DNA from: Bacteroidetes bacterium GWA2_32_17 | GTDB taxonomy: Bacteria > Bacteroidota > Bacteroidia > Bacteroidales > GWA2-32-17 | Reading direction: 5' to 3' | Length of the DNA: 64,000 nt | NCBI GenBank assembly: GCA_001769035.1 | Contig: MENF01000150.1 | Span: 10,848-74,847 of the forward strand | Shown: positions 1 to 64,000 of the stretch, in pieces | How the letters are laid out: each line of letters opens with the position of its first letter | How positions within the stretch are numbered: the first letter of the stretch is position 1 | Position numbers and translations under genes: made by a program | The notes under the pieces: generated by a model | The model's database searches: none | What the model was told of the DNA's origin: nothing | Seen by the model: the letters and a program-made list of their open reading frames with translations, nothing else

Positions 1-1092
1 CTCGAAACATATAAATTTAAAGATATGAGTTCAGAGCAAATGCGCGATTATTTAAGTGTTCGTTCAGGAATAGATATGTCAGGATTTTTTAATAGTTGGG
101 TTTTTACTCCCGGATTTCCACATTTTTCGGTTGATTCGTTTGAAGTCGTTTCAAATACACCAAATTACGATGTAACTGTATATGCCCGCGAAAAAATGCG
201 TGGGCGAACAATTTATTCAAATAACAACCGTCTTGAAATAACTTTTATGGATAGTTTGTGGAATAAAACTTCTAAAATAATTGAAATTTCGGGTGGAACA
301 GGTATGGCTACGTTTTCAATTCCATTTAATCCTTTATGCGTATTTATGGATTTGTACGAAAAAACTGATGATGCTACAAGCGATATTTACAAAACTATTA
401 AAAACATTGGTTCTCTAACTTTCGACCAAACTTATTTTTCGGGTAATGTAACATCAGTTTCAGATTCTGCATTTATTAGAGTCGAGCATAATTGGGTAGC
501 TCCCGACGATTTTATAACTCACATTCCAGGTGTTCTGATTTCACGCGAAAGATATTGGAAAATTGATGGAATAATTCCAAGCAGCTTAGTTATGACAGGT
601 AAATTTTATTACAATAAAACTACTACTGCAAGTGGTTATTTAGATAATCAATTAATTACAAATGTTGCCGATTCCCTTGTTTTATTATACAGAAAAGGCA
701 CATGGGACGATTGGAAAATTATTCCGCATACCCTTATAGGAAACGACAACAATGGTTATATAAAAACAGATACTGTAAAAAAAGGCGAATATACATTAGG
801 TATCAGAGATTGGCAAATTTATAATAGTACAGGAATGCTTTATATGAATATCAATAATGAAATTAAAATAATTCCCAATCCTGCAAATAAATCGTGTACA
901 GTTAAATATGATTCAACTAATGGGGACCAACTTAATTTAATTAACTTTAATGGGCAAATTGTTAAAACAATTAATATTGAAAATAACAATGAAATAAATC
1001 TCTCACTATCAAATATAGATAAAGGTCTGTATTTTATTCAAATAAACAGAAGAAATGGAGAAAGTATAGTTAGTAGAATAGTTGTTAATTAG
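1..1092 (+). CDS. C-terminal part of a secreted M1-peptidase-like protein with a T9SS C-terminal sorting domain (5' end outside window)
   Basis: Frame 1 is open from base 1 (LETYKFKDMSS...), so the ATG at 25 is probably internal. FFNSWVFTPGFPHF resembles FFNQWIYGEGYPTF, which follows the catalytic core of the M1 peptidase at 56044-57990. The tail IIPNPANKSCTVKY...GLYFIQI...VSRIVVN fits the T9SS CTD pattern. Confidence 0.6.
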   Translation, partial: LETYKFKDMSSEQMRDYLSVRSGIDMSGFFNSWVFTPGFPHFSVDSFEVVSNTPNYDVTVYAREKMRGRTIYSNNNRLEITFMDSLWNKTSKIIEISGGTGMATFSIPFNPLCVFMDLYEKTDDATSDIYKTIKNIGSLTFDQTYFSGNVTSVSDSAFIRVEHNWVAPDDFITHIPGVLISRERYWKIDGIIPSSLVMTGKFYYNKTTTASGYLDNQLITNVADSLVLLYRKGTWDDWKIIPHTLIGNDNNGYIKTDTVKKGEYTLGIRDWQIYNSTGMLYMNINNEIKIIPNPANKSCTVKYDSTNGDQLNLINFNGQIVKTINIENNNEINLSLSNIDKGLYFIQINRRNGESIVSRIVVN

Positions 1093-1131
1093 CATAATAC
1101 ATTAGCGGTTTTATTTATACCAAAAATTGAA

Positions 1132-3471
1132 ATGTTGATTTATAAAAATAAAAAAATATTTTTTTTATTGATTTTAATTTTAATTTCTTCGAATATATAT
1201 ACTCAAGATTTAAAAATTATTGACTCGTTAAATAAAGTTATAATCATTTCAAAAGATATTAAAACTAAAATAGATTGTTACAATTTAATTGCTAAAGAAT
1301 ATATAACTAATTCAGCTTTTGACAGTATAAATTTTTATGCTAAAAAAGCTCTTGATTTATCAAAACAAATTAATTATGATAAAGGCATTGGAACAAGTTA
1401 TTCTAATATAGCTGCAATAGAATACGATAAAGGAAATAACGATAAAGCTTTAGAGTTATATTCAATTGGATTAAGATATTTCAGAAAAGCAAATTTTGAT
1501 ATAGGAATAGCAAGAATTTATACTTCATTAGGTAATATTTATATTAATTCGGGTAATTATTCAAAAGCTCTTAATACTTACATCAACTCGCAGAAAATAA
1601 TTGACAAACTATTAGATAAAGATTCTTCTTCAATCAATTTAAACCAAACAAAAGCCAATAATTTAAATAATCTTGGAAATGTATATTTCTATTTGAATAA
1701 CTATGACGAAGTATTAATTTATTATTTTGAAGCTTTTACTCTTTATAAAAAAATAAATGATAAAGCTGATATGGCAAATGCATTAAATAATATAGGGTTA
1801 ATTTATCGTGTTAAGGGAGAAACAGAGAAGTCTATTGATTTTAGAATGAAAGCTTTAGAAATTTTTAAAGAATTAAATAACATTGAGGGATTAGCTTATT
1901 GCAATATGGGATTAGGTAACTTATATTATGAAAGCAATCAACATGACAAATCAATAAATTTTTTCAATCAGGCATTAAAATACTTTAGACAAATGGATTC
2001 CAAAAAAGGAATCATAATGATTTATGTTAATTTCAGCGAAATATTTGCTCAACAAAAGCTTTTCTCAAAATCAATTGCATATTTAGATACAAGTTTAAAA
2101 TTGTCATTTGAAATTGGTAGTAATGATTTAAGAAAAGATATTTATAAAACTTATTCTGAAATTTATAAAAACAAAATGAATTATAAGTTATCATTAGAAT
2201 ATCAAACACTATATATAAACCTAAAAGATAGTATTTTAAATAATGATAATCAAAAGATTATAGCAGACATTCAAACAAAATATGATACTGAAAAGAAAGA
2301 AAAACAAATATTATTATTTAAACAGGAAAAAATTATTCGTGAAGCCGATTTATTAAAAAAATCTAAAGAAGTTCAAAAACAAAAATTTATAATTTATACA
2401 TTTATTTTTGGATTTATTATAATTATAATATTTTCTACATTGTTATATAAACAATTTCATGAAAAGAAAAAAGCATATACTCAATTAGAAATTAAAAATT
2501 CTGAAATTCTGCAAAAAAATGAAGAAATTTCTACCCAACGCGATGAAATAGAAGCCCAACGCGATGAAATTACAACTCAACGCGATTTGGTAACAATTCA
2601 AAAAGAACACATCGAAGAAATCCATAAAGAAGTTACCGACAGCATTAATTATGCAAAACGAATACAGGAAGCTGTTTTGCCTGTGAGCGATTCATCAAGG
2701 TCAATACTTGGCGAACATTTTATTTTATTTAAACCAAAAGATATTGTTTCGGGTGACTTCTACTGGGCAACTCAAATAACAACAATGGGGCATGCTCCAT
2801 TAACAACAAGGGGGCATGCCCACTTGTTAATTGTTGCAGTTGCCGATTGCACTGGTCATGGTGTACCAGGTGCATTTATGAGTATGCTGGGAATTAGTTT
2901 TCTAAATGAAATTGTGCTGAAAGAAGAAGTCCGTAAAGCAAATCAAATATTAAATCATTTAAGAAAAGAAATTATCAATGCACTTCAGCAAAAGGGAATT
3001 AGCGGTGAACAGAAAGACGGAATGGATATTTCACTGCTCGTTGTTAATACCGAAACAAAAGAGTGCCAGTGGGCAGGAGCTAATAATCCGCTTTATATAG
3101 TAAGCAGTATGCAGTCAGCCTTCGGCAATGAAATGCACGAACTGCCAACTGCCACTGCCTCCTGCCAACTATATGAGTTAAAGGGCGACAAAATGCCCAT
3201 AGCCATTTACGAACGTATGGATGACTTTACAAACCACGAATTTACTCTGCAAAAAGGCGATTGTGTTTATTTGTTTAGCGATGGGTATGCCGACCAGTTT
3301 GGTGGACCAAAAAGCAAAAAATTTATGTACAAACAATTAAAAGAATTACTTTTAATAAATTGCCAGAGACCAATGCAAGAGCAAAAAGAAACATTAGATG
3401 TAGCTATCGGAAAATGGAAAGGTGAAAAAGAACAAATAGATGATATTACTGTATTAGGTATAAAAATTTGA
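1132..3471 (+). CDS. TPR-repeat membrane protein with C-terminal SpoIIE/PP2C-type serine phosphatase domain (paralogue 1)
   Basis: N-terminal hydrophobic leader, multiple TPR-like units (NNLGNVY, NNIGLIY, MGLGNLY) and a single TM (IIYTFIFGFIIIIIFSTLLY). A coiled coil TQRDEIEAQRDEITTQRD follows, then GDFYW...ADCTGHGVPGAFMS...DGMD...DGYADQFGG...DDITVLGIKI. Confidence 0.85.
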   Translation: MLIYKNKKIFFLLILILISSNIYTQDLKIIDSLNKVIIISKDIKTKIDCYNLIAKEYITNSAFDSINFYAKKALDLSKQINYDKGIGTSYSNIAAIEYDKGNNDKALELYSIGLRYFRKANFDIGIARIYTSLGNIYINSGNYSKALNTYINSQKIIDKLLDKDSSSINLNQTKANNLNNLGNVYFYLNNYDEVLIYYFEAFTLYKKINDKADMANALNNIGLIYRVKGETEKSIDFRMKALEIFKELNNIEGLAYCNMGLGNLYYESNQHDKSINFFNQALKYFRQMDSKKGIIMIYVNFSEIFAQQKLFSKSIAYLDTSLKLSFEIGSNDLRKDIYKTYSEIYKNKMNYKLSLEYQTLYINLKDSILNNDNQKIIADIQTKYDTEKKEKQILLFKQEKIIREADLLKKSKEVQKQKFIIYTFIFGFIIIIIFSTLLYKQFHEKKKAYTQLEIKNSEILQKNEEISTQRDEIEAQRDEITTQRDLVTIQKEHIEEIHKEVTDSINYAKRIQEAVLPVSDSSRSILGEHFILFKPKDIVSGDFYWATQITTMGHAPLTTRGHAHLLIVAVADCTGHGVPGAFMSMLGISFLNEIVLKEEVRKANQILNHLRKEIINALQQKGISGEQKDGMDISLLVVNTETKECQWAGANNPLYIVSSMQSAFGNEMHELPTATASCQLYELKGDKMPIAIYERMDDFTNHEFTLQKGDCVYLFSDGYADQFGGPKSKKFMYKQLKELLLINCQRPMQEQKETLDVAIGKWKGEKEQIDDITVLGIKI
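2779..2826 (+). repeat. In-frame 24-nt tandem duplication inside the phosphatase domain (TTMGHAPL / TTRGHAHL)
   Basis: aacaacaatggggcatgctccatt and aacaacaagggggcatgcccactt match at 20/24. Paralogue 2 carries a single unit at 5172-5205. Confidence 0.8.
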
Positions 3472-3486
3472 TTCTAATTAAGGCAG

Positions 3487-5862
3487 ATGCAAAAACTTAT
3501 ACTTACAATTTATTTTAGCTTATTATTCATAATTACTAATTCGTATTGCTTTTCGCAGAATACTGAAAAAAGTAGTAAGCAAAGTCGAACTATAGATTCA
3601 TTACTTAATATCCTTAAAACTACAAAAGAAGATACAATTAAAGTAAGAACTTTTAATAAACTTTTTTTAGCCTATGAATTTGAAGATAGTAAAAAGGCTA
3701 AAGGGTTTGTAGATATGGCACTAATCTTATCTAAAAAGATTAATTATAAAAATGGTCTGGCTGATTCTTATATTTATTTAGGTTATTACTTTGAAGATAT
3801 TTGTAATTATCCTGAAGCAATTGAGAATTATTCAGCTTCTTTGAAAATATGCGAAGCAATGGGAGATAAATTTGGTATTGCTATTTCATATAATAATATT
3901 GGTAATATGTATTCTAATCAAGGTAAATACCCTGAAGCATTAAAAAATTATTTTGCTAGTTTAAAGATAAATGAAGAATTAAAAGATCAAGAAGGAATAT
4001 CAAATTGTTATAATAATATTGGAATTATTTACAGAAAACAAAAAAATTATTCTGAGGCTTTAAAAAATTATCTTGCTTGTTTAAAAATAAAAAAAGAAAT
4101 GAGCGACAAGAAAGGCATTGCTAGTTTATATAATAATATTGGATTAATTTATTTTTATCAAAATAAATATTCTGAGGCATTAAACAATTATTATATTTCA
4201 TTAAGAATGTCAGAAGAATTAGAAGATGATAATCGTATTGGCAATGCATATAACAATATTGGAGGTGTATTTTATGAACAGAAAAAATATAATGATGCAT
4301 TAACAAATTACTTTGCTTCCTTAAAAATAGGAGAAAATATTCATGATAAAGTAAGCATTTCAAGCTCCTTGGTTAATATTGGTGATGTTTATACAACCCT
4401 AAAGAAATATAACGAAGCAAAAGATTACCTGATTAAAGCAAAAGAATTATCAGCAGAAATAGGATATATAGAAAATTTGAGAATTACTTATTATTGTTTA
4501 TCTACTCTTGATAGTTCTAAAGCAGATTATAAAGGAGCGTACGAGAATCATAAATTATATATATTATATCGTGATAGTTTAGATAATGAAGAAACCAGAA
4601 AAAAAACTATTCAAACTCAAATGACATATGAATTTGAGAAAAAAGAAGCTGTCGCTTTTGCTGAACATAAAAAAGAGTTAGAAAACCAAAAAGCCCTGGC
4701 TAAAGAAAAAAGCAGAAAACAGAACATTGTTATATTGTTTGTTGTTTCGGGTCTGTTGTTGGTATTAATTTTTGCAGGATATATTTTCCGTTCATTAAGA
4801 ATTACCAAAAAACAGAAGAAAACTATTGAGGAACAGAAGGTCGAAGTAGATATGAAAAACCTGCAACTTAATCAGCAAAACGAAGAAATAAGAACCCAAC
4901 GCGATGAAATAGAAGCCCAGCGAGATGAAATTACAACTCAACGCGATTTGGTAACAATTCAAAAAGAACATATCGAAGAAATTCATAAGGAGGTTACCGA
5001 CAGTATTAATTATGCAAAACGAATACAGGAAGCTGTTTTACCTGACCTCTCCCTAACCCTCTCCAAAGGAGAGGGGAAAAGCCCTTCCCTTTGGGGAGGG
5101 TTGGATGGGGCTTTTATACTTTTCAAACCAAAAGATATTGTGTCGGGCGATTTTTACTGGACAACTCAAATAACAACAATGGGGCATGCCCCCTTGTTAA
5201 TTGTTGCAGTTGCCGACTGTACCGGACACGGTGTTCCGGGTGCCTTTATGAGTATGCTTGGAATTAGTTTTCTAAATGAGATTGTACGAAAACAAGAAGT
5301 AACACAAGCTAACCATGTATTAAATGAAATTAGAAAAGAAGTAATTAACGCTTTACAACAAAAAGGTGTTAGTGGTGAACAAAAAGATGGAATGGACATT
5401 TCGTTGCTCGTTGTTAATACTGAAACAAATGAATGTCAGTGGGCTGGAGCTAATAATCCGCTTTATATAGTAAGCAGTAGCCAGTCAGCGGTAAGCAGTA
5501 TGCAGTCAGCCTTCGGCAATGAAATGCACGAACTGCAAACTGCCACTGCCTTCTGCCAACTATATGAGTTAAAGGGCGACAAAATGCCCATAGCCATTTA
5601 CGAACGTATGGATGACTTTACAAACCATGAATTTAAAATCTCAAAAGACGATTGTCTCTATCTCTTTAGCGATGGCTTTGCCGACCAGTTTGGTGGACCC
5701 AAAGGCAAAAAATTTATGTATAAACAATTTAAGGAAATTTTGCTCACAAACTCTCAAAAACCAATGCAAGAGCAGAAAGAAATTTTAGAAAAAGCTATAA
5801 ATGAATGGATTGGTGTTGGTGAACAAATAGATGATATTACTGTATTAGGCATTAAAATATAA
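3487..5862 (+). CDS. TPR-repeat membrane protein with C-terminal SpoIIE/PP2C-type serine phosphatase domain (paralogue 2)
   Basis: Same architecture as paralogue 1: about 8 TPR units with NNIG..Y, a TM IVILFVVSGLLLVLIFAGYIF, the QRDEI coiled coil, ADCTGHGVPGAFMS, DGFADQFGG and DDITVLGIKI. It starts 15 nt after paralogue 1. Confidence 0.85.
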   Translation: MQKLILTIYFSLLFIITNSYCFSQNTEKSSKQSRTIDSLLNILKTTKEDTIKVRTFNKLFLAYEFEDSKKAKGFVDMALILSKKINYKNGLADSYIYLGYYFEDICNYPEAIENYSASLKICEAMGDKFGIAISYNNIGNMYSNQGKYPEALKNYFASLKINEELKDQEGISNCYNNIGIIYRKQKNYSEALKNYLACLKIKKEMSDKKGIASLYNNIGLIYFYQNKYSEALNNYYISLRMSEELEDDNRIGNAYNNIGGVFYEQKKYNDALTNYFASLKIGENIHDKVSISSSLVNIGDVYTTLKKYNEAKDYLIKAKELSAEIGYIENLRITYYCLSTLDSSKADYKGAYENHKLYILYRDSLDNEETRKKTIQTQMTYEFEKKEAVAFAEHKKELENQKALAKEKSRKQNIVILFVVSGLLLVLIFAGYIFRSLRITKKQKKTIEEQKVEVDMKNLQLNQQNEEIRTQRDEIEAQRDEITTQRDLVTIQKEHIEEIHKEVTDSINYAKRIQEAVLPDLSLTLSKGEGKSPSLWGGLDGAFILFKPKDIVSGDFYWTTQITTMGHAPLLIVAVADCTGHGVPGAFMSMLGISFLNEIVRKQEVTQANHVLNEIRKEVINALQQKGVSGEQKDGMDISLLVVNTETNECQWAGANNPLYIVSSSQSAVSSMQSAFGNEMHELQTATAFCQLYELKGDKMPIAIYERMDDFTNHEFKISKDDCLYLFSDGFADQFGGPKGKKFMYKQFKEILLTNSQKPMQEQKEILEKAINEWIGVGEQIDDITVLGIKI
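5045..5112 (+). repeat. GC-rich double-hairpin element lying in frame inside paralogue 2
   Basis: CCCTCTCC-aaa-GGAGAGGG (5057-5075, perfect 8-bp stem) and CCCTTCCC-ttt-GGGGAGGG (5082-5100, one mismatch). It encodes DLSLTLSKGEGKSPSLWGGLDGA, which is absent from paralogues 1 and 3. Confidence 0.8.
5470..5511 (+). repeat. In-frame 21-nt tandem duplication (gtaagcagtagccagtcagcg / gtaagcagtatgcagtcagcc)
   Basis: 18/21 identity. Paralogue 1 has one copy at about 3100-3120. Confidence 0.8.
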
Positions 5863-5871
5863 CTCATTAAA

Positions 5872-6735
5872 TTATGGAATTATATACTCATAATTATATC
5901 GGTCGAAGAGTTTTAGAATCGAAATTGGGTCATCAGTTTGCAAAATGTCAATTTTCTTTTTTATTGCTATTACGTTAGAATAATAATTGTTAGGAGTATA
6001 TGACATAATGTATAATCCTTTTTTGTGGGCGCTATCTGCATCAATTTCGAAATTTTCCATTTGTGTGCAAATTCCAAAAAACGAATTATTTATACAAGTG
6101 TCAATGTTTGCTTGGCTTACAACACCAGATAAAAAAAGTTTGTTTGTAAATCCTAACTGTCTGGCTTTTCTTAAATATTGTGCATTGCCTTCAATAAAAA
6201 CATTATCGCTCACATTGTATTTATCACAAATTCTTTTTATTGCTCTTAAAAGTTGATTTTGATACTCTTCGGGGTCTGCTACTAAATAGTCAATTTTACT
6301 GTCGAACGAAAAATATAAATTTGCAAGATTGTGTATATTGTTAAAAACATCATCAACTGAGCTAATAAAAATATTATTCTCTAAAGCATAATATTTGCAT
6401 TGTTTTATTTCTGCCCATGTAGATTCGTAAATTCTTCCATTGCAGGTAGTTGTTGAATTAAGTTCACCATCGTGAAAAAAAACTAAAATGCTATCTTTTG
6501 TTATTTGAACATCAACTTCGCAACCATCGGCACCAATTCCAATAGCTGGCACAATTGATTCATAAGTATTGCCTGGTTTTTTATAATACGAGCCCATACC
6601 TCTATGTCCAAGTATCATTATTTTGCTTCCAAAATAAGTATCGTCGGAGTTGTTTCTTTTTTCGCAACTAACAATAAATAATATTGAGAACATTGTTATG
6701 AAAAAAGCAAATGTTTTTTTAATATTAGAATGCAT
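5872..6735 (-). CDS. Glycerophosphodiester phosphodiesterase family lipoprotein
   Basis: Lipobox-like FIVSCEK. GDPD signature ILGHRGMG...GNTYESI...GADGCEVDVQITKDSILVFFHDGELNSTT. Confidence 0.8.
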   Translation of the reverse strand: MHSNIKKTFAFFITMFSILFIVSCEKRNNSDDTYFGSKIMILGHRGMGSYYKKPGNTYESIVPAIGIGADGCEVDVQITKDSILVFFHDGELNSTTTCNGRIYESTWAEIKQCKYYALENNIFISSVDDVFNNIHNLANLYFSFDSKIDYLVADPEEYQNQLLRAIKRICDKYNVSDNVFIEGNAQYLRKARQLGFTNKLFLSGVVSQANIDTCINNSFFGICTQMENFEIDADSAHKKGLYIMSYTPNNYYSNVIAIKKKIDILQTDDPISILKLFDRYNYEYIIP

Positions 6736-7444
6736 ATCCGATTTTTAAATTAGAAACCCACCAGAAGTTACAATTAGTACTTGTCCATTGTGCATCTAAT
6801 GACTTGATTGAAATTCGCCCGTTTTCAGACACATAATTAAATACTTTAGTTAAAAAAGATGTTTTTATTTCTAATGAAAAATGTTTTCCAAATTGATTTT
6901 CATATCCCAAACTTAATCCAACGCCTAATTTATTTTGATTATAACTATCGGAGTATCTGTCATTTGTTTGGGAATTATAATAAGTTAACTCTTTTTTGTA
7001 ATAACCAAAATCTAATACTATACTCGAAAAAAGTTTTTCGTTAGGATGATTTTTGAATGTATAAAAGTAATAATTATAACTTGGAATAATATGAAATCCA
7101 ATTATTAAAACATCCTGTTCAATTGAATACAAACCTTGTTGTTGATTAAAAAAATCGTAATATTTTATAAATTTATATTTATCGTAAAGTCCTGCATCAA
7201 TATAACAACTTACAGATGATTTTTTTAAAAATTCTTGTTCGTATTCACATCCAACTCTTATTTGAACACGGTTATCAAAAAAATCGTTATATAGTGGCAA
7301 TAAATCAATTTTTATGGATTTTTTATATAGCAAACTATCGGATTTTTCTTGTGAAAACGATTGTAAAATGAAACCCGAAATAATTGCTATCATTATTAAA
7401 TATTTCGCAAAAAATAAATTGTAAATATTTTGAATTTTTATCAT
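6725..7444 (-). CDS. Hypothetical outer-membrane beta-barrel-like protein
   Basis: Hydrophobic leader and a Y/F/G/N-rich alternating pattern. The C-terminus ...NLKIGYAF ends in Phe, as in OM barrels. An 11-nt overlap with the GDPD gene suggests an operon. No family recognised. Confidence 0.4.
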   Translation of the reverse strand: MIKIQNIYNLFFAKYLIMIAIISGFILQSFSQEKSDSLLYKKSIKIDLLPLYNDFFDNRVQIRVGCEYEQEFLKKSSVSCYIDAGLYDKYKFIKYYDFFNQQQGLYSIEQDVLIIGFHIIPSYNYYFYTFKNHPNEKLFSSIVLDFGYYKKELTYYNSQTNDRYSDSYNQNKLGVGLSLGYENQFGKHFSLEIKTSFLTKVFNYVSENGRISIKSLDAQWTSTNCNFWWVSNLKIGYAF

Positions 7445-7659
7445 TGTTAGTTTAGTGTAAATTGTTATTGTTAATTCAATAATTTAATTCAAAAATAAAC
7501 AATAACAGATAATAAAACAAAGTGATGAAATTATTTTAATCGTCATTTTTCGTTGCCTCAAGATGACAATTGATACTCGAAACGGATTAATATTTGTGCA
7601 AAGTCATTTAGTCTTTCTCAAATACAATGCTGATTAGGTTCTCGAAGTATGACTATAAA

Positions 7660-9447
7660 TTAATCTAACTTAAGCACTGCTAAAAATGCCGATTGTGGTA
7701 CTTCTACCGAGCCAATTTGTCGCATTCTTTTCTTTCCCTTTTTCTGTTTTTCGAGTAATTTGCGTTTACGCGAAATGTCACCACCATAACATTTTGCAAT
7801 AACGTCTTTTCTTAAAGGTTTAACAGTTTCGCGGGCAATAATTTTAGTACCAATAGCAGCTTGTATGGCAACTTCATATTGCTGACGAGGTATAAGTTCT
7901 TTTAATTTTTCGCACATTCTTCGTCCAAACGGATAGGCGTTATCGAAATGTATTAAAGTAGAAAGTGCATCAACCTGTTCGCTATTTAAAAGTATGTCGA
8001 GTTTTACTAATTTTGAAAGTTTGTAAACTGTTGGGTGATAATCGAATGAGGCGTAACCCTTAGAAATACTTTTAAGTTTATCATAAAAATCGAAAACAAT
8101 TTCGGCAAGTGGCATTTCGAAAGTAAGCTCAACTCTGTTAGTTGTTAAATAATTTTGACTTTGTAAAATACCGCGTTTATCAATACACAAATTCATTATT
8201 GCACCAACATATTCGGTTTTTGTAATTACCTGAGCTTTTATGTATGGTTCTTCAATGTAATCAATATAAGTAGGAGCCGGCAAACCCGAAGGATTGTGCA
8301 CATCAATAGTTTCGCCTTTTGTTGTAACAACTTTATATGAAACATTCGGTACGGTAGTTATAACATCCATGTCAAACTCACGATAAAGTCTTTCTTGCAC
8401 AATTTCCATGTGAAGCAACCCCAGAAAACCACCACGAAAACCAAAGCCAAGTGCAGCCGATGATTCGGGAATAAATGTTAACGAAGCATCATTTAACTGT
8501 AATTTTTCGAGCGATGCACGTAATTCTTCATATTCATCTGCATCAACAGGATAAATACCTGCAAAAACCATAGGTTTTACATTCTCGAAACCAGCTACAA
8601 CACTTGAGCAGGGGTTTTCAAAATGAGTAATTGTATCGCCAACCTTTACTTCTTTGGCATTTTTAATTCCCGAAATAATGTAGCCAACATCGCCGGTACT
8701 TAAAGTATCTTTTGGTTTAAGTTTTAATTTTAATACTCCTATTTCATCGGCATGATAATCATTTGCAGAATGAACAAATTTAACATGTTCACCTGTTTTA
8801 AGTGTTCCATTAATTATTCTGAAATATGCAATAATTCCTCTAAATGAATTAAAAACAGAATCAAAAATCAATGCTTGTAATGGACCATCTGGATTTCCTT
8901 TAGGAGCAGGAATTCGTTCAATAATTGCTTCTAAAACATTTTGCACACCATCCCCTGTTCTTGCACTTACTTCTAAAATTTCTTCACGTTTGCAACCTAA
9001 CAAATCAACAATCTGGTCTTTAACTTCATCGGGCATTGCCGAAGCCATATCCATTTTATTAAGAACAGGAATTACTTCAAGATTATGGTCAATTGCCTGA
9101 TATAAATTTGAAATAGTTTGTGCCTGAATTCCTTGTGTGGCATCAACAACTAATAAAGCACCTTCGCATGAAGCAATTGCACGTGAAACCTCGTAACTAA
9201 AATCAACGTGTCCAGGAGTGTCAATTAAATTAAGAATATATTTTTTGCCTTCATATTCGTAATTCATCTGAATAGCATGACTTTTTATTGTAATTCCGCG
9301 TTCACGTTCAAGTTCCATGTCATCTAAAACCTGAGCTTGCAGGTCTTTTCCTGTAACAGTTCCGGTAATTTCTAACAAACGGTCGGCAAGAGTACTTTTT
9401 CCATGGTCAATATGTGCTATAATGCAGAAATTACGAATATGTTCCAT
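7660..9447 (-). CDS. lepA: Translation elongation factor 4 (LepA)
   Basis: [34 protein letters not shown] and NKMD GTPase motifs. 595 aa with the characteristic LepA C-terminal region (...[21 protein letters not shown]...). Confidence 0.97.
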
Positions 9448-9631
9448 TTAATTTATTAAAATTTAAGAATTGCAAAGATAGTATTTTGAAACAAAGAAAA
9501 AAGCTTACATAAAACATTTATACATACTACTAATATATATATTTAAAGTGCAATAGATATTAAATAAAAAATTATGCACGTTGTTTTATTTTTGTAAAGT
9601 TAAAATATTTATTGTAGGTTTGAAAAAAAAT

Positions 9632-10552
9632 ATGTCAGCAGAAAACGGCTCATTAAAAGCAATATTTTTTGCTCTTGGCGGAAATTTAGCTATAGCAATT
9701 ATTAAATCTATTGTTGCAACAGTAACTTCAAGTACTGCATTGCTTGCAGAAGCAATTCATTCTTTTGCAGATTGTTCAAATCAAATCTTTTTGCTGATAG
9801 GAAATAAAAGGTCGGCAAAAAGACCAACAGAACAACATCCTTTTGGGTTTGGAAAAGAAGAATATTTTTGGGGTTTTATGGTCGCTATATTATTGTTCTT
9901 TGTAGGAGCAGTATTTTCAATATATGAAGGTGTTCACAAACTTTTTAATGCTTCTGAAATTAATTATGTTTATTGGTCATTTGGAGTTATAATTATTTCA
10001 ATTTTAATTGAAACAAAATCGTTTTTTATTGCAAAATCGGAATTTAACAAAAAGTACAAAGGGGTAAAACTTTATAGAGCTTTAAAAGAATCAACCGACA
10101 CAAATTTATTTGTTATTTTAATGGAAGATTTTGCTGCTTTGTTGGGATTAACTTTTGTTTTAATTTCAACATTGTTAGCCTGGTTGTTTAATCCAATTTT
10201 TGACGCAATAGGCAGTATATTTGTTGGTTTATTACTCGCTAGTGTTTCAATATTTTTAAGTAACGAGTTAAGAAAATTAATAATTGGCGAAAATATTACA
10301 AGAGATTTAAGAAATAAATTAAAAACAAAAGTTGCCGAAAATCCAATTATTAATCATGTAAACAACATTAATGCTATGGTTATTGGCAGGAGTCGTTATT
10401 TACTCATTGTTTCGGTTGATATTGAGAATAATGTTTTGGCTGGCGAAGTTGAAGTTCAGTTAAATGAAATAAGAAATGATTTAATTGCAATTAGTCCCGA
10501 AATTCTTTTTGTTTATATTGATGTTAGAAACACAAATAGAAGTACTTGTTAA
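9632..10552 (+). CDS. Cation diffusion facilitator (CDF) family transporter
   Basis: MSAENGSLKAIFFALGGNLAIAIIKS..., HSFADCSNQIFLLIG, six hydrophobic segments and a cytoplasmic C-terminal domain. I prefer the ATG at 9632 to the TTG at 9581 given in the ORF track. Confidence 0.75.
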   Translation: MSAENGSLKAIFFALGGNLAIAIIKSIVATVTSSTALLAEAIHSFADCSNQIFLLIGNKRSAKRPTEQHPFGFGKEEYFWGFMVAILLFFVGAVFSIYEGVHKLFNASEINYVYWSFGVIIISILIETKSFFIAKSEFNKKYKGVKLYRALKESTDTNLFVILMEDFAALLGLTFVLISTLLAWLFNPIFDAIGSIFVGLLLASVSIFLSNELRKLIIGENITRDLRNKLKTKVAENPIINHVNNINAMVIGRSRYLLIVSVDIENNVLAGEVEVQLNEIRNDLIAISPEILFVYIDVRNTNRSTC

Positions 10553-10721
10553 AAATTATTCGCTATAAATTCCTTAAATTAAATTGCAAAGAAGTCAATG
10601 TTTTGTGTTTTTTATTTGCCACGATTGGTTCCGATAGTAGCCGATACCACCCGAAGTTCAAGGAAGGGACGAACCAATTAAAACAAAAAAAATATTTTTA
10701 ATGTTTAATCGGATTTAAATA

Positions 10722-10742
10722 ATTTTGACTAATTTTGTCAAA
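10722..10742 (+). promoter_or_regulatory. Inverted repeat TTTTGAC-n7-GTCAAAA overlapping a TAnnTTTG-type -7 box, upstream of the XRE gene
   Basis: TTTTGAC (10722-10728) and GTCAAAA (10736-10742) are exact reverse complements. TAATTTTG at 10729-10736 matches the Bacteroidota -7 promoter consensus TAnnTTTG, about 21 nt before the ATG at 10757. Confidence 0.45.
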
Positions 10743-10756
10743 ACAAAATATGGCAA

Positions 10757-11056
10757 ATGAGTAATTTTGGTGATTTAATAAAAAAGGAAAGAATTTTAAA
10801 ATCTTTATTATTAAGACAAGTTGCTGCTGTAATAGATATTGATCAATCAATTATAAGCAAATTTGAAAATGGAGAAAGAAAACCAACAAAAGAACAAGTG
10901 TTAAAATTTGCAAAGTATTATAAACTTGATTTAAAAGTATTACTTATTGCTTGGTTAAGTGATAAAGTTATTTATGAATTAAAAGATGAAAAATATGTTA
11001 TAGAAGCACTAAAGGTAGCGGAAAAAGAAATAAAATATGTTCAAAAAAGAAAATAA
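10757..11056 (+). CDS. XRE-family helix-turn-helix transcriptional regulator
   Basis: LLLRQVAAVIDIDQSIISKFENGERKPTKEQVLKFAKYY is a classic HTH_3 pattern. 99 aa, first gene of a same-strand cluster. Confidence 0.8.
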   Translation: MSNFGDLIKKERILKSLLLRQVAAVIDIDQSIISKFENGERKPTKEQVLKFAKYYKLDLKVLLIAWLSDKVIYELKDEKYVIEALKVAEKEIKYVQKRK

Positions 11057-13793
11057 TAATATGAATTGGCAAGATAAAGTTATTCAAACAATCAAGAAGT
11101 CAAAAGACAAGGTCGTTGAAATTGACCCTGAAAAAAAGTCTGTAATCTATAATAAAATCAATAACCCTCGGAACATAAAGGTTATCACAGGTGACGAGGA
11201 ACTTGTACGAGCTTATTTAATTAATCATTTAGTGAATGACCTAGATTACAGCCCTGAATTAATTGATATTGAAGTTGAATACGACATAGGCAGGCCTGCC
11301 GTAAAAAAAGCGAGAATCGACATTTTGATTAAGGATAGCAAAAATAAAGTTTTTTTCTTTATTGAAGTCAAAGCGCCTACCAAATGGGAAAACGACAAAC
11401 AGTTTATTGAAGGACAACTATTCAAATTAGCAAAAATGCAGCCTGAAAGCAAATACCTTGTTTATTATACTCTCAATTTTAAAAGTGAAGAATTGGTTGA
11501 TCAAGCACTTATTATTGATTACTCTAAATACAAAGAATTTGAAATTTGGGATGAAGAAGGAAGACCTACTATTTCAAATGAACTTTCTGCGGGTTACGGT
11601 ATTCCAAGAAAACCGCCTTATATCAAGGGTGATAAAAAGCATGGTTTGCGAACTAACTTTACTCATGAAGAAATATTAAGTCTTAGCCGAAATCTGCATA
11701 ATGTTTTGTGGGGCGGTGGTGGTACTACTGATACAGAAGTATTTAATTCTTTAGTTAATGTTATCCTTGCTAAAATACAAGACGAAGACGAAAAGAAAAA
11801 AGGTGAACAATACGAATTTCAAATTTTCAGATTTGATGATGGGAAAGGCAATACTGAAATTGAAAAACAGGAAAAAGTTTTTGACAGAATAAATACTCTC
11901 TACCGCAGAGCTCTTGATAAAAAACTCAACATCAAAGATCAAAATAAACTTGCTAAAACTTATGTAATCAATGAAGAAAAATTTCCTCTTTCAAAATTGA
12001 TTTATACAGTTCAGCAGTTAGAAGATATTTCATTTATTGATGGACGCAGTCAGGTTGATGGTACAGATATTTTAGGAGACTTTTTTGAAAATATTACAAG
12101 AGATGGTTTTAAGCAAACAAAAGGACAGTTTTTTACTCCAATAAATGTAGTGCAGTTTATTCTTTACGCATTAAACCTCGATCAACAAGCAATAGAAAAA
12201 ATGAATGAAGATCAAACCTTGCCTTATATCATTGACCCATCCTGTGGGAGTGCTACGTTCTTAATTGAAGCAATGAAGCTGATAACAAAGGAACTTAAAT
12301 ATAAGCAACATGAGAAACTTGATTCCAGTAGTCAAGTGGAACGTTGGTATAATACACATTTTTCTTCTGCTTATGAAAATTCTTGGGCAAAAACATTTCT
12401 TTATGGTGCAGATATGAATTTTGATTTAGGTACAGCAGCTAAAGTAAATATGATTCTGCATGGTGATGGTTCAGCCAACTTATTTGTTCAGGATGGTTTA
12501 CTTCCTTTTATTATGTACACTAAATCTGCTGAAGGAACAAATATATTAGTACTCCAAGAACCAGAGGAATTGTACGGAAATAAAAATACAAACGGTCGTT
12601 TTGATGTTGTTATCAGTAATCCACCATTCAGCGTTGATTTGGATAATGTTACAAAACAAAAAGTAGAAAGAACATTTATCTTTCATAGAAAGAAAAATTC
12701 CGAAAATCTATTTATTGAAAGGTATTACCAGCTACTTAAAGAAAATGGAAGGCTTGGCATTGTATTACCAGAAAGCGTTTTTGATACTACAGAAAACAAG
12801 TATATCCGTCTTTTCCTTTTTAAATTTTTTAAAATTAAAGCGGTTGTGAGTCTGCCACAAATCACCTTTGAACCTTTTACATCCACAAAAACAAGTTTGC
12901 TTTTTGCACAGAAAAAAACAAGTACTGAAGTTGTTGAATGGAATACAACTTGGGATAAATATAGAAGCGAATGGGGTAAATTAAATACCCGTATTAATAA
13001 CTATGTGTCTGTTCTTGTAAAAGGCGAAAAGAAAGAAAAATATCCTTCAATAAAAGACGATAACGAAACCTTAATTCGTACAAATATTAAACGTTTCTTA
13101 AAAGATTATCTTGAACCCAAAGATGAGGGCTTGCCTATAAAGGACTTACTTATTAAATATGAATCTGAAATAGCATCTGTCAGTGAAATTGATAAAGATG
13201 TTATTGATTTATTCGGGCAATGTAATACATGGTGGATATTTGGCGAAGCAGCAAAGCATTTCAATGATTCAATTTTCATGGCAGAAGCCGAAAATGTCGG
13301 TTATAAAAGAACAAAGCGGGGTCCCAAGCCAATGCCTAATGATTTGTTTGATATTGAGGCAGCACCTTTGTTTTTAGATACAGATTCCGTTTTGCAATAT
13401 TTTACGAATATTATAAAGGATTTAAAAGCACTTGTTTCAGAATCAGAAAAAGTAGTCTCACTTCGTAAAAAGAAAAACGCAGACAAAGAAGATAAATGGA
13501 ATAAAAACGGTAATGACGATAAGGAACTTGAAAAAGAAGAAAAGAAATTGGAATCTTTAAAAGTTGCATTTAAACAAGCTGAAGATGATAAAACAAAAGT
13601 TACAGCTACAGTTAAAAAATATTATAATGAAAATAAATTGAAGGAAAAATTCCGTGAAAGAACAAACAAAGAATTGGTTGATATTTTTTCAACGGGCATA
13701 CTGAATCAATGGAAAAGCGATGATGTTCTGCTTCGCAATAAAGAAAAAATAAAAATTCTTGATCATTTTAGGCAAACTGTGAAATGGGAATAA
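11037..13793 (+). CDS. N6-adenine DNA methyltransferase (HsdM-like) with N-terminal HsdR_N-type PD-(D/E)xK-like domain and Lys/Glu-rich C-terminal extension
   Basis: QFFTP, IIDPSCGSATFL (motif I) and VVISNPPFS (motif IV NPPF). The N-terminus has RIDILIKDSKNKVFFFIEVKAP (D...ExK). An alternative ATG at 11061 lies just after the HTH stop at 11054-11056. Confidence 0.85.
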   Translation: MFKKENNNMNWQDKVIQTIKKSKDKVVEIDPEKKSVIYNKINNPRNIKVITGDEELVRAYLINHLVNDLDYSPELIDIEVEYDIGRPAVKKARIDILIKDSKNKVFFFIEVKAPTKWENDKQFIEGQLFKLAKMQPESKYLVYYTLNFKSEELVDQALIIDYSKYKEFEIWDEEGRPTISNELSAGYGIPRKPPYIKGDKKHGLRTNFTHEEILSLSRNLHNVLWGGGGTTDTEVFNSLVNVILAKIQDEDEKKKGEQYEFQIFRFDDGKGNTEIEKQEKVFDRINTLYRRALDKKLNIKDQNKLAKTYVINEEKFPLSKLIYTVQQLEDISFIDGRSQVDGTDILGDFFENITRDGFKQTKGQFFTPINVVQFILYALNLDQQAIEKMNEDQTLPYIIDPSCGSATFLIEAMKLITKELKYKQHEKLDSSSQVERWYNTHFSSAYENSWAKTFLYGADMNFDLGTAAKVNMILHGDGSANLFVQDGLLPFIMYTKSAEGTNILVLQEPEELYGNKNTNGRFDVVISNPPFSVDLDNVTKQKVERTFIFHRKKNSENLFIERYYQLLKENGRLGIVLPESVFDTTENKYIRLFLFKFFKIKAVVSLPQITFEPFTSTKTSLLFAQKKTSTEVVEWNTTWDKYRSEWGKLNTRINNYVSVLVKGEKKEKYPSIKDDNETLIRTNIKRFLKDYLEPKDEGLPIKDLLIKYESEIASVSEIDKDVIDLFGQCNTWWIFGEAAKHFNDSIFMAEAENVGYKRTKRGPKPMPNDLFDIEAAPLFLDTDSVLQYFTNIIKDLKALVSESEKVVSLRKKKNADKEDKWNKNGNDDKELEKEEKKLESLKVAFKQAEDDKTKVTATVKKYYNENKLKEKFRERTNKELVDIFSTGILNQWKSDDVLLRNKEKIKILDHFRQTVKWE

Positions 13794-15205
13794 ATGTTTT
13801 TTATATTACTCAATCTGATTTACTTGCAGATAATGATTTTCGCTGTGATTGTAAATTCTTTTCATTTTGGTCTAAATCTAAATGGAATTTCCTTGATAAT
13901 CCATTAAGTAAAGCCCTGTCAATTTCCCTAAATGAAGTTCTTATTCCATCCTATTCAAATTTTTATTTTGAAGAAGATAAAGAATATAAAGGTATTCCAA
14001 CTGGCAAAGAGTATTTGGACGAGCATGGTTTTATTATTTCTTATCAAAATATCACTCAAGAAAATAAACCCGATAGATTAAAGTACTCTGCAAATAAAGA
14101 ACATGTTTTAATTTCAAGTTTACGTGGGGCAAAATCACCAGCATTGAATTTTGATTACGATATAAGTAACTATGTTTTTTCAAATGGTTTTTATATATTC
14201 AAAGTTAAAGAAGGTTGGAACATTAAGTTTATTCTTCATTTACTACGAAGTAATTGGCTTAAAGCAGCAATCGACAATAATATATATAGAGGTATTGGTA
14301 TATCAGCTTATAAAGAAACTGATTTACTAAAAATTCGTTTACCATTCATATCAATAGAAATTCAAAATGAGTGTGCAGAACAAATTTTACCTATTGAACA
14401 ATCTATTTTTGAATTAAAAAGTGAAATCAAATCAGATTCAGCAATTATTAATGATGTTTTTTCACGCTGTTTTAGTTGGGATTTAAGCAAATTTGAAGAA
14501 TTAAGGCAAATACACATTATTAATACACCATTTGCAGTTTTTGCAAATAATCTGGATGTCCGTTTCAGTTTCAAATTTCACAATAAAGCAGGTGAATATG
14601 TAATGTCAGTTTTAAAAACTCAAACCTCGAAACGAATTAAAGATTACACAGCAGAAGATATTACACTTGGAAAAGGAATTTCACCTTCGGATTATGATGA
14701 AAACGGTGAACAATATTATGTTTCAATGGCAGATATTAAAAATTGGCGATTTGAACCCGAAGAAGCAAAAAAAGTTTTTCAGTCATATTTTAATGCAAAT
14801 CCTAACAAGCGAATAGCCATCAATGACATTATTATGGCTCGTTCCGGTGAAGGTACTATCGGTAAAGTAGCTATAATTGATAATGATGAAAACGAAGGTG
14901 TTTATGCTGATTTTACTATGCGTATCCGTCTAAAAAATTACAATCCTCTTTTTGCATACTACTATTTCAGAACTGATTTTTTCCAGCATCTTATCTATAC
15001 GCATAAAAAAGGTTTAGGCAACAATACTAATATTTTTCCAAGTCAAATACAAGAATTTCCCATTCCTGAATTAACCATAAAACAACAGGAAAATATTGTT
15101 TCTGAAATAAAAGCATCCATTGACGCACAAAGAGAAATAGAGAAACAGATACAGGAAAAACAACAGGAAATAAGTAAAATAATTATAGATGCAATAAAAA
15201 GTTAA
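13784..15205 (+). CDS. Restriction-modification specificity (S) subunit with two target-recognition halves
   Basis: Two halves, each followed by a helical spacer (IEIQNECAEQILPIEQSIFELKSEIK; IKQQENIVSEIKASIDAQREIEKQIQEKQQEI). ARSGEGTIGKVAII motif. 10-nt overlap with the methyltransferase gene. Confidence 0.8.
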   Translation: MGINVFYITQSDLLADNDFRCDCKFFSFWSKSKWNFLDNPLSKALSISLNEVLIPSYSNFYFEEDKEYKGIPTGKEYLDEHGFIISYQNITQENKPDRLKYSANKEHVLISSLRGAKSPALNFDYDISNYVFSNGFYIFKVKEGWNIKFILHLLRSNWLKAAIDNNIYRGIGISAYKETDLLKIRLPFISIEIQNECAEQILPIEQSIFELKSEIKSDSAIINDVFSRCFSWDLSKFEELRQIHIINTPFAVFANNLDVRFSFKFHNKAGEYVMSVLKTQTSKRIKDYTAEDITLGKGISPSDYDENGEQYYVSMADIKNWRFEPEEAKKVFQSYFNANPNKRIAINDIIMARSGEGTIGKVAIIDNDENEGVYADFTMRIRLKNYNPLFAYYYFRTDFFQHLIYTHKKGLGNNTNIFPSQIQEFPIPELTIKQQENIVSEIKASIDAQREIEKQIQEKQQEISKIIIDAIKS

Positions 15206-15207
15206 AC

Positions 15208-16095
15208 TTGATAACCCTTGAACAAATATTAAAAGATGAATTTGCTGATGTTAACCTTGATGAAATTACTCAGGTTTTATCTTCTCATTCATTACTCGAA
15301 CCTATAAACACTTCTATCAAATTAATAAACACGCATCTTAAAAATAAAAACCTCGAAATAAAGCACATTGGCAACATTCTGTTATCTCATATCGCAAGTT
15401 CTGTACTTATCCGGTCAAATGAATATTTACGTTCCCTCAATAATAAAAAGTGTTCCTCAGATGCAGATTACCTTGCTTATATACTTGGTCATATTTTCCG
15501 GCGTTTATTTGAAATGATTATTTCAATAATTCCCCCAGCAATCAGGGAATCTTTTTCAAAATGTCTGTATATTTCATTACAGGAAACCTGCGTTATGTAC
15601 AAATATGATTTTATCAAATTAATACAATTTTTAAATATCAATGCTTCTGCAAATGAAAGGGTGGCATTTCAAAAATCAACTTCTTTAATAAGTCCTGCTC
15701 AAAATTTAATTGCTCAGGTTCCGGGCTATATCTGGCTTGGCAAAGAAGAAAATTTTCCATTGTTCATCAAAACTGTCGAAGAACTTCAAATCTGTTACGA
15801 TTGTCAAAAGTTTGAAGCCCTTTTTCAATCCCCCACCGATAATCTTGCCATCCCTTTAAATACAAAGCGTTCAAGTTTTGTTATGCAGTTTTTTGCTTTT
15901 TTAAACAGCAAACGCTTTGTTTCTTATTACGGTTGTGGGGGCTTTTATCAGGTACTGCAATATCATGTATTTGATTTTGACAGCATTTTTTTACAGTACA
16001 AAACACCGCAGCGTAAAATTGGCTCTTTACACTTTCATTCATCATTTAATGCAAATCGCACAAAATTTAAAACCCTTTTCTCCAATATAAAATGA
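15208..16095 (+). CDS. Hypothetical protein (295 aa), no recognisable domain
   Basis: Long ORF starting at a TTG, 2 nt after the S-gene stop codon, on the same strand. No motifs that I can assign. Confidence 0.5.
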   Translation: MITLEQILKDEFADVNLDEITQVLSSHSLLEPINTSIKLINTHLKNKNLEIKHIGNILLSHIASSVLIRSNEYLRSLNNKKCSSDADYLAYILGHIFRRLFEMIISIIPPAIRESFSKCLYISLQETCVMYKYDFIKLIQFLNINASANERVAFQKSTSLISPAQNLIAQVPGYIWLGKEENFPLFIKTVEELQICYDCQKFEALFQSPTDNLAIPLNTKRSSFVMQFFAFLNSKRFVSYYGCGGFYQVLQYHVFDFDSIFLQYKTPQRKIGSLHFHSSFNANRTKFKTLFSNIK

Positions 16096-16099
16096 AAGT

Positions 16100-16135
16100 C
16101 TTGTCATCCACCTTGTCATTTACCTCGTCATCCGG
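16100..16135 (+). repeat. Three contiguous 12-nt direct repeats (CTTGTCATCCAC / CTTGTCATTTAC / CTCGTCATCCGG)
   Basis: Read directly from the sequence. They start 5 nt after the stop of 15208-16095 and lie 65 nt before the ATG of the LRAT-like gene. Confidence 0.7.
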
Positions 16136-16200
16136 AGACAACTGCTTTTGCAGTTATTATGCTTTATATTTTTGTTCTGTTAATTTTAAAATCTATAATT

Positions 16201-16719
16201 ATGAGTTATGCTGAACATTTTGTAATCGCAAACAATCTGCAACCCGCTGACGCCATTCTTTTAAAGAAAAAATTCGTTGGCATGTTCAATCATTTCGCAG
16301 TTTATCTGGGCCGGGAAAAATATACGAATAAACCTCTTTTCGCCTCTAATTCTACTAAAGGCGTTGAAATAATAGAAGGTGAAGAAGTGAATCACTTTTT
16401 ACAGACCCTTGAACCGGAAAAAATAGACAAGTTTTATGGAACCAACGAACAGCGAAATGAAGCTGTAAAAAGAGCATTTAGTAATAAATTTTCCAAAACA
16501 TATAATTTGATATTCAATAACTGTGAGCATTATAAAAACTTCGTACAATTCGGCAGAAAATACAGTCGTCAGGTTGATAATGTCAGCAATGGTCTTTTGA
16601 TGTGCGGAAGCGCTATTACAGTTACTGGTCTAGCAACACGAAGCACCAAAGCTGTTGGCTGGGGTTTATTTGCCCTTGCCCTGGGCGCTATAGGTAAGTT
16701 TGCTGCCGATAGAGATTAA
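16201..16719 (+). CDS. LRAT/PLAAT-like (H-box/NC, NlpC/P60 superfamily) thiol hydrolase/acyltransferase with C-terminal hydrophobic anchor
   Basis: H-box FNHFAVYLG. NC motif YNLIFNNCEHYKNFVQFG, with the Cys codon TGT at 16522-16524. C-terminal Gly/Ala-rich hydrophobic stretch LLMCGSAITVTGLATRSTKAVGWGLFALALGAIGKFAA. The ATG at 16201 is preferred to the upstream ATG at 16159 given in the ORF track. Confidence 0.7.
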   Translation: MSYAEHFVIANNLQPADAILLKKKFVGMFNHFAVYLGREKYTNKPLFASNSTKGVEIIEGEEVNHFLQTLEPEKIDKFYGTNEQRNEAVKRAFSNKFSKTYNLIFNNCEHYKNFVQFGRKYSRQVDNVSNGLLMCGSAITVTGLATRSTKAVGWGLFALALGAIGKFAADRD

Positions 16720-16734
16720 TTAAATCATTACAAT

Positions 16735-17007
16735 ATGAAAAAATCACACAGTAAACGAGGTGTTCAATACGAAAAATCGCAGTGTTCCAAACGTGGTGGT
16801 AAACACATTGGCGGTTCCGGTAAACCGGATTGTATTGTTGAAGGTAAAAAGATAGAAGTTAAAAACTGGAAAATTCCGGCACATATTGGTGTTGTAAAAA
16901 AAGCGAAGAAATCAGGGAACAAAATTATTGTTTCAAAAAGTGGTTTTTCATTACCTGCAAAGATTTTGGCCAAAAAGTACAAAATCAAATTAGAAAAGGG
17001 TAAGTAG
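16735..17007 (+). CDS. Minimal Mrr-cat-type PD-(D/E)xK nuclease-fold protein (90 aa)
   Basis: GGSGKPDCIVEGKKIEVKNWK (D-x8-ExK), followed by NKIIVSKSGFSLPAKILAKKYKIKLEKG. This mirrors the conserved tail of Mrr-like restriction endonuclease catalytic domains. It starts 15 nt after the LRAT-like gene. Confidence 0.6.
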   Translation: MKKSHSKRGVQYEKSQCSKRGGKHIGGSGKPDCIVEGKKIEVKNWKIPAHIGVVKKAKKSGNKIIVSKSGFSLPAKILAKKYKIKLEKGK

Positions 17008-17114
17008 TCAAATTAAAAGAGAATTCTAAGAAAAAAAATAAATAATTAAACAACGATTTTTTGTAATCACTAAAAATCAATTTAACTTGCAGATTAATTT
17101 AAAAAAATAACATT

Positions 17115-17684
17115 ATGTACTTATTTTTTGATACCGAAACAACTGGAGTTCCTCGAAATTATAAAGCTTCAGTAGAAGATTCGAACAATTGGCCCCGCAT
17201 GGTGCAAATTGCATGGTTGGTTTATAATTCAGATAAAATAAAAGTTGATGAGCAGCAATTTATAATTAAACCTGAAGGATATACTATTCCTAAAGAAGTG
17301 TCAAAATTACATGGAATTACTACTGAACGTGCAATAAATGAAGGAAAAGATTTGCAATTTGTTTTAAATTTATTTAATACTCAAATTGAAGAATCGCAAT
17401 TTATTATTGCACATAACATTAGTTTCGATGAAAAAATTGTAGGAGCTGAATTTTTCCGAAAAAAAATAAACTCAAAACTTTTTAATAAACCGCATCTTTG
17501 CACAATGCACGCATCAACCAATTATTGTAAAATTCCTGGAAATTATGGCTATAAATGGCCTAAACTTCAAGAATTACACACAAAGCTTTTTGGTAGTAAT
17601 TTTGAAGATGCACACAATGCAGCAGCAGATATTGAAGCTACTGCTAAATGTTTTTGGAAGTTACGTGATTTACATTTAATTTAA
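17115..17684 (+). CDS. DnaQ/epsilon-like DEDDh 3'-5' exonuclease
   Basis: Exo I LFFDTETTG, Exo II IAHNISFDEKI, Exo III HNAAADIEATAKCF. Confidence 0.85.
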   Translation: MYLFFDTETTGVPRNYKASVEDSNNWPRMVQIAWLVYNSDKIKVDEQQFIIKPEGYTIPKEVSKLHGITTERAINEGKDLQFVLNLFNTQIEESQFIIAHNISFDEKIVGAEFFRKKINSKLFNKPHLCTMHASTNYCKIPGNYGYKWPKLQELHTKLFGSNFEDAHNAAADIEATAKCFWKLRDLHLI

Positions 17685-17699
17685 TAACCAAGACTAAAA

Positions 17700-17829
17700 A
17701 AGATTGAAAAGACAATATTGATAAATTGCTAAATTGTTCTATTGCTGCTTAACAATGAAACAATTGAACAGTGAACAATGAACTTTTTTAAACATAGAAC
17801 AATGAACATTTTCAATCTACTTCAATCTT
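17700..17829. repeat. Inverted-repeat element of the GATTGA/TCAATC family
   Basis: aagattgaaaag (17700-17711) pairs with ttttcaatctacttcaatctt (17809-17829). The interior holds gaacaatgaac-type direct repeats. Confidence 0.6.
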
Positions 17830-17855
17830 AAAGTAAATTAACAAAATATAAGCAA

Positions 17856-19079
17856 ATGAAAATATTACATACTTCTGATTGGCATTTAGGAAAATATCTT
17901 GATACATTTTCAAGGCACAATGAACAAATTGAAGTATTACAAGAAATATGCGAGATAACTAATACTGAAAATTCGGACGCAGTAATTATAGCTGGCGATT
18001 TGTTCGATACCTATAACCCTCCTACTGAATCAATAGAATTGTTTTACAAAATTTTAAAAAAAATATCAAATAACGGCAAACGTGCAATAATTGCAATTGC
18101 AGGAAATCACGATTCGCCCGACCGTATCGAAACACCCGACCCACTTGCGCGTGAATGTGGAATAATTTTTATTGGTTATCCTAACACAAAAGTTACTGAA
18201 TTTGAGTTAGAATCGGGATTAAAAGTAATAAAATCGGAAGATGGATTTATTGAAGTAAAATTACCAAACATTACAGAACCATTACGAATTATTCATACTT
18301 CTTATGCAAACGAATTTCGACTAAAAACATATCTTGGAAATCAGGACAAAGAAGAACAATTACGTGATTTATTGGAAAACAAATGGAAACAAATTGCAAA
18401 TATTTATTGTAATAATAAAGGTGTAAATATTTTACTTAGTCATTTGTTTTTTATTAAAGAAAATGGAATAAAACCTGAAGAACCTGAAAACGAAAAACCA
18501 ATTTTGCACGTTGGCGGTGCTCAGGAAATATTTTCAAGCAATATTCCAGAACAAATGCAATATGTGGCTTTAGGGCATTTACACAGAAAACAAATTGTTG
18601 ACAACGAACCTTGTCCAATAATTTATTCGGGAAGTCCATTGTCATACTCATTTGCCGAAACCGAACAAAAAAAATATGTTATTTCTGTTCAAATAAATTG
18701 CGGACAAAAAGCGATTGTTAAAGAAATTGAATTAACAAAGGGTAAAAAACTTTTAAGGCATAAAGCCGAAAGTATTGCAAATGCAATTGAATGGTTAAAA
18801 AATAATAAGGAATGTTTAGTTGAATTAACTATTGTTTCTGATACATATTTATCGGCAAAAGACAGAAAACAACTTGTAAATACACACAATGGAATTATAA
18901 ATATAATTCCTGAAATAAAAAATAAGGAAATTTTAAATTACAATAATGCACAAATAGATATTTCAAAAAATATTGACGAACTTTTTAAAGAATATTTTAT
19001 TCACGAAAAAGGTCAGGAACCTAACGAAAATATAATGAATCTATTAAAAGAAGTTTTATCGGAGGAGGCAGGCGAATGA
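17856..19079 (+). CDS. sbcD: Exonuclease SbcD (Mre11-type nuclease subunit)
   Basis: MKILHTSDWHLGK, IIAGDLFD, AGNHDS and GHLH phosphoesterase motifs. 4-nt overlap with sbcC. Confidence 0.9.
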   Translation: MKILHTSDWHLGKYLDTFSRHNEQIEVLQEICEITNTENSDAVIIAGDLFDTYNPPTESIELFYKILKKISNNGKRAIIAIAGNHDSPDRIETPDPLARECGIIFIGYPNTKVTEFELESGLKVIKSEDGFIEVKLPNITEPLRIIHTSYANEFRLKTYLGNQDKEEQLRDLLENKWKQIANIYCNNKGVNILLSHLFFIKENGIKPEEPENEKPILHVGGAQEIFSSNIPEQMQYVALGHLHRKQIVDNEPCPIIYSGSPLSYSFAETEQKKYVISVQINCGQKAIVKEIELTKGKKLLRHKAESIANAIEWLKNNKECLVELTIVSDTYLSAKDRKQLVNTHNGIINIIPEIKNKEILNYNNAQIDISKNIDELFKEYFIHEKGQEPNENIMNLLKEVLSEEAGE

Positions 19080-22000
19080 TTCCTGTTTCACTAACAATTG
19101 AAGGGTTATATTCCTATCAAAAAAAGCAAACAGTTGATTTTACAAAATTAACACGTGCAGGATTGTTTGGAATATTTGGTCAGGTTGGTAGCGGTAAATC
19201 CTCTATCCTTGAGGCAATTACATTTGCTTTATATGGCGAAACTGACAGATTAGATTCGAGAGATAATCGTAAATACAATATGATGAATCTGAAATCAAAC
19301 GAAATGTTTATCGAATTTGTTTTCGTTACAGGTATTAATAACAACATGTACATGGCAACCGCAAAAAGTCGCCGTAACAGTAAAAATTTTGATGATGTAA
19401 AAACAATTGAACGCTTAGCATATAAATTTGAGAATAATGATTGGATACCAATTGAGTTAAATATTCTGGAAAATGTTATCGGATTAAGTTACGAAAATTT
19501 TAAACGTACTATAATTATACCACAAGGCAAATTTCAGGAATTTATTCAGTTAGGAAATAAAGACCGGACCCAGATGCTTAAAGAGCTTTTTAATCTCGGT
19601 AAATTTGAATTATACTATAAAGTTGCTGCTCTCGAAACAAAAAACAATGAAAAAACTCAAAACATAGATGGACAGTTGAAGCAGTTAGGCGAGATTAATC
19701 CCGAACAAATTGAAATACTTTCGAAGCATCATAGTTTAGCTAAAACTCAAATTGATAATTTAACACAAGAGTTAGAGTTAAAACAAAGTGAAGAAAGTAA
19801 TTATAATCAATTAAAAATACTTTTCGATAAAAAGGGAGAGTCAGAAAAAACAAAAGCAGAAAAATTATTAAACAAAAATAATATAGAGAAGCTCGAAAAC
19901 AATATAAAACAATATGAATATTGCACATTATATTTTAAAAATATTTTTGAAAAAAAAGAAGAATCAATAAAAGCAGTTAACAAATTGCAGACATTATTGG
20001 ATTCAGACGAAAAAATATATAAATCAACTTTAAAAACCTTATCAGATTTAACTGCTAAATTTGAGAAAATAAAAGTTGAATTTGACAACAAAGAAATAAC
20101 ACTAAAGGAAATAGAAGAATTAAATAAAGTATGCAAAATTATTAAGCTCGAAATGGATTGCTCAGAAATTTCGGTTCGAGTAAAAAAAGGCGAAAAAATA
20201 AGCATCGAAAATTTAAAGAAAATAGAAAAACTTAAAGAAGAACAAGAAGAACTTAAAGAACAATTAAAAACGAAAAAATTGAAAATACCCGATATCGCAG
20301 AGCTTTCTAAAATAAAAGAATGGCACACACAAAACAATAATTTATTAAGCACATTGTCAGAAATTGAAAAGGAAATTTCATTACTAGAAAATGAAATACT
20401 ACAAATTCTATCAGAATTAAAAAACATTTTAAAGTCAAATGAAAATTATAAAGTAGAAGATATAAGAGATTATTTAATAAAAGAAATTGAAGTAAATAAA
20501 AAGAAATTAGAATCTATAAACGATAAAATATATTCCTTAAATGTTCAAGTAGAATTAGAACAATGGGCAGATGAGTTATGTGATGGGGAACCATGTCCAT
20601 TGTGTGGTTCGGAATATCACCCAAAAATACTTAATATTAAAAATGTCTCAAAAAAATTAGAAAATGCTCAGGAAAATAAAAAACTTTTTGAAAATAAAAT
20701 AAATGAAATTGAAAATATTTTAAATAGTACAAATTTAATTTTTCAAAAATTTCAATTAAAATATGAACAAAAGGAAAAACTTTTGAAAAAGAAGTCTGAA
20801 ATAAATAGCGAAATAGAAAAACAAAAAAAATTATATAATTGGGAAATACATAAAACCTATCAGGAAGTTGAAACCCAATTTGAATTAGCCGAAAAACTTA
20901 CAGTTGAAATTGAAAAAATAGAAGTAATTATTGAAAAAAACTCAAAAGAAATAGAAAAAGAAATAAAAAATCAGGAAAAATATAAGGAAACTTTTGATAA
21001 GTTAAATCAGACATTAACAAATAACAAAAGTATTATAGAATTGCTGAAAACACAAATTGAGATTTTAGATGTTACAGATTATTTACATTCTGATATTGAA
21101 CAAATACAAACAAAAATAAACAGTAAACAAACTATTGTAAAAGAAACTACTGATACATATAATAAACTCAATAAACAAATTGCAGAATTACAAAATACCT
21201 GCAGTATATTAAAAGGTATAATAAATGCAAATACATTAAGTCTCAATAATGAAAAAGATAAATTGGAACAAGCAAATAACAAAGTAAACGATAAACTTAA
21301 AAATTCGCAATATAATATTGATGAAATAAAAAATATTTTATTGAACGAAATTGATATTGAAAAAGAAAAATTAAATGTAAATAATTTTAAACTGGCAGTT
21401 TTAGAAATTGAAAATCGGTTAAAATCTATAATAACCGAAATAAATAACAGGGATTATATTGCAGAATCTCATAATTTATTAAAAAATGAAATACCTAAAA
21501 TAAAAAATAACATTCAGCAATTAAATCAGGAATTTGGAAAAATTAACAACGAAATCAATAAATTAAATGAAGATGTACAAAAAATAAAATTATTGCAAAA
21601 AGAAAGGAAATTGTTAAACGAACGATACGAAGATATAAAAACTTTAAAAAACTTATTTAAAGGAAGTGGGTTTGTGAACTTTGTTAGTACGGTATATCTT
21701 CAAAATTTATGTAATAATGCAAACGAACGTTTTTATAAGCTGACACAACAAAAATTGAGCATTGAAATTAACGAAGAAAACAGTTTTCAGGTTCGCGATT
21801 TTATGAATGATGGTAAAGTACGAAATATTAAAACATTATCGGGCGGTCAAACTTTTCAGGCAGCACTTTCGCTTGCATTAGCATTAGCCGATAATGTTCA
21901 AAAAATAATTTCTTCAAATCATAGTTTCTTTTTCCTCGACGAAGGTTTTGGCACTTTAGATAAAGATTCAATGTATATTGTTTTTGATACATTAAAATCG

Positions 22001-22129
22001 CTTCAAAAAGAAAATCGAATTGTTGGTGTTATTTCGCATGTTGAAGACATGAAAGAAGAAATCGAATCAAATTTACAAATAATTAATAATGAGGAATTGG
22101 GAAGCATAATTAAACCAAGTTGGGAATAA
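19076..22129 (+). CDS. sbcC: Exonuclease SbcC (Rad50-type ATPase subunit)
   Basis: Walker A GQVGSGKSS, a long coiled coil, zinc hook CPLCGSEYHP, signature LSGGQTFQAALSLALALA, Walker B FFFLDEGFGTLD and ISHV. Confidence 0.9.
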   Translation: MIPVSLTIEGLYSYQKKQTVDFTKLTRAGLFGIFGQVGSGKSSILEAITFALYGETDRLDSRDNRKYNMMNLKSNEMFIEFVFVTGINNNMYMATAKSRRNSKNFDDVKTIERLAYKFENNDWIPIELNILENVIGLSYENFKRTIIIPQGKFQEFIQLGNKDRTQMLKELFNLGKFELYYKVAALETKNNEKTQNIDGQLKQLGEINPEQIEILSKHHSLAKTQIDNLTQELELKQSEESNYNQLKILFDKKGESEKTKAEKLLNKNNIEKLENNIKQYEYCTLYFKNIFEKKEESIKAVNKLQTLLDSDEKIYKSTLKTLSDLTAKFEKIKVEFDNKEITLKEIEELNKVCKIIKLEMDCSEISVRVKKGEKISIENLKKIEKLKEEQEELKEQLKTKKLKIPDIAELSKIKEWHTQNNNLLSTLSEIEKEISLLENEILQILSELKNILKSNENYKVEDIRDYLIKEIEVNKKKLESINDKIYSLNVQVELEQWADELCDGEPCPLCGSEYHPKILNIKNVSKKLENAQENKKLFENKINEIENILNSTNLIFQKFQLKYEQKEKLLKKKSEINSEIEKQKKLYNWEIHKTYQEVETQFELAEKLTVEIEKIEVIIEKNSKEIEKEIKNQEKYKETFDKLNQTLTNNKSIIELLKTQIEILDVTDYLHSDIEQIQTKINSKQTIVKETTDTYNKLNKQIAELQNTCSILKGIINANTLSLNNEKDKLEQANNKVNDKLKNSQYNIDEIKNILLNEIDIEKEKLNVNNFKLAVLEIENRLKSIITEINNRDYIAESHNLLKNEIPKIKNNIQQLNQEFGKINNEINKLNEDVQKIKLLQKERKLLNERYEDIKTLKNLFKGSGFVNFVSTVYLQNLCNNANERFYKLTQQKLSIEINEENSFQVRDFMNDGKVRNIKTLSGGQTFQAALSLALALADNVQKIISSNHSFFFLDEGFGTLDKDSMYIVFDTLKSLQKENRIVGVISHVEDMKEEIESNLQIINNEELGSIIKPSWE

Positions 22130-22188
22130 TTTAATAATATTGTTTTATAAAAATATTTTAATAACTAACAACAAGCTACACATTATTA

Positions 22189-23040
22189 TTAAAACCCATA
22201 TTCCTTATTAGTTTCACTAAAATCGTTTTCAGAAAATACGGGATTAATTTGAACTTCGCTAAACTGATATTGCTCAAACAATCCTTTATCATCATATATC
22301 TCCATATATACAGGTAAATATGTTATTTTATTAATTACCAGAATTAATTTTTTTGAATAATCTGATGGAATGTTTAAAATTGTACCAATTGTTATTTTAT
22401 CGGTATATTCTTTAAATGCTGGATTTCTTTCTATAATATGGTAGTCGCAAATATTTAATTTGCTTGCAAGTGAATTTACTGTATAATTTCCCTGAGCTTT
22501 ATATTTTATAATTTGAAACGATGGGTTGTTTAATTCAATTTTATAACATTGTATGTTGTTATAGTTTATTTCACCTTTATAAGTTATAAGTTTTGATAAG
22601 TCATCTTTATTTTTTTCAAAAAGATCGCTTAATATTTTTATAAAGTAATCGAAACCTGCATCGTAAATGCTATGGTGCTGACCATCCCGTAACGATTTAC
22701 TCATTGGGTCTAATACTACATTTATCCATGGAAAACTATTCGGATTAACAAGTGATTTCTTGCTGTATTTCTCATTTATCAGCACTTCTGCACCATAATT
22801 AGGTTTAAGTTGTTTATAATAAATTCTTATAGGTGTACTTTGTTTTTTGAAATATGCTTCAATAAGTTTATATTCTGAACCAAATCTTTCTTTTGATAAT
22901 ATTTTAAAAGTAACAGAGTTTACTTTTTTTGCATCCTCAAACATTTTATTCGAAATGTCAATTGCATTTTGAGAAAAACTCACAGAAATATAAAAAACTA
23001 CAAATAACAGAACAGATACTATTTTTTTAATTACTTGCAT
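22189..23040 (-). CDS. Secreted hypothetical protein with a LysM-like segment
   Basis: Signal peptide VLLFVVFYISVSFSQN. YTVNSLASKLNICDYHIIERNPAFKEYTDKITIGTILNIP resembles LysM. Overlaps the upstream gene by 10 nt. Confidence 0.4.
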   Translation of the reverse strand: MQVIKKIVSVLLFVVFYISVSFSQNAIDISNKMFEDAKKVNSVTFKILSKERFGSEYKLIEAYFKKQSTPIRIYYKQLKPNYGAEVLINEKYSKKSLVNPNSFPWINVVLDPMSKSLRDGQHHSIYDAGFDYFIKILSDLFEKNKDDLSKLITYKGEINYNNIQCYKIELNNPSFQIIKYKAQGNYTVNSLASKLNICDYHIIERNPAFKEYTDKITIGTILNIPSDYSKKLILVINKITYLPVYMEIYDDKGLFEQYQFSEVQINPVFSENDFSETNKEYGF

Positions 23041-23690
23041 TTTTCAATCATCTCTTTAAATTCTTTATTTGATATAAATTTTCTAAAAGCAATAGAATTA
23101 TGTTTAAAATTTTCAGCAACTGATTCATTCCAAAAAATTATTGTTGCCAAACCATTTGTTCCAAATTTAAAATAAATAAGTTTAGATAGATTAAAACATC
23201 TGTTTTTCTGTAAAATACTATTTTCAAAAAATTTTAATTTTATTAATGTGTCCGATGTTATATCAATGTAATTTATTAGAGTTTTAATTGTAGGCTTCGA
23301 AAAATTAATTTCATTAATATCTGGATTGTCTTCGACGTATTTAACTGTATATTCGTCATCTACAAGCAATGCTATATCATTTGGTAAAAGCACATAATTA
23401 TCGTTAGTTTCTGCAATTGTAAAGCCTGTTATAACAGAATCAGAATATTTAAAATTAAAAGCCACATTATCTATTTCAAATTGGTCGTGAACACCTGTCA
23501 AACTAACAAAAGTGATTTTTGCGGTGGTTTCTTTTCCATAATTAGAAAGCATGTAATTTCTGTACCATTCGTTGCCTTTAAACAATAATACAATTATAAA
23601 GATTGGACTTAAAAATAAAAGTTTATGCCATAATTTTAATTCAACCTTTTTTTTAATAGAAAGCTTATTATTAAATTTTTGCTGGGGCAT
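23031..23690 (-). CDS. Hypothetical membrane-anchored protein
   Basis: A single N-terminal TM (LLFLSPIFIIVLLF) followed by a beta-rich domain. No family assigned. Confidence 0.4.
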   Translation of the reverse strand: MPQQKFNNKLSIKKKVELKLWHKLLFLSPIFIIVLLFKGNEWYRNYMLSNYGKETTAKITFVSLTGVHDQFEIDNVAFNFKYSDSVITGFTIAETNDNYVLLPNDIALLVDDEYTVKYVEDNPDINEINFSKPTIKTLINYIDITSDTLIKLKFFENSILQKNRCFNLSKLIYFKFGTNGLATIIFWNESVAENFKHNSIAFRKFISNKEFKEMIEKCK

Positions 23691-24083
23691 TTATTTTTAA
23701 TTATTCTTTTCAGTTTAAATTATTATATTTCATCTACGAGGAAATAACATTTATAACAATTAGTTGTGTTACAACGACATATCGCTTGTGGCGATATGCT
23801 TGTTGAGCATTCATTATTGTATAAAAAAGTCATAAATTTTTAAAATCCTCGTAATTGTTACATAAATACTGCTATACTTTGAACGGGTTAAATTATTACA
23901 TTTGAGTTTAAGGTATAAAGGTGTAGGGTATAACCCACTCTTCCTTATACCTCTATGCCATTTTGTCCCGCTTGTGCGGGATGAAATGTTAAAATTTGTC
24001 CCGTTTTCAGTATATTTAGTGTCTGTCTATAATGTCATACAATTTGATTTTCAAAATGATTGATATTACAGACAGATTCTATT

Positions 24084-24213
24084 TAGTGTTTGTCCATAAT
24101 GTCCGATTTCTACGTTATTCTCATTTTTAAAATCAGTCATTTACTACAGTAAACTCCTGATATTTAAAAATTTCGAATGCCTTGAACTCGAACATTATGA
24201 ATCAGACACTGAC
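24084..24213. mobile_element. MITE-like palindromic element, copy 1
   Basis: About 130 bp. It aligns over its whole length with the reverse complement of 38191-38318. The terminal arms tagtgtttgtccataatgtccga... and ...gaacattatgaatcagacactgac are imperfect inverted repeats. Confidence 0.75.
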
Positions 24214-24275
24214 TTTACAGACAGACACTATTTAGTAGTATTAATAAATTTTTACTGGGAAACAGTGATTTTAAA

Positions 24276-24782
24276 TTAAAAAACTTTTCGAATATTATGT
24301 GATTTTACAATTTCCTTATTATAAAACAAACTAAGGTCGGTGCAGATTGTCATTATACAAATTAACTTGCCGCTATCATTAAATACAGGCGAAGCCGAAA
24401 GTTGCACATGTATTTCATCATTATTTCGTTTTATTAAAATACTGTTATATAACCCTGCAATTCCTTTTTTTCTTAAATAAGTGTTCATCTGGTAATTAGA
24501 AAACTCGACCCGGTTTGTAAACTGTCTTAAATTTTTTGAAATAATTTCTTCGGGTTTATAATCAAGAAGTTTACAAAAAGCAGGATTTGCATAAAGAACT
24601 TTTTCGCTGTCGTCGGTTAAGGTAATGGGACTGAGGCTATTACTGGCAAATCGGGTATAAACTTCAAATATTGCTCTTTTTTCGTAACTAGGCAACGAAA
24701 CATAAAATCGTAATTTTTCTATTTCGTTTTTTAATTTTTTATTTTCTGTTTCAAGTTCTTTGATGTTGAGTAATTTGTTCAT
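24276..24782 (-). CDS. Small PAS-domain protein with N-terminal coiled coil
   Basis: LKNEIEKLRF coiled coil, then PITLTDDSEKVLYANPAFCKLLDYKPEEIISKNLRQF...VQLSASPVFNDSGKLICIMTICTDLS, a typical PAS fold. It starts 68 nt downstream of the WD40 gene on the same strand. Confidence 0.7.
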   Translation of the reverse strand: MNKLLNIKELETENKKLKNEIEKLRFYVSLPSYEKRAIFEVYTRFASNSLSPITLTDDSEKVLYANPAFCKLLDYKPEEIISKNLRQFTNRVEFSNYQMNTYLRKKGIAGLYNSILIKRNNDEIHVQLSASPVFNDSGKLICIMTICTDLSLFYNKEIVKSHNIRKVF

Positions 24783-24850
24783 AAAATTGAAAAAATAAAT
24801 TCGTATCTTTTTACGATAATAAGTGAAAATAGTTTATAAAAATTAAAAAA

Positions 24851-26902
24851 TTAATTAATTGAATTGTGCAAATAAAATGGGAAATACCTTCCTTTATATT
24901 GATAATCAACATTATACAATTTTTTTAAAAATATATTAATTTCTTCAAAATCTATTACATTATTATTATCAATATCGTTTAATGGATGCAAACTATTTGT
25001 TAAAATATCGAATATTTGTAAACTCTCCGAAGAATTTATTAAATATTTAACATATTCTTTTTTCCCTGATAAGCTTTTTTCTACAATTTTATTTATATCA
25101 TTATTATTGGCTTGTAAAAAATTTTTTGGAATATTTTGACAAACATGTGACTCGTCAATAATTATTCCTCCAAATGCCGGAGTTTTACTAATAGAGTTAC
25201 ATAATTTTTCTAAACTTATTATTTCTGTTTCAAAGTTTTTTGCATTTGCATTTGGCATAACAAAATATACACTATTTGTGTTATCTTTTACAAAAAAACC
25301 TGAAATAAGGAGCATATACACATCTTGTTTTGAGCAAGTTGAGGCAACGGAGTCGGCAATATTTATTAAATTATCTTCACTAAAATTTGGAGTAACAATG
25401 TTTACAGAATTGTATAATTTACCTTCCTGAGTTTTAATAATTCCTTTAAATTTACTTATATTAGCATATTCAAACTTTGAATTTATTTTTTTATCATAAT
25501 ATTTTTCGGGACTTATTATTAATACTTTAAGCTGTGTTGATTTTAATTGCTCACTTATATCAATATACTTAACGAACAATGGTTTAGAAAACACATAGCT
25601 TGTGTGGTCTAAACTTTCGGCAAAAAGCTGAATTTCATTTTCATTAATATCTAAATAAACATCATAAGTAACTTCTGTAACATTATTTTGAGTAACCTTA
25701 ACCGACATTGGTTTAACAACTTCAATATTGTTCTTTACTAATTTCTTATATTCGGCTTTATTTAAAAAAAATTGAATACTTTTAAAAAGTGGATTATTAA
25801 TTTGAGCTGTAACATTAATATGTCGTGTAAATGAAATTGTAGGATTATTCTCGGGGGATTCCCAAGAAATAATTCTTTCACTTTGTAATTTATTAGTGTT
25901 AGTTGGAATATTAACAATAGGCACAATACTTAAAAACGAGGCATCCCAAACTCTCATTTCTTTGTCAATTGCACCACTAACGATAAATTTACCATCAGGC
26001 GAAAAATTTACAGTTCTTATTCCTAATTTATGACCTTTTAAATCGAAAATAGAAATTCCAAGTTCAATTTTCCAGATTTTTACAATTTTATCGTCGCCAC
26101 CACTAACTAAATATTTTCCATCGGGACTGAATGAAATTGAATAAACAGCTTCGGTATGTCCTTTTAATACTTTAATTAAATTACCATTTTCGGCATTCCA
26201 TATTTTAATCGAATTTTCTAAACCTGCTGTTGCAATATATTTTCCATCAGGGCTATAACTTATTGCTTCAACTGGGAAGTCAGCAACTTTTTTAGAGAAG
26301 ACAAGTCCACCATCAGATATATTCCAAACTTTTAATTCTAAATCGTAACCACTACTGGCAATGCGATTCCCATTAGGACTAAACTTAATAGACCTTATAC
26401 ATTGAGTATGACCTTTAAAATTTCTAAGATTTACACCGGTGGGTGCATACCAAATTTTTATAACATCGTCCCACCCTGCACTTGCAATAAACTGACCGTC
26501 ATTATTATAACTTACACTTCTTGCTGCCTGCAAATGACCATACATTTTCCTTATAAGTATTCCTTTATCAACATCCCAAATTTTTAGATTTTTATCCCAG
26601 CATCCGCTAATTATATTTTTCCCGTCGGGACTGTAATTAATACAAATCTCGCCTTCACCTTTATCATCTATAACTTTTGTCAACTCACCTGTTTGGGTAT
26701 CGTAAATTTTTATAGTTTTATCGGCAGTAAGGCAAGCAATGTTTTTAGAATCAGGCGAAAATACTGTTGATATTATTGCTTTTTCCTGATTTTTTATAAA
26801 TTTTAATGTGATTTGAGTATATGAAAATAACGGACTGCATATCAATATAATACAAAACATTAACATTAGGTCTAATATGATTTTAACTTTAAACATTAAC
26901 AA
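24851..26902 (-). CDS. WD40-repeat protein with Ig-like, degenerate caspase-like (C14) and EF-hand-like segments
   Basis: Hydrophobic leader and seven WD40 units (SPDG..I.SG..D..IKIW pattern, aa ~40-320). A beta-rich segment spans aa ~345-445. aa ~457-590 follow the caspase layout (LKVLIISPEKY..., DVYMLLISGFFV, IIIDESHV). The loop DIDNNNVIDFEE matches an EF-hand. Confidence 0.7.
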   Translation of the reverse strand: MLMFKVKIILDLMLMFCIILICSPLFSYTQITLKFIKNQEKAIISTVFSPDSKNIACLTADKTIKIYDTQTGELTKVIDDKGEGEICINYSPDGKNIISGCWDKNLKIWDVDKGILIRKMYGHLQAARSVSYNNDGQFIASAGWDDVIKIWYAPTGVNLRNFKGHTQCIRSIKFSPNGNRIASSGYDLELKVWNISDGGLVFSKKVADFPVEAISYSPDGKYIATAGLENSIKIWNAENGNLIKVLKGHTEAVYSISFSPDGKYLVSGGDDKIVKIWKIELGISIFDLKGHKLGIRTVNFSPDGKFIVSGAIDKEMRVWDASFLSIVPIVNIPTNTNKLQSERIISWESPENNPTISFTRHINVTAQINNPLFKSIQFFLNKAEYKKLVKNNIEVVKPMSVKVTQNNVTEVTYDVYLDINENEIQLFAESLDHTSYVFSKPLFVKYIDISEQLKSTQLKVLIISPEKYYDKKINSKFEYANISKFKGIIKTQEGKLYNSVNIVTPNFSEDNLINIADSVASTCSKQDVYMLLISGFFVKDNTNSVYFVMPNANAKNFETEIISLEKLCNSISKTPAFGGIIIDESHVCQNIPKNFLQANNNDINKIVEKSLSGKKEYVKYLINSSESLQIFDILTNSLHPLNDIDNNNVIDFEEINIFLKKLYNVDYQYKGRYFPFYLHNSIN

Positions 26903-27167
26903 ATATTAATTCAAAAATTTTGGTAAAGATAATTGTTTATAGTTTTTTTATACGCATTAAATTCGTTTTAGGTAGCTATTTTCCATTAAAGTTGTTGTTA
27001 GTTATTTAAAGTCTATTGTTAATCGTTTATAAATTTTTTATTTACTATAAAAATTAAAAAACTAATAGCGTATTTTTATTTTTAATAACTTTAGAAATAT
27101 GTGTTCAATTTTATTCTTTAATAAATTTCAATTTTATATTTTTGTTGAAAATTAAACAAACATATCA

Positions 27168-29282
27168 TTGAAATATTTTAAATTAATTATTATATTATTT
27201 TTATTTCTTAATTGCTTTGATACCGATGCACAGCAAATTAGACTTGATTCTTTATTAAAAATTATTAAAACAGAAAAAAACGATTCTGTAAAAGTAAATT
27301 GTTTGTTATCAATTGCTGATTATTATTCAAACGAAACACCCGATAAAGCTATTTATTATGCTAATAAAGCTAAAAACACAGCTATCTATTTAAAAAATCG
27401 TATTCTATATGCACGTTGTTTAATGGAAATTGGTTGGTACTATTATCAATTAGGAAACTATGCTCAAACCCTAAAAAATTATTTTGAAGCTTTAAAAGTT
27501 TATAAACCAAGCGAATTAAAATATACTTCAGCAGTTCTAACTAATATTGGAGACGTTTTTTTAGAGCAAAAAGATTATGAGAAAGCAAAAGAATATTATT
27601 TAAAAGCTCTTAAAATTGACGAAGAAACGCTAAATAAAAATGGGATAGCTGTAATAAATGGTAACATAGGTATAGTATATGAAGAACAAAAAGATTACGA
27701 AAATGCATTAGAATACTTTTACAAATCTTTAACTTTAAACAAAGAGTTATTAAATGAAGCATTGGAAAGTAAAAATTCTCATGAAATTAATGAAAACAAG
27801 AAAGAAATAGCGATTAAATTGGGAAATATTGGAAATTTATATGCAAGTAAAATCGAGAACGATAAATTAACTGTCAACGAAAAAAACGAACTATTAAACA
27901 AAGCATTAGATTATCTTTTGGAAGGTTTAAAAATTGATTATGAGTTAAACAGAAAAAACGGAATTGCTACAAAACTTGGCAATATTGGTATATTATACAA
28001 ATATACAATGAATTATAAACTTGCCGAAAATTATTTACAAAAAGCTCTTTTAGTTTCTGATAGCATTAAAGCTATTAAGTTAATGATTGAATGGCATAAA
28101 AATTTAAGTCAGATATATGAAAAAACAAATCAAACTGAAAAATCATATAAACATTATAAAAAACATATTGAATTAAGGGATAGTATTTATAATTCGGATA
28201 ATACCAAAAACAGTTCACAAGTAGAATTAAGTTATGAATTCGATAAAAAAATGGCATTGAAAAAAGCCGAAAAAGAAAAAAAAGATGCGATTGCTAAAGC
28301 CGAGAAAAGAAAGCAACAAATAGTTATTTGGGCGGTTGGAATCGGACTTATATTAGTGCTAATTTTTACAACCTTTATACTACGTTCTCTTAAGTTAACA
28401 AAAAAACAAAAAAAAATAATTGAAGAGCAAAAACAAATAGTAGAAGAAAAGCAAAATGAAATAATTGACAGTCTAAATTATGCTAAACACTTACAAAATG
28501 CAATTTTACCTACTGCAATTAAGTGGCAAAAACATTTACCAAATAGTTTTATTTTATACAAACCAAAAGATATTGTTTCAGGTGATTTTTACTGGCTTAC
28601 TCAAATAACAACAATGGAACCCCCATTGTTAATTTTTGCTGTTGCCGATTGTACCGGACATGGAGTTCCAGGTGCAATGGTTAGCGTTGTATGCTGTAAT
28701 GCACTTAACAGAGTTGTAAAGGAATTTAATATTACTGAACCTGACAAAATATTAGACAAAACAAAAGAGCTTGTTGTTGAGCATTTTACAAAGGGTAGTG
28801 AAGACGTAAAAGATGGAATGGACATATCGCTTTGTTCATTATATTACGAAACTGATAAAATTATTCTTAAATGGGCTGGAGCAAATAATCCATTATGGGT
28901 TATTTCTTCTGTCATTCTGAACGATAGTGAAGAATCTAACTCGAAAATAGATGCTTCGACTCATAACGATAACTATATGCTAACTGAATTTAAACCCGAC
29001 AAGCATCCTGTTGGAAAAACCGATAACAACGTGCCATTTACAACCCATAATATTGAACTTCAAAAAAATGATTGTATTTATATCTTTAGCGATGGTTATC
29101 AGGATCAGTTCGGTGGAGAACAAGGCAAGAAATTTAAAACTTCGCAAATGAAAGAACTTTTTTTATCGGTACAAAACAAAACTATGAACGAACAGAAAAA
29201 GATTATTTCATATAAATTTGATAACTGGAAAGAAAATTTAGAACAAGTTGATGATATTTGTATAATTGGGGTTAAGGTTTAA
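27168..29282 (+). CDS. TPR-repeat membrane protein with C-terminal SpoIIE/PP2C-type serine phosphatase domain (paralogue 3)
   Basis: TTG start, leader, TPR units, TM IVIWAVGIGLILVLIFTTFIL, GDFYW...ADCTGHGVPGAMVS...DGMD...DGYQDQFGG...DDICIIGVKV. Confidence 0.85.
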   Translation: MKYFKLIIILFLFLNCFDTDAQQIRLDSLLKIIKTEKNDSVKVNCLLSIADYYSNETPDKAIYYANKAKNTAIYLKNRILYARCLMEIGWYYYQLGNYAQTLKNYFEALKVYKPSELKYTSAVLTNIGDVFLEQKDYEKAKEYYLKALKIDEETLNKNGIAVINGNIGIVYEEQKDYENALEYFYKSLTLNKELLNEALESKNSHEINENKKEIAIKLGNIGNLYASKIENDKLTVNEKNELLNKALDYLLEGLKIDYELNRKNGIATKLGNIGILYKYTMNYKLAENYLQKALLVSDSIKAIKLMIEWHKNLSQIYEKTNQTEKSYKHYKKHIELRDSIYNSDNTKNSSQVELSYEFDKKMALKKAEKEKKDAIAKAEKRKQQIVIWAVGIGLILVLIFTTFILRSLKLTKKQKKIIEEQKQIVEEKQNEIIDSLNYAKHLQNAILPTAIKWQKHLPNSFILYKPKDIVSGDFYWLTQITTMEPPLLIFAVADCTGHGVPGAMVSVVCCNALNRVVKEFNITEPDKILDKTKELVVEHFTKGSEDVKDGMDISLCSLYYETDKIILKWAGANNPLWVISSVILNDSEESNSKIDASTHNDNYMLTEFKPDKHPVGKTDNNVPFTTHNIELQKNDCIYIFSDGYQDQFGGEQGKKFKTSQMKELFLSVQNKTMNEQKKIISYKFDNWKENLEQVDDICIIGVKV
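28911..28975 (+). repeat. Copy of the gtcattctgaacg...agatgyttcgact dispersed element, in frame inside paralogue 3
   Basis: gtcattctgaacgatagtgaagaatcta matches 34842-34870 (gtcattctgaacgattagtgaagaatcta) apart from a 1-nt indel. tagatgcttcgact matches tagatgtttcgact. It is codon-aligned and encodes VILNDSEESNSKIDASTHNDNY. Confidence 0.75.
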
Positions 29283-29326
29283 TAATTAATTATTTTTTTG
29301 TATTTTTGCTTTAATAAAAATTAAAA

Positions 29327-30064
29327 ATGAAAAATATAACATTTGTATTAATATTGTTTTTGTTGTGTAATGTTACACATTCACAATCAATTACACAAAT
29401 TAACAAACAGCTTGATAGTCTTTATAATTTGCGAAAAAATATACAAATTAAAGTTAAAGATTTGCAAGACCAGCTTAATACAGTAAACAGTAAAATAAAC
29501 ACTTTGGAGACAAAAAAAGCAAGTATTTCAAATACTTCAAGCACAAATGACAATGACGATATTATTGTTGCAAAAATAACATCTGGAGGTGCTATTCTTC
29601 GGGATACACCTAACTCAACAGGAAAAACATTAACCACAATTCCTGGAAATGAAACAATTAACGTTTACAAAGTTCAACAAAACTTATATTTAAAAGTATT
29701 ATATAAAGGACAAACCGGATATGTGAGTTATTCAACAATTCAAACCAATCAGGAACTTGACGATTTTATTGCTGGTAAAGAGCCTGTTAAACAATCTGTT
29801 ACAACCTCAATTGTAAGAACTGTAAATGAAAACGACCCACGTTTCCAAAAACTTGTTAAACTTTATGGACACGAAAATGCAGTAAAAATTATTAATGGCG
29901 AATTATGGCAGGGAATGAGTTACGGAATGGTTCTAGAAAGCATTGGAAAACCAAACAGCAAAAACTCTAACAACGCTCCCGATGGAGTTAAAGAAAAATG
30001 GCTTTATAGCGATTATACACTCGATTTTATTAATGGTGAACTTAAAAATTGGAAAAAGAAATAA
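29327..30064 (+). CDS. Secreted protein with coiled coil and SH3b-like domain
   Basis: Signal peptide and coiled coil (LYNLRKNIQIKVKDLQDQLNTVNSKINTLETKK). AKITSGGAILRDTPNSTGKTLTTIPGNETINVYKVQQNLYLKVLYKGQTGYVSYSTIQ resembles bacterial SH3. Confidence 0.55.
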   Translation: MKNITFVLILFLLCNVTHSQSITQINKQLDSLYNLRKNIQIKVKDLQDQLNTVNSKINTLETKKASISNTSSTNDNDDIIVAKITSGGAILRDTPNSTGKTLTTIPGNETINVYKVQQNLYLKVLYKGQTGYVSYSTIQTNQELDDFIAGKEPVKQSVTTSIVRTVNENDPRFQKLVKLYGHENAVKIINGELWQGMSYGMVLESIGKPNSKNSNNAPDGVKEKWLYSDYTLDFINGELKNWKKK

Positions 30065-30069
30065 TTTTT

Positions 30070-30150
30070 TAGTTTTAAGTTTCAGGTTTCGAGTTTAAAG
30101 TTTCGAGTTTTTTAACAACCAAAAACCTCAAACTAAAAACCCTAAACTAA
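30070..30150. repeat. Imperfect inverted repeat (tagttttaagtttcaggtttcgag... / ...aaaacctcaaactaaaaaccctaaacta), possible terminator of 29327-30064
   Basis: The arms are roughly reverse-complementary. It starts directly after the stop codon at 30062-30064. Confidence 0.5.
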
Positions 30151-30158
30151 TAAACCAA

Positions 30159-30212
30159 TGAAAAATATAAAAAATTGAGTATCAATAAACTAAAAAAGAT
30201 AAACAGATGAAA
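30159..30212 (+). repeat. 54-nt direct repeat, copy 1 (includes a duplicated RBS region and ATGAAA)
   Basis: tgaaaaatataaaaaattgagtatcaataaactaaaaaagataaacagatgaaa matches 30423-30476 at 51/54. Confidence 0.85.
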
Positions 30213-30276
30213 CATCCACGACTAAATAAAGACACACAAGGGAATGATTATATTAGCGGTTGAGGTTAAGTGATGA

Positions 30277-30422
30277 GATTGAAAAAGATTGAGAAAACAA
30301 GATTGAGAAGAAGGATTGAAAGGATTGAAAAAACAAGATTGAATAGATTGAGAAGACAAGATTGGAGAACGTCTTCATCAATCCTATCAATCTTCTTCAA
30401 TCTACATCAATCTACATCAATC
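30277..30422. repeat. Palindromic block: 8 GATTGR motifs on the left arm, 5 TCAATC motifs on the right arm
   Basis: Read directly from the sequence. It lies between the two 54-nt direct repeats. Confidence 0.8.
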
Positions 30423-30476
30423 TGAAAAATATAATAAATTGAGTATCAATAAACTAAAAAATATAAACAAATGAAA
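30423..30476 (+). repeat. 54-nt direct repeat, copy 2 (contains the real start of 30471-31154)
   Basis: tgaaaaatataataaattgagtatcaataaactaaaaaatataaacaaatgaaa. Confidence 0.85.
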
Positions 30477-31154
30477 AAGATTACATTATCATTAGCATTT
30501 ATTGGATTTATTTTCCAAAGTTTTTCACAGGATTGTATATTTTACTGTCCTGTAAAAGAAGGTACTATAACTGAAACAAAGAATTATAATGCAAAAGACA
30601 AACTTCAGAGTACCAATAAACAAACAATTTTATCGAAAAAAGTAACAGGTAAAGATGTTGCAGTAACAATTAAATCAGAATCTTATGACGATAAAGATAA
30701 ATTAGTTGGAAGCCGGGATTTAACCTTTGAATGTAAAAACGGTGTGTTCTTTTTTGATATGAAGAACCTTATTGACCCACAAACTATGTCGGCATATAAA
30801 GACATGGAAGTGAAAATGACTGCAATCAATTTAGATATGCCTTCTGTTTTATCAGTTGGTAAAACACTTGGCGATGGAAATGTTCAGATGGCAGTATCAA
30901 ACCAGGGAATGAATATGATGACAATGACTATTAATATAACAAATAGAAAAATTGAAGCAATTGAAAAAATTACTACACCTGCAGGCACTTTCGATTGTTA
31001 TAAAATATCTTATGATGTTGAAACAAAAATGATGTTTAAAATGCAATCTAAAGGAATTGACTGGGTAGCAAAAGAAATTGGAACAGTTCGTTCTGAAAAT
31101 TATGACAGTAAGGGAAAACTTGTTGGATATACTGTTCTAAATTCCATTAAATAG
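30471..31154 (+). CDS. Secreted hypothetical protein
   Basis: Signal peptide (LAFIGFIFQSFSQD) followed by beta-rich sequence. No family assigned. Confidence 0.45.
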   Translation: MKKITLSLAFIGFIFQSFSQDCIFYCPVKEGTITETKNYNAKDKLQSTNKQTILSKKVTGKDVAVTIKSESYDDKDKLVGSRDLTFECKNGVFFFDMKNLIDPQTMSAYKDMEVKMTAINLDMPSVLSVGKTLGDGNVQMAVSNQGMNMMTMTINITNRKIEAIEKITTPAGTFDCYKISYDVETKMMFKMQSKGIDWVAKEIGTVRSENYDSKGKLVGYTVLNSIK

Positions 31155-31160
31155 TAAATT

Positions 31161-32201
31161 ATGAGAATTATTATTTTAAGTGCATTTAGTTTATTCTTTG
31201 TTATAACTCTTTTTGGACAAACACAATTTAGAAGTGGAATATTTCTTCATCACTCAACAGGGCTATGCATCTGGGGACCTAATGGAAGTTCTACTGATAT
31301 TCCTCAAGAAATGGCTTCTTACAATTTTACCAACTCATATACAGATTCGAATGCTGTAACTTTAAACGAAGAATGGTGGGCACCATCAGATAATGAATGG
31401 TCAACACAACATGATTTTTTTAAAGACCCAAGCCCAATCACAGGAATTGACTTTTATACACCAAACAATAAAATAATAGTAATAAAATCATGTTTCCCTT
31501 CCTCATCAATTACTAGTATAGGTCAAGCAAGCGATACATTAAACCCAACCGATAAAACAATCTATAATTATAAATGGCATTGGAGAAATATTGTAAACGT
31601 AATGAAAGTTCATCCTTCTAACTTCTTTGTTATCTGGACTAATGCACCTTTAGAAATCAACTCCACTAATCTTTCAGAAGCAGGGTTTTCGGATATTTTT
31701 TGCAAATGGGCAAAAGACACATTAGCTCAAGGATTAGATTCCGAATTCGGAGCTTTTCCATCTAATGTTTATGTTTTTGATTTTTTCCATAAAATTACTG
31801 ATGCAATGGGGGTAGAACTTCCTCAATATGCTTCGGGACCAGGAGATAGCCATCCAAACGCAGTTGCAACAGAATTAGTTGCTCCTCAATTTGTTCAAGA
31901 GGTTTTTAATGCTTCTATTTATTACGAAACAATTTATTCGCAAATAGTTGAACCATCAACTCAAAATTTAAATTTTAAAGTTTATCCGAATTTTTCATCA
32001 GATTATATAATTATAAAATTACAATCATTGTCAAATAAGAATAATGCCACCCTTTATAATTCTCAAGGAAATATAATTCTTTCTCAAAAAATCATCAATT
32101 ATAACACTCAAATTAGTATAGCAAACCTTGCTAGTGGTGTGTATTATTTAAAACTCTCAAATGAAAAAATGGTTGAAGTGAGAAAGGTAATTAAAAAATA
32201 A
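31161..32201 (+). CDS. T9SS-sorted secreted protein of unknown function
   Basis: Signal peptide. The C-terminal FKVYPNFSSDYIIIKL...GVYYLKLSNEKMVEVRKVIKK fits the T9SS CTD pattern. Confidence 0.55.
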   Translation: MRIIILSAFSLFFVITLFGQTQFRSGIFLHHSTGLCIWGPNGSSTDIPQEMASYNFTNSYTDSNAVTLNEEWWAPSDNEWSTQHDFFKDPSPITGIDFYTPNNKIIVIKSCFPSSSITSIGQASDTLNPTDKTIYNYKWHWRNIVNVMKVHPSNFFVIWTNAPLEINSTNLSEAGFSDIFCKWAKDTLAQGLDSEFGAFPSNVYVFDFFHKITDAMGVELPQYASGPGDSHPNAVATELVAPQFVQEVFNASIYYETIYSQIVEPSTQNLNFKVYPNFSSDYIIIKLQSLSNKNNATLYNSQGNIILSQKIINYNTQISIANLASGVYYLKLSNEKMVEVRKVIKK

Positions 32202-32303
32202 AAACGAAATCACTCTCGTATTACTTCATCTTGTTCATGTCTTTACAAATCATTTTTACTTCAAACATTTATTTTGTCGGTTATTCACAGACTATAATTA
32301 CAA

Positions 32304-34739
32304 TTAAAATATTTGAGGATATTTTTTAGGATTGTAATTGTGCATCATGTTATAAATACCTTCAAAAACATCTTCGGCATTTGGATTCGAAAAATAATCG
32401 CCATCGGTAGCATAAGCGGGGCGGTGTTCTTGAGCGGTTATTGTAATTGGTTCAGAATCTAAGTATTTATAAGCTCCTTGTTCTTCCAAAACTTTTTGGA
32501 GCATAAATGCAGTTGCTCCACCCGGAACATCTTCGTCGAAAAACACAATTTTATTTGTTTTTTTTACTGATTCGAGAATTGAATTATTTACATCAAATGG
32601 TAATAGCGATTGAACATCAATAAGTTCAACATTAATTTTAAATTCTTTTAATTGTTCTACCGCTTCTTGTGCAATTCTTACACATGAACCATAAGTAATT
32701 AATGTTATATCATTACCCACATTTAATATTTCCGGTACTCCTATTGGAATTTTATACTCACCAATATTATCGGGACGTTTTTCTTTTAAACGATAACCGT
32801 TTAATGGCTCTATAACCAAAGCTGCATCTTCAGCTTCGAACAGAGTGTTATAAAACCCTGCAGCTTGAGTCATGTTTCTTGGAACAAGCACATATACGCC
32901 TCTAATAGAATTTATTACCATGCTTAATGGTGAGCCGGAATGCCAAATTCCTTCCAACCTGTGACCACGAGTTGAAATTATTACAGGAGCTTTTTGTCCG
33001 CCGGCAGTTCTGTAATGCAGCGAAGCCAAATCGTCGCTTAAAGTTTGTAGTGCATATAATAAATAATCGAAATACTGAATTTCAACTAATGGACGTAAGC
33101 CCCTTAATGCCAAACCAATACCCTGACCTAAAATTGTTGTTTCTCTAATTCCTGTATCAGAAATTCTAAGTTCGCCATATTTTTTTTGAAGTCCTTCAAA
33201 CGACTGGTTAACGCCGCCAATATGTCCAACATCTTCGCCAAAAGCAACTAACAAATGGTATTTCTGAAATAAATAATCCCAATTATCACGCAAAACTTCT
33301 CTGCCGTTAACAATTGTGGAGTTTTGGGTAAATATTGGAGGAACACTTTTAATATTTAAAGCTGATTTCTCGGTCTGCACATATAAATGACTGTTATATC
33401 TTTTGTGAGCATCGTCGTAATTGCGTTTTAGCCAATATTGCAAATCACTTTGTAATTGTTTTCTAATATCGCAATCGAAGCAAACGTGACGAAGAATTTT
33501 TTTTGCAGCACTAAAAATATCTTTCCTGATTGGATATTGAATTTTTTTTAAATTTTCGGTAATAATTCCAACTTTATCAACATGTTCCCGCTTACAAACG
33601 CAAGAACGGTTATCAATAATTTTAACAAGTTCATTGCGTTCGCGTTTTATTGGTTCATTAAAATTATTCCATGCACTTTGTTTTGCACTTTTTACATCAT
33701 TCAATGCTTTTTCGTTAATCGAATTTAATTCTTCTTCGCTTGATATGTGATTTTCTATTAACCAATTACGAAATCTTGCAATTGGGTCAAATTCGTTCTC
33801 AAAAGTTAATCGTTCGGGCGATTTGTATCGTTCATGTGAACCTGAAGTTGAGTGTCCTAAAGGTTGTGTCATTTCTTCGATATGAAAAACAACCGGAATA
33901 TGTTCTTTTCTGCATTTCTCAACGCCTTCGGAAAAAACTTTTACCATTTCGGCATAATCCCAACCTTTAACTTTGTAAATAAAAATTCCGCCATTGGAAT
34001 CTTTTTCAAATCCACTTAACAATTGCGAAATACTTTGTTTTGTAGTTTGATATTTTTTGGGAACCGAAATTCCGTAACCATCATCAAAAATAAATAATGC
34101 CATAGGAACTTTTAAAACTCCAACTGCATTAATTGTTTCCCAAAAATGTCCTTCAGATGTGCTTGCATCGCCAATAGTACCAAAAGCAACTTCATTTCCA
34201 TTATCGGAAAAATTCTTATAAATTGTTAAGTCTTTATTTTCTCTATATAGTTTTGAAGCCCATGCCAATCCTGTTAAACGAGGCATTTGTCCTGCTGTTG
34301 GTGATAAATCGGCTGCTGAGTTTTTTTGTGTCATTAAATTTTTCCACGAACCATCGGGATTAACATTGGCTGTGCTAAAATGGTTATTAAAAGAACGTCC
34401 GCTGTTATGAGGATTATTTTTAATATCCGTGTCGCCATAAAGTTGAGCAAAAAATTGTTCTGCTGTAAGTAAACCTGAAGCAAGCATAAAAGTTTGGTCG
34501 CGGTAATAACCCGAACGCCAATCGCCATTTTTAAAATTTTTAGCCATTACAACTTGGGCTAATTCTTTACCATCTCCAAAAATTCCGAATTTTGCTTTTC
34601 CGGTAAGAACTTCTTTACGACCAATAACGCTTAAATGCCGACTTAACGAGGAAATATAAAAGTCGTTTAAAACGTCTTTCTTAAAATCGTCGAATGTCAT
34701 TTGTTTATCGGTATCTAAAGATATATAATTAGAATTCAT
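32304..34739 (-). CDS. Fused alpha/beta E1 component of a TPP-dependent 2-oxoacid dehydrogenase
   Basis: The N-terminal half has the E1-alpha TPP motif IGDASTSEGHFWETINAVGVLKVPMALFIFDDGYGISV. The C-terminal half has the E1-beta motif FGEDVGHIGGVNQSFEGLQKKYGELRISDTGIRE. 811 aa. Confidence 0.85.
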   Translation of the reverse strand: MNSNYISLDTDKQMTFDDFKKDVLNDFYISSLSRHLSVIGRKEVLTGKAKFGIFGDGKELAQVVMAKNFKNGDWRSGYYRDQTFMLASGLLTAEQFFAQLYGDTDIKNNPHNSGRSFNNHFSTANVNPDGSWKNLMTQKNSAADLSPTAGQMPRLTGLAWASKLYRENKDLTIYKNFSDNGNEVAFGTIGDASTSEGHFWETINAVGVLKVPMALFIFDDGYGISVPKKYQTTKQSISQLLSGFEKDSNGGIFIYKVKGWDYAEMVKVFSEGVEKCRKEHIPVVFHIEEMTQPLGHSTSGSHERYKSPERLTFENEFDPIARFRNWLIENHISSEEELNSINEKALNDVKSAKQSAWNNFNEPIKRERNELVKIIDNRSCVCKREHVDKVGIITENLKKIQYPIRKDIFSAAKKILRHVCFDCDIRKQLQSDLQYWLKRNYDDAHKRYNSHLYVQTEKSALNIKSVPPIFTQNSTIVNGREVLRDNWDYLFQKYHLLVAFGEDVGHIGGVNQSFEGLQKKYGELRISDTGIRETTILGQGIGLALRGLRPLVEIQYFDYLLYALQTLSDDLASLHYRTAGGQKAPVIISTRGHRLEGIWHSGSPLSMVINSIRGVYVLVPRNMTQAAGFYNTLFEAEDAALVIEPLNGYRLKEKRPDNIGEYKIPIGVPEILNVGNDITLITYGSCVRIAQEAVEQLKEFKINVELIDVQSLLPFDVNNSILESVKKTNKIVFFDEDVPGGATAFMLQKVLEEQGAYKYLDSEPITITAQEHRPAYATDGDYFSNPNAEDVFEGIYNMMHNYNPKKYPQIF

Positions 34740-34817
34740 ATAATTTGATTTTAGATTTACGAATTATAAATAAAAAAATACGAACAATTTTTTGCAAAAT
34801 TTCATATAAGGGAAATT

Positions 34818-34935
34818 CTAAAAACTCATTTAAATCTCAATGTCATTCTGAACGATTAGTGAAGAATCTATATTTATTTTTGAATATTAGATGTTTCGAC
34901 TACGCTCAACATGATAATGTGTATTGAGTTTTTAG
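34818..34935. mobile_element. Intergenic MITE-like palindromic element (gtcattctgaacg family)
   Basis: Outer inverted repeat CTAAAAACTCA (34818-34828) / TGAGTTTTTAG (34925-34935). Inner arms are tgtcattctgaacg / cgctcaacatgataa. The 60-aa track ORF 34745-34927 is derived from this repeat. Confidence 0.6.
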
Positions 34936-35048
34936 AGGTACCCAAATTGTAATTTAAGTTTAATATTTGAAATATTTTATATACAAATTTACAAAGAATT
35001 ATTCTAAATAGCGTATCTTTGTATAATTAATTTTAATATACCAAATAT

Positions 35049-35285
35049 ATGTTATTGAAAACTCTAATAATCAGCATTATATTAATTGCATTAGCATTTA
35101 TTGGTTTTGCTATCACTATACTATTTAAAAAAGGCGGACATTTCCCAAATACTCATGTTGGAGAAAATACTGAAATGAAAAAAAGAGGACTAACTTGTGC
35201 AAGTAACGAAAATTTAGGGTGCAACGGAGTTAGCGGACAACCCGAATGTAGTTCATGCTCAATTATTAACAATGTGCTGAAATAA
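35049..35285 (+). CDS. Small membrane protein with Cys-rich tail
   Basis: N-terminal TM (LIISIILIALAFIGFAITILF), then GLTCASNENLGCNGVSGQPECSSCS. 78 aa. Ends 8 nt upstream of the MscS gene. Confidence 0.45.
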   Translation: MLLKTLIISIILIALAFIGFAITILFKKGGHFPNTHVGENTEMKKRGLTCASNENLGCNGVSGQPECSSCSIINNVLK

Positions 35286-35293
35286 ATAAAACT

Positions 35294-36550
35294 ATGAATT
35301 TTGGAATAGGTGATAAAATTTATAGATGGTTAATTCATTTTGGTTTGAATGAAAGTTTAGCTGTGTGGTTAAAAATATTTATCGAAATACTTATTGTTTC
35401 AACAATATGTATAATTATTAATTATATCGCAAAAAAAATTATTTTATCGGTAATTACAAAAATTGTAAAACACAGTAAAAACAAATGGGATGATTTATTG
35501 CTTGAAAAAAAAGTTTTTCATAAATTTTCGCATTTGTTACCGGCTATAATAATATACTACTCATCTATTTATATATTTATTGGACATCCTCAAGTTATTC
35601 ATTATGTAAAGTCGGGAGTGTTTATCTATCTTATTGTAATTGCTATGTTAGTAATCAACTCGTTTTTAAATGCTTTAAACGAAATTTATTTGCAATTACC
35701 ATCATCAAAAGAACGTTCAATAAAAGGATTTTTGCAAGTTGTTAATATATTCAATTTTTTAATAGGGGCTATTTTAATATTATCGGTTTTGTTAAACAAA
35801 AACCCGGGATATTTTTTAACAGGAATTGGTGCTATCGCAGCTATTTTGATGTTAGTTTTTAAAGATACTCTGCTTGGTTTGGTAGCAGGAATTCAGCTTT
35901 CGGCTAACGATATGGTAAAAATTGGCGATTGGATTTCGCTCCCATCAAAAAATGCCGATGGCACTGTAATAGAAATTTCTTTGCACACTGTTAAAATCGA
36001 AAATTGGGATAAAACAATTTCAATGCTTCCTTCATACTCACTTGTATCAGAATCGTTTATAAATTATCGTGGAATTGAAGATTCTAAAACACGTAGAATA
36101 AAACGCTCAATAAATATTGATATTAACAGTATTAAATTTTTAGAAGAATCTGATATTATTAAACTTAAAAAAATAAAATTATTAGAGCCATATATTACTG
36201 AAAAAACAGATGAATTAGATAAATTAAATTCGAAAATTGATGCCGATTTATCTGCAAAAACTAATGGATTACGTTTAACAAATATTGGAACCTTTAGAAA
36301 ATATATTGAACTATATTTAAGAGAAAATCAAAATGTTAGGCAAGATTTAACAATAATTGTAAGACAGTTACAACCAACAGAAACAGGCATTCCGATAGAG
36401 CTTTATTTTTATAGTAAATTATACGAATGGGAGCCATATGAAATTTTTCAAGCCGATATTTTTGACCATTTATTAGCAGTTGTATCGCAATTTGGGTTAC
36501 AGGTTTTTCAAAGCCCAACGGGGTACGATTTTCAAAAACATTTGAAATAA
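35294..36550 (+). CDS. Mechanosensitive ion channel (MscS family)
   Basis: Several TM helices, then LVAGIQLSANDMVKIGDWISLPSKNADGTVIEISLHTVKIENWDKTISMLP, typical of the MscS beta domain. Confidence 0.8.
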   Translation: MNFGIGDKIYRWLIHFGLNESLAVWLKIFIEILIVSTICIIINYIAKKIILSVITKIVKHSKNKWDDLLLEKKVFHKFSHLLPAIIIYYSSIYIFIGHPQVIHYVKSGVFIYLIVIAMLVINSFLNALNEIYLQLPSSKERSIKGFLQVVNIFNFLIGAILILSVLLNKNPGYFLTGIGAIAAILMLVFKDTLLGLVAGIQLSANDMVKIGDWISLPSKNADGTVIEISLHTVKIENWDKTISMLPSYSLVSESFINYRGIEDSKTRRIKRSINIDINSIKFLEESDIIKLKKIKLLEPYITEKTDELDKLNSKIDADLSAKTNGLRLTNIGTFRKYIELYLRENQNVRQDLTIIVRQLQPTETGIPIELYFYSKLYEWEPYEIFQADIFDHLLAVVSQFGLQVFQSPTGYDFQKHLK

Positions 36551-36794
36551 AAAAACTCCAAATGCAACTTTTCTAGTAATTTCAATTAATACAACAATTG
36601 CTTTTATATAGCATGACTATAATAAGAACGCAATAAAAAATCATTCACCCCGTTGGATATTCCATTTTTATTGCATAACGGCTATTCAACATAATTATCC
36701 CAAGGGGTAAATGATTTTTTAACCACTTTTTTTACTTTGTGAATTTGGCGTCTTTGCGAGAAAAATTTACTTGCGTAACATAAGTAATAAACAT

Positions 36795-38162
36795 TTACTG
36801 TCCGCAATTAACTTTACATCTGTTGCAACGCGAAAGCTCACCACGTAAACGTTTTTCAACTAAATTATTAATTTCATTACGCAGTGGTTCTAACAAAATT
36901 TTATTTATAACCTCATCGGCAAATGCCTGCATTAACAATTGGCACGATTCTTTTTTCGAAATTCCCCGGGAACGTAAATAAAACATAGCGTCTTCGTCTA
37001 ATTGACCGGTAGCAGAGCCATGACTACACTTAACATCATCGGCATAAATTTCGAGCTGTGGTTTTGAACGAACCTTTGCATCATTTGTTAAAAGTAAATT
37101 TTTATTCGATTGAAATGCAAGAGTTTTCTGAGCTTTTTTATCAACTAAAATTTTGCCCGAAAAAATACCTGTTGAAGAGTTATCTACAATTCCTTTGTAA
37201 AGTTGAAAACTTTCACATTCGGGCGATAAATGGTGAACGTGAACATTGTTATCGAAATGCTGATTTTTATCGGCTAACCACAATGCATAAGATTTGTTGA
37301 TTGCATGCGGCTCATTTAATTCAACATACAAATTGTTACGAACAGTACCCCCATTTAAAGTGATATTTACAGAATTTACAAAACTATTTTCCTTTTGTGA
37401 AATAAAAGTATTTGTAATTTGAACAGAGTGGTCGTGTGCATTTTGTTGACGATAAATTTCGAGTTTCGAGTTTTTATTTGCTATAACTTCAAAAGTACTG
37501 TTTAATAAAAAAGACTGAGGGTTTAAACTATGGTCACAAATAACAATATTCGCAGAACTATTTTCTTCAGCAATAATCAGATTATAAGGTTGAACCATTA
37601 ACTCTTCGGTTGCTACAATTAAATTAATTAATTGTATTGGTTCATTTATTATAATATTCTTTGGTAAATAAACGAAAAGTCCGTCTTGAGCAAAAGCCAT
37701 ATTTAAAGATGACAAAGAGTTTTTTTGTTTAGTTAGATTTTTTCCATAATATTTTTTTACTATTTCAGGATATTGTTTCGAAGCTTCAATTAAACTCCCT
37801 ATTATTGCACCATTATTGTACTTTGTTAATAATTTTTCTTTTTCATAAAACCATCCATTAACTAATACCAGATAATTATCTAATTCGGGAACATCACATT
37901 TAAAGACTTCGTTTACATCTATTGTTAATTTTTGTTTTGAAAACTGACGTTTATATGCCCCCAAAAAAGCTGCTTCAATATTAGTATATTTATAATTCTC
38001 ATCTTTTTTAGATGGAAGACCAGATAAATCAAATTCTTTAAATGAAGTTTGCCTGATATTATTTATAAAATCAGGAGTCTGCTTAAAAATTTCTTTGTAA
38101 TTATTGTTATAATCTTCAACCAGAACGTTTTTACCGGGAGATGTATTTGTTTCGTTATTCAT
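36795..38162 (-). CDS. sufD: Fe-S cluster assembly protein SufD
   Basis: SufD-like beta-helix region (SHGSATGQLDEDAMFYLRSRGISKKESCQLLMQAF), downstream of sufC. I use the ATG at 38162. The 20 extra N-terminal codons in the ORF track (to 38222) are encoded by a MITE-like repeat. Confidence 0.85.
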   Translation of the reverse strand: MNNETNTSPGKNVLVEDYNNNYKEIFKQTPDFINNIRQTSFKEFDLSGLPSKKDENYKYTNIEAAFLGAYKRQFSKQKLTIDVNEVFKCDVPELDNYLVLVNGWFYEKEKLLTKYNNGAIIGSLIEASKQYPEIVKKYYGKNLTKQKNSLSSLNMAFAQDGLFVYLPKNIIINEPIQLINLIVATEELMVQPYNLIIAEENSSANIVICDHSLNPQSFLLNSTFEVIANKNSKLEIYRQQNAHDHSVQITNTFISQKENSFVNSVNITLNGGTVRNNLYVELNEPHAINKSYALWLADKNQHFDNNVHVHHLSPECESFQLYKGIVDNSSTGIFSGKILVDKKAQKTLAFQSNKNLLLTNDAKVRSKPQLEIYADDVKCSHGSATGQLDEDAMFYLRSRGISKKESCQLLMQAFADEVINKILLEPLRNEINNLVEKRLRGELSRCNRCKVNCGQ

Positions 38163-38190
38163 ATTTAAATAATTAGTATCTATAAATAAA

Positions 38191-38318
38191 GTCAGTGTTT
38201 GATTCAGAATGTCCGAGTTCAAGGCTTTCGAAGTATTAAAATCAGAAGTTTACTAATGTAAATGCCTGATTTTTAATACGAGAATAACGTAGAATTCGGA
38301 CATTATGGACAAACACTA
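38191..38318. mobile_element. MITE-like palindromic element, copy 2, filling the sufC-sufD spacer
   Basis: Its reverse complement reads tagtgtttgtccataatgtccgaattctacgttattctcg...gaactcggacattctgaatcaaacactgac, which matches 24084-24213. Confidence 0.75.
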
Positions 38319-38319
38319 G

Positions 38320-39072
38320 TTATTCGGCAAATTCTTTTTTAATCCAATCATAACCTTTTTCTTCGAGTTCAAATGCGAGTTCTTTGCCAGCTGTTTTAAC
38401 AATTTGTCCGTTATATAAAACATGTATAATATCAGGAATAATATAATCTAATAATCGTTGATAATGTGTTATAACAATTGTTGCAGAATCCGGACGTTTT
38501 AATTTATTTACACCATTTGCAACAATTCTTAAAGCATCAATGTCCAGACCGGAATCAGTTTCATCTAAAATTGCAAGTTTTGGTTCTAACATTGCCATCT
38601 GAAAAATTTCATTTTTCTTTTTTTCTCCACCCGAAAAGCCCTCATTTACTGAACGATTAGTGAGCTGAGAATCAATTTCGACAAGTTCTTTTTTCTCACG
38701 CATTAGTTTTAAAAAGTCAGATGAGCTTAATAGTGGTAAATTCTGGTATTTTCGTTTTTCATTTACAGCAGTTTTCATAAAGTTTACCATGCTTACGCCA
38801 GGTATTTCGATTGGATATTGAAAACCTAAAAATATTCCCATTCTGGCTCTGTCTTCGGGTAGCAACTCAAGCAAATTTTTACCTTCAAAAATCACTTCGC
38901 CTGAAGTAACTTCAAAAAGTTCGCGACCAGCAAGAACAGCAGCAAGAGTACTTTTACCCGAACCATTTGGTCCCATAATAGCATGCACTTCGCCAGCTTT
39001 TACTTCGAGATTTATTCCCTTTAATATTGGTTTCCCGTTAATTGATACTTTTAATTTTTTTATACTTAACAT
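38320..39072 (-). CDS. sufC: Fe-S cluster assembly ATPase SufC
   Basis: Walker A GPNGSGKST, signature FSGGEKKKNEI, Walker B LAILDETDSGLD. 250 aa. Confidence 0.95.
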   Translation of the reverse strand: MLSIKKLKVSINGKPILKGINLEVKAGEVHAIMGPNGSGKSTLAAVLAGRELFEVTSGEVIFEGKNLLELLPEDRARMGIFLGFQYPIEIPGVSMVNFMKTAVNEKRKYQNLPLLSSSDFLKLMREKKELVEIDSQLTNRSVNEGFSGGEKKKNEIFQMAMLEPKLAILDETDSGLDIDALRIVANGVNKLKRPDSATIVITHYQRLLDYIIPDIIHVLYNGQIVKTAGKELAFELEEKGYDWIKKEFAE

Positions 39073-39100
39073 TTTTTATTTTGTTTATTATTTTACGTTT

Positions 39101-39220
39101 ACTTACATAGTCATACATAGTCATACATAGTCATACATAGTCATACATAGTCATACATAGTCATACATAGTCATACATAGTCACACATAGTCACACATAG
39201 TCACACATAGTCATACAATC
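39101..39220. repeat. 10-bp tandem repeat, about 12 units (tcatacatag x7, tcacacatag x3, degenerate end units)
   Basis: Read directly: 39111-39180 holds seven exact units and 39181-39210 holds three units with a T-to-C change. It lies between the sufC start (39072) and the sufB stop (39421). Confidence 0.95.
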
Positions 39221-39420
39221 GTTTATTTTTTATTTCCATTATTTGCAATTTTTTCAACCAATTTCTATTTATTTCTGTTTTTAAAGTTTATAATTTTTGG
39301 TTAATGATTTTCAATCTATTTCGATTTATTTCTGCTTTTTTAATTTCTATTTATTTCAATCTATTTCTGTTTTTACTGACTACTGATTACAGTTTTACGT
39401 TTTATAAATCTTCAACTTTT

Positions 39421-40869
39421 TTATCCCACACTTCCTTCCAAACTAATCTGCAAAAGTTTTTGTGCTTCAACAGCAAATTCCATTGGCAATTGTTTTAAAA
39501 CTTCGCGTGCATAACCGTTAACAATTAGTCCAATTGCATCTTCAGTAGAAATTCCTCGCTGATTGCAATAAAATATCTGGTCTTCGCCAATTCTCGAAGT
39601 AGTAGCTTCATGTTCTACAATTGCTTCTTTATTGTCAACTTCGATATAAGGAAATGTATGTGCTCCGCAGTTATTTCCAAGTAAAAGCGAATCGCATTGT
39701 GAATGATTGCGTGCATTTTCGGCATTCTTAAGAACTTTAACAAGCCCCCTGTAACTATTCTGGCTAAAGCCTGCTGATATTCCTTTTGACACAATTCTGC
39801 TTTTAGTGTTTTTGCCAATGTGCATCATTTTAGTTCCGGTATCAGCCTGTTGATGGTTATTTGTTACAGCCACAGAATAAAATTCAGCCGAAGTATTATT
39901 GCCTTTTAAAATACAGCTTGGATATTTCCATGTAATTGCCGAACCTGTTTCAACTTGTGTCCACGAAATTTTTGAGTTATCTTCTTTGCAAATGCCACGT
40001 TTAGTAACAAAGTTAAAAATACCACCGTTTCCATTTTTATCACCGGGATACCAATTTTGTACAGTAGAATATTTTATTTCGGCATCTTTTAATGCAACTA
40101 ATTCAACAACTGCAGCATGTAATTGATTTTGGTCGCGTTTTGGAGCAGTGCATCCTTCTAAATAACTTACATAAGCACCTTCATCGGCAATTATCAAAGT
40201 TCTCTCAAATTGACCTGTATTTTCAGCATTTATTCTGAAATATGTCGAAAGTTCCATTGGACAACGAACACCTTTTGGAATGTAAACAAATGAACCATCG
40301 CTAAAAACAGCACAATTTAAAGTTGCAAAAAAATTATCGGTGTAAGGGACAACAGAACCTAAATATTTCTTAATTAAATCGGGGTGTTCGCGAATTGCCT
40401 CACTCATTGAGCAAAAAATTATTCCGAGGTCAGCTAAACTTTCTTTAAAAGTAGTTTTTATTGAAGCACTGTCCATTACAGCGTCAACAGCAACTCCACT
40501 TAATTTTTTTTGTTCATCTAAAGGAATTCCAAGCCTATCGAATGTTGCCTTTAGTTCGGGGTCTATTTCATCTAAAGAGTTTAATTTAGCACTTTGTTTT
40601 GGAGCTGAATAAAAAATAATTTCCTGATAGTTTATTTCGGGAAGAGTTAGATGTGCCCATGCAGGCATTTTCATTTTTAACCAGTGTTCATAAGCTTTTA
40701 ACCGCCATTCGAGCATAAAATCAGGTTCATTTTTTCGGGAAGAAATTGTTTTAATTACATCTTCATTTAACCCTTTTTTAATAGTGTCGGCTTCAATATT
40801 TGTAACAAATCCGTATTTATATTCGTTCCCGGTTACTTCATAAATAATTTTGTCTTGCTCGTTTTCCAT
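39421..40869 (-). CDS. sufB: Fe-S cluster assembly scaffold SufB
   Basis: 482 aa with typical SufB blocks ([50 protein letters not shown]). Confidence 0.95.
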
Positions 40870-41246
40870 AATAATTACAAATAAGTTCCGATGTTTGGCA
40901 CAAAGTTAATTAGAATAAATCTAAATAACAAATTAATTACGATTTATTATCTTAATAAATATTTAAAGAGGTGATTTTACAAATTTTTGTGATTTTTTAT
41001 ATTTTCTGTTTAATACCGATAGGGTATCTGTAATATTTCAATAAATTGTCCTATAAAACTAGTCGAGGGGCATTATACCAAATGTAACTTGACTTATTTG
41101 TGACCTACGAAAAGGTATTATTTCGTTGCTATTATAAATTAATATTGATAGCCAATCGTTATCAACTAAACCAAGCAACATGATTGTACTTTATACAATT
41201 TTTTAATGGTATAGTATAAGAAAGATATTTTAATTCTTTTAACAAA

Positions 41247-42713
41247 TTAGTTACTACTAATATTGTACCTGCATAAATTAGCATTTGCGAGATTAAATGG
41301 GCTTCCTTGTTTTACCAATGTTCTACCAAACTGCTCAATTGTGTCAGGAAATGAAGTTAACCAACAGTCTTTAATTAAATAAATGTTGTCCTGTTTAAAA
41401 ACTTCATCTATCATTTGCCTGTTTCTGACATACGCCCCATCATGTGAGGTTGTTTTAATATCATCAGGGTTCATAACTGAGTAAATATAAGAGTTCCAGT
41501 ACTCAGCAATAATACCTGCTTTCCCAAGTTTTTTTAATTCTGCAACATACTCAGAATATGGCTTAAAGGAAGGGAACCAAACATATTTTAAAGTATAAAT
41601 AGTACCGAAACTTCCTATTAAAACTGTAATTAACAATGTATATTTAACAAAGTAAAATTTTATTTTACTGATATTAATATTTTCAAATAATAACAATATA
41701 ATAATTGTAGCAGAAATATAAGTGCAGTTAAAATATCTCCTGGGAACGCCATTTAGATATGTCCATTTAGTGATAATAATAATTACAAAAACAATTATTA
41801 AATCTAATAGAAAAAATAAAAATATTCTTTTTGTTAGCTTGTCAGTAAATCTTACTTTTTTCCAAAACAAACATACCAGAACAATACTAAACAAAGCCAA
41901 GTATGAATATATACTTGTAAACCTTTCATTTAATTTAAAAAGGAAAATATCACTTAGTGTTTTAAAAAATATATTTAGTGATTCTATAATTTCGTTTGGC
42001 TTGCTTATTAAAGAATAATCGTTTCGAATTGTTGATGTACTTTTAGCATAAATAATAAATATAGAGCCGACTATAATACCAAATATGAGATAATATAAAT
42101 CAGCTAATTTAAAAATTGATTTAATTGAATTATCAAGAATTAAAAAATAAAAGTGTAAAAGAATAAATATACCAATTGAAACCATTGCCAAGTCAGAATC
42201 CCAAATTGCAATTATCATAGAAAATACTGCAAGTAAAAGAAAAACATGTTGCTTGAAATTAATTTGGTGGTTTTCTCTATTTAATTTTGATATAAGGTAT
42301 ATTCCGATAAAAAGGAAAACATACTGAATACTTAAAGTTAATTGTGTAATATCAATTTCTCTTTCGGGCGGTAAAAACCATATTAAAGCAAACAAAAATT
42401 TTACAAAGTATGACTTAAAAAAAGTAGAAATTGCAAAAAATCCAATAATTAATAGAAAATAATGTGTAATTGCTTCTGAATATATTGCCGAAATATGAAA
42501 CACTTTGTTTGGGATTTGAGCAATTAATGGTATAATTGACCCCATTCTATCCTGTCCCCAGAAATATAAATCACCTGGCAAATGAAAATAATGTGTCATT
42601 AAAATAGTTACAGCATTATCAGAATTTAAACCAGGATAAAAAACAGATGAATAAATTCTAAATGAAATTAATATTATAGTTAACAAAGATATATAATAGT
42701 AAAGCCTTTTCAT
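41247..42713 (-). CDS. Polytopic membrane protein, possibly an ArnT/PMT-like glycosyltransferase
   Basis: About 12 hydrophobic segments followed by a soluble C-terminal domain. The family assignment is only by general architecture. Confidence 0.35.
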   Translation of the reverse strand: MKRLYYYISLLTIILISFRIYSSVFYPGLNSDNAVTILMTHYFHLPGDLYFWGQDRMGSIIPLIAQIPNKVFHISAIYSEAITHYFLLIIGFFAISTFFKSYFVKFLFALIWFLPPEREIDITQLTLSIQYVFLFIGIYLISKLNRENHQINFKQHVFLLLAVFSMIIAIWDSDLAMVSIGIFILLHFYFLILDNSIKSIFKLADLYYLIFGIIVGSIFIIYAKSTSTIRNDYSLISKPNEIIESLNIFFKTLSDIFLFKLNERFTSIYSYLALFSIVLVCLFWKKVRFTDKLTKRIFLFFLLDLIIVFVIIIITKWTYLNGVPRRYFNCTYISATIIILLLFENINISKIKFYFVKYTLLITVLIGSFGTIYTLKYVWFPSFKPYSEYVAELKKLGKAGIIAEYWNSYIYSVMNPDDIKTTSHDGAYVRNRQMIDEVFKQDNIYLIKDCWLTSFPDTIEQFGRTLVKQGSPFNLANANLCRYNISSN

Positions 42714-42906
42714 TTAATGAATTAAATTATTAGTAGAAATTTTTATAAAATTAAAAAAATTAAATAATAAAGAAAAAAATCTTCTGCTTTATTAAAGAAT
42801 AACATTTAGTAACAAGGGGTAGGAATTGAATTTTATTTTAAAATAAAAAAAATGTTTACATTAATTTTAAATTAGAATCAATTAAAATTTTTATTACCTT
42901 CGCAAA

Positions 42907-43704
42907 ATGTTTTTGGGCAAAAGCATCTTTATATTATTTCTTTCATTATCAGTTATTTTGGGTTCTTGCAGCAAGTATCAAAAATATCTGAAAAGTTCCG
43001 ATTATGCTTTAAAGTACGAAAAAGGAGTAGAATATTACGAAAAAAAGGACTATTACAGAGCTGTCGGGTTATTTGAAGAATTAGAAAACATTTACAAAGG
43101 TTCCGAAAAAGCTGAAAAAATTCATTATTACATGGCATACTGTTATTATAATCAGGGCGATAACATTTTAGCAGGATACTATTTTAAAAACTTTTCTGAA
43201 CGATATCCACTTAGCATTCACCGCGAAGAATGTGATTATATGTTGGCATATTGTAGTTATTTGAATTCACCCTTACCCAATTTAGATCAGGCATATACAT
43301 ATAAAGCAATTGACGAAATGCAACTGTTTTTAAATAAATATCCAAAAAGTACCCGCATTGCCGAATGTAATAAAATTGTTGATGATTTACGTTACAAATT
43401 AGAAGTTAAATCGTTTAGAGCATCTAAATTATATTTTGACATTGAAGATTATAAAGCTGCAATTATTGCTTTAAAAAACGGACTTAATGATTATCCCGAC
43501 ACACAATTCCGCGAAGAAATTTTATATTTAACACTAAAATCGGCATATCTGTTGGCAGAAAATAGTATAAACATTAAAAAAGCTGTTAGATATCAAGATA
43601 CAGTTGATGAATATTATAATTTAATTTCAGAATTTCCTAATTCTATATATCTTAAAGAAGCAAAAAAGATTTTTGACACGTCAACAAATAAATTAAAAAA
43701 ATAG
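42907..43704 (+). CDS. bamD: Outer membrane protein assembly factor BamD (TPR lipoprotein)
   Basis: Lipobox ILGSCSK. TPR-like YEKGVEYYEKKDYYRAVGLFEEL. Position upstream of rpoZ-coaBC-DUF4835-recN, as I recall from other Bacteroidota. Confidence 0.75.
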   Translation: MFLGKSIFILFLSLSVILGSCSKYQKYLKSSDYALKYEKGVEYYEKKDYYRAVGLFEELENIYKGSEKAEKIHYYMAYCYYNQGDNILAGYYFKNFSERYPLSIHREECDYMLAYCSYLNSPLPNLDQAYTYKAIDEMQLFLNKYPKSTRIAECNKIVDDLRYKLEVKSFRASKLYFDIEDYKAAIIALKNGLNDYPDTQFREEILYLTLKSAYLLAENSINIKKAVRYQDTVDEYYNLISEFPNSIYLKEAKKIFDTSTNKLKK

Positions 43705-43729
43705 TAACTATTCAGTATGCATAAAAATT

Positions 43730-43979
43730 GTCACGCAAAGTCGCAAAGTTCGCAATTCACCCCGTTATATAATTCCTATAGAAATGTGGTATGAAAATAA
43801 AAATTGGTATCCAACAGGGTTAATATAGAAAATTATAATAAGTAAAAAGAAAAAATGACTATGAGATTTTATGTTTTGAATAGTAAACACGCTGTAAGCA
43901 CGCAATGAAAAAAATCATTAATGATTTTTTTAAACTTTGCGAGCTTAAAACTTTGCGGGCATTGCGAGCTTTGCGTGAC
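43730..43979. mobile_element. About 250-bp element with terminal inverted repeats GTCACGCAAAG.TCGCAA
   Basis: The left end is gtcacgcaaagtcgcaaagttcgcaat. The right end is attgcgagctttgcgtgac. The internal ttcaccccgtt and ctttgcgag motifs recur at 36640-36780. Confidence 0.6.
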
Positions 43980-44067
43980 ATAATATTTGAGAGAAGAACT
44001 TGTATGTTAAATAAAAAATCAAATTAACTTTGACTCTGATTAGTTACAAAAAATAAATTACAAATAT

Positions 44068-44400
44068 ATGGATTACAAAAAAGTAAATGCCTCTGTTACA
44101 ACAATTACCAGAGATTTAAACAAACTCGAAGAACAAACTGGAAATATTTATAAATCAGTTATTATAGTTGCTAAACGTTCTAATCAGATTTCTCTCGAAA
44201 TAAAAGAAGAATTAAGCAAAAAACTTGAAGAATTTGCTTCGTTTACAGATAATTTAGAAGAAGTTTTTGAGAACAGAGAACAAATTGAGATTTCACGTTT
44301 TTACGAAAAGCTTCCAAAACCATCATCAATTGCACTTCAGGAATATATTGATGAAAAATTAAGTTTTCACTCACCCGAACAACCAGACAGCATGAAATAA
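44068..44400 (+). CDS. rpoZ: RNA polymerase omega subunit-like protein
   Basis: NIYKSVIIVAKRSNQISLEIKEEL resembles the omega core helix. 110 aa, in the conserved position between bamD and coaBC. Confidence 0.6.
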   Translation: MDYKKVNASVTTITRDLNKLEEQTGNIYKSVIIVAKRSNQISLEIKEELSKKLEEFASFTDNLEEVFENREQIEISRFYEKLPKPSSIALQEYIDEKLSFHSPEQPDSMK

Positions 44401-45599
44401 TGCAACTTCACGGAAAACATATAATCCTTGGAGTTTCGGGAAGCATTGCCGCTTATAAATCGGCTTTTATTATTCGCCTTTTAATTAAAGAAGGTGCTGA
44501 TGTTAAGGTCGTTATGACTAACTCCGCGAAAGAGTTTATTACACCTCTTACCTTATCAACCCTATCGAAAAATGAAGTCTTATGTGATTTTTTTAACCAA
44601 CATGGAAATTGGAACAGCCATGTTGAACTTGGTGTGTGGGCTGATTTAATGCTCGTTGCACCGGCTTCGGCAAATACTATTGCTAAAATGGCTAACGGCA
44701 TTTGCGATAATCTTTTACTAACAACATATTTATCGGCAAAATGCAAAGTAATGGTTGCTCCTGCTATGGATTTAGATATGTTTGTCCACAAAACAACACT
44801 GAACAATTTAAAGAAATTAAAATCGTATGGTAATATAATTATTGAACCTGCTTTTGGTGAACTTGCCAGTGGATTAGATGGCAAAGGAAGAATGGAAGAA
44901 CCCGAAAATATTGTTTCGCAGGCAATTAAAATTATTAATCTAAAAAAAAAACTAAAATCTAAACGCATATTAATTACAGCAGGTCCAACAATAGAAGCAA
45001 TTGACCCTGTGCGTTTTATAAGCAATTATTCGTCTGGTAAAATGGGTTATGCTATTGCAAACTGTTTAGCAGAACAAGGTGCAGATGTAACATTGATTTC
45101 TGGAAAGGTTGAAAGCCATATTGTTAATACTTCTGTGAAAATAATAAACGTTGTTTCGGCAGCGGAAATGTTTGAAACGACAAAAAAATATTTTCCAAAA
45201 TGTGATGCGGCTATTCTTGCTGCGGCTGTTGCAGATTACACACCTAAAGTTGTTTCAAATAACAAAGTAAAAAATTCTCATACCAAAACATCTTTAGAGC
45301 TTATACCTACCAAAGATATTGCTGCATATTTAGGTTCAGTAAAAAAGAGTAATCAAATTACTATTGGTTTTGCTTTAGAAACTGAAAATGAAATAAAAAA
45401 TGCAAAACTAAAGCTAAAAAACAAAAATCTTGATTTAATTGTGCTAAATTCATTGAACGATAAAGGTTCGGGATTTGGTACCGAAACAAATAAAGTTACC
45501 TTTATTTTTAAAAACAATAAAATTCGTAATTTTGAGTTAAAGCATAAATCTGAAGTAGCCGAGGATATTGTTAATGAGTTACATAAACTGTTATCATAA
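44400..45599 (+). CDS. coaBC: Bifunctional phosphopantothenoylcysteine decarboxylase / phosphopantothenate-cysteine ligase
   Basis: GKHIILGVSGSIAAYKS, PAMDLDM and ITAGPTIEAIDPVRFISNYSSGKMGYAIA. Confidence 0.92.
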   Translation: MQLHGKHIILGVSGSIAAYKSAFIIRLLIKEGADVKVVMTNSAKEFITPLTLSTLSKNEVLCDFFNQHGNWNSHVELGVWADLMLVAPASANTIAKMANGICDNLLLTTYLSAKCKVMVAPAMDLDMFVHKTTLNNLKKLKSYGNIIIEPAFGELASGLDGKGRMEEPENIVSQAIKIINLKKKLKSKRILITAGPTIEAIDPVRFISNYSSGKMGYAIANCLAEQGADVTLISGKVESHIVNTSVKIINVVSAAEMFETTKKYFPKCDAAILAAAVADYTPKVVSNNKVKNSHTKTSLELIPTKDIAAYLGSVKKSNQITIGFALETENEIKNAKLKLKNKNLDLIVLNSLNDKGSGFGTETNKVTFIFKNNKIRNFELKHKSEVAEDIVNELHKLLS

Positions 45600-45603
45600 T
45601 ATT

Positions 45604-46512
45604 ATGCAAAAGTTTATAATAATTTGTTTTTTATTTATTTCTGATTTAATTGTTGCCCAGGAATTAAATTGTCGCGTTCAGGTTGTTTCGCAACAAATTC
45701 AAGGTTCAAACAAACACATTTTTGAATCAATGCAAAAAGATATTTACGAGTTTTTAAATAATCGAAAATGGACCGATAATGTTTTTTCGAACGACGAACG
45801 TATTGAATGTAATTTACTTATTAATTTAACTGAACAGATTTCAGCCGACGAATATAAAGGAACAATTCAGGTTCAATCGAACCGCCCTGTGTTCAGTACA
45901 AATTTTAATTCTGTGATTTTTAATTTTAAAGATAACGATGTTCAGTTTAGATACGTTGAGTTTCAATCAATGGAATTTAGCGAAAATACTAATATGGCAA
46001 ATTTAACATCTTTGCTTGCATATTATGTCTATATAATTATAGGTCTCGATTATGATTCATTTTCTTTAAATGGAGGTTCTGCCTATTTTCAAAAAGCCGA
46101 AAAAATTGTTACAAATGCACAATCGGCACAAGAAAAAGGATGGAAATCGTTTGAAAGTCAACGTAACAGATACTGGTTAATCGAAAATATATTAAATCCT
46201 AAATATTCTCCTATAAGAGAATTTTTTTATTTGTACCATAGAAACGGATTAGATATTATGGCAGAGAAAGCTACAGATGGCAGAACACAAATTGCCGAAT
46301 CGTTTAAACTTTTACAGAAAGTTTATCGCGAAAAACCAAGTCCGTTTATGACATTTTTGCAAGTTGTTTTTGATGCCAAATCTGACGAGTTTGTTAACGT
46401 TTTTTCTGAATCATATCCCGATGAAAAGACAAGAGTTAACAACTTGCTAAAAGAAATTGACCCCGCAAATTCTACAAAATATCAAAAAATAATGTTAACC
46501 GACGGCAAATAA
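45604..46512 (+). CDS. DUF4835-like secreted protein
   Basis: Signal peptide MQKFIIICFLFISDLIVAQ, in the conserved position between coaBC and recN. ATG at 45604 is preferred to the upstream extension overlapping coaBC. Confidence 0.55.
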   Translation: MQKFIIICFLFISDLIVAQELNCRVQVVSQQIQGSNKHIFESMQKDIYEFLNNRKWTDNVFSNDERIECNLLINLTEQISADEYKGTIQVQSNRPVFSTNFNSVIFNFKDNDVQFRYVEFQSMEFSENTNMANLTSLLAYYVYIIIGLDYDSFSLNGGSAYFQKAEKIVTNAQSAQEKGWKSFESQRNRYWLIENILNPKYSPIREFFYLYHRNGLDIMAEKATDGRTQIAESFKLLQKVYREKPSPFMTFLQVVFDAKSDEFVNVFSESYPDEKTRVNNLLKEIDPANSTKYQKIMLTDGK

Positions 46513-46518
46513 TAATTT

Positions 46519-48174
46519 GTGCTTCAAACATTAATCATACAAAACTATGCTTTAATTGATAACCTTCAAATTGGTTTTAACTCCGGTTTTTCTACCATCA
46601 CTGGCGAAACTGGTGCAGGTAAATCAATAATAATGGGAGCTTTATCGCTAATTTTAGGACAAAGGGCAGATATTAGTTTTTTAAAAAACAAAGAGAAAAA
46701 ATGTATAATTGAAGGCGTTTTTTCTTTAAATAACAACCAACTTAAAAACTTTTTCGGCGAGCATGATTTAGATTTTTCAGAAACAATAATTTTACGTCGC
46801 GAAATTACTGTAAATGGCAATTCCAGAGCATTTGTAAACGACACCCCTGTTTCGTTAACAATAATCAAAGAAATAGGAATAAATTTAGTTGATATTCACA
46901 GTCAGCACGAAAATTTATTGCTTTCCAATGGCAGATTTCAACTTTCTGTTTTAGATGCAATAGCTAAAAACAATGTGCAACTAAGTGAATATAAAACGAC
47001 ATACAATAACTATATTGTTACACAAAAAAAATTAAATGAGTTAAAAGAACAAGCTAAAAAAAATCAAGCCGATTACGATTACTTTCAATTTCAGCTTAAA
47101 CAATTTGAAAATATTAATTTAAACGAAAATGAAGTTGCCGATTTGGAACAGGAAAAAAATATTTTAACTCATTCGGGTGAAATAATTGAAAACCTGAATT
47201 CTGCTATACAAATTCTTTCAGAAGGTGAAAACCCAATAATTTCAAAATTAAAAGAACTGAAATTTGTTTTTGAAAATCTTTCAAAAAATTATCAGTCAAC
47301 TAACATTCTGAAAGAAAGAATTGAAAATATTTTTATTGAATTAAAAGATATTTCATCGGAATTAGAAAGCATTATTTCGAAAGTTGAAGTAAATCCGGAA
47401 AGATTATCAAATATTTTAGAAAAACTTGATTTAATTTATACGCTTGAACATAAGCATAAAGTTAATTCGGTTAAAGAGTTAATAGAAATAAAAGACGATT
47501 TCAGAAAAAAAATAGAATCGGTAGAATTAACAGATAATGAAATCAGCAAACTTGAAAGTAAATTGTTAGAACATTATACATTATTAAAAAAGCGAGCAAA
47601 TATTCTTACTGAAAATCGTAAAAAAGCTTCAGTTTCAATTGAAAAAAGCATTATTCCAATGCTAAAACTTTTAGGAATTATTAATGCTAATTTTAAAGTT
47701 CAGCTATCAGAAGCCCCTGAATTTACATCAACCGGAAAAGATATTGTAAAATTTCTTTTTTCGGCAAACAAAAATATTGAACCAATGGACATTTCAAAAG
47801 TAGCTTCGGGCGGCGAACTTTCGAGATTAATGTTATCAATAAAATCGTTAATTGCTGACACAAACGAAGTTGAAACAATTATTTTCGATGAAATAGATAC
47901 AGGCATTAGTGGCGAAATTGCTTATTGTATGAGCGAAATAATGCATAAAATGTCGAAAAAAATTCAAGTAATAGCAATTACACATTTACCACAAATTGCA
48001 TCGCGTGGCGAAAATCATTATCTTGTTTATAAAACAAATAACAAAGAAAAGTCGGAAACTTGTATAAGTCTTTTAAAGCAAGAAGATAGAATTACTGAAA
48101 TAGCTAAAATGTTGAGTGGCAAAGAGGTAACGAATGCAGCTTTGGAAAATGCTAAAAATTTGCTAAAGAATTAA
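46519..48174 (+). CDS. recN: DNA repair protein RecN
   Basis: GTG start, Walker A GETGAGKSI, a long coiled coil, SGGELSRLMLSIK and IIFDEIDTGISG. Confidence 0.93.
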   Translation: MLQTLIIQNYALIDNLQIGFNSGFSTITGETGAGKSIIMGALSLILGQRADISFLKNKEKKCIIEGVFSLNNNQLKNFFGEHDLDFSETIILRREITVNGNSRAFVNDTPVSLTIIKEIGINLVDIHSQHENLLLSNGRFQLSVLDAIAKNNVQLSEYKTTYNNYIVTQKKLNELKEQAKKNQADYDYFQFQLKQFENINLNENEVADLEQEKNILTHSGEIIENLNSAIQILSEGENPIISKLKELKFVFENLSKNYQSTNILKERIENIFIELKDISSELESIISKVEVNPERLSNILEKLDLIYTLEHKHKVNSVKELIEIKDDFRKKIESVELTDNEISKLESKLLEHYTLLKKRANILTENRKKASVSIEKSIIPMLKLLGIINANFKVQLSEAPEFTSTGKDIVKFLFSANKNIEPMDISKVASGGELSRLMLSIKSLIADTNEVETIIFDEIDTGISGEIAYCMSEIMHKMSKKIQVIAITHLPQIASRGENHYLVYKTNNKEKSETCISLLKQEDRITEIAKMLSGKEVTNAALENAKNLLKN

Positions 48175-48286
48175 TTAATTTAGCAAAAGTGAAATCTAAA
48201 TAACAAATCCAATATAACATTGTGTACAATAATTAAAATTATAAAATCAAAACCGAAATTTGTTTATTTTTGTTAAAAAATAAATT

Positions 48287-51100
48287 ATGACTAACAAAGA
48301 AAAAGCATATAAAGAAATCGAAAAATTGGTAAATCGTTTTACCGAACAGGAAGAGCTTTATAAGCAACAGTCATATAATGAAACTCAAACGAGACGAGAT
48401 TTTATTGACCAATTTTTTAGAGTTCTTGGCTGGGATATCGAAAATAAGAAAGGACTTTTTCAAACCGAAAGAGAAGTTCGTCATGAAGATAAAATAAAAA
48501 TTAAAGGTCATACAAAAGCACCCGATTATTCGTTTCATATAAACAATAAACGAAAATTCTTTTTAGAAGCTAAACGACCATCAGTTTCGTTAAAAGACGA
48601 CTCCGAACCTGCCAATCAATTAAGAACTTATGGGTGGAATGCTAAATTAAATATTTCTGTTCTTACCGATTTTGAGGAATTTGTTATTTACGATTGTACA
48701 AAAAAAGTATTAAAAACTGATAAGTCAGCAAAGTGCAGAATAAAATTTATTTTATATATAGATTATTTAAAAGAATTCGATTTTTTATATGATACGTTTT
48801 CAAAAGAAAATGTTGAGAAAGGAAGTATTGAGCAATTTGCAATAAAAAATATTAACGACCGCGATAAAGAAACTGTTGATAAAGAATTTTTAAAATCGTT
48901 AGAGGGCTGGAGAACTTATCTTGCAACTAATATCGCCAGTAACAACAAAGAATTAGACGAAGAGGAAATTAATTTTTGTGTTCAGCAAACAATAGATAGA
49001 ATAGTGTTTTTAAAAATATGCGAGGATAGAAAAATTGAAAACGAAGGTAGTTTAAAACAATGTGTAAAAACAGGTAATTTTTATAACAATTTATTTTATT
49101 ATTTTAAAGTATCAGACCAAAAGTACAACTCCGGAATTTTTGATTTTAAAAAAGATACAATTACCGAGAAACTTAAAATTGACAATAAAATATTAGAAAA
49201 TATAATTGACGAATTTTATGAAAGCGGTTACAGTTTCACAATTATACCAGTTGAAATTTTGGGCTATGCTTACGAACAATTTTTAGGAAAGGTAATACGA
49301 TTAGAAAAATCGGGGCATGCAATAATTGAAACAAAAGCAGAAGTTAGAAAAGCCGGTGGAGTTTATTATACACCTGAATATATTGTTGAGTATATTGTTA
49401 AAAATACTGTTGGTAAGTTAATTGAAAACAAAACACCAGAAGAAATCAGCAAAATAAAAATACTTGACCCGGCATGTGGCAGTGGTTCGTTTTTATTGGG
49501 TGCTTATCAATATTTATTAAATTATCATCAAAATTATTATAACAAGCATCTAAAAGGGAAATCAACAAAAGATAGTCCGATAAACCATGAGGGTTTTTTA
49601 ACTACAGCCGAAAAAAATAGAATTTTACTTAATAATATATTCGGTGTGGACATTGATTTACAAGCTGTTGAAGTTACAAAATTAAGTTTGCTTGTAAAAG
49701 CATTAGAAGGCGAAACAACTACTTCGGTAGAAACATCTTTATTGTTGTTTCATCAAAGAATATTGCCGAATATTGATAATAATATTTTATGTGGAAATTC
49801 GCTTGTAAATTCTGATTTCTATGATGCCGTTTTAAATTTAAACCCCAAAGAAGAACGAAAAATAAATGTTTTTAATTGGAAAAAAAGATTTAACCAAATT
49901 ACAGACGTATTTGATGCAATTATTGGAAATCCACCTTATAGAACTTTACAATTAGGTAAAAAACAAACATCTGAAAAAGATTATTTATTAGAATATTACA
50001 AAACACATTTTCCATATTCTTTTGACTATAAAATTAATTTATTTGCTTTATTTATTGAAAAATCTGCATCAATTATTTCTCAAAATGGTATTTTTTCAAT
50101 GATTATCCCAAGTGCTTTTTACAACTCGCAATCATATTGTAAATTAAGAGAATATCTTTTAAAAAACGGTAATTTTTCTTTGCTATGCGATTTGAGATAT
50201 AAAGTTTTCGAACAAGCTGAAATTGGTGGTAATGCAATTTTCTTTTTCAAAAAAAACTTAAAAGAAGAGAAGATACAATTTCATTCAGTTGATAGTTATG
50301 AAAATTTTAAGAATCCTAAAATTCAAAATATCCTAAAAGAAAATATTTCAAAAGAAAACGGGTTTAATTTAAATATTGATAATGAATACATCAATGTAAT
50401 AAATAAAATTTCACAGGTTGAAACAGTTGAACTTGGTTCAATTACAAAAATTTATCAAGGAATTATTACTGGAGATAACAAAAAATACATTACTGTCAAA
50501 CCAAAAAATGATAAATGGAAAAAAATTATTAGAGGACGTGATATCAACAAATACTCAATTACATTTGATAATAATTTTGTTTTATATGAACCCGAAAAAC
50601 TTTGGAGTAATACGGACTTGAAAATGTTTGATGTTCCGGAAAAAATAATTAGTCGCCAAACAAGTGATAAATTAGTTGCAGCAATTGATACTGAAAGATA
50701 TTTTTCGTTAGATAGTACCCACGTAATACATTTAACAACAAACAAAATAACTTTTAAATATTTATTGGCATTGTTTAACTCAAAATTAATGAATTTTATT
50801 TATCAAAGTAGAGTCAAAGAAAGTGGAAGAGTGTTTGCCCAAGTAAAAGTAGTAAATTTAAAACCACTGCCCATAAGATTAATCAACAAAAAAGATAAAA
50901 ATGAAAGTACTATATTTAAAGAAATTGAAAATTTAGTGGATAAAATAATGGATACAAATAAAGAAATTAGAAAAAAAATAATTCAACACGAAAAAGATTT
51001 GCTTTTTGAGAAGGCGGAACATTATACTAATGAAATAGATAAAAGAGTTTACCAAATTTATAATATAAATAACGAAGAAATTGAAATAATTGAAAAATAG
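48287..51100 (+). CDS. Type IIG restriction-modification enzyme (Eco57I-like: N-terminal PD-(D/E)xK-like domain, gamma-class N6-adenine methyltransferase, TaqI-like C-terminal specificity domain)
   Basis: APDYSFHINNKRKFFLEAKRP (PD...ExK), GVYYTPEYIV, ILDPACGSGSFLL, IIGNPPYRT and a C-terminal IYQGIITGDNKKYI...IIRGRDINKYSI block. Confidence 0.8.
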   Translation: MTNKEKAYKEIEKLVNRFTEQEELYKQQSYNETQTRRDFIDQFFRVLGWDIENKKGLFQTEREVRHEDKIKIKGHTKAPDYSFHINNKRKFFLEAKRPSVSLKDDSEPANQLRTYGWNAKLNISVLTDFEEFVIYDCTKKVLKTDKSAKCRIKFILYIDYLKEFDFLYDTFSKENVEKGSIEQFAIKNINDRDKETVDKEFLKSLEGWRTYLATNIASNNKELDEEEINFCVQQTIDRIVFLKICEDRKIENEGSLKQCVKTGNFYNNLFYYFKVSDQKYNSGIFDFKKDTITEKLKIDNKILENIIDEFYESGYSFTIIPVEILGYAYEQFLGKVIRLEKSGHAIIETKAEVRKAGGVYYTPEYIVEYIVKNTVGKLIENKTPEEISKIKILDPACGSGSFLLGAYQYLLNYHQNYYNKHLKGKSTKDSPINHEGFLTTAEKNRILLNNIFGVDIDLQAVEVTKLSLLVKALEGETTTSVETSLLLFHQRILPNIDNNILCGNSLVNSDFYDAVLNLNPKEERKINVFNWKKRFNQITDVFDAIIGNPPYRTLQLGKKQTSEKDYLLEYYKTHFPYSFDYKINLFALFIEKSASIISQNGIFSMIIPSAFYNSQSYCKLREYLLKNGNFSLLCDLRYKVFEQAEIGGNAIFFFKKNLKEEKIQFHSVDSYENFKNPKIQNILKENISKENGFNLNIDNEYINVINKISQVETVELGSITKIYQGIITGDNKKYITVKPKNDKWKKIIRGRDINKYSITFDNNFVLYEPEKLWSNTDLKMFDVPEKIISRQTSDKLVAAIDTERYFSLDSTHVIHLTTNKITFKYLLALFNSKLMNFIYQSRVKESGRVFAQVKVVNLKPLPIRLINKKDKNESTIFKEIENLVDKIMDTNKEIRKKIIQHEKDLLFEKAEHYTNEIDKRVYQIYNINNEEIEIIEK

Positions 51101-51135
51101 TAAATTAATTTATAAAAACATAAATTACAGATAGA

Positions 51136-51726
51136 TTGATAAATGTGAAACAAAATTACAAAATTTTTACTTTTGTGCTAAATTTAAAACAAAAGTTTCA
51201 ATACTTATTTATTTTCGTCTGTTACTTTTTGATGCTAACAGCACAAAATTTGTATTCCCAAAATTTTGGTTTAGGAGCAGAAGCCATATATAATTTTCAA
51301 ACAAGAAGTTTTGGACCTGGATTAAGAGGCGAATTTATTAAAAACGGAATCAGTATAGTTCCGCAAATATCTTATTATCCATCGTTTAATAAAGTTTCTG
51401 AATTTTTTGCAGGAGCAAGTTTGCACATTAATATATTGAGTTATGGTACTTATATGTTATATGCAATATTACATGGTTCTTATAACGGCTGGATAAATTA
51501 CATGAGCTCACCTATGGAAAATGCAAAATTTTCAAATTGGGATTTAGATGGTGGATTAGGTATAAGAACGAGCAAATGTATCCGACCTTTTATTGAATTT
51601 AGGTATAATGTTAAATGGAGAGAAACTAATATCAGATTAGGTTGTGTATATATTTTCAATTGTAAAGATAAAGGCGGTAAATCAAGAAAGAAAAAAGCCG
51701 TATCTTGTCCGGCATATAAACAATAA
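51136..51726 (+). CDS. Hypothetical outer-membrane beta-barrel-like protein
   Basis: Leader YLFIFVCYFLMLTAQNLYSQ and a G/Y/F-rich alternating pattern, with NIRLGCVYIF near the end. Start uncertain (TTG 51136 or GTG 51145). A basic 22-aa tail follows the barrel-like terminus. Confidence 0.35.
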   Translation: MINVKQNYKIFTFVLNLKQKFQYLFIFVCYFLMLTAQNLYSQNFGLGAEAIYNFQTRSFGPGLRGEFIKNGISIVPQISYYPSFNKVSEFFAGASLHINILSYGTYMLYAILHGSYNGWINYMSSPMENAKFSNWDLDGGLGIRTSKCIRPFIEFRYNVKWRETNIRLGCVYIFNCKDKGGKSRKKKAVSCPAYKQ

Positions 51727-51742
51727 TTTTAAATCAAATAAT

Positions 51743-52642
51743 ATGAAAACTAAAAATTTTATTCTGAATCTATTTTTTATTACAACAGTTGTCTGCACGT
51801 TGTTTATATTAAGCTGTTCAAAAAAGCGTATCGAACCAAAAGAAGAACAACTTAATAGTTACGAATCAATGAATAGCTATTACGATTCGAAAAAACAACA
51901 GGAACAGGATTTTGTAATTAATAGTTCAGGAAGCGGTCCAATTATTGGAAATCAGGGAACAAAACTCTGGGTTTCAAAAGAAAAACTTATGTTCCCAAAC
52001 ACAGACAGTGTTCAATGGCCTTATACAGTTAAATTAATAGAACTTTATACTCCAAAAGACATGCTTTATTATCAAATGCCAAATGTTTCAAATGGCGGAT
52101 TGTTAACAACAAGCGGAGAAGTAAGAGTGAGGGCTTTTAAAAACGGACAGGAATTAGTGCTGCGTCCAGATTGTACATGGACAGTTGAAATGCCAAATAC
52201 TAACCCAATGACTAATATGAAAATATATTATGGAGTAGAAAGTACTTATGTAGATTGGACAGATAATCCGGCAGGAAGTTTTACAATAACATCTTACGGT
52301 TATACAGGTGAAATAGCAAAGCTCGGATGGATTAACTGCGGAAAACCTGCATCTGTTTCTTCATCTACAACAAATTACACATTTTCATCATCAACAGATG
52401 AATTGCAAAATGTTAGTAAATTTATTTATTTCCCAAATGCTAAAAGTTTGATGCAGGTTTATGGCTCTACGTCAGGTGCATTGCCTTTAAACGAAAACAT
52501 TAAAATAATTTTAATTGGGATTAATGGTTCGCAATTATACGATTATTACAACGAAACACAGGTTAGTACATCAAACCAGATTAATGTAACAATGAGTACA
52601 ATTTCAGATGCAAGTTTAACAGCTATTCTTGATTCCTTATAA
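51743..52642 (+). CDS. Hypothetical lipoprotein
   Basis: MKTKNFILNLFFITTVVCTLFILSCSKK (lipobox). The ATG at 51743 removes the overlap implied by the ORF-track start at 51644. Confidence 0.5.
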   Translation: MKTKNFILNLFFITTVVCTLFILSCSKKRIEPKEEQLNSYESMNSYYDSKKQQEQDFVINSSGSGPIIGNQGTKLWVSKEKLMFPNTDSVQWPYTVKLIELYTPKDMLYYQMPNVSNGGLLTTSGEVRVRAFKNGQELVLRPDCTWTVEMPNTNPMTNMKIYYGVESTYVDWTDNPAGSFTITSYGYTGEIAKLGWINCGKPASVSSSTTNYTFSSSTDELQNVSKFIYFPNAKSLMQVYGSTSGALPLNENIKIILIGINGSQLYDYYNETQVSTSNQINVTMSTISDASLTAILDSL

Positions 52643-52648
52643 AAAGCA

Positions 52649-52717
52649 TTGCCACAGATTTCACAAATTTTCACAAAAAACAAGATAATCTGCGAACATC
52701 TGTGTAATTTGTGGCAA
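52649..52717. repeat. Inverted repeat ttgccacagatttcaca / tgtgtaatttgtggcaa between two genes
   Basis: The arms are at 52649-52665 and 52701-52717. A single related arm (tgtgaaatctgtggc) lies at about 58078-58095. Confidence 0.6.
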
Positions 52718-52725
52718 AAATAATA

Positions 52726-53694
52726 ATGAATACTATGACCAAACCAATAATCGTTTTAATTACTGGTGCCGCTGGTAACTTAGGTGGATTGCTTGCAAAG
52801 CATTTAAAACAAAACGAATCAGTTAATTTAAATTTAATGTTCCATAAAAAAGATGTTGCTCAGGAATTAAAAGATTCGAAAATAAATGTTATTCGTGCCG
52901 ATTTATCTAAAAAAGAAACTTTATATCCAGCACTCAAAAATATTGATGTAATTGTTCATTTTGCAGGAATTTTATTTAAACCAAATCCCGAAAAATTTCT
53001 ACCTGTTACAAATACAGAATATTTCAGAAATTTAGTTGATGTTGCTATTGAACAAAATGTAAAACGAATAATATTATGCAGCTTTCCACATGTAGAAGGT
53101 GAAACTTTTCCAGATAAACCTGCTACGGGAAAATTAGACGGAAAACCCACTTCAGCTCATGCACGAACAAGATTAGAAGAAGAAAAATACATATTTTTAA
53201 AAGCAGAAAATAATTCTTTTGAAGCTGTATCGTTACGGCTTGGAATGGTTTATGGCAGAGGAATATTAATGATGGACGTTGCAAAATTACTTGCAAAGTA
53301 TTGGCTACTAGGAATTTGGAAAAAACCTACATGGGTACACTTTATTTCAAAAATTGATTTTCTTAATGCATTTGAAAGTGCGATTGTAAAACCAAATATT
53401 AAAGGCATTTACCATATTGGCGATGATGGCGTACAAACATTACAGGATTATTTTGAAGTTGCCTGTCCGCAATGGCATCACAAAAAACCATGGCTCATGC
53501 CTTTAGGTTTAATAATGACATTTGCACATTGTTGTGAAATTTATTCTTCTATTTTTAAAACACGTTCACTTTTAACACGTGATTTTATTAAAATTGGTTA
53601 TGTTTCGTATTACGGCGACACCAAAAGAATGAAAGAAGATTTATTGCCAGAATTAAAGTATAAGACTTTTAAAGAGGGGTTGGAAACTTTATAA
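52726..53694 (+). CDS. NAD-dependent epimerase/dehydratase family (extended SDR) protein
   Basis: Rossmann motif VLITGAAGNLGGLLAKHL and SDR-like spacing. The GTG at 52711 lies inside a repeat arm, so the ATG at 52726 is preferred. Confidence 0.7.
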   Translation: MNTMTKPIIVLITGAAGNLGGLLAKHLKQNESVNLNLMFHKKDVAQELKDSKINVIRADLSKKETLYPALKNIDVIVHFAGILFKPNPEKFLPVTNTEYFRNLVDVAIEQNVKRIILCSFPHVEGETFPDKPATGKLDGKPTSAHARTRLEEEKYIFLKAENNSFEAVSLRLGMVYGRGILMMDVAKLLAKYWLLGIWKKPTWVHFISKIDFLNAFESAIVKPNIKGIYHIGDDGVQTLQDYFEVACPQWHHKKPWLMPLGLIMTFAHCCEIYSSIFKTRSLLTRDFIKIGYVSYYGDTKRMKEDLLPELKYKTFKEGLETL

Positions 53695-53806
53695 TGAACT
53701 TCAAAACTTTGACATTTTTATTATGGAAAATAATTAGGGTCTGCTGAAAAAGTCAATCCGATATGGAACTAAAGCCCAATGTCATTAAATAAAGCGATTG
53801 AGTTTT

Positions 53807-53960
53807 AATAATGTCGTACCTACGGTACTTTAGAATCATATTTAGTTCAATTGTTACCATAATGTCATCCCTCTGGGATTTTATTAAGCTCCGTTGGAGC
53901 GGTATTATGGTAAAAGGAAAAATAATATTTGGCTAAAGTCCTGTAGGGACGACATTATTT
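53807..53960. repeat. Nested imperfect palindrome (outer arms aataatgtcgtacctacggtac / gtcctgtagggacgacattatt; inner arms ccataatgtcatccc / gcggtattatgg)
   Basis: Read directly from the sequence. It is followed by atccgatagttatcggat and by the hairpin gcaaagaatttcac...gtgaaaatcctttgc (about 54019-54057). Confidence 0.6.
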
Positions 53961-54188
53961 TCTTAACTTAACGACATTGCACTATAGGGAGCTTCTAAAA
54001 TCCGATAGTTATCGGATGCAAAGAATTTCACGCTTTTAGTGAAAATCCTTTGCACTTTTAAAAAATATTTACTTCATAATATGCTATATTACTGTATGAT
54101 AATATTTATTCAGCAAGCTCTAATTAACAACCTTTATTCAAATAATTTAGTTTGTATAAAGGTTACACTTGATATAGGCAATGTAATT

Positions 54189-54415
54189 CTATGTTTTCAC
54201 AAATTTTGAAACTTCAAACTGTTTATTATTATTTAATTTAACAATGTACACACCTTTTTCAAGCATACTTATATCAATCTTTAAATTATTTTGCAGTACT
54301 CTTTGTTGAATTAATAACTGACCTTGAATGTCATAAATAGAAATAATATTGTTTTGTAAATCTGATACCTGATTCAACTCAATGGTGATATTGTTTTTTG
54401 CTGGATTTGGGAATA
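54189..54415 (-). repeat. About 227-bp near-identical segment shared with 56044-56270 (encodes the T9SS CTD)
   Basis: By eye, only about 7-8 mismatches over the segment. Similarity stops abruptly at ...gctggatttgg. Confidence 0.85.
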
Positions 54416-55751
54416 CAGTAATTGTATTATTTGTACCATCTTCAATACCCGAATATGATGATGCAGAATACGTATAAGAGGCAGTATTATTTTCATGAAT
54501 TGCTGAATCGACATTCATAACTGCCATTATAACCTTATTATAACTTATCCCTAAGTTATTCGCAATAAATGTAGCATGATTTAAACTATCTAAAGGAACA
54601 CCAATAATACTATCAATGTGATTATTTGTAGTGTTTTTTAAAATAAAATCAATTCTAAATTTTGAATTAGATTGACCTTGAAAATCTATTGTTATGGGAC
54701 TTGAAACAGAGGAAGTAAATGTAATATAATCTGAACCATAAGGAGTAATAGTAGCATTTTTTAAACCAGTTGGAAATGAAGTGTAATTTGCAGAAATATA
54801 ACATGAAGAAAATCTGTAATGTGTATATGAATATTTTCCTCCTGCATAAACCAAGTCGTCAGCAAAATTTGAAATAATAAATTGTTCAAACGCATCGTCA
54901 AATGATTCAGAATAACCAAGCTCATTTAATGTGCTTTCAACACCATAAATTCCATTTAGCTGATTGCTAATTAATGCAGAGATATAGTTCCATTTACCAA
55001 AATGCTCATACATAAACAACATAAATAACTTTACCTGATTATAGTCCGAAAAGTAGATTAGTGGCATATCAGGATTATAAATAAAATAAGCTGAATTATC
55101 CAAAATATTGTGTTGATAAATATTCTCAGTTAGATAAATAGCTCCAAAGGTTGCGAACCCTTCATCAACCCAAGCATCTTCCCAAAATTTTATAGGATTT
55201 ATTATTGGTTCGGGTGAATGGTCTTGTTGCCAATGCAACAAATGCCCAAACTCATGTGCAACTATATCAACAGCATAATTAAAATGATCAGCAGATACAT
55301 ATATTATTTCTCTTTGGCAGCTATGTCTATTCCATTGAGCATAAACCATAGAATCTGACATTTGTTGTCCAGGGTCAAAATACCCATACCAACTGGGCTC
55401 ATTTAATACCAAAATAAAAATATTTGAATCGTTATCGAAAACATTCGGAACTGGTCCATAACGAGTTGTAAGAGAATCGTAAAAATGATAATCAAATGTA
55501 TGCACAAGAGAATCAACATTAGCTTGCAAAGGTTGTGTTGCAGAATCTTCAACAAAAACATAACAATGATTTCCCGCTTTTTTACAAATTGCATTAACCA
55601 GTCGTTGAGGCGAACTTTGCAAGGGAGGCCAATCAATATAAGTTACTGACCAAAATTTTAATGTGTCACCAACATTATATTGCGAAAAACAGGAGTTTTG
55701 TTTTCCAATAAATGCGATAATAATGATAACTAAAAATTTAATGTGTTTCAT
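54189..55751 (-). CDS. T9SS-sorted zinc metalloprotease (HExxH)
   Basis: Signal peptide, VAHEFGHLLH, and a C-terminal CTD VFPNPAKNNITIELNQ...GVYIVKLNNNKQFEVSKFVKT. Confidence 0.7.
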   Translation of the reverse strand: MKHIKFLVIIIIAFIGKQNSCFSQYNVGDTLKFWSVTYIDWPPLQSSPQRLVNAICKKAGNHCYVFVEDSATQPLQANVDSLVHTFDYHFYDSLTTRYGPVPNVFDNDSNIFILVLNEPSWYGYFDPGQQMSDSMVYAQWNRHSCQREIIYVSADHFNYAVDIVAHEFGHLLHWQQDHSPEPIINPIKFWEDAWVDEGFATFGAIYLTENIYQHNILDNSAYFIYNPDMPLIYFSDYNQVKLFMLFMYEHFGKWNYISALISNQLNGIYGVESTLNELGYSESFDDAFEQFIISNFADDLVYAGGKYSYTHYRFSSCYISANYTSFPTGLKNATITPYGSDYITFTSSVSSPITIDFQGQSNSKFRIDFILKNTTNNHIDSIIGVPLDSLNHATFIANNLGISYNKVIMAVMNVDSAIHENNTASYTYSASSYSGIEDGTNNTITVFPNPAKNNITIELNQVSDLQNNIISIYDIQGQLLIQQRVLQNNLKIDISMLEKGVYIVKLNNNKQFEVSKFVKT

Positions 55752-56043
55752 ATTTTATTTTTTGTCAAAGGTTGACAATGTTTATTTTTGTTTGCAAATT
55801 TAATATTTCAATTTCTTTCTAATAATATTTCTATCTCGATTAATTAGAATTTAACTTAATAAAAGGCATTAATCCCACATGTCATGTGTATTTCTCACTA
55901 TATAATTAAGTGGTAGCAATATGTCGCTTAGTTCATTAAGTTGCAATTTCTCATTTAAATCTTTCTTTTGCATAAATATTACTGAATTTTATTTAAAAAA
56001 TTATATTGTGCAACAAATTACTATTATTATGAGCATTATAATG

Positions 56044-56270
56044 CTACATTTTTACAAATTTTGAAACTGCAAACTGTTTATTATTATTTAATTTAACAAT
56101 ATACACACCTTTTTCAAGCATACTTATATCCATCTTTAAATTATTTTGCAGTACTCTTTGTTGTATTAATAACTGACCTTGAATGTCATAAATGGAAATA
56201 ATATTGTTTTGTAAATCTGATACCTGATTCAACTCAATGGTGATATTGTTTTTTGCTGGATTTGGAAATA
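56044..56270 (-). repeat. About 227-bp near-identical segment shared with 54189-54415 (encodes the T9SS CTD)
   Basis: See 54189-54415. Confidence 0.85.
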
Positions 56271-57990
56271 CTTCAAACGAAAAGGAGATATTATTTTTCT
56301 CAATTCCGGTAATAATAAAATTCTTTTGAATTAACCAAAAATTTGGGTCCATTTCGATTGAATCAACAAGTTCAGGAAAATAAATTTTATACGTTTCATT
56401 ATTCGTTCCTTGGAATAATCTTATAATTGTGTCGGCTGTTGCATAATTAATCTTTAAATCAAAATGAGTTTTAAACAAAGTAGTAATAGAAGTTGATGTT
56501 GTTTGGTTTGATGTAATTGTTAAAGTGTCGTTATTCTGGCTCCAATTAATATTAAAGGTTGGATATCCTTCACCATATATCCATTGGTTGAAAAAATCTG
56601 TAAAATTATTAGATGTAGTCGTTTCTACACTTTGCTTAAAATCGTCAGTAGTTGCATTGGCATAAGCATGTGCACTTAAAAAATTCCTTAAAACAGTAAA
56701 AAAAATCGAATCATTATTTATTTCATAACGCAACATATGTGTTACTGCTGCACCTTTACAATATGATAATCTTGCATCAAAAATTCTAGCAGGGTTTAAT
56801 AATTGCGAATTCGGAACATATACACTTCCTCCAGGCGAAGATTTTATATAAGTATGATATGCATTTATCCACAAATCTGCACGGAATTGCCCTTCAATAT
56901 TTTGTAATGCTATATATTCCACATAACTACCTAAACCTTCGTTAAGCCATACATCATTCCAAGTTGCACAAGTAACATAATCGCCAAACCAATGATGAGC
57001 AAATTCATGCGCAGTGACCCAACAATAAAAAACTCCTAAATCTGTCATCGTTGTGTCCAATGATAAATACCCCATTGTACTTAATGTTTGATGCTCCATT
57101 CCATCCCATCCTACTCCGATAACACAATTCCCATATTTTTCATTTTTAAAGGGGTAAGTGCCAAATATTTCAGAATACAAATACATTAATTCATTCGTTT
57201 TTTCGAGTGCGACCAGATGAATAGGATAATATGTACTATTATATATTAAAAAATTTTGCATCAATACCGAATCCTGATTAGTCAATGGAGTATAATACGT
57301 TTTTTCTTCATAAGGACGACCAACAACAAAGGAAATTAAATAGTAGGCAATAGGATAATGAGTTACCCATTTATATTTGCATTTTCCATTGGATAATGTT
57401 GTTTTTGATATTAGCAATCCATTTGAGCCTGTTATATTTGTCGAGTCTGTTGTAATATAAAAAGTAACAGAGTCTGCTTTGTCAGTTAATACTTGCTTTA
57501 CAGGAAACCAGATTTTAGCGCCAAATGGTTCACCCAAACTATATGATTGAGTATTGCCCGAATATGTTTTAGTATAAATCCCATTATAATTATAATATAT
57601 TGAACCACTATTATGCCCATTTCCATGGTAATATATTTGTGCAGAAAATGCTTGATTCTGAGGAATGGCTGTTGTCAATGGAATAAATATGAAATCATTA
57701 TGGTGCTGAAATACATTTGAAACTCCATTTACAAACACAGAATCAACAACCATATAAGTTTGGTTTGCAACAATGGTATCAATCAGGTCAACAACAAATG
57801 TGTCCATGCTTATTGCATTTACTTTTGCATTTATGATTACATTTCCACTAATTACTGTTGATGAGTTGCTGATTTGCAAGTCTAAAATGTACTGCTTAAC
57901 ATCATATTTGTCTTCTAAAATATTTTGAGAAAAAACAAATTGATTAAATAGGATAAAAAATGATCCGATTAGAATTAAAGTTTTTTTCAT
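56044..57990 (-). CDS. M1-family aminopeptidase with T9SS C-terminal sorting domain
   Basis: WDGMEHQT (GxMEN-like), HEFAHHWFGD...WLNEG zinc site, and a CTD nearly identical to that of 54189-55751. Confidence 0.85.
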   Translation of the reverse strand: MKKTLILIGSFFILFNQFVFSQNILEDKYDVKQYILDLQISNSSTVISGNVIINAKVNAISMDTFVVDLIDTIVANQTYMVVDSVFVNGVSNVFQHHNDFIFIPLTTAIPQNQAFSAQIYYHGNGHNSGSIYYNYNGIYTKTYSGNTQSYSLGEPFGAKIWFPVKQVLTDKADSVTFYITTDSTNITGSNGLLISKTTLSNGKCKYKWVTHYPIAYYLISFVVGRPYEEKTYYTPLTNQDSVLMQNFLIYNSTYYPIHLVALEKTNELMYLYSEIFGTYPFKNEKYGNCVIGVGWDGMEHQTLSTMGYLSLDTTMTDLGVFYCWVTAHEFAHHWFGDYVTCATWNDVWLNEGLGSYVEYIALQNIEGQFRADLWINAYHTYIKSSPGGSVYVPNSQLLNPARIFDARLSYCKGAAVTHMLRYEINNDSIFFTVLRNFLSAHAYANATTDDFKQSVETTTSNNFTDFFNQWIYGEGYPTFNINWSQNNDTLTITSNQTTSTSITTLFKTHFDLKINYATADTIIRLFQGTNNETYKIYFPELVDSIEMDPNFWLIQKNFIITGIEKNNISFSFEVFPNPAKNNITIELNQVSDLQNNIISIYDIQGQLLIQQRVLQNNLKMDISMLEKGVYIVKLNNNKQFAVSKFVKM

Positions 57991-58119
57991 TTTGATAATA
58001 TTTTAAATAAATTATTATTTGCAATAAATTTATACGTAAATATATAATAATTGTTTGTGTTAATTTTTTTGTGTTTTTGTGAAATCTGTGGCTTATCTTT
58101 GTGTTTTTAAATTGATAAC

Positions 58120-61100
58120 ATGGAATTAAACGAAATCATTAAAAATCAGATTCTTGTTCTCGACGGTGCTATGGGTACAATGATTCAGCGTTACAAACTT
58201 AACGAAGAAGATTACAGGGGTAAACGATTTATTAATCACACTCACTCTTTAAAAGGCAATAATGATTTGTTGGTATTAACTCAACCTCAAATAATTTCAG
58301 AAATTCACGAAAAATATTTAGAAGCAGGTGCCGATATTATTGAAACCAATACTTTTAATGCACAAAAAGTTTCACAGTCTGATTATAAATTAGAAAATTT
58401 AGCTTACGAATTAAATTTTGAGGCAGCAAAAATTGCAAAACAATGTGCAATAAAATATACCACCGAAAGTAAACCTCGTTTTGTAGCTGGCTCTATTGGT
58501 CCAACAAATAAAACAACTTCACTTTCGCCCGATGTTAATAATCCTGCCTCGCGAAGCATTACTTTTGATAAATTAGTAATTGCATATTCCGAACAAATTA
58601 ACGGTTTAATTGATGGTGGTGTTGATATTATTTTAATTGAAACAATTTTTGACACGCTTAACGCTAAAGCTGCACTTTTTGCCTGCGAAGATGTTTTTCG
58701 CAAAAAAAACAAACGTTTCCCCATAATGATTTCGGTTACAATAACCGATAATGCTGGTCGTACACTTTCGGGACAAACACTTGAAGCATTTTTAATTTCA
58801 ATATCGCATGCTGATTTATTTTCGGTTGGCTTAAATTGTGCTTTTGGTGCAAAACAAATTGAACCATATCTCGAAGAACTTTCACGCAAGGCATGGTGTT
58901 ACGTTAGCGTTTACCCAAACGCTGGGTTGCCAAACCAGTTTGGCGAATACGACGAAAGTGCCGAAGAAATGGCTAAAACCGTTTCAACATTTGCAAAAAA
59001 AGGATTAGTGAATATTGTTGGCGGTTGTTGTGGTACCACACCTCAACATATTAATGCAATTGCTCAAAATGTAACATTATACAAACCACGCGTTGTACCT
59101 ACATTTGAAAATTTAACAAAACTCAGCGGATTAGAGCCACTTATTATTCGAAAAGAATCGAATTTTATTAATATTGGCGAACGTACAAATGTTTCGGGGT
59201 CAATGAAATTTGCAAAATTAATTCGCGAACACAAATACGAAGAGGCATTAAGCGTTGCTCGTCAACAAATAGAAAATGGAGCACAAGTTTTTGATATTAG
59301 TTTAGACGATGGAATGATTGACGCCGAAACAGAATTGCCTTTATTTTTACGATGGATTGCCTCCGACCCCGATGTTGCAAAAGTTCCGATAATGGTTGAT
59401 TCTTCAAAATGGACAGTTTTAGAAAATAGCTTAAAATGTGTTCAGGGAAAAATTATTGTAAATTCCATAAGCTTAAAAGAGGGCGAAGAAATTTTTATTG
59501 AAAGAGCAAAAAAAATCAGACAATATGGTGCGGCTGCAATAATTATGGCTTTCGACGAAGATGGTCAAGCAACTACATATCAGCGAAAAATAGATGTTTG
59601 TGCAAGAGCTTATAACATATTAACAAAACAAATTAATTTTCCGCCCGAAGATATAATTTTTGATGCCAATATTTTAACAATAGGCACTGGATTAGCAGAA
59701 CATAATAATTTTGCAGTTGAATTTCTTGACGCAATAAAATGGATTAAAGAAAATTTACCTTATGCAAAAACCAGTGGTGGCATTAGTAACTTATCGTTTG
59801 CTTTTAGAGGAAACGAGCCAATAAGACAAATTCTGCATTCTGTTTTTTTATATCATGCAATAAAAGCCGGATTAGACATGGGCATTGTAAATGCAGGAGC
59901 ATTACCAGTTTACAATGATATTGAACCTAACATTAAAAAACTTGCCGAAGATTTAATTTTTAACAGAACTACCGATGCTACCGAAAAGATTCTTGAAGCT
60001 GCAATAAATCTTAAAGGTGAATTACCTGCCGAATCAAACATAAATGAATGGAGAAAACTTCCTGTAAAAGAACGACTTATTCATGCACTTTTAAAAGGTA
60101 TTAACGATTTTATTGATGCAGACATTGCCGAAATATTAACAATAATTCCAAAACCAATAGAAATTATTGAAGGACCGTTAATGGAAGGAATGGGTAAGGT
60201 TGGCGATTTATTTGGCTCAGGTCAAATGTTTTTGCCACAGGTAATGAAAAGTGCAAGGGTAATGAAAAAAGCTGTTGCATTATTGCAACCATTGTTAGAA
60301 CAAAATAATCAAACATTAAACAGTTCAAAAGCAGGAAAAATTTTAATTGCAACGGTTAAAGGCGATGTACACGATATCGGAAAAAATATTGCTGGAATTA
60401 TTTTAGCTTGTAATAATTACGAAATTATTGATTTAGGCATAATGGTTCCCCGCGAAACTATACTTGCCGAAGCCATAAAACATAATGTTGACTTTATTGG
60501 ATTAAGCGGTTTAATTACTCCTTCGTTAGACGAAATGATTTATGTAGCTCAAGGAATGGAAGAACGAGGAATGAAAATGCCACTTTTAATTGGTGGAGCA
60601 ACAACTTCAAAAATACATACTGCTGTTAAAATTGCACAGGCATATTCGCAACCCGTAGTTCATGTAAAAGATGCCTCGTTGAGTGCCGGAATGGTTTCCG
60701 ATTTACTTAATCCACAAAAGAAAGACGATTTCGTAAAGAAACTTTATTCGGAATACGAAATATTAAAAAGCAATCACTTTAAAAAAGTCGAAAACACTAA
60801 ACAAATAACAGAACAAGAAGCACTTGCAAATTGTTTTAAATTCAATATTTCAAAAGCAAATATTGTAAAACCAAATGTTTTAGGTGTAAAAGTTTTAAGA
60901 AATATTTCTGTTAAAGAACTTATTCCGTACATAAGCTGGGCATATTTTTTTCATCAATGGCAATTTAAAGGAGGGTACCAAGCATTATTAAACGATACCG
61001 AAAAAGGAGAAGAAGCAAAAAAACTTTTGCACGATGCGCACGAAATGCTTAAAAAAATTGTTCAGGGAAATTTATTAACAGCAAATGCTGTTTTTGGCAT

Positions 61101-61689
61101 TTTTCCTGCCTATTCAAAAGAAAATATTGTTTATTATCAATTCAACAACATATTTGAAAAAATTAATTTTCCACGTAACCGCGAACCAAAAGAGAATAAA
61201 GAACCTAATTATTGTTTGTCAGACTTTATAGCTCCAAAGGAGTTAAATTCAAATGATTATTTTGGGATGTTTGTAACTACTGCTGGCATTGGAATTGAAA
61301 AAGCCGAGAAGCAATTTAAAGATGCCGGCGACGATTATTCAGCTTTAATGTTACGAATTATAGCCGATCGGCTTGCCGAAGCTCTTGCTGAATATTTACA
61401 CGAAAAAATAAGAAAAGAATTTTGGGGATATTCACCAAACGAAAATTTGAATGTGGAAGAAGTTATTAAAGAAAAATATCGCGGAATACGCCCGGCACCT
61501 GGTTATCCTTGTTGTCCCGAACATAAATTAAAATCAATTATTTTTGATAAACTTGATGTAACAAATAACATTGGAGCATCTTTAACCGAAAGTTATTCGA
61601 TGTATCCTGCCGCAACTGTTTCTGGATTTTATTTTGCACACCCGGAAGCAAGGTATTTTGGGACGTATAATAGACATCTTTCCAATTAA
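58120..61689 (+). CDS. metH: Cobalamin-dependent methionine synthase
   Basis: Hcy-binding domain (LDGAMGTMIQ...GGCCGTTP), a pterin-binding domain, the B12 motif GDVHDIGKNI...SGL, and the activation domain RPAPGYPCCPEH. 1189 aa. Confidence 0.95.
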   Translation: MELNEIIKNQILVLDGAMGTMIQRYKLNEEDYRGKRFINHTHSLKGNNDLLVLTQPQIISEIHEKYLEAGADIIETNTFNAQKVSQSDYKLENLAYELNFEAAKIAKQCAIKYTTESKPRFVAGSIGPTNKTTSLSPDVNNPASRSITFDKLVIAYSEQINGLIDGGVDIILIETIFDTLNAKAALFACEDVFRKKNKRFPIMISVTITDNAGRTLSGQTLEAFLISISHADLFSVGLNCAFGAKQIEPYLEELSRKAWCYVSVYPNAGLPNQFGEYDESAEEMAKTVSTFAKKGLVNIVGGCCGTTPQHINAIAQNVTLYKPRVVPTFENLTKLSGLEPLIIRKESNFINIGERTNVSGSMKFAKLIREHKYEEALSVARQQIENGAQVFDISLDDGMIDAETELPLFLRWIASDPDVAKVPIMVDSSKWTVLENSLKCVQGKIIVNSISLKEGEEIFIERAKKIRQYGAAAIIMAFDEDGQATTYQRKIDVCARAYNILTKQINFPPEDIIFDANILTIGTGLAEHNNFAVEFLDAIKWIKENLPYAKTSGGISNLSFAFRGNEPIRQILHSVFLYHAIKAGLDMGIVNAGALPVYNDIEPNIKKLAEDLIFNRTTDATEKILEAAINLKGELPAESNINEWRKLPVKERLIHALLKGINDFIDADIAEILTIIPKPIEIIEGPLMEGMGKVGDLFGSGQMFLPQVMKSARVMKKAVALLQPLLEQNNQTLNSSKAGKILIATVKGDVHDIGKNIAGIILACNNYEIIDLGIMVPRETILAEAIKHNVDFIGLSGLITPSLDEMIYVAQGMEERGMKMPLLIGGATTSKIHTAVKIAQAYSQPVVHVKDASLSAGMVSDLLNPQKKDDFVKKLYSEYEILKSNHFKKVENTKQITEQEALANCFKFNISKANIVKPNVLGVKVLRNISVKELIPYISWAYFFHQWQFKGGYQALLNDTEKGEEAKKLLHDAHEMLKKIVQGNLLTANAVFGIFPAYSKENIVYYQFNNIFEKINFPRNREPKENKEPNYCLSDFIAPKELNSNDYFGMFVTTAGIGIEKAEKQFKDAGDDYSALMLRIIADRLAEALAEYLHEKIRKEFWGYSPNENLNVEEVIKEKYRGIRPAPGYPCCPEHKLKSIIFDKLDVTNNIGASLTESYSMYPAATVSGFYFAHPEARYFGTYNRHLSN

Positions 61690-61696
61690 ATTTTTA

Positions 61697-61714
61697 ATCC
61701 GATAGCTATCGGAT
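61697..61714. terminator. Perfect 18-bp palindrome ATCCGATAGCTATCGGAT just after the metH stop
   Basis: Exact reverse-complement symmetry. A near copy, atccgatagttatcggat, is at about 54002-54019. It may be a terminator or a repeat unit. Confidence 0.35.
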
Positions 61715-61727
61715 GCCATGACCATTT

Positions 61728-61926
61728 ATTGCCACGACCTTCAGGTCGTGGGTTGAATTGTGAAGAGGAGAAGCGGCTTTAGCCAAAATATTTTTACTAA
61801 ATCTGTGTAATTTAAAATCTTATTATATTCCTGCATAAATATTTTCTTTGATGTATGGCATAATATTGTTTTGGCTAAAGCCATGTTATTTATTTTAATA
61901 TTCCACGACCTAAAGGTCGTGGCAAT
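61728..61926. mobile_element. About 200-bp MITE-like element with palindromic terminal repeats
   Basis: attgccacgaccttcaggtcgtgg (61728-61751) pairs with ccacgacctaaaggtcgtggcaat (about 61903-61926). The inner arms are gcggctttagccaaaa and ttttggctaaagccatg. Confidence 0.7.
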
Positions 61927-61991
61927 ATACATATTAATTTTGCAACAATTTATTTGGAAAGATGTCTAATAATTAAATCGAAGTAAAATTA

Positions 61992-63470
61992 CTATTTAAT
62001 AAACAATTTAAAAGAACTACTTTTTTCTTTTGAAGCGACTTTCATTATTAATATCCCAGAATTTAGTTTTCCGTTAACGTTTATACTAACTTGCTCATTT
62101 GATTCAGCTTCAAGTATTTTATTTTGATAAACTTTTTGTCCCAACATATTGTAAATTTCAATTGTCCCATCAGTTAAACCAGAAATATATATTATATCGT
62201 TCGTAGGATTAGGAAAAATATTGATATCTGATAATTCATTTGTTTTTTTAATATTTAAATAAGTACAAAGCGAATTTGGAGTAGTTAATGTATCTCCATT
62301 TAAAACCTGAACTGTAACAATTCTACCCCAACCACCTTCCCAAAAGCCTTCAACATTCTCAATTAGCCCTTGCTTTTCTTTAATAAGTATATGATGTACC
62401 TCCAATGTATCGGTATTAACAAGAATATCAGTATAGTTAGATGGGTAACCGTAATAACTTACCAAAGAATAATACTTAAGAGGTAATTGCTCAAAAACTG
62501 TTTTATTATTTACTAGGTACAAATTGAATATAGAATAATAATCAGAACTTATCCTTTTATCCTGATACGACCTGCAATATTCAATCGGAAATCTGACAAG
62601 TGAAAAATCATTATTTATACCTGCACAATTATTAATTAATACTATGCAACTATCAGTTCCACCATTGCTCCACCATGTATGAATATTCCACCCATAATCA
62701 TCTAAATGTCCATATTGATAATATTGGTATTGATATTTTTTTATGTTTCCATAATAAAATGTACTGTCAACTTTTAAGCAAATCGAATTATAATAATTTC
62801 TGTCAGGCCACAATTGCCTGTCTTCATAATAAAAACTATCTTCTTCATGAAAGTCATAAATCTCCAAACTATCTGGAACATGATAGCCAATGGTATCTAT
62901 ACCTTCAACTCCTATTAATCTAAAATAACTTCCTGTATCACAAGGCCATTTTATAACTCCATGATTTTTAGAAAGAATTATTGTGTCGGTTGAATTTAGT
63001 AAAATTCCCATAAGTGAATCAGAAACTCCTAATACAGAACCTAATCCTTTAAAATAAACCGAAGCAAGAATACTTGCTGAAGTATCAAAAACCCATGAGT
63101 TGCCAACCTGTGCTGTTCTGTTTAAAATTAACGTATCAGGACTTGTTAAAATAATATTACCATTATTTATAATAGTAATATTTCGTTTTAAAAACAAGGG
63201 TTGATTTTTTAGTAAAAACATTGTTGCATTTAAACCGGGATAATATTGCAAATGGCAAGTGTCGCATGGAAGAATTACCCTATTCGTATAATAAGTTGTA
63301 TCTGTTCCATTGATTTTTATTGAATCTGCCCATAAACTAAAAATAGTATTAGTTGTATCGCAACTGTAATGATATGTCTTTCCGGTATCTACAAGAAGCC
63401 AATTTTGGGCTTTTATTTCATATAGGTTTATGAAAATAAAAAAAATGATAAATGGTAAAGTCTTTTTCAA
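61992..63470 (-). CDS. T9SS-sorted secreted protein of unknown function
   Basis: Signal peptide FIIFFIFINLYEIKAQ. C-terminal INIFPNPTNDIIYISGL...GILIMKVASKEKSSSFKLFIK. Confidence 0.55.
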   Translation of the reverse strand: MKKTLPFIIFFIFINLYEIKAQNWLLVDTGKTYHYSCDTTNTIFSLWADSIKINGTDTTYYTNRVILPCDTCHLQYYPGLNATMFLLKNQPLFLKRNITIINNGNIILTSPDTLILNRTAQVGNSWVFDTSASILASVYFKGLGSVLGVSDSLMGILLNSTDTIILSKNHGVIKWPCDTGSYFRLIGVEGIDTIGYHVPDSLEIYDFHEEDSFYYEDRQLWPDRNYYNSICLKVDSTFYYGNIKKYQYQYYQYGHLDDYGWNIHTWWSNGGTDSCIVLINNCAGINNDFSLVRFPIEYCRSYQDKRISSDYYSIFNLYLVNNKTVFEQLPLKYYSLVSYYGYPSNYTDILVNTDTLEVHHILIKEKQGLIENVEGFWEGGWGRIVTVQVLNGDTLTTPNSLCTYLNIKKTNELSDINIFPNPTNDIIYISGLTDGTIEIYNMLGQKVYQNKILEAESNEQVSINVNGKLNSGILIMKVASKEKSSSFKLFIK

Positions 63471-63601
63471 AGTTTATTGTTTTAATAAAGAATACAAATT
63501 TCAGTAAAAGGTTGCATTTAATCAAAAGAAAAATATATTTAATTTTGTACCTATCTGTTTCTTTTCTATTTTTGGAAATTATTAATTTAAAATAAAAAAA
63601 C

Positions 63602-64000
63602 ATGAAAAACTTATCAAAATCATTAACATTATTAAGCTTTGTAGCTTTATTTATTGTTGCAGTTTCGTGTGGTGGTGGCAAAAATTCAAAAGATGCCAAA
63701 GCCGAGCTAACCGAAAAAGGGAAACTTTTAACTTCAATTTCGTGGAAACTCGACCCAAATGCAACATTAAAAGGGACAACAGATGTAATAAAAGACACAA
63801 CAAGCATTACAGCAAACCTTGAATTAAAAGGCGATGTAAAAGCAATGGCTGATTTTATTGCTGAAACAGTTGTTTTTGGAATTGACAAAAAAGACCCTTC
63901 AAAATTATCATATTCAAGAACTATTGGCGAAGGATTTTTATCGTCATCAGTTCTTGGTTTTTGGAATTTTAACGAAAGCGAAACTGCAATAATTATGAGA
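63602..64000 (+). CDS. Lipoprotein, 3' end outside window (not in the ORF track)
   Basis: My translation from the ATG at 63602 gives 133 codons with no stop up to base 64000: MKNLSKSLTLLSFVALFIVAVSCGGGKNSKD... (signal plus lipobox VSCGG). The antisense ORF 63418-63888 in the track is its shadow. Confidence 0.6.
   Translation, partial: MKNLSKSLTLLSFVALFIVAVSCGGGKNSKDAKAELTEKGKLLTSISWKLDPNATLKGTTDVIKDTTSITANLELKGDVKAMADFIAETVVFGIDKKDPSKLSYSRTIGEGFLSSSVLGFWNFNESETAIIMR

Follow-up and report, generated by a model that had tools for sequence, protein, structure and literature searches.

A probably exported WD40 protein family of Bacteroidia whose caspase-fold domain lacks the catalytic residues and keeps an EF-hand-type loop

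Caspase-family pseudo-enzymes have important regulatory roles, as cFLIP does in animals and MCA4 in parasites. MCA4 of T. brucei is a natural Cys-to-Ser pseudopeptidase, which has a caspase-family fold and functions without proteolytic activity. Unlike the protein described here, MCA4 is a type I metacaspase of eukaryotic origin with a lipid anchor; it retains the catalytic His, is processed by an active paralogue, and has no WD40, Ig or EF loop. In prokaryotes, the pseudo-orthocaspases are a recognised class (PMC6426788), which includes YS and YN variants and SyOC of Synechocystis (PMC6426788, PMC7889975); the cyanobacterial YS proteins are regarded as inactive (PMC6426788). In the YS and YN proteins the catalytic His is replaced by Tyr, and neither aspartate has been lost from the acidic S1 pocket, which in orthocaspases and metacaspases is made up of the equivalents of TbMCA2 Asp95 and Asp211 (PMC6426788). 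The catalogued members were found with a PF00656-derived HMM and are mainly cyanobacterial or alphaproteobacterial, with pseudo-variants of Bacteroidetes at 10/1078 (PMC6426788, PMC7889975). Bacterial caspase homologues are combined with WD40 more often than with any other domain (PMC3501461).

The gene considered here comes from an uncultured Bacteroidales bacterium and lies in a stretch of 64,000 nucleotides (hereafter the window). Its reading frame opens with a TTG start codon, with an ATG at codon 3, and orthologues with 97% to 30% identity were found at 18 loci. The gene and the features of its product are as follows.

24851..26902, minus strand: whole gene, 683 aa; the product combines a signal peptide with a WD40 propeller, an Ig-like sandwich and a C14-like pseudo-caspase domain (ORF list and translation)
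26816..26902, minus strand: putative signal peptide, N-terminal, aa 1 to ~29 (sole hydrophobic segment, aa 8-26)
25928..26794, minus strand: seven-bladed WD40 beta-propeller, aa ~37-325 (Pfam PF00400, E=1.9e-65, 7 stretches)
25565..25870, minus strand: Ig-like beta-sandwich, aa ~345-446 (all-beta in AF2, pLDDT about 90)
24863..25534, minus strand: pseudo-caspase domain (Peptidase_C14-like, caspase/hemoglobinase fold), aa ~457-680 (profiles, AF2 and Foldseek)
25487..25501, minus strand: family-specific Y-x-D-K-K motif in the loop after beta1, aa 468-472 (80-90% conserved in the family)
25295..25297, minus strand: Phe536 (TTT), aligned with the catalytic His; follows beta3 directly in the model
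25148..25150, minus strand: Ser585 (TCA) in the catalytic Cys column, two residues past beta4
24941..24976, minus strand: 12-residue EF-hand-type calcium loop DIDNNNVIDFEE, aa 643-654 (PROSITE PS00018)

The single hydrophobic segment at the N-terminus, together with signal peptides of the Bacteroidota type in homologues, suggests that the protein is exported and most likely periplasmic, in line with the initial annotation, which had called it secreted or membrane-bound. Signal peptidase I would probably cleave before Gln30 (..FSYT|QITLKF); in orthologues the signal peptide ends in ..YSQ|I/L, and distant family members have classic signal peptides. The seven WD40 blades first read from the letters alone were recovered by Pfam, where the propeller region also matches many other beta-propeller families. 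The beta-sandwich-like segment that follows has the motifs FLNKxEY, KP and YxxYL, which are invariant in the family, and was matched by Foldseek to the Ig-like domains of KIR and sulfite oxidase. Canonical relatives have a Pfam Big_7 domain at the equivalent position; the sandwich itself gave no Pfam match to Big_7 (PF17957), and hhalign returned a low probability (7.6%) with a topologically sensible alignment.

Direct searches with the C-terminal half do not reveal a caspase. As a single sequence it gave nothing in Pfam, NCBIfam or the PDB beyond a sub-threshold EF-hand; the window protein stays below the PF00656 gathering threshold and has no Pfam match to that model, and just 1 of 16 family members matches it (E=0.018). 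A PDB search with the family profile returned no caspase, only calmodulin-type EF loops (E about 0.004), while a word-indexed homologue search yielded one match for the single sequence and none for the family alignment. The homology was instead reached via intermediate sequences, using an exhaustive phmmer search, hhalign and two AlphaFold models. Distant matches at E=5e-7 to 7e-4 were obtained with phmmer against 1.8 billion proteins, and PF00656 covers the matched stretch in 10 of the 10 checked. The family-only profile aligned with the canonical-only profile over 222 columns (hhalign probability 99.7%, E=4e-26), and an HMM built from canonical domains alone matched the window domain at E=4.7e-22. 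The AF2 models are confident (pLDDT 90.9; domain-only model pLDDT 93.6, pTM 0.91), and the domain is predicted to form a complete single-chain caspase fold through to the last strand. All 50 of the PDB matches listed by Foldseek for the domain-only model are caspase-fold proteins (53 matches in all have E<=1e-3), and include MALT1 (1e-6), procaspase-1, GSU0716 and metacaspases. The best structural matches, MALT1 (PDB 7ak0, 3v4o and others) and Geobacter GSU0716 (3bij), have E=1e-6 to 2e-5 and a TMq of about 0.5, at a sequence identity of just 8-11%. MALT1 likewise combines caspase-like and Ig domains and has a scaffolding role besides its protease activity; unlike the window protein, it is catalytically active, cytoplasmic and eukaryotic, and its Ig3 comes after the caspase domain.

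The C-terminal domain is a genuine caspase-fold domain which has lost its catalytic residues. The caspase layout recognised in the initial annotation therefore stands as to fold, its extent being aa ~457-680 rather than ~457-590. LKVLIISPEKY (aa 458-468) had been taken as the first strand, and LKVLIIS is indeed beta1 in the AF2 models; DVYMLLISGFFV (aa 527-538) contains beta3 (528-534), and GGIIIDESHV (aa 578-587) overlaps beta4 (577-583). The protein descends from active bacterial WD40/Ig (Big_7)/Peptidase_C14 'caspase family proteins', represented in our comparison by MCX7725044.1 of Thermodesulfovibrio sp. (P0021) and by P0022-P0043. These active orthocaspases have the same order of propeller(s), Ig-like domain and C-terminal caspase domain, with sequence homology along the entire caspase domain and common motifs (KTQ-G-LY and the D before beta3). 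They differ in passing the Pfam C14 threshold and in being mostly larger, with two propellers and 920-1440 aa; the caspase domain of one canonical relative gave no sequence match in the PDB.

Active orthocaspases keep AGHG, D-T-C-H-S-G and the S1 aspartate of K-D-A, all of which are lost in the window protein. The dyad columns were mapped twice independently, in a jackhmmer alignment and by hhalign of the family-only against the canonical-only profile, and both place Phe536 in the His column and Ser585 in the Cys column, as had been read from the sequence at the outset. The first column holds His in 23 of 24 canonical domains, 2/22 family members and none of 19 orthologues or paralogues from the loci; across the family (about 40 members) the residue is almost always hydrophobic. 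The second is Cys in 23/24 canonical domains; in the family it is Ser in 21 of 23 (91%) and never Cys, and at the loci Ser (16/17) or Thr (1/17). One S1 position, column 481, is Asp in 24/24 canonical domains, Asp in 5/20 of the family and Asn in the window protein; at column 583 the window protein has Asp, and the family 13 Asp and 9 Asn. Further canonical signatures have gone, at Gly537, Gly588 and Thr560, the glycines flanking the dyad included. No intact His/Cys dyad lies elsewhere in the segment; the nearest candidates, His586 and Cys588, both sit in one loop, with His586 present in 6 of 23 members and Cys588 only in the closest orthologues (window, L002, L007, L008). We infer that the protein is unable to cleave peptide bonds by a Cys-His mechanism.

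The EF-hand-type loop, located between the last two helices, is the best-conserved feature of the domain. DIDNNNVIDFEEI matches PS00018, for which the chance expectation is 0.0027 per protein of such size and composition, and the long ORFs of the window, ~19,800 residues in all, contain no other match. Ligand positions 1, 3, 5, 9 and 12 are D, D, N, D and E, position 8 is hydrophobic, and no residue of the domain is invariant other than those at positions 1, 5 and 12 (D643, N647 and E654). The pattern occurs at this position in 17/23 family members against about 4/24 canonical domains, so that some active orthocaspase relatives have an EF-like loop in the same place. In the AF2 model, helix 630-641 is followed by the loop, with a beta-bridge at 649-650 (positions 7-8), and by helix 652-662, after which the last strand (664-670), an edge strand, is predicted. 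The loop shares with calmodulin-like EF loops the 12-residue ligand pattern, the modelled helix-loop-helix and weak profile matches. It differs from them as a single site in an alpha/beta enzyme fold with Asn, not Gly, at position 6; such a single, unpaired motif is atypical, and Pfam EF-hand_1 scores it at 11.8 bits, below the cut-off of 25.4. The loop probably binds calcium. The canonical 12-residue loop first annotated is thus real and conserved, one codon away from the 24944-24979 assigned to it; the description of the protein as ending in an EF-hand loop needs a small correction, because the loop lies within the caspase fold, where some active relatives also have it, and forms no separate C-terminal module.

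The pseudo-caspase family is small and restricted to Bacteroidia, with about 23 clusters among 1.8 billion representatives in addition to the 18 loci, and conservation extends across about 40 sequences. Databases annotate its members only as 'WD40 repeat' or 'hypothetical', with no caspase relation recognised. The domain is under purifying selection, with dN/dS of 0.09-0.19, comparable to the WD40 region. Pseudo-orthocaspases are defined by a prokaryotic p20-like domain in which one or both dyad residues are replaced, with no p10 domain recognised by an HMM from the PF00656 seed (Klemencic et al. 2019); the window protein has such a p20-like domain. It resembles them in being prokaryotic and presumably non-proteolytic, with the dyad substituted and the fold kept; Cys to Ser is the commonest change there too. 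In contrast to the YS and YN proteins, the window family shows a hydrophobic residue in place of the His, erosion of the S1 pocket, a putatively exported WD40-Ig arrangement and an invariant EF loop, and, unlike the catalogued pseudo-orthocaspases, it escapes the PF00656 HMM. Pseudo-orthocaspases as a kind are already known, and the Bacteroidia family is a variant of that kind.

The genes around the locus are rich in signalling domains, and those that bear on function are these.

27168..29282, plus strand: TPR/transmembrane/SpoIIE (PP2C phosphatase) sensor, 704 aa, divergently transcribed (Pfam TPR and SpoIIE)
24276..24782, minus strand: small coiled-coil and PAS protein, 168 aa (Pfam PAS_9, E=3.8e-16)
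23031-23690, minus strand: downstream membrane-anchored protein hyp219, 219 aa (synteny; N-terminal hydrophobic segment)
22189-23040, minus strand: downstream DUF1571/LolA-like exported protein (DUF1571, E=1e-13; N-terminal hydrophobic segment)

The PAS gene follows the pseudo-caspase gene on the same strand after exactly 68 nt, the distance first noted, and the proposed WD40-PAS pair is borne out elsewhere: PAS is downstream in 14 of the 15 loci with downstream sequence, at identities down to about 40%. No terminator-like site was seen in the 68-nt gap, where the scan is uninformative in AT-rich Bacteroidales DNA, as is a scan for sigma-70 promoters. A remnant of an Asparaginase_2 gene was not found in the 585-nt gap after PAS, and scans of the window against Rfam and for tRNAs found nothing. 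The TPR sensor has its transmembrane segment at aa 385-403. The same TPR-TM-SpoIIE gene occurs in L007 and L008; a TPR-TM-His_kinase gene lies directly upstream in L006 and L017, its TPR-TM part homologous to that of the window SpoIIE protein at 24-26% identity. L013 and L015 have related TPR-HisK genes upstream, and L014 has a His_kinase gene there. Altogether, 8 loci have a TPR-TM-SpoIIE or His_kinase gene (mostly TPR-TM-HisK) as the immediate upstream neighbour. The other 7 (L001, L003-L005, L009-L011) have no TPR sensor upstream, and the neighbour is an SH3_3 gene. Gene order in the distant clade is tightly packed or overlapping.

We consider it fairly probable that the protein is a non-catalytic, exported 'pseudo-orthocaspase' that works as a calcium-dependent protein-binding adaptor. 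Its binding surfaces would be the WD40 propeller and, on the caspase domain, the face that once received substrate, and calcium would stabilise or switch this binding. In caspases, the last helix and strand form the dimer interface, and calcium bound near them could control self-association or association with a partner. More tentatively, the protein may act in the periplasm with the periplasmic TPR module of the neighbouring PP2C phosphatase (elsewhere a histidine kinase). The TPR transmembrane protein might then relay a signal to cytoplasmic partners, including the PAS protein(s) encoded downstream. The PAS protein has no hydrophobic segment and is predicted to be cytoplasmic, and so would have no direct contact with the exported protein. 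A scaffold or signalling-accessory role is inferred in this way, and the original suggestion of a scaffold or sensor rather than a protease agrees with the eroded active site and the signalling-rich neighbourhood.

A possible but unlikely alternative is that the protein acts, much as cFLIP or TbMCA4 do, as a decoy or regulatory partner of an active WD40/Big_7/C14 orthocaspase encoded elsewhere in the genome, either by pairing through the caspase dimer interface or by being processed by the active enzyme. The family derives from active paralogues of the same architecture, and its conserved EF loop adjoins the last helix and strand, that is, the interface concerned. Some canonical relatives moreover have tandem caspase domains of which one is degenerate (Cys to Ile in domain 1 of P0028, His to Gln in domain 1 of P0035), which suggests active/inactive pairing in this clade. 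However, neither the 64-kb window nor any of the 18 related loci was found to contain a second C14-like domain or an active caspase paralogue, and the canonical relatives with a named source belong to another phylum (Thermodesulfovibrio).

It is rather doubtful that the protein is a periplasmic scaffold without a part in signalling, engaged for instance in envelope biogenesis or maintenance with hyp219 and the DUF1571/LolA-like protein. The PAS and TPR neighbours would then reflect inherited synteny only, and the calcium site would be purely structural. The genes for hyp219, with its TM anchor, and for the exported DUF1571 protein are syntenic in most loci, and the EF-like loop of some active relatives means that the loop may simply stabilise the fold. 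Housekeeping genes (PTPS and Asparaginase_2) are equally syntenic and all loci belong to one bacterial class, so conservation of the neighbourhood may be partly inherited rather than functional. Against this, PAS stays adjacent across clades, at about 40% identity, even where other genes have been inserted or lost, and the TPR-TM module recurs upstream with two output domains and in two orientations, which inertia alone explains poorly.

We regard as improbable a caspase-fold serine hydrolase in which Ser585 would act as the nucleophile, activated by K471, K472, K555 or His586. Ser585 is 91% conserved in the family, with Ser or Thr in 17/17 orthologues covering the site; this may exceed a purely structural need and makes residual or altered chemistry conceivable. 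The lysines of Y-x-D-K-K and K555, the latter also family-specific and 80-90% conserved, are predicted at the C-terminal, active-site edge of the sheet, and canonical domains do not conserve Y-x-D-K-K. One family member, P0010, combines His with Ser at the dyad columns. Yet nearly all members have a hydrophobic residue in the His column, His586 occurs in only 6/23, and the dyad-flanking glycines and both S1-pocket aspartates are degenerate. Cys-to-Ser variants of caspase-family enzymes, including the natural T. brucei MCA4, are regarded as inactive.

A further reading, bolder and scarcely likely, is that the Bacteroidia have made a calcium-switched extracytoplasmic receptor from the caspase fold, which would signal via the TPR phosphatase or kinase to PAS. 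Here the helix and strand of the dimer interface would be under the control of calcium bound in the neighbouring, invariant EF loop, and the active-site face, rebuilt around Ser585 and the family-specific lysines, might bind, or even chemically process, a non-peptide or acidic ligand. If true, this would be a previously undescribed route of signalling in bacteria, based on a dead caspase. A functionless, decaying relic or a chance resemblance to caspases can be dismissed as highly implausible: the Pfam C14 model and PDB sequence searches do fail on the domain, but dN/dS of 0.09-0.19, pLDDT >90, the hhalign E-value of 4e-26, about 40 conserved sequences and the caspase-fold identity of all 50 Foldseek matches listed speak against it.

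The catalogue of bacterial pseudo-orthocaspases dates only from 2019, and nearly all its entries are from Cyanobacteria and Alphaproteobacteria. The family described here shows a different route of degeneration, with a hydrophobic residue and Ser at the dyad, the S1 pocket lost, and an internal EF-hand-type loop retained and sharpened. Pseudo-caspases are under-counted by surveys that rely on profile thresholds, and the practical gain from this family is better annotation and a testable calcium-binding hypothesis rather than a new principle. It offers a clean test case of why the caspase fold persists once catalysis is gone.

The reading frame proposed in the initial annotation is present in both the ORF list and the translation, and the four peptide motifs quoted from it all lie at the residues reported for them. 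The two features that matter most here are:

24851..26902, minus strand (-): WD40 pseudo-caspase gene, 683 aa, TTG start with ATG as codon 3
24941-24976, minus strand (-): EF-hand-type loop D643-E654, PROSITE PS00018 match

The window has a G+C content of ~29%, and its nearest relatives come from uncultured Bacteroidales/Bacteroidetes MAGs (contig JAVHRE010000085 at 78-79% identity); the metagenome contig L007 is 97% identical to it. Seven WD40 repeats span aa ~37-325 of the protein (Pfam, E=1.9e-65), and public annotations of its Bacteroidia family read 'hypothetical protein' or 'WD40 repeat domain-containing protein'. The only hydrophobic segment is N-terminal (aa 8-26). In orthologues this segment closes with ..YSQ followed by I/L, and typical signal peptides occur in distant members. 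The window protein is probably exported by Sec, with signal peptidase I predicted to cleave before the Gln, and as there is no further membrane segment or extra C-terminal domain, the periplasm is its most likely location. In one locus (L001, 972-1252 of the ENA contig), the orthologue's signal-peptide start (ORF 972-1142, ..FSFAQIPIK..) is out of frame with the gene body, reflecting a frameshift or else a misassembly.

Peptidase_C14 gave no match in the window protein, whole or as aa 326-683 (Pfam, NCBIfam), a PDB sequence search with the C-terminal part came back empty, and a word-indexed homologue search returned one orthologue as its sole match. A phmmer search run exhaustively against 1.8 billion representatives matched 42 proteins, of which ~20 share the size and architecture of the window protein and ~20 are larger, aligning only at query ~100-290 (E=5e-7 to 7e-4). 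Exactly over that aligned stretch, PF00656 (Peptidase_C14, E=1e-16 to 1e-26) was found by Pfam in 10/10 larger proteins scanned, most of which have WD40 propellers and several an upstream Big_7 Ig domain. Local jackhmmer aligned aa 440-683 end to end with the caspase domains of these relatives. Independently of jackhmmer, hhalign matched a family-only profile to one built only from canonical domains (99.7% probability, E=4e-26, 222 columns), and the canonical-only HMM found the window protein ORF at E=4.7e-22, its sole match in the window.

The AlphaFold2 models (aa 326-683, pLDDT 90.9, pTM 0.83; aa 447-683, pLDDT 93.6, pTM 0.91) comprise a beta-sandwich (aa ~345-446) and then an alpha/beta domain, and the sandwich of the two-domain model resembles Ig-like domains in Foldseek. 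Foldseek gave 53 matches at E<=1e-3 for the aa 447-683 model, and 50/50 of those listed have the caspase fold (TMq 0.45-0.56), including MALT1 (1e-6), procaspase-1, GSU0716, metacaspases, CED-3 and caspases-3/6/7/8. Since profile and Foldseek searches both matched the caspase fold, the absence of any such match, named in advance as the outcome that would count against the caspase claim, did not occur.

The proposed replacement of the catalytic His by Phe and of the Cys by Ser is borne out by both alignments (jackhmmer, hhalign), which put Phe536 in the His column and Ser585 in the Cys column, and by the model, where Phe536 follows beta3 (528-534) and Ser585 follows beta4 (577-583), the canonical dyad locations.

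Residues in the catalytic columns of canonical domains and of the family
Catalytic His column (536): canonical, His 23/24; family, His 2/22 (P0010, P0012)
Catalytic Cys column (585): canonical, Cys 23/24; family, Ser 21/23

Among 19 further orthologues or paralogues, drawn from 18 genomic and metagenomic loci, only F, I, L, M or V occupies the His column, and in the 17 that cover the Cys column it is Ser in 16 and Thr in one. The Gly after the catalytic His (22/24 canonical) is a hydrophobic residue in the family, from which the Gly of C-H-S-G and a Thr kept in 23/24 canonical domains are also missing. The first S1-pocket Asp (TbMCA2 Asp95 equivalent) is Asp in 24/24 canonical domains versus 5/20 family members, and the second (Asp211 equivalent) is Asp in 13 and Asn in 9 of the family. 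No conserved alternative His/Cys pair exists in the family, nor does the segment hold an intact dyad elsewhere, the other outcome named in advance as counting against the reading; His586/Cys588 was rejected as a candidate, His586 occurring in 6/23 members and Cys588 in the nearest orthologues only. The window domain is a caspase fold that descends from active WD40/Ig/C14 proteins and has lost both the Cys-His machinery and the S1 pocket. The two members that retain the His, P0010 (677 aa, Ser in the Cys column) and P0012 (676 aa, MBI4648941.1, Bacteroidia bacterium, Gly in the Cys column), may be evolutionary intermediates toward complete dyad loss. Four canonical relatives (P0024, P0025, P0028, P0035; 936-1441 aa) have two tandem caspase domains, and the degenerate first and intact second domains of P0028 (domain 1 Cys to Ile) and P0035 (domain 1 His to Gln) suggest that active/inactive domain pairing exists within this clade.

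The C-terminal EF-hand loop of the initial annotation is present, although its coordinates there were off by one codon. The sequence DIDNNNVIDFEEI (D643-E654) fits PS00018 and is the sole match among the window's long ORFs; at the window's amino-acid composition, 0.0027 matches are expected by chance per protein of this length and 0.08 over all long ORFs. Only at ligand positions 1, 5 and 12 (D643, N647, E654) is the pseudo-caspase domain invariant across the family; N642 is conserved at 91%, and D645, I650 and D651 at 78% each. The full pattern occurs at the homologous position in 17/23 family members versus ~4/24 canonical domains, the remainder of which are degenerate, so the loop goes back to the ancestor of this caspase clade and was retained and sharpened in the pseudo-enzymes. 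In the models, a helix (630-641) leads into the loop, followed by an exit helix (652-662) and the last strand (664-670); as in EF-hands, loop positions 7-8 form a short beta-bridge. Calmodulin-type EF loops were the only matches of the family profile to PDB sequences (E about 0.004-0.03); the window protein has a single EF site, and its Pfam EF-hand_1 score is sub-threshold. An 'EF-hand motif' and Big_7 already appear as accessory features of certain archaeal orthocaspases in a survey of caspase homologues from prokaryotes published in 2019, so combining the motif with a caspase domain is not unprecedented in active enzymes (PMC6426788).

Gene order was compared across 18 loci, all from Bacteroidia. 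As first described, a small PAS protein (168 aa, coiled-coil plus PAS_9, E=3.8e-16) is encoded exactly 68 nt beyond the pseudo-caspase gene, and a PAS gene is downstream in 14/15 loci having downstream sequence. The exception, L018, has tandem paralogues (1878-3944 and 3954-6008; 30% and 36% identity to the window protein) with PTPS upstream, followed by NusA and a 912-aa ORF and no PAS gene. In a clade of ~40% identity the order is PTPS, TPR-TM-His_kinase (PF06580), WD40 pseudo-caspase, 830-aa 3xPAS, small PAS, Asparaginase_2 and hyp219 (a membrane-anchored 219-aa protein), with small gaps or overlaps. The ~830-aa 3xPAS gene between the pseudo-caspase and small PAS genes of this clade (L006 7023-9497, L013 2952-5453, L014 6010-8517, L015 6008-8479) has ends that overlap or nearly so, and the C-terminal ~370 aa of its product have no Pfam match.

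Divergently upstream in the window (27168-29282), L007 (977-3088) and L008 (3-3450, two tandem copies) lies a TPR-TM-SpoIIE (PP2C) gene, whose product shares a homologous TPR-TM part with the kinase (24-26% identity, same topology). Solely in these three does it sit between the SH3_3 and pseudo-caspase genes; SH3_3 is the direct divergent neighbour, with no TPR sensor, in 7 loci (L001, L003-L005, L009-L011). This pattern suggests that the TPR-TM-SpoIIE gene was inserted or expanded in a particular lineage. L001, L006 and L012-L015 have a gene for an exported, isoaspartyl peptidase-like Asparaginase_2 between PAS and hyp219; it is absent without detectable remnant from the window, L002, L004, L005, L007 and L008. 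In the window, a 585-nt ORF-free gap (23691-24275) runs from the PAS gene to hyp219, instead of ~25-130 nt in orthologous loci. Within it, a ~165-nt element (approx. 24084-24247; opposite-strand copy at 38155-38318, 82.5% identity, E=2e-42) is partly self-complementary, which suggests a repeat of MITE-like or palindromic type. Synteny extends to housekeeping genes also. Lacking any hydrophobic segment, the PAS proteins are cytoplasmic, and a link to the exported pseudo-caspase could run only through a membrane-spanning partner, e.g. the TPR sensors.

The pseudo-caspase domain is best read as a putative non-proteolytic binding module. A cFLIP-like partnership with an active paralogue encoded elsewhere in the genome is unlikely, the canonical-only HMM having found no active paralogue in the 64 kb or in related loci. 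An envelope scaffold without a signalling role is a slightly weaker candidate, and a hydrolase based on Ser585 and the family-specific lysines (Y-x-D-K-K, 468-472; K555) is improbable. That the domain is a relic is refuted: its dN/dS is 0.09 (L007), 0.115 (L002) and 0.19 (L008), that of the WD40 propeller in the same comparisons is 0.05-0.125, and the domain is not decaying and is under purifying selection.

No domain accompanies bacterial caspase homologues more often than WD40 (PMC3501461). Pseudo-orthocaspases form an established class; most of those described are Tyr/Ser or Tyr/Asn variants from Cyanobacteria or Alphaproteobacteria in which the acidic pocket is retained, and they were gathered with a PF00656-derived HMM at E<1e-4 (PMC6426788). 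In contrast, the window family fails the PF00656 HMM, has a hydrophobic/Ser dyad and a lost pocket, is predicted to be exported, and has the EF loop as its best-conserved feature. The window protein appears to work like a pseudo-orthocaspase; it is a C14 homologue that lacks the catalytic features of that family.

The domain layout and dyad loss proposed in the initial annotation were right, and the scaffold or sensor function is reasonable but unproven. The last helix and strand of caspases form the dimer interface. As a binding module, the pseudo-caspase domain would have the region adjoining these elements stabilised or switched by calcium, and the WD40 propeller would provide a second binding platform. 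The TPR-transmembrane phosphatase or kinase encoded next to it may be a working partner of the protein, with the PAS proteins involved indirectly.

Follow-up and report, generated by a model that had tools for sequence, protein, structure and literature searches.

A probable remnant of a REP-type repeat doublet in frame at a hairpin turn of a Bacteroidota TPR-PP2C phosphatase

We report a short peptide derived from a palindromic DNA repeat and encoded in frame inside the PP2C (SpoIIE) domain of a phosphatase from a free-living groundwater Bacteroidota bacterium, a reading supported by the sequence and structural comparisons described here. The 63-nt segment that encodes it is most probably the remnant of a (T)GTC-tagged doublet of the REP type that was inserted in a gene for a TPR-PP2C protein and that persists as a likely neutral passenger at a hairpin turn. 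Our analyses establish DNA homology to an intergenic repeat, a unit hairpin with covariation, an in-frame site, an orthologue with a plain loop and fixation within the species, and the insert is predicted to form a surface coil. In-frame insertion of palindromes has precedents in Rickettsia and other bacteria, to which the present work adds the case of a Bacteroidota phosphatase. The colonization of proteins by palindromes has usually been treated as a curiosity of Rickettsia, and this case combines a plain-loop syntenic orthologue, a structural model that suggests how the insert may be tolerated and a repeat unit common to many phyla and phages.

The host gene lies in a 64-kb stretch of DNA (the window, by which we mean the whole stretch analyzed), and its product is identical to protein OFX32766.1 of Bacteroidetes bacterium GWA2_32_17. 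The protein has a hydrophobic leader at its N-terminus and a PP2C phosphatase domain at its C-terminus, together with TPR repeats and a single transmembrane helix. Its assignment to the PPM/PP2C phosphatases draws on a match to PF07228 (SpoIIE) above the gathering score (53.4 bits, cut-off 25), on a predicted PP2C fold and on putative metal-binding Asp motifs; Pfam TPR families also match, and residues D69, D90, D238 and D291 (model numbering) are invariant among 71 homologues. The AF2 model of the phosphatase (pLDDT 91) finds its best PDB match in the PP2C domain of SiaA (6k4e; Foldseek E 2.8e-18, TM 0.88), with further matches to SpoIIE 5ucg, 3f79 and RssB. The host shares its fold and conserved Asp and Gly motifs with the SiaA (6k4e)/RsbU/SpoIIE group of PPM phosphatases, but it differs from that group in two respects. 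In place of the regulatory regions of SiaA and SpoIIE, it has an array of TPRs, periplasmic or extracytoplasmic, as its N-terminal sensor, and the beta-hairpin past GANNPLW carries a 21-residue repeat-derived extension.

A first, sequence-only reading of this DNA had placed a repeat copy in frame between the NNPLW and KPDKHPVG blocks of a SpoIIE phosphatase. The location holds and the open reading frame is intact; only the far boundary moves, from 28975 to 28973. The insert is translated as VILNDSEESNSKIDASTHNDN, followed by Y, between GANNPLW and KPDKHPVG, with predicted junction peptides ...WVISSVILNDSEESNSK and IDASTHNDNYMLTEFKPDK, and frame 1 is the sole stop-free frame on the coding strand. 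Global alignment with positions 34842-34916 of an intergenic palindrome, a match that the same reading had noticed, yields 55 identical bases out of 61 aligned, with gaps mainly in the spacer. The chance expectation of the match is nil (0.00 occurrences of the 28-mer with up to three mismatches in 100 shuffles of the window). Two blocks occur in the same order in both copies: 28911-28938 (gtcattctgaacgatagtgaagaatcta) agrees with 34842-34870 at 28 of 29 positions, the intergenic copy having one extra T, and 28948-28961 (tagatgcttcgact) agrees with 34888-34901 (tagatgtttcgact) at 13 of 14. Because of the extra T, the intergenic copy has a TAG in the same frame. The tag tGTC is found at 28910-28913 and at 34841-34844. 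The 5' unit of the insert is still a perfect family member and scores higher with R1, the covariance model of the unit, than anything else in the window (41.3 bits, E 3e-6). Its 3' unit has decayed: R1 no longer detects it, its small hairpin is disrupted, and the coding copy lacks the outer inverted repeat of the intergenic one.

Table 1. Coordinates of the host gene, the repeat copies and the paralogous loop inserts in the window.
Feature	Position	Strand	Evidence
TPR-PP2C host gene	27168..29282	+	704 aa ORF; Pfam and structure model
In-frame 63-nt insert, probable REP doublet remnant, peptide VILNDSEESNSKIDASTHNDN	28911..28973	+	homology to 34842-34916
Intact 5' hairpin unit of insert, GTC-ATTCT-GA-AC-GATA-GT-GA-AGAAT-C	28911..28936	+	covariance model R1
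Decayed 3' unit of coding doublet	28948..28973	+	tagatgcttcgact vs 34888-34901, 13/14
Intergenic palindromic element: outer 11-bp inverted repeat, two inverted hairpin units, AT-rich spacer	34818..34936	+	sequence
5' unit of intergenic doublet, stem ATTCT/AGAAT	34842..34868	+	R1 38.0 bits, E 1.5e-5
3' unit of intergenic doublet, inverted	34890..34915	-	R1 17.5 bits, E 0.18
Same loop in paralogue 1 (ORF 1132-3471), unrelated insert SSMQSAFGNEMHELPTATASCQ	3097..3180	+	hairpin z -1.45, not significant
Same loop in paralogue 2 (ORF 3487-5862), longer palindromic insert	5467..5571	+	DNA hairpin -28.7 kcal/mol, z -3.55

The intergenic element lies between divergent genes, an E1 dehydrogenase (32304-34739, minus strand) on one side and a small ORF and an MscS-like channel (from 35049, plus strand) on the other. 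The palindrome had been delimited as 34818-34935; it is indeed one, but it runs to about 34936 and includes an additional outer inverted repeat (34818-34828 and 34926-34936). Its long hairpin has an energy of -14.8 kcal/mol (plus-strand z -2.65, minus-strand z -3.22), and the stem of its 3' unit has changed with compensation to ATGTT/AACAT, a type that recurs in the family. Searches allowing mismatches, a repeat finder and R1 with filters off returned no copies in the 64-kb window beyond the coding 5' unit and the pair of units that make up its single intergenic doublet. Since the window has one intergenic copy, the description of the repeat as dispersed draws on its distribution elsewhere and not on the window. 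Among the features of a MITE, the intergenic copy has the outer 11-bp inverted repeat, but a target-site duplication is not evident and a parent IS was not identified. The element belongs to no described RNA family, with zero Rfam matches in the window at gathering score and only sub-threshold snoRNA and miRNA noise in permissive scans of the intergenic element and a canonical copy. A literature search for the sequence strings returned only irrelevant primer and sequence matches.

Comparison across copies defines the repeat as an inverted doublet of hairpin units, with doublets of variable spacer length dominating. A unit spans 25-27 nt and reads T-GTC, a 5-bp stem, GA, a 2-bp stem, the loop (3-5 nt), GA, the stem and C-T, its nine stem positions consisting of 5 bp, two positions of conserved GA/GA internal loop and a further 2 bp. 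Under nearest-neighbour energies neither the unit hairpin nor that of the coding copy is more stable than shuffles; we therefore dropped hairpin energy as evidence and used covariation instead. The covariation test was performed on partner units left unconstrained by the search pattern, 128 distinct ones being recovered, whose stems include ATTCT/AGAAT (33), ATCCT/AGGAT (28), ACCCT/AGGGT (10), ATGCT/AGCAT (5), ATGTT/AACAT (4) and ATTCC/GGAAT (3), and which contain 96 doubly compensated cells. In a set of 67 units, paired cells amount to 99.4%, both-side changes occur in six of seven pairs and the covariation score is reached by none of 500 shuffles; both stems of the unit covary. The GTC is invariant in these 67 units, as is an A-T first stem pair, and the second pair is T-A in 58 of them and C-G in 8. 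Over 340 distinct contexts, a T flanks the unit at -1 in 88% and at +1 in 89%, so that the tail reads C, then T (89% of contexts), then C (42%), or C-T-(C).

The unit is very widely distributed. Its 5' motif was found in 119 viral stretches. Genome stretches with the motif number at least 120, cover many phyla and come in part from isolates, Pedobacter and Mucilaginibacter among them; metagenome stretches with the exact 28-mer variant number 55. Sources include Patescibacteria/CPR, Chloroflexota, Bacillota, Planctomycetota, Nitrospirota and phage contigs. Copies inside long open frames account for 16/152, 3/146 and 4/59 (2 to 11%), and the majority are non-coding. In-frame copies nonetheless occur in other enzymes, among them AlaRS (L250, L254), a class I/II aminotransferase (L288) and UvrD (L269, with the whole doublet), and the peptide VILNDSEES is likewise encoded in unrelated enzymes. 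For annotation, VILNDSEES, VILSEAKNL, HSERSEES, ...SSLRSAQND and similar peptides inside proteins are to be read as repeat-derived. No cluster of transposases was found among 1313 ORFs within 1.5 kb of copies (about 290 loci), the only recurring neighbours being phage structural proteins.

Among known repeats, the unit best fits the superfamily of CGTC/TGTC-tagged REPs, which comprises Neisseria dRS3 and Rickettsia RPE-4 and RPE-6 (Di Nocera, De Gregorio and Rocco 2013, PMC3733652). Members are defined there by a stem of 8-9 bp with two initial A/T pairs, a loop of 4-5 nt and an unpaired CCA-type tail; they are reported from five phyla, and their intragenic dimers encode 20-30 aa in hosts including UvrD and tRNA synthetases, as exemplified by the R. 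conorii CGTC-1 dimer peptide SFLRKQES...DSRFRGND (PMC3733652). Our unit resembles these elements in having a hairpin one end of which bears an unpaired (C/T)GTC tag, here TGTC, in a stem that begins with A-T and then mostly T-A, in a loop of 3-5 nt, and in its inverted dimers, mostly intergenic, sometimes intragenic and present in several phyla. Neither has a dedicated transposase adjoining its copies, and UvrD and a tRNA synthetase are among the in-frame hosts of both. The unit departs from the superfamily in its interrupted stem, continuous over 8-9 bp in CGTC/TGTC REPs, in a C-T tail in place of CCA and in a distribution far wider than five phyla. A PP2C phosphatase is absent from the published list of hosts (PMC3733652), the sole phosphatase in its supplement being an isocitrate dehydrogenase kinase/phosphatase with a GTAG-3 element.

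The kinship with RPE-4 and RPE-6 makes the analogy with in-frame palindromes of Rickettsia, drawn in the sequence-only reading, an apt one. As summarized in PMC10969869, RPE (Ogata et al. 2000) are palindromic repeats inserted in frame in conserved proteins, at sites compatible with the fold, where they add surface peptides, and the window element is alike in being a palindrome in frame in an otherwise conserved protein at a fold-compatible position. The classical RPE-1 type, however, is about 100-150 bp long and Rickettsia-specific, with dozens per genome, whereas the 64-kb window of this Bacteroidota bacterium has a single case, and its doublet measures 63 nt and is built from 25-nt units. 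With a Bacteroidota MAG as host and a core of 63-75 nt, the element is not a Rickettsia-specific RPE, and within RPE it resembles only the short RPE-4 and RPE-6 (CGTC) class. A parallel may also be drawn with the REPIN/BIME doublets mobilized by RAYT (TnpA-REP) Y1 HUH transposases (Bertels and Rainey 2011; Quentin et al. 2018, PMC6006769), which share with the window repeat the two inverted units forming a larger hairpin, a short conserved motif 5' of the hairpin foot, covarying stems and a non-autonomous nature (PMC6006769). Those doublets carry a GTAG or GTGG tag and have a cognate RAYT gene with repeats on its flanks, whereas the present family carries (T)GTC and no RAYT-like ORF recurs within 1.5 kb of its copies; GTAG REPs are also usually species- or genus-specific, while the window unit is common to several phyla.

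The insert is stable within the species and variable beyond it. The host gene is identical in four further independent assemblies from different samples, and all 13 informative members of its 90% cluster (strain level) keep the insert, with a single A/V polymorphism. In the presence/absence comparison proposed for relatives, one syntenic orthologue (L002) has a plain 10-residue loop, IVRNNKIIEY, and no repeat DNA, and another (L001) has a diverged copy whose 5' unit scores 27.9 bits with R1; this copy has changes at stem and GA positions and no longer folds, and little similarity is left between its second half and that of the window insert. The species tree obtained from flanking genes is ((window, L002), L001), with WD40 identities of 89, 72 and 73%. 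Presence of the insert in the window and L001 and not in L002 runs against this tree, so that loss in L002, two gains or gene conversion must be invoked, and the PP2C tree and the flanking-gene identities conflict on gain versus loss. Two observations concern the genes themselves. The window host gene is oddly divergent, with N-terminal identities of 58-61% to both orthologues and 76% between them, and L001 shows gene conversion between paralogues (PP2C domains 98.5% identical, N-termini 36%). A more distant syntenic orthologue (P0005) has a 39-aa loop which, lacking any recognizable repeat or hairpin, does not settle the ancestry of the insert.

On the structural side, the loop from NNPLW to KPDKHPVG measures 31 residues in the host protein, and of the 99 homologues that were parsed, 60 have a loop of 10. 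The earlier expectation of only a short turn in related phosphatases is hence accurate for about 60% of homologues, but both window paralogues and many other homologues carry different inserts at the same tip. In the AF2 model the insert (residues 178-198) caps a beta-hairpin formed by strands 172-177 and 199-204 and is predicted as a coil of low confidence (pLDDT about 56-75), consistent with a surface loop, the point that the modelling had been proposed to check.

From these results we envisage the following history. Mobilization of the REP kind, recognizing hairpins in single-stranded DNA, would have brought the insert exactly to the beta-hairpin turn of a membrane-anchored TPR-PP2C phosphatase. 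The host gene stays intact because the insert is 63 nt long, has no stop in the frame of the gene and lies at a hairpin turn. The repeat would then be made as a 21-residue acidic and polar stretch, probably flexible, that extends the hairpin tip. By topology, the tip should point away from the conserved residues at the hairpin base, which is why the phosphatase is expected to tolerate it, and the insert would most likely be a neutral or nearly neutral passenger. Tolerance of a repeat-derived peptide by the protein, as first proposed, is supported.

The peptide might instead have been recruited, especially its SSVILNDSEES first half, as a docking or regulatory segment or as a Ser/Thr-rich phospho-site kept by selection. 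The identity of the first nine inserted residues and the preceding ISS between the window and the 64%-identical L001 orthologue, against almost complete divergence of the second half, speaks for such exaptation, as does fixation in the 13 strain-level sequences. Yet VILNDSEES recurs in unrelated enzymes, so that its conservation reflects the repeat and not the host protein; the closest syntenic orthologue, L002, lacks the insert altogether, the insert itself is predicted as low-confidence coil, and the unrelated sequences at the same tip in other paralogues imply that almost anything is tolerated there. We consider recruitment unlikely.

A little less probable still is a constraint on nucleic acid, by which the 5' unit would be kept as a DNA or RNA hairpin serving as enzyme substrate or binding site, conversion target or mRNA element. 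No family member in the window outscores the coding 5' unit, whose 28-mer (28911-28938) recurs exactly in the 55 metagenome stretches, with their unrelated contexts, and which retains the rare codons gtc and aac. Eight of its nine codons are identical to those of L001 (11 of 12 with ISS) over a background of 62% at conserved residues, a marginal excess (p about 0.09 and 0.03). These statistics are weak, however, the L001 copy no longer folds, the 3' unit has decayed in both lineages, and a more recent origin through conversion or independent insertion would account for the same data.

The reverse derivation, in which an ancestral coding sequence of the phosphatase clade seeded the intergenic element, was raised at the outset together with chance resemblance. 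It could appeal to distant relatives with long loops (39 aa in P0005, the related SNSEQSDESKTLDTSS in P0072). Seeding by a coding sequence is effectively ruled out by the breadth of the repeat family, which is mostly non-coding; phyla and phages without any gene of the phosphatase family carry the unit, for the most part outside long ORFs, and it has a covarying hairpin of its own, the basal loop of the phosphatase family is 10 residues and the chance expectation is zero, which makes this pair of alternatives highly improbable. An assembly artefact joining two loci through their common repeat, of a kind that short repeats can produce in metagenome assemblies, is the least credible account, since both flanks continue one PP2C domain in correct strand register, the locus is identical in the four other independent assemblies and the 13 cluster members carry it.

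Insertion of a palindromic doublet thus remains our preferred reading, and it leads to a broader proposal, which we hold tentatively and rate slightly below an even chance: that palindromic DNA lands recurrently at the distal beta-hairpin tip of the Bacteroidota TPR-PP2C family and that the (T)GTC unit is one family spanning many phyla, CPR bacteria and phages, of which in-frame copies have repeatedly entered conserved enzymes. Were both parts true, hairpin repeats would provide a general and ongoing route for lengthening protein hairpins, well beyond Rickettsia. The plain 10-residue loop, the intact unit, the decayed unit and the unrelated palindromes form a natural series at one structural position, which could serve tests of insert neutrality and of the origin of new surface loops. 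Inserts of at least 8 aa occur at this junction in 17 of 71 sequences, with one more at each adjacent junction and at most two at any other junction of the catalytic domain. On this proposal, exactly the same turn has received, across paralogues and lineages, five or more palindromes without sequence relationship, a list that includes the (T)GTC doublet and the recognizably related copy in P0072. The tip combines a (T)GTC unit with G-rich hairpins in P0106 and P0068, and palindromes of the CAGTC/GACTG type are found there in P0004 and in paralogue 2 of the window.

The first segment of the coding copy, 28911-28938 (gtcattctgaacgatagtgaagaatcta), matches 34842-34870 except that the intergenic copy has one additional T, and the second block, tagatgcttcgact (28948-28961), agrees with tagatgtttcgact (34888-34901) at 13 of 14 positions, with the order of the blocks kept. 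Global alignment of 28911-28973 with 34842-34916 yields 55 identical columns among 61 aligned, with gaps falling mainly in the AT-rich spacer, and the expected count of the 28-mer (allowing up to 3 mismatches) in the shuffled window is 0.00. The sequence-only reading had placed a copy of the intergenic palindrome in frame between the NNPLW and KPDKHPVG blocks of a SpoIIE phosphatase. Alignment, shuffling and translation of the ORF bear out both the match and its location; the boundaries are revised, the insert ending at 28973 and the intergenic element reaching further because the outer inverted repeat is also present. The only coding-strand frame free of stops across the insert is that of the gene itself; read in this frame, the intergenic copy yields a TAG because of its extra T. 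The 21-residue inserted peptide is polar and acidic (5 D/E, 1 K).

Coordinates of the insert, its intergenic counterpart and other in-frame elements (window positions unless a locus is named)
Feature	Position	Strand	Description
Insert	28911-28973	+	Exactly 63 nt
ORF containing the insert	27168-29282	+	Insert translated as VILNDSEESNSKIDASTHNDN, flanked by GANNPLW and KPDKHPVG
Intergenic element	about 34818-34936		Additional outer 11-bp inverted repeat
Tip inserts of tandem window paralogues 1 and 2	3097-3180, 5467-5571		Different insert, SSMQSAFGNEMHEL[PQ]TATA[SF]CQ, at exactly the same tip
Alanyl-tRNA synthetase with unit, L250 ORF	oriented positions 6347-9013	locus minus strand	
Alanyl-tRNA synthetase with unit, L254	1188-2576		

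In the host product (704 aa) a hydrophobic N-terminus is combined with many TPR repeats, a single transmembrane helix and, at the C-terminus, a PP2C domain that matches Pfam SpoIIE (PF07228) at 53.4 bits (cut-off 25). An AlphaFold2 model of residues 405-704, with 71 homologues as input, has a mean pLDDT of 91.2; among solved structures it is best matched by that of the Pseudomonas aeruginosa SiaA PP2C domain (6k4e; E 2.8e-18, TM 0.88), and next by RssB, SpoIIE (5ucg) and further PPM phosphatases. These matches place the protein in the SiaA/RsbU/SpoIIE group as a PP2C with a TPR sensor; it is not the sporulation protein SpoIIE itself. An identical protein, OFX32766.1 ('Bacteroidetes bacterium GWA2_32_17'), is found on Rifle groundwater metagenome contigs, and genes neighbouring the host gene encode T9SS sorting domains, consistent with Bacteroidota.

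Both anchor motifs were parseable in 99 homologues, of which 60 have an inter-anchor stretch of 10 residues (e.g. IIRNGELIEY); it spans 31 in the host protein. The earlier statement that related phosphatases have only a short turn here is thus correct for the majority, but other members also carry inserts at the same tip. In the model the 21 inserted residues (178-198) are predicted as coil with pLDDT of about 56-75, the remaining domain being mostly above 90, and they lie between the beta-hairpin strands LWVISS (172-177) and YMLTEF (199-204), a predicted surface-coil position. The hairpin-base residues N170, K208, P210 and G212 are invariant or nearly so, and the tip would point away from this conserved face, roughly six strand residues off.

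An assembly artefact is excluded, since four further assemblies carry an identical locus and all 13 informative sequences of the 90% cluster retain the insert, with one A/V polymorphism; the same evidence shows that the insert is fixed in the species. Nor did the host gene seed the repeat, because copies lie mostly outside long open frames (16/152, 3/146 and 4/59 within them in three copy sets) and are also found in organisms without the host gene family. Syntenic orthologues at two database loci, L001 and L002, share the order WD40 gene (opposite strand), host orthologue and SH3_3 gene. At L002 the orthologue has a plain loop, IVRNNKIIEY, without repeat DNA, and at L001 it carries a copy that has diverged, gtcattttaaacgatagtgaagaatcta, with a second half that is longer and different, so that the proposed comparison of orthologues for presence or absence of the insert returned both states. 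The basal state of the whole TPR-PP2C family is the 10-residue loop. Taken with the DNA match, the mostly noncoding repeat family and the coil at the hairpin tip, the plain-loop orthologue upholds the interpretation of a repeat-derived, in-frame peptide.

Judged by the flanking genes, the window genome is nearer to L002 (WD40 89%, SH3_3 80% identity) than to L001 (72% for both), and the insert, common to the window and L001 and absent from L002, runs opposite to this relationship. In its N-terminal TPR region (27168-28440) the host gene has 58-61% identity to the L001 and L002 orthologues, which are 76% identical to each other, suggesting accelerated evolution or recombination in the gene. Tandem TPR-PP2C arrays at L001 and at another database locus, L246, combine near-identical PP2C domains or loop DNA with very different N-terminal TPR regions: the L001 paralogues (3008-5260, 5350-7437) are 98.5% identical in the PP2C domain and 36% at the N-terminus, and those of L246 (10001-12046, 12184-14346) have identical loop DNA. 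This pattern indicates gene conversion or domain swapping within the arrays, and thus that gene conversion is likely active in the TPR-PP2C family. The insert may have been gained once, with its loop later replaced in L002, or gained twice, or the PP2C segment may have been transferred. Codon identity in the 5' unit of the insert, 8/9 (p about 0.09) or 11/12 (p about 0.03) against a 62% background, hints at constraint or more recent origin without proving either.

Copies of the repeat usually consist of two inverted units separated by a variable spacer. Each unit reads GTC, 5-bp stem, GA, 2-bp stem, 3-5 nt loop, 2-bp stem, GA, 5-bp stem, C, with T directly before GTC in 88% of contexts and directly after the unit in 89%. 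In 128 partner units, left unconstrained by the search pattern, the outer stems include ATTCT/AGAAT (33), ATCCT/AGGAT (28) and ACCCT/AGGGT (10), more rarely ATGCT/AGCAT (5), ATGTT/AACAT (4) and ATTCC/GGAAT (3), and 96 cells are doubly compensated. Across 67 aligned units, whose seeds were in part pre-filtered for pairing of the outer stem and unfiltered for the inner stem, 99.4% of cells are paired and 6 of 7 pairs have changed on both sides; their covariation score is reached by no shuffle, and the signal is lost when partners are slid. Covariation thus identifies the unit as a hairpin; folding energy alone does not distinguish units from shuffles, and an Rfam search returned no family corresponding to the repeat.

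The 5' arm is found well beyond this locus. Viral contigs contain 119 stretches with the pattern GTCATTCTGARCG-N1-5-GYGAAGAATC, and a narrower 5'-arm pattern occurs in at least 120 stretches of one-genome-per-species contigs, the matches listed coming from Bacteroidota (Pedobacter and Mucilaginibacter isolates among them), Chloroflexota, Planctomycetota, Bacillota, Spirochaetota, Ignavibacteriota, Nitrospirota, Patescibacteria/Saccharibacteria, Armatimonadota, Proteobacteria and others. The window 28-mer recurs near-exactly in 55 metagenome stretches with GC of 28-52% and unrelated flanks. A 117-nt element around the (T)GTC doublet, with outer inverted repeats ctgaaaaagt...actttttcag, was observed at database loci L280 and L281 (e.g. 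L281 5779-6040); it forms tandem arrays of 117-nt period and is dispersed over many contigs (Ga0209510) of one metagenome, suggesting that the family also exists as a composite (MITE-like) form in high copy.

Di Nocera et al. (PMC3733652) divide REPs into GTAG-tagged and CGTC-tagged superfamilies; the latter, present in five phyla including Bacteroidetes, comprises Neisseria dRS3 and Rickettsia RPE-4 and RPE-6, often has TGTC as its tag, stems beginning A-T, T-A and loops of 4-5 nt, and forms inverted dimers with no dedicated transposase known. Its intragenic copies, in UvrD, tRNA synthetases and other genes, are often dimers encoding 20-30 aa. These features agree with the unit described here; two others do not, its tail being C-T instead of CCA and its stem interrupted. 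We therefore place it among (T)GTC-tagged REPs, as a relative of the CGTC superfamily outside the four families named there. The parallel drawn earlier with Rickettsia fits this placement. Identity as a GTAG REP was rejected on the tag.

Most likely, a REP doublet inserted at the beta-hairpin turn of the host phosphatase, where a copy could survive only if it was in frame, free of stops and at a site that the structure permits; it would now be translated as a flexible surface extension, its 3' unit having decayed through coding constraints and drift. Mobilisation may have relied on a trans-acting enzyme recognising the single-strand hairpin, as in REP and IS200-type systems; no RAYT-like gene was found to recur near repeat copies.

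Intragenic REP or RPE-like insertion is already known in kind, and this case adds a plain-loop syntenic orthologue for comparison, together with a plausible structural explanation in the predicted coil at the hairpin tip. Elsewhere, a single unit encodes VILNDSEES in a full-length alanyl-tRNA synthetase of two different low-GC organisms (L250, L254), in the context ...SND-VILNDSEES-KEQNK...; a UvrD-like helicase (L269) contains the whole doublet in frame, read as VILSETKDINKLDSSLIVQNDKK, a BioF-like class I/II aminotransferase (L288) has a single in-frame unit, and several phage ORFs also contain the unit in frame.

The host insertion is also a lead toward a broader pattern, in that length variation in the TPR-PP2C catalytic domain falls predominantly at the beta-hairpin tip. 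In a sample of 71 sequences, enriched for long loops and hence fair only for comparison between loops, inserts of at least 8 aa are present in 17 sequences at the main tip junction, in one more at each of two adjacent junctions and in at most 2 at any other junction of the catalytic domain. Tip inserts of other members are strongly palindromic and unrelated in sequence (homologues P0004, z -5.6, and P0048, z -4.5), with further cases in an L246 paralogue (z -3.7), P0068 (z -3.6) and P0106 (z -2.95), the last also holding a (T)GTC unit in opposite orientation. Of the tandem window paralogues 1 and 2 (ORFs 1132-3471 and 3487-5862), the second has a tip insert lengthened by a duplication, whose DNA folds into a strong hairpin (z -3.55). 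The presence of unrelated palindromic DNA at the same tip in several members suggests that a single permissive turn has been colonised repeatedly.

Other repeats were noticed in the window. A sequence of ~150 nt occurs twice, inverted and 14 kb apart (24084-24234, +; 38170-38318, -; 82-88% identical), with an ABC ATPase (sufC-like) gene on one side of the second copy and SufBD on the other. The sequence folds as a single long hairpin (45 predicted pairs, 3 of them compensated between copies), has no Rfam match and is possibly a further MITE-like or structured element. Upstream of gene 38320-39072, an intergenic tandem repeat (39074-39237) has about 12-16 copies of a 10-nt unit, TACATAGTCA, with later TACATAGTCAC variants. 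An intergenic palindrome at 53807-53959, with 36-nt arms 81% complementary and 81 nt apart, contains gtcgtacctacggtac and gtcctgtagggacgac and differs in type from the (T)GTC doublet. Finally, a 54-nt direct repeat (30159-30212 and 30423-30476; 94% identical, 264 nt apart) lies upstream of a DUF3108-like gene, with short AGATTGA-type repeats between its copies.
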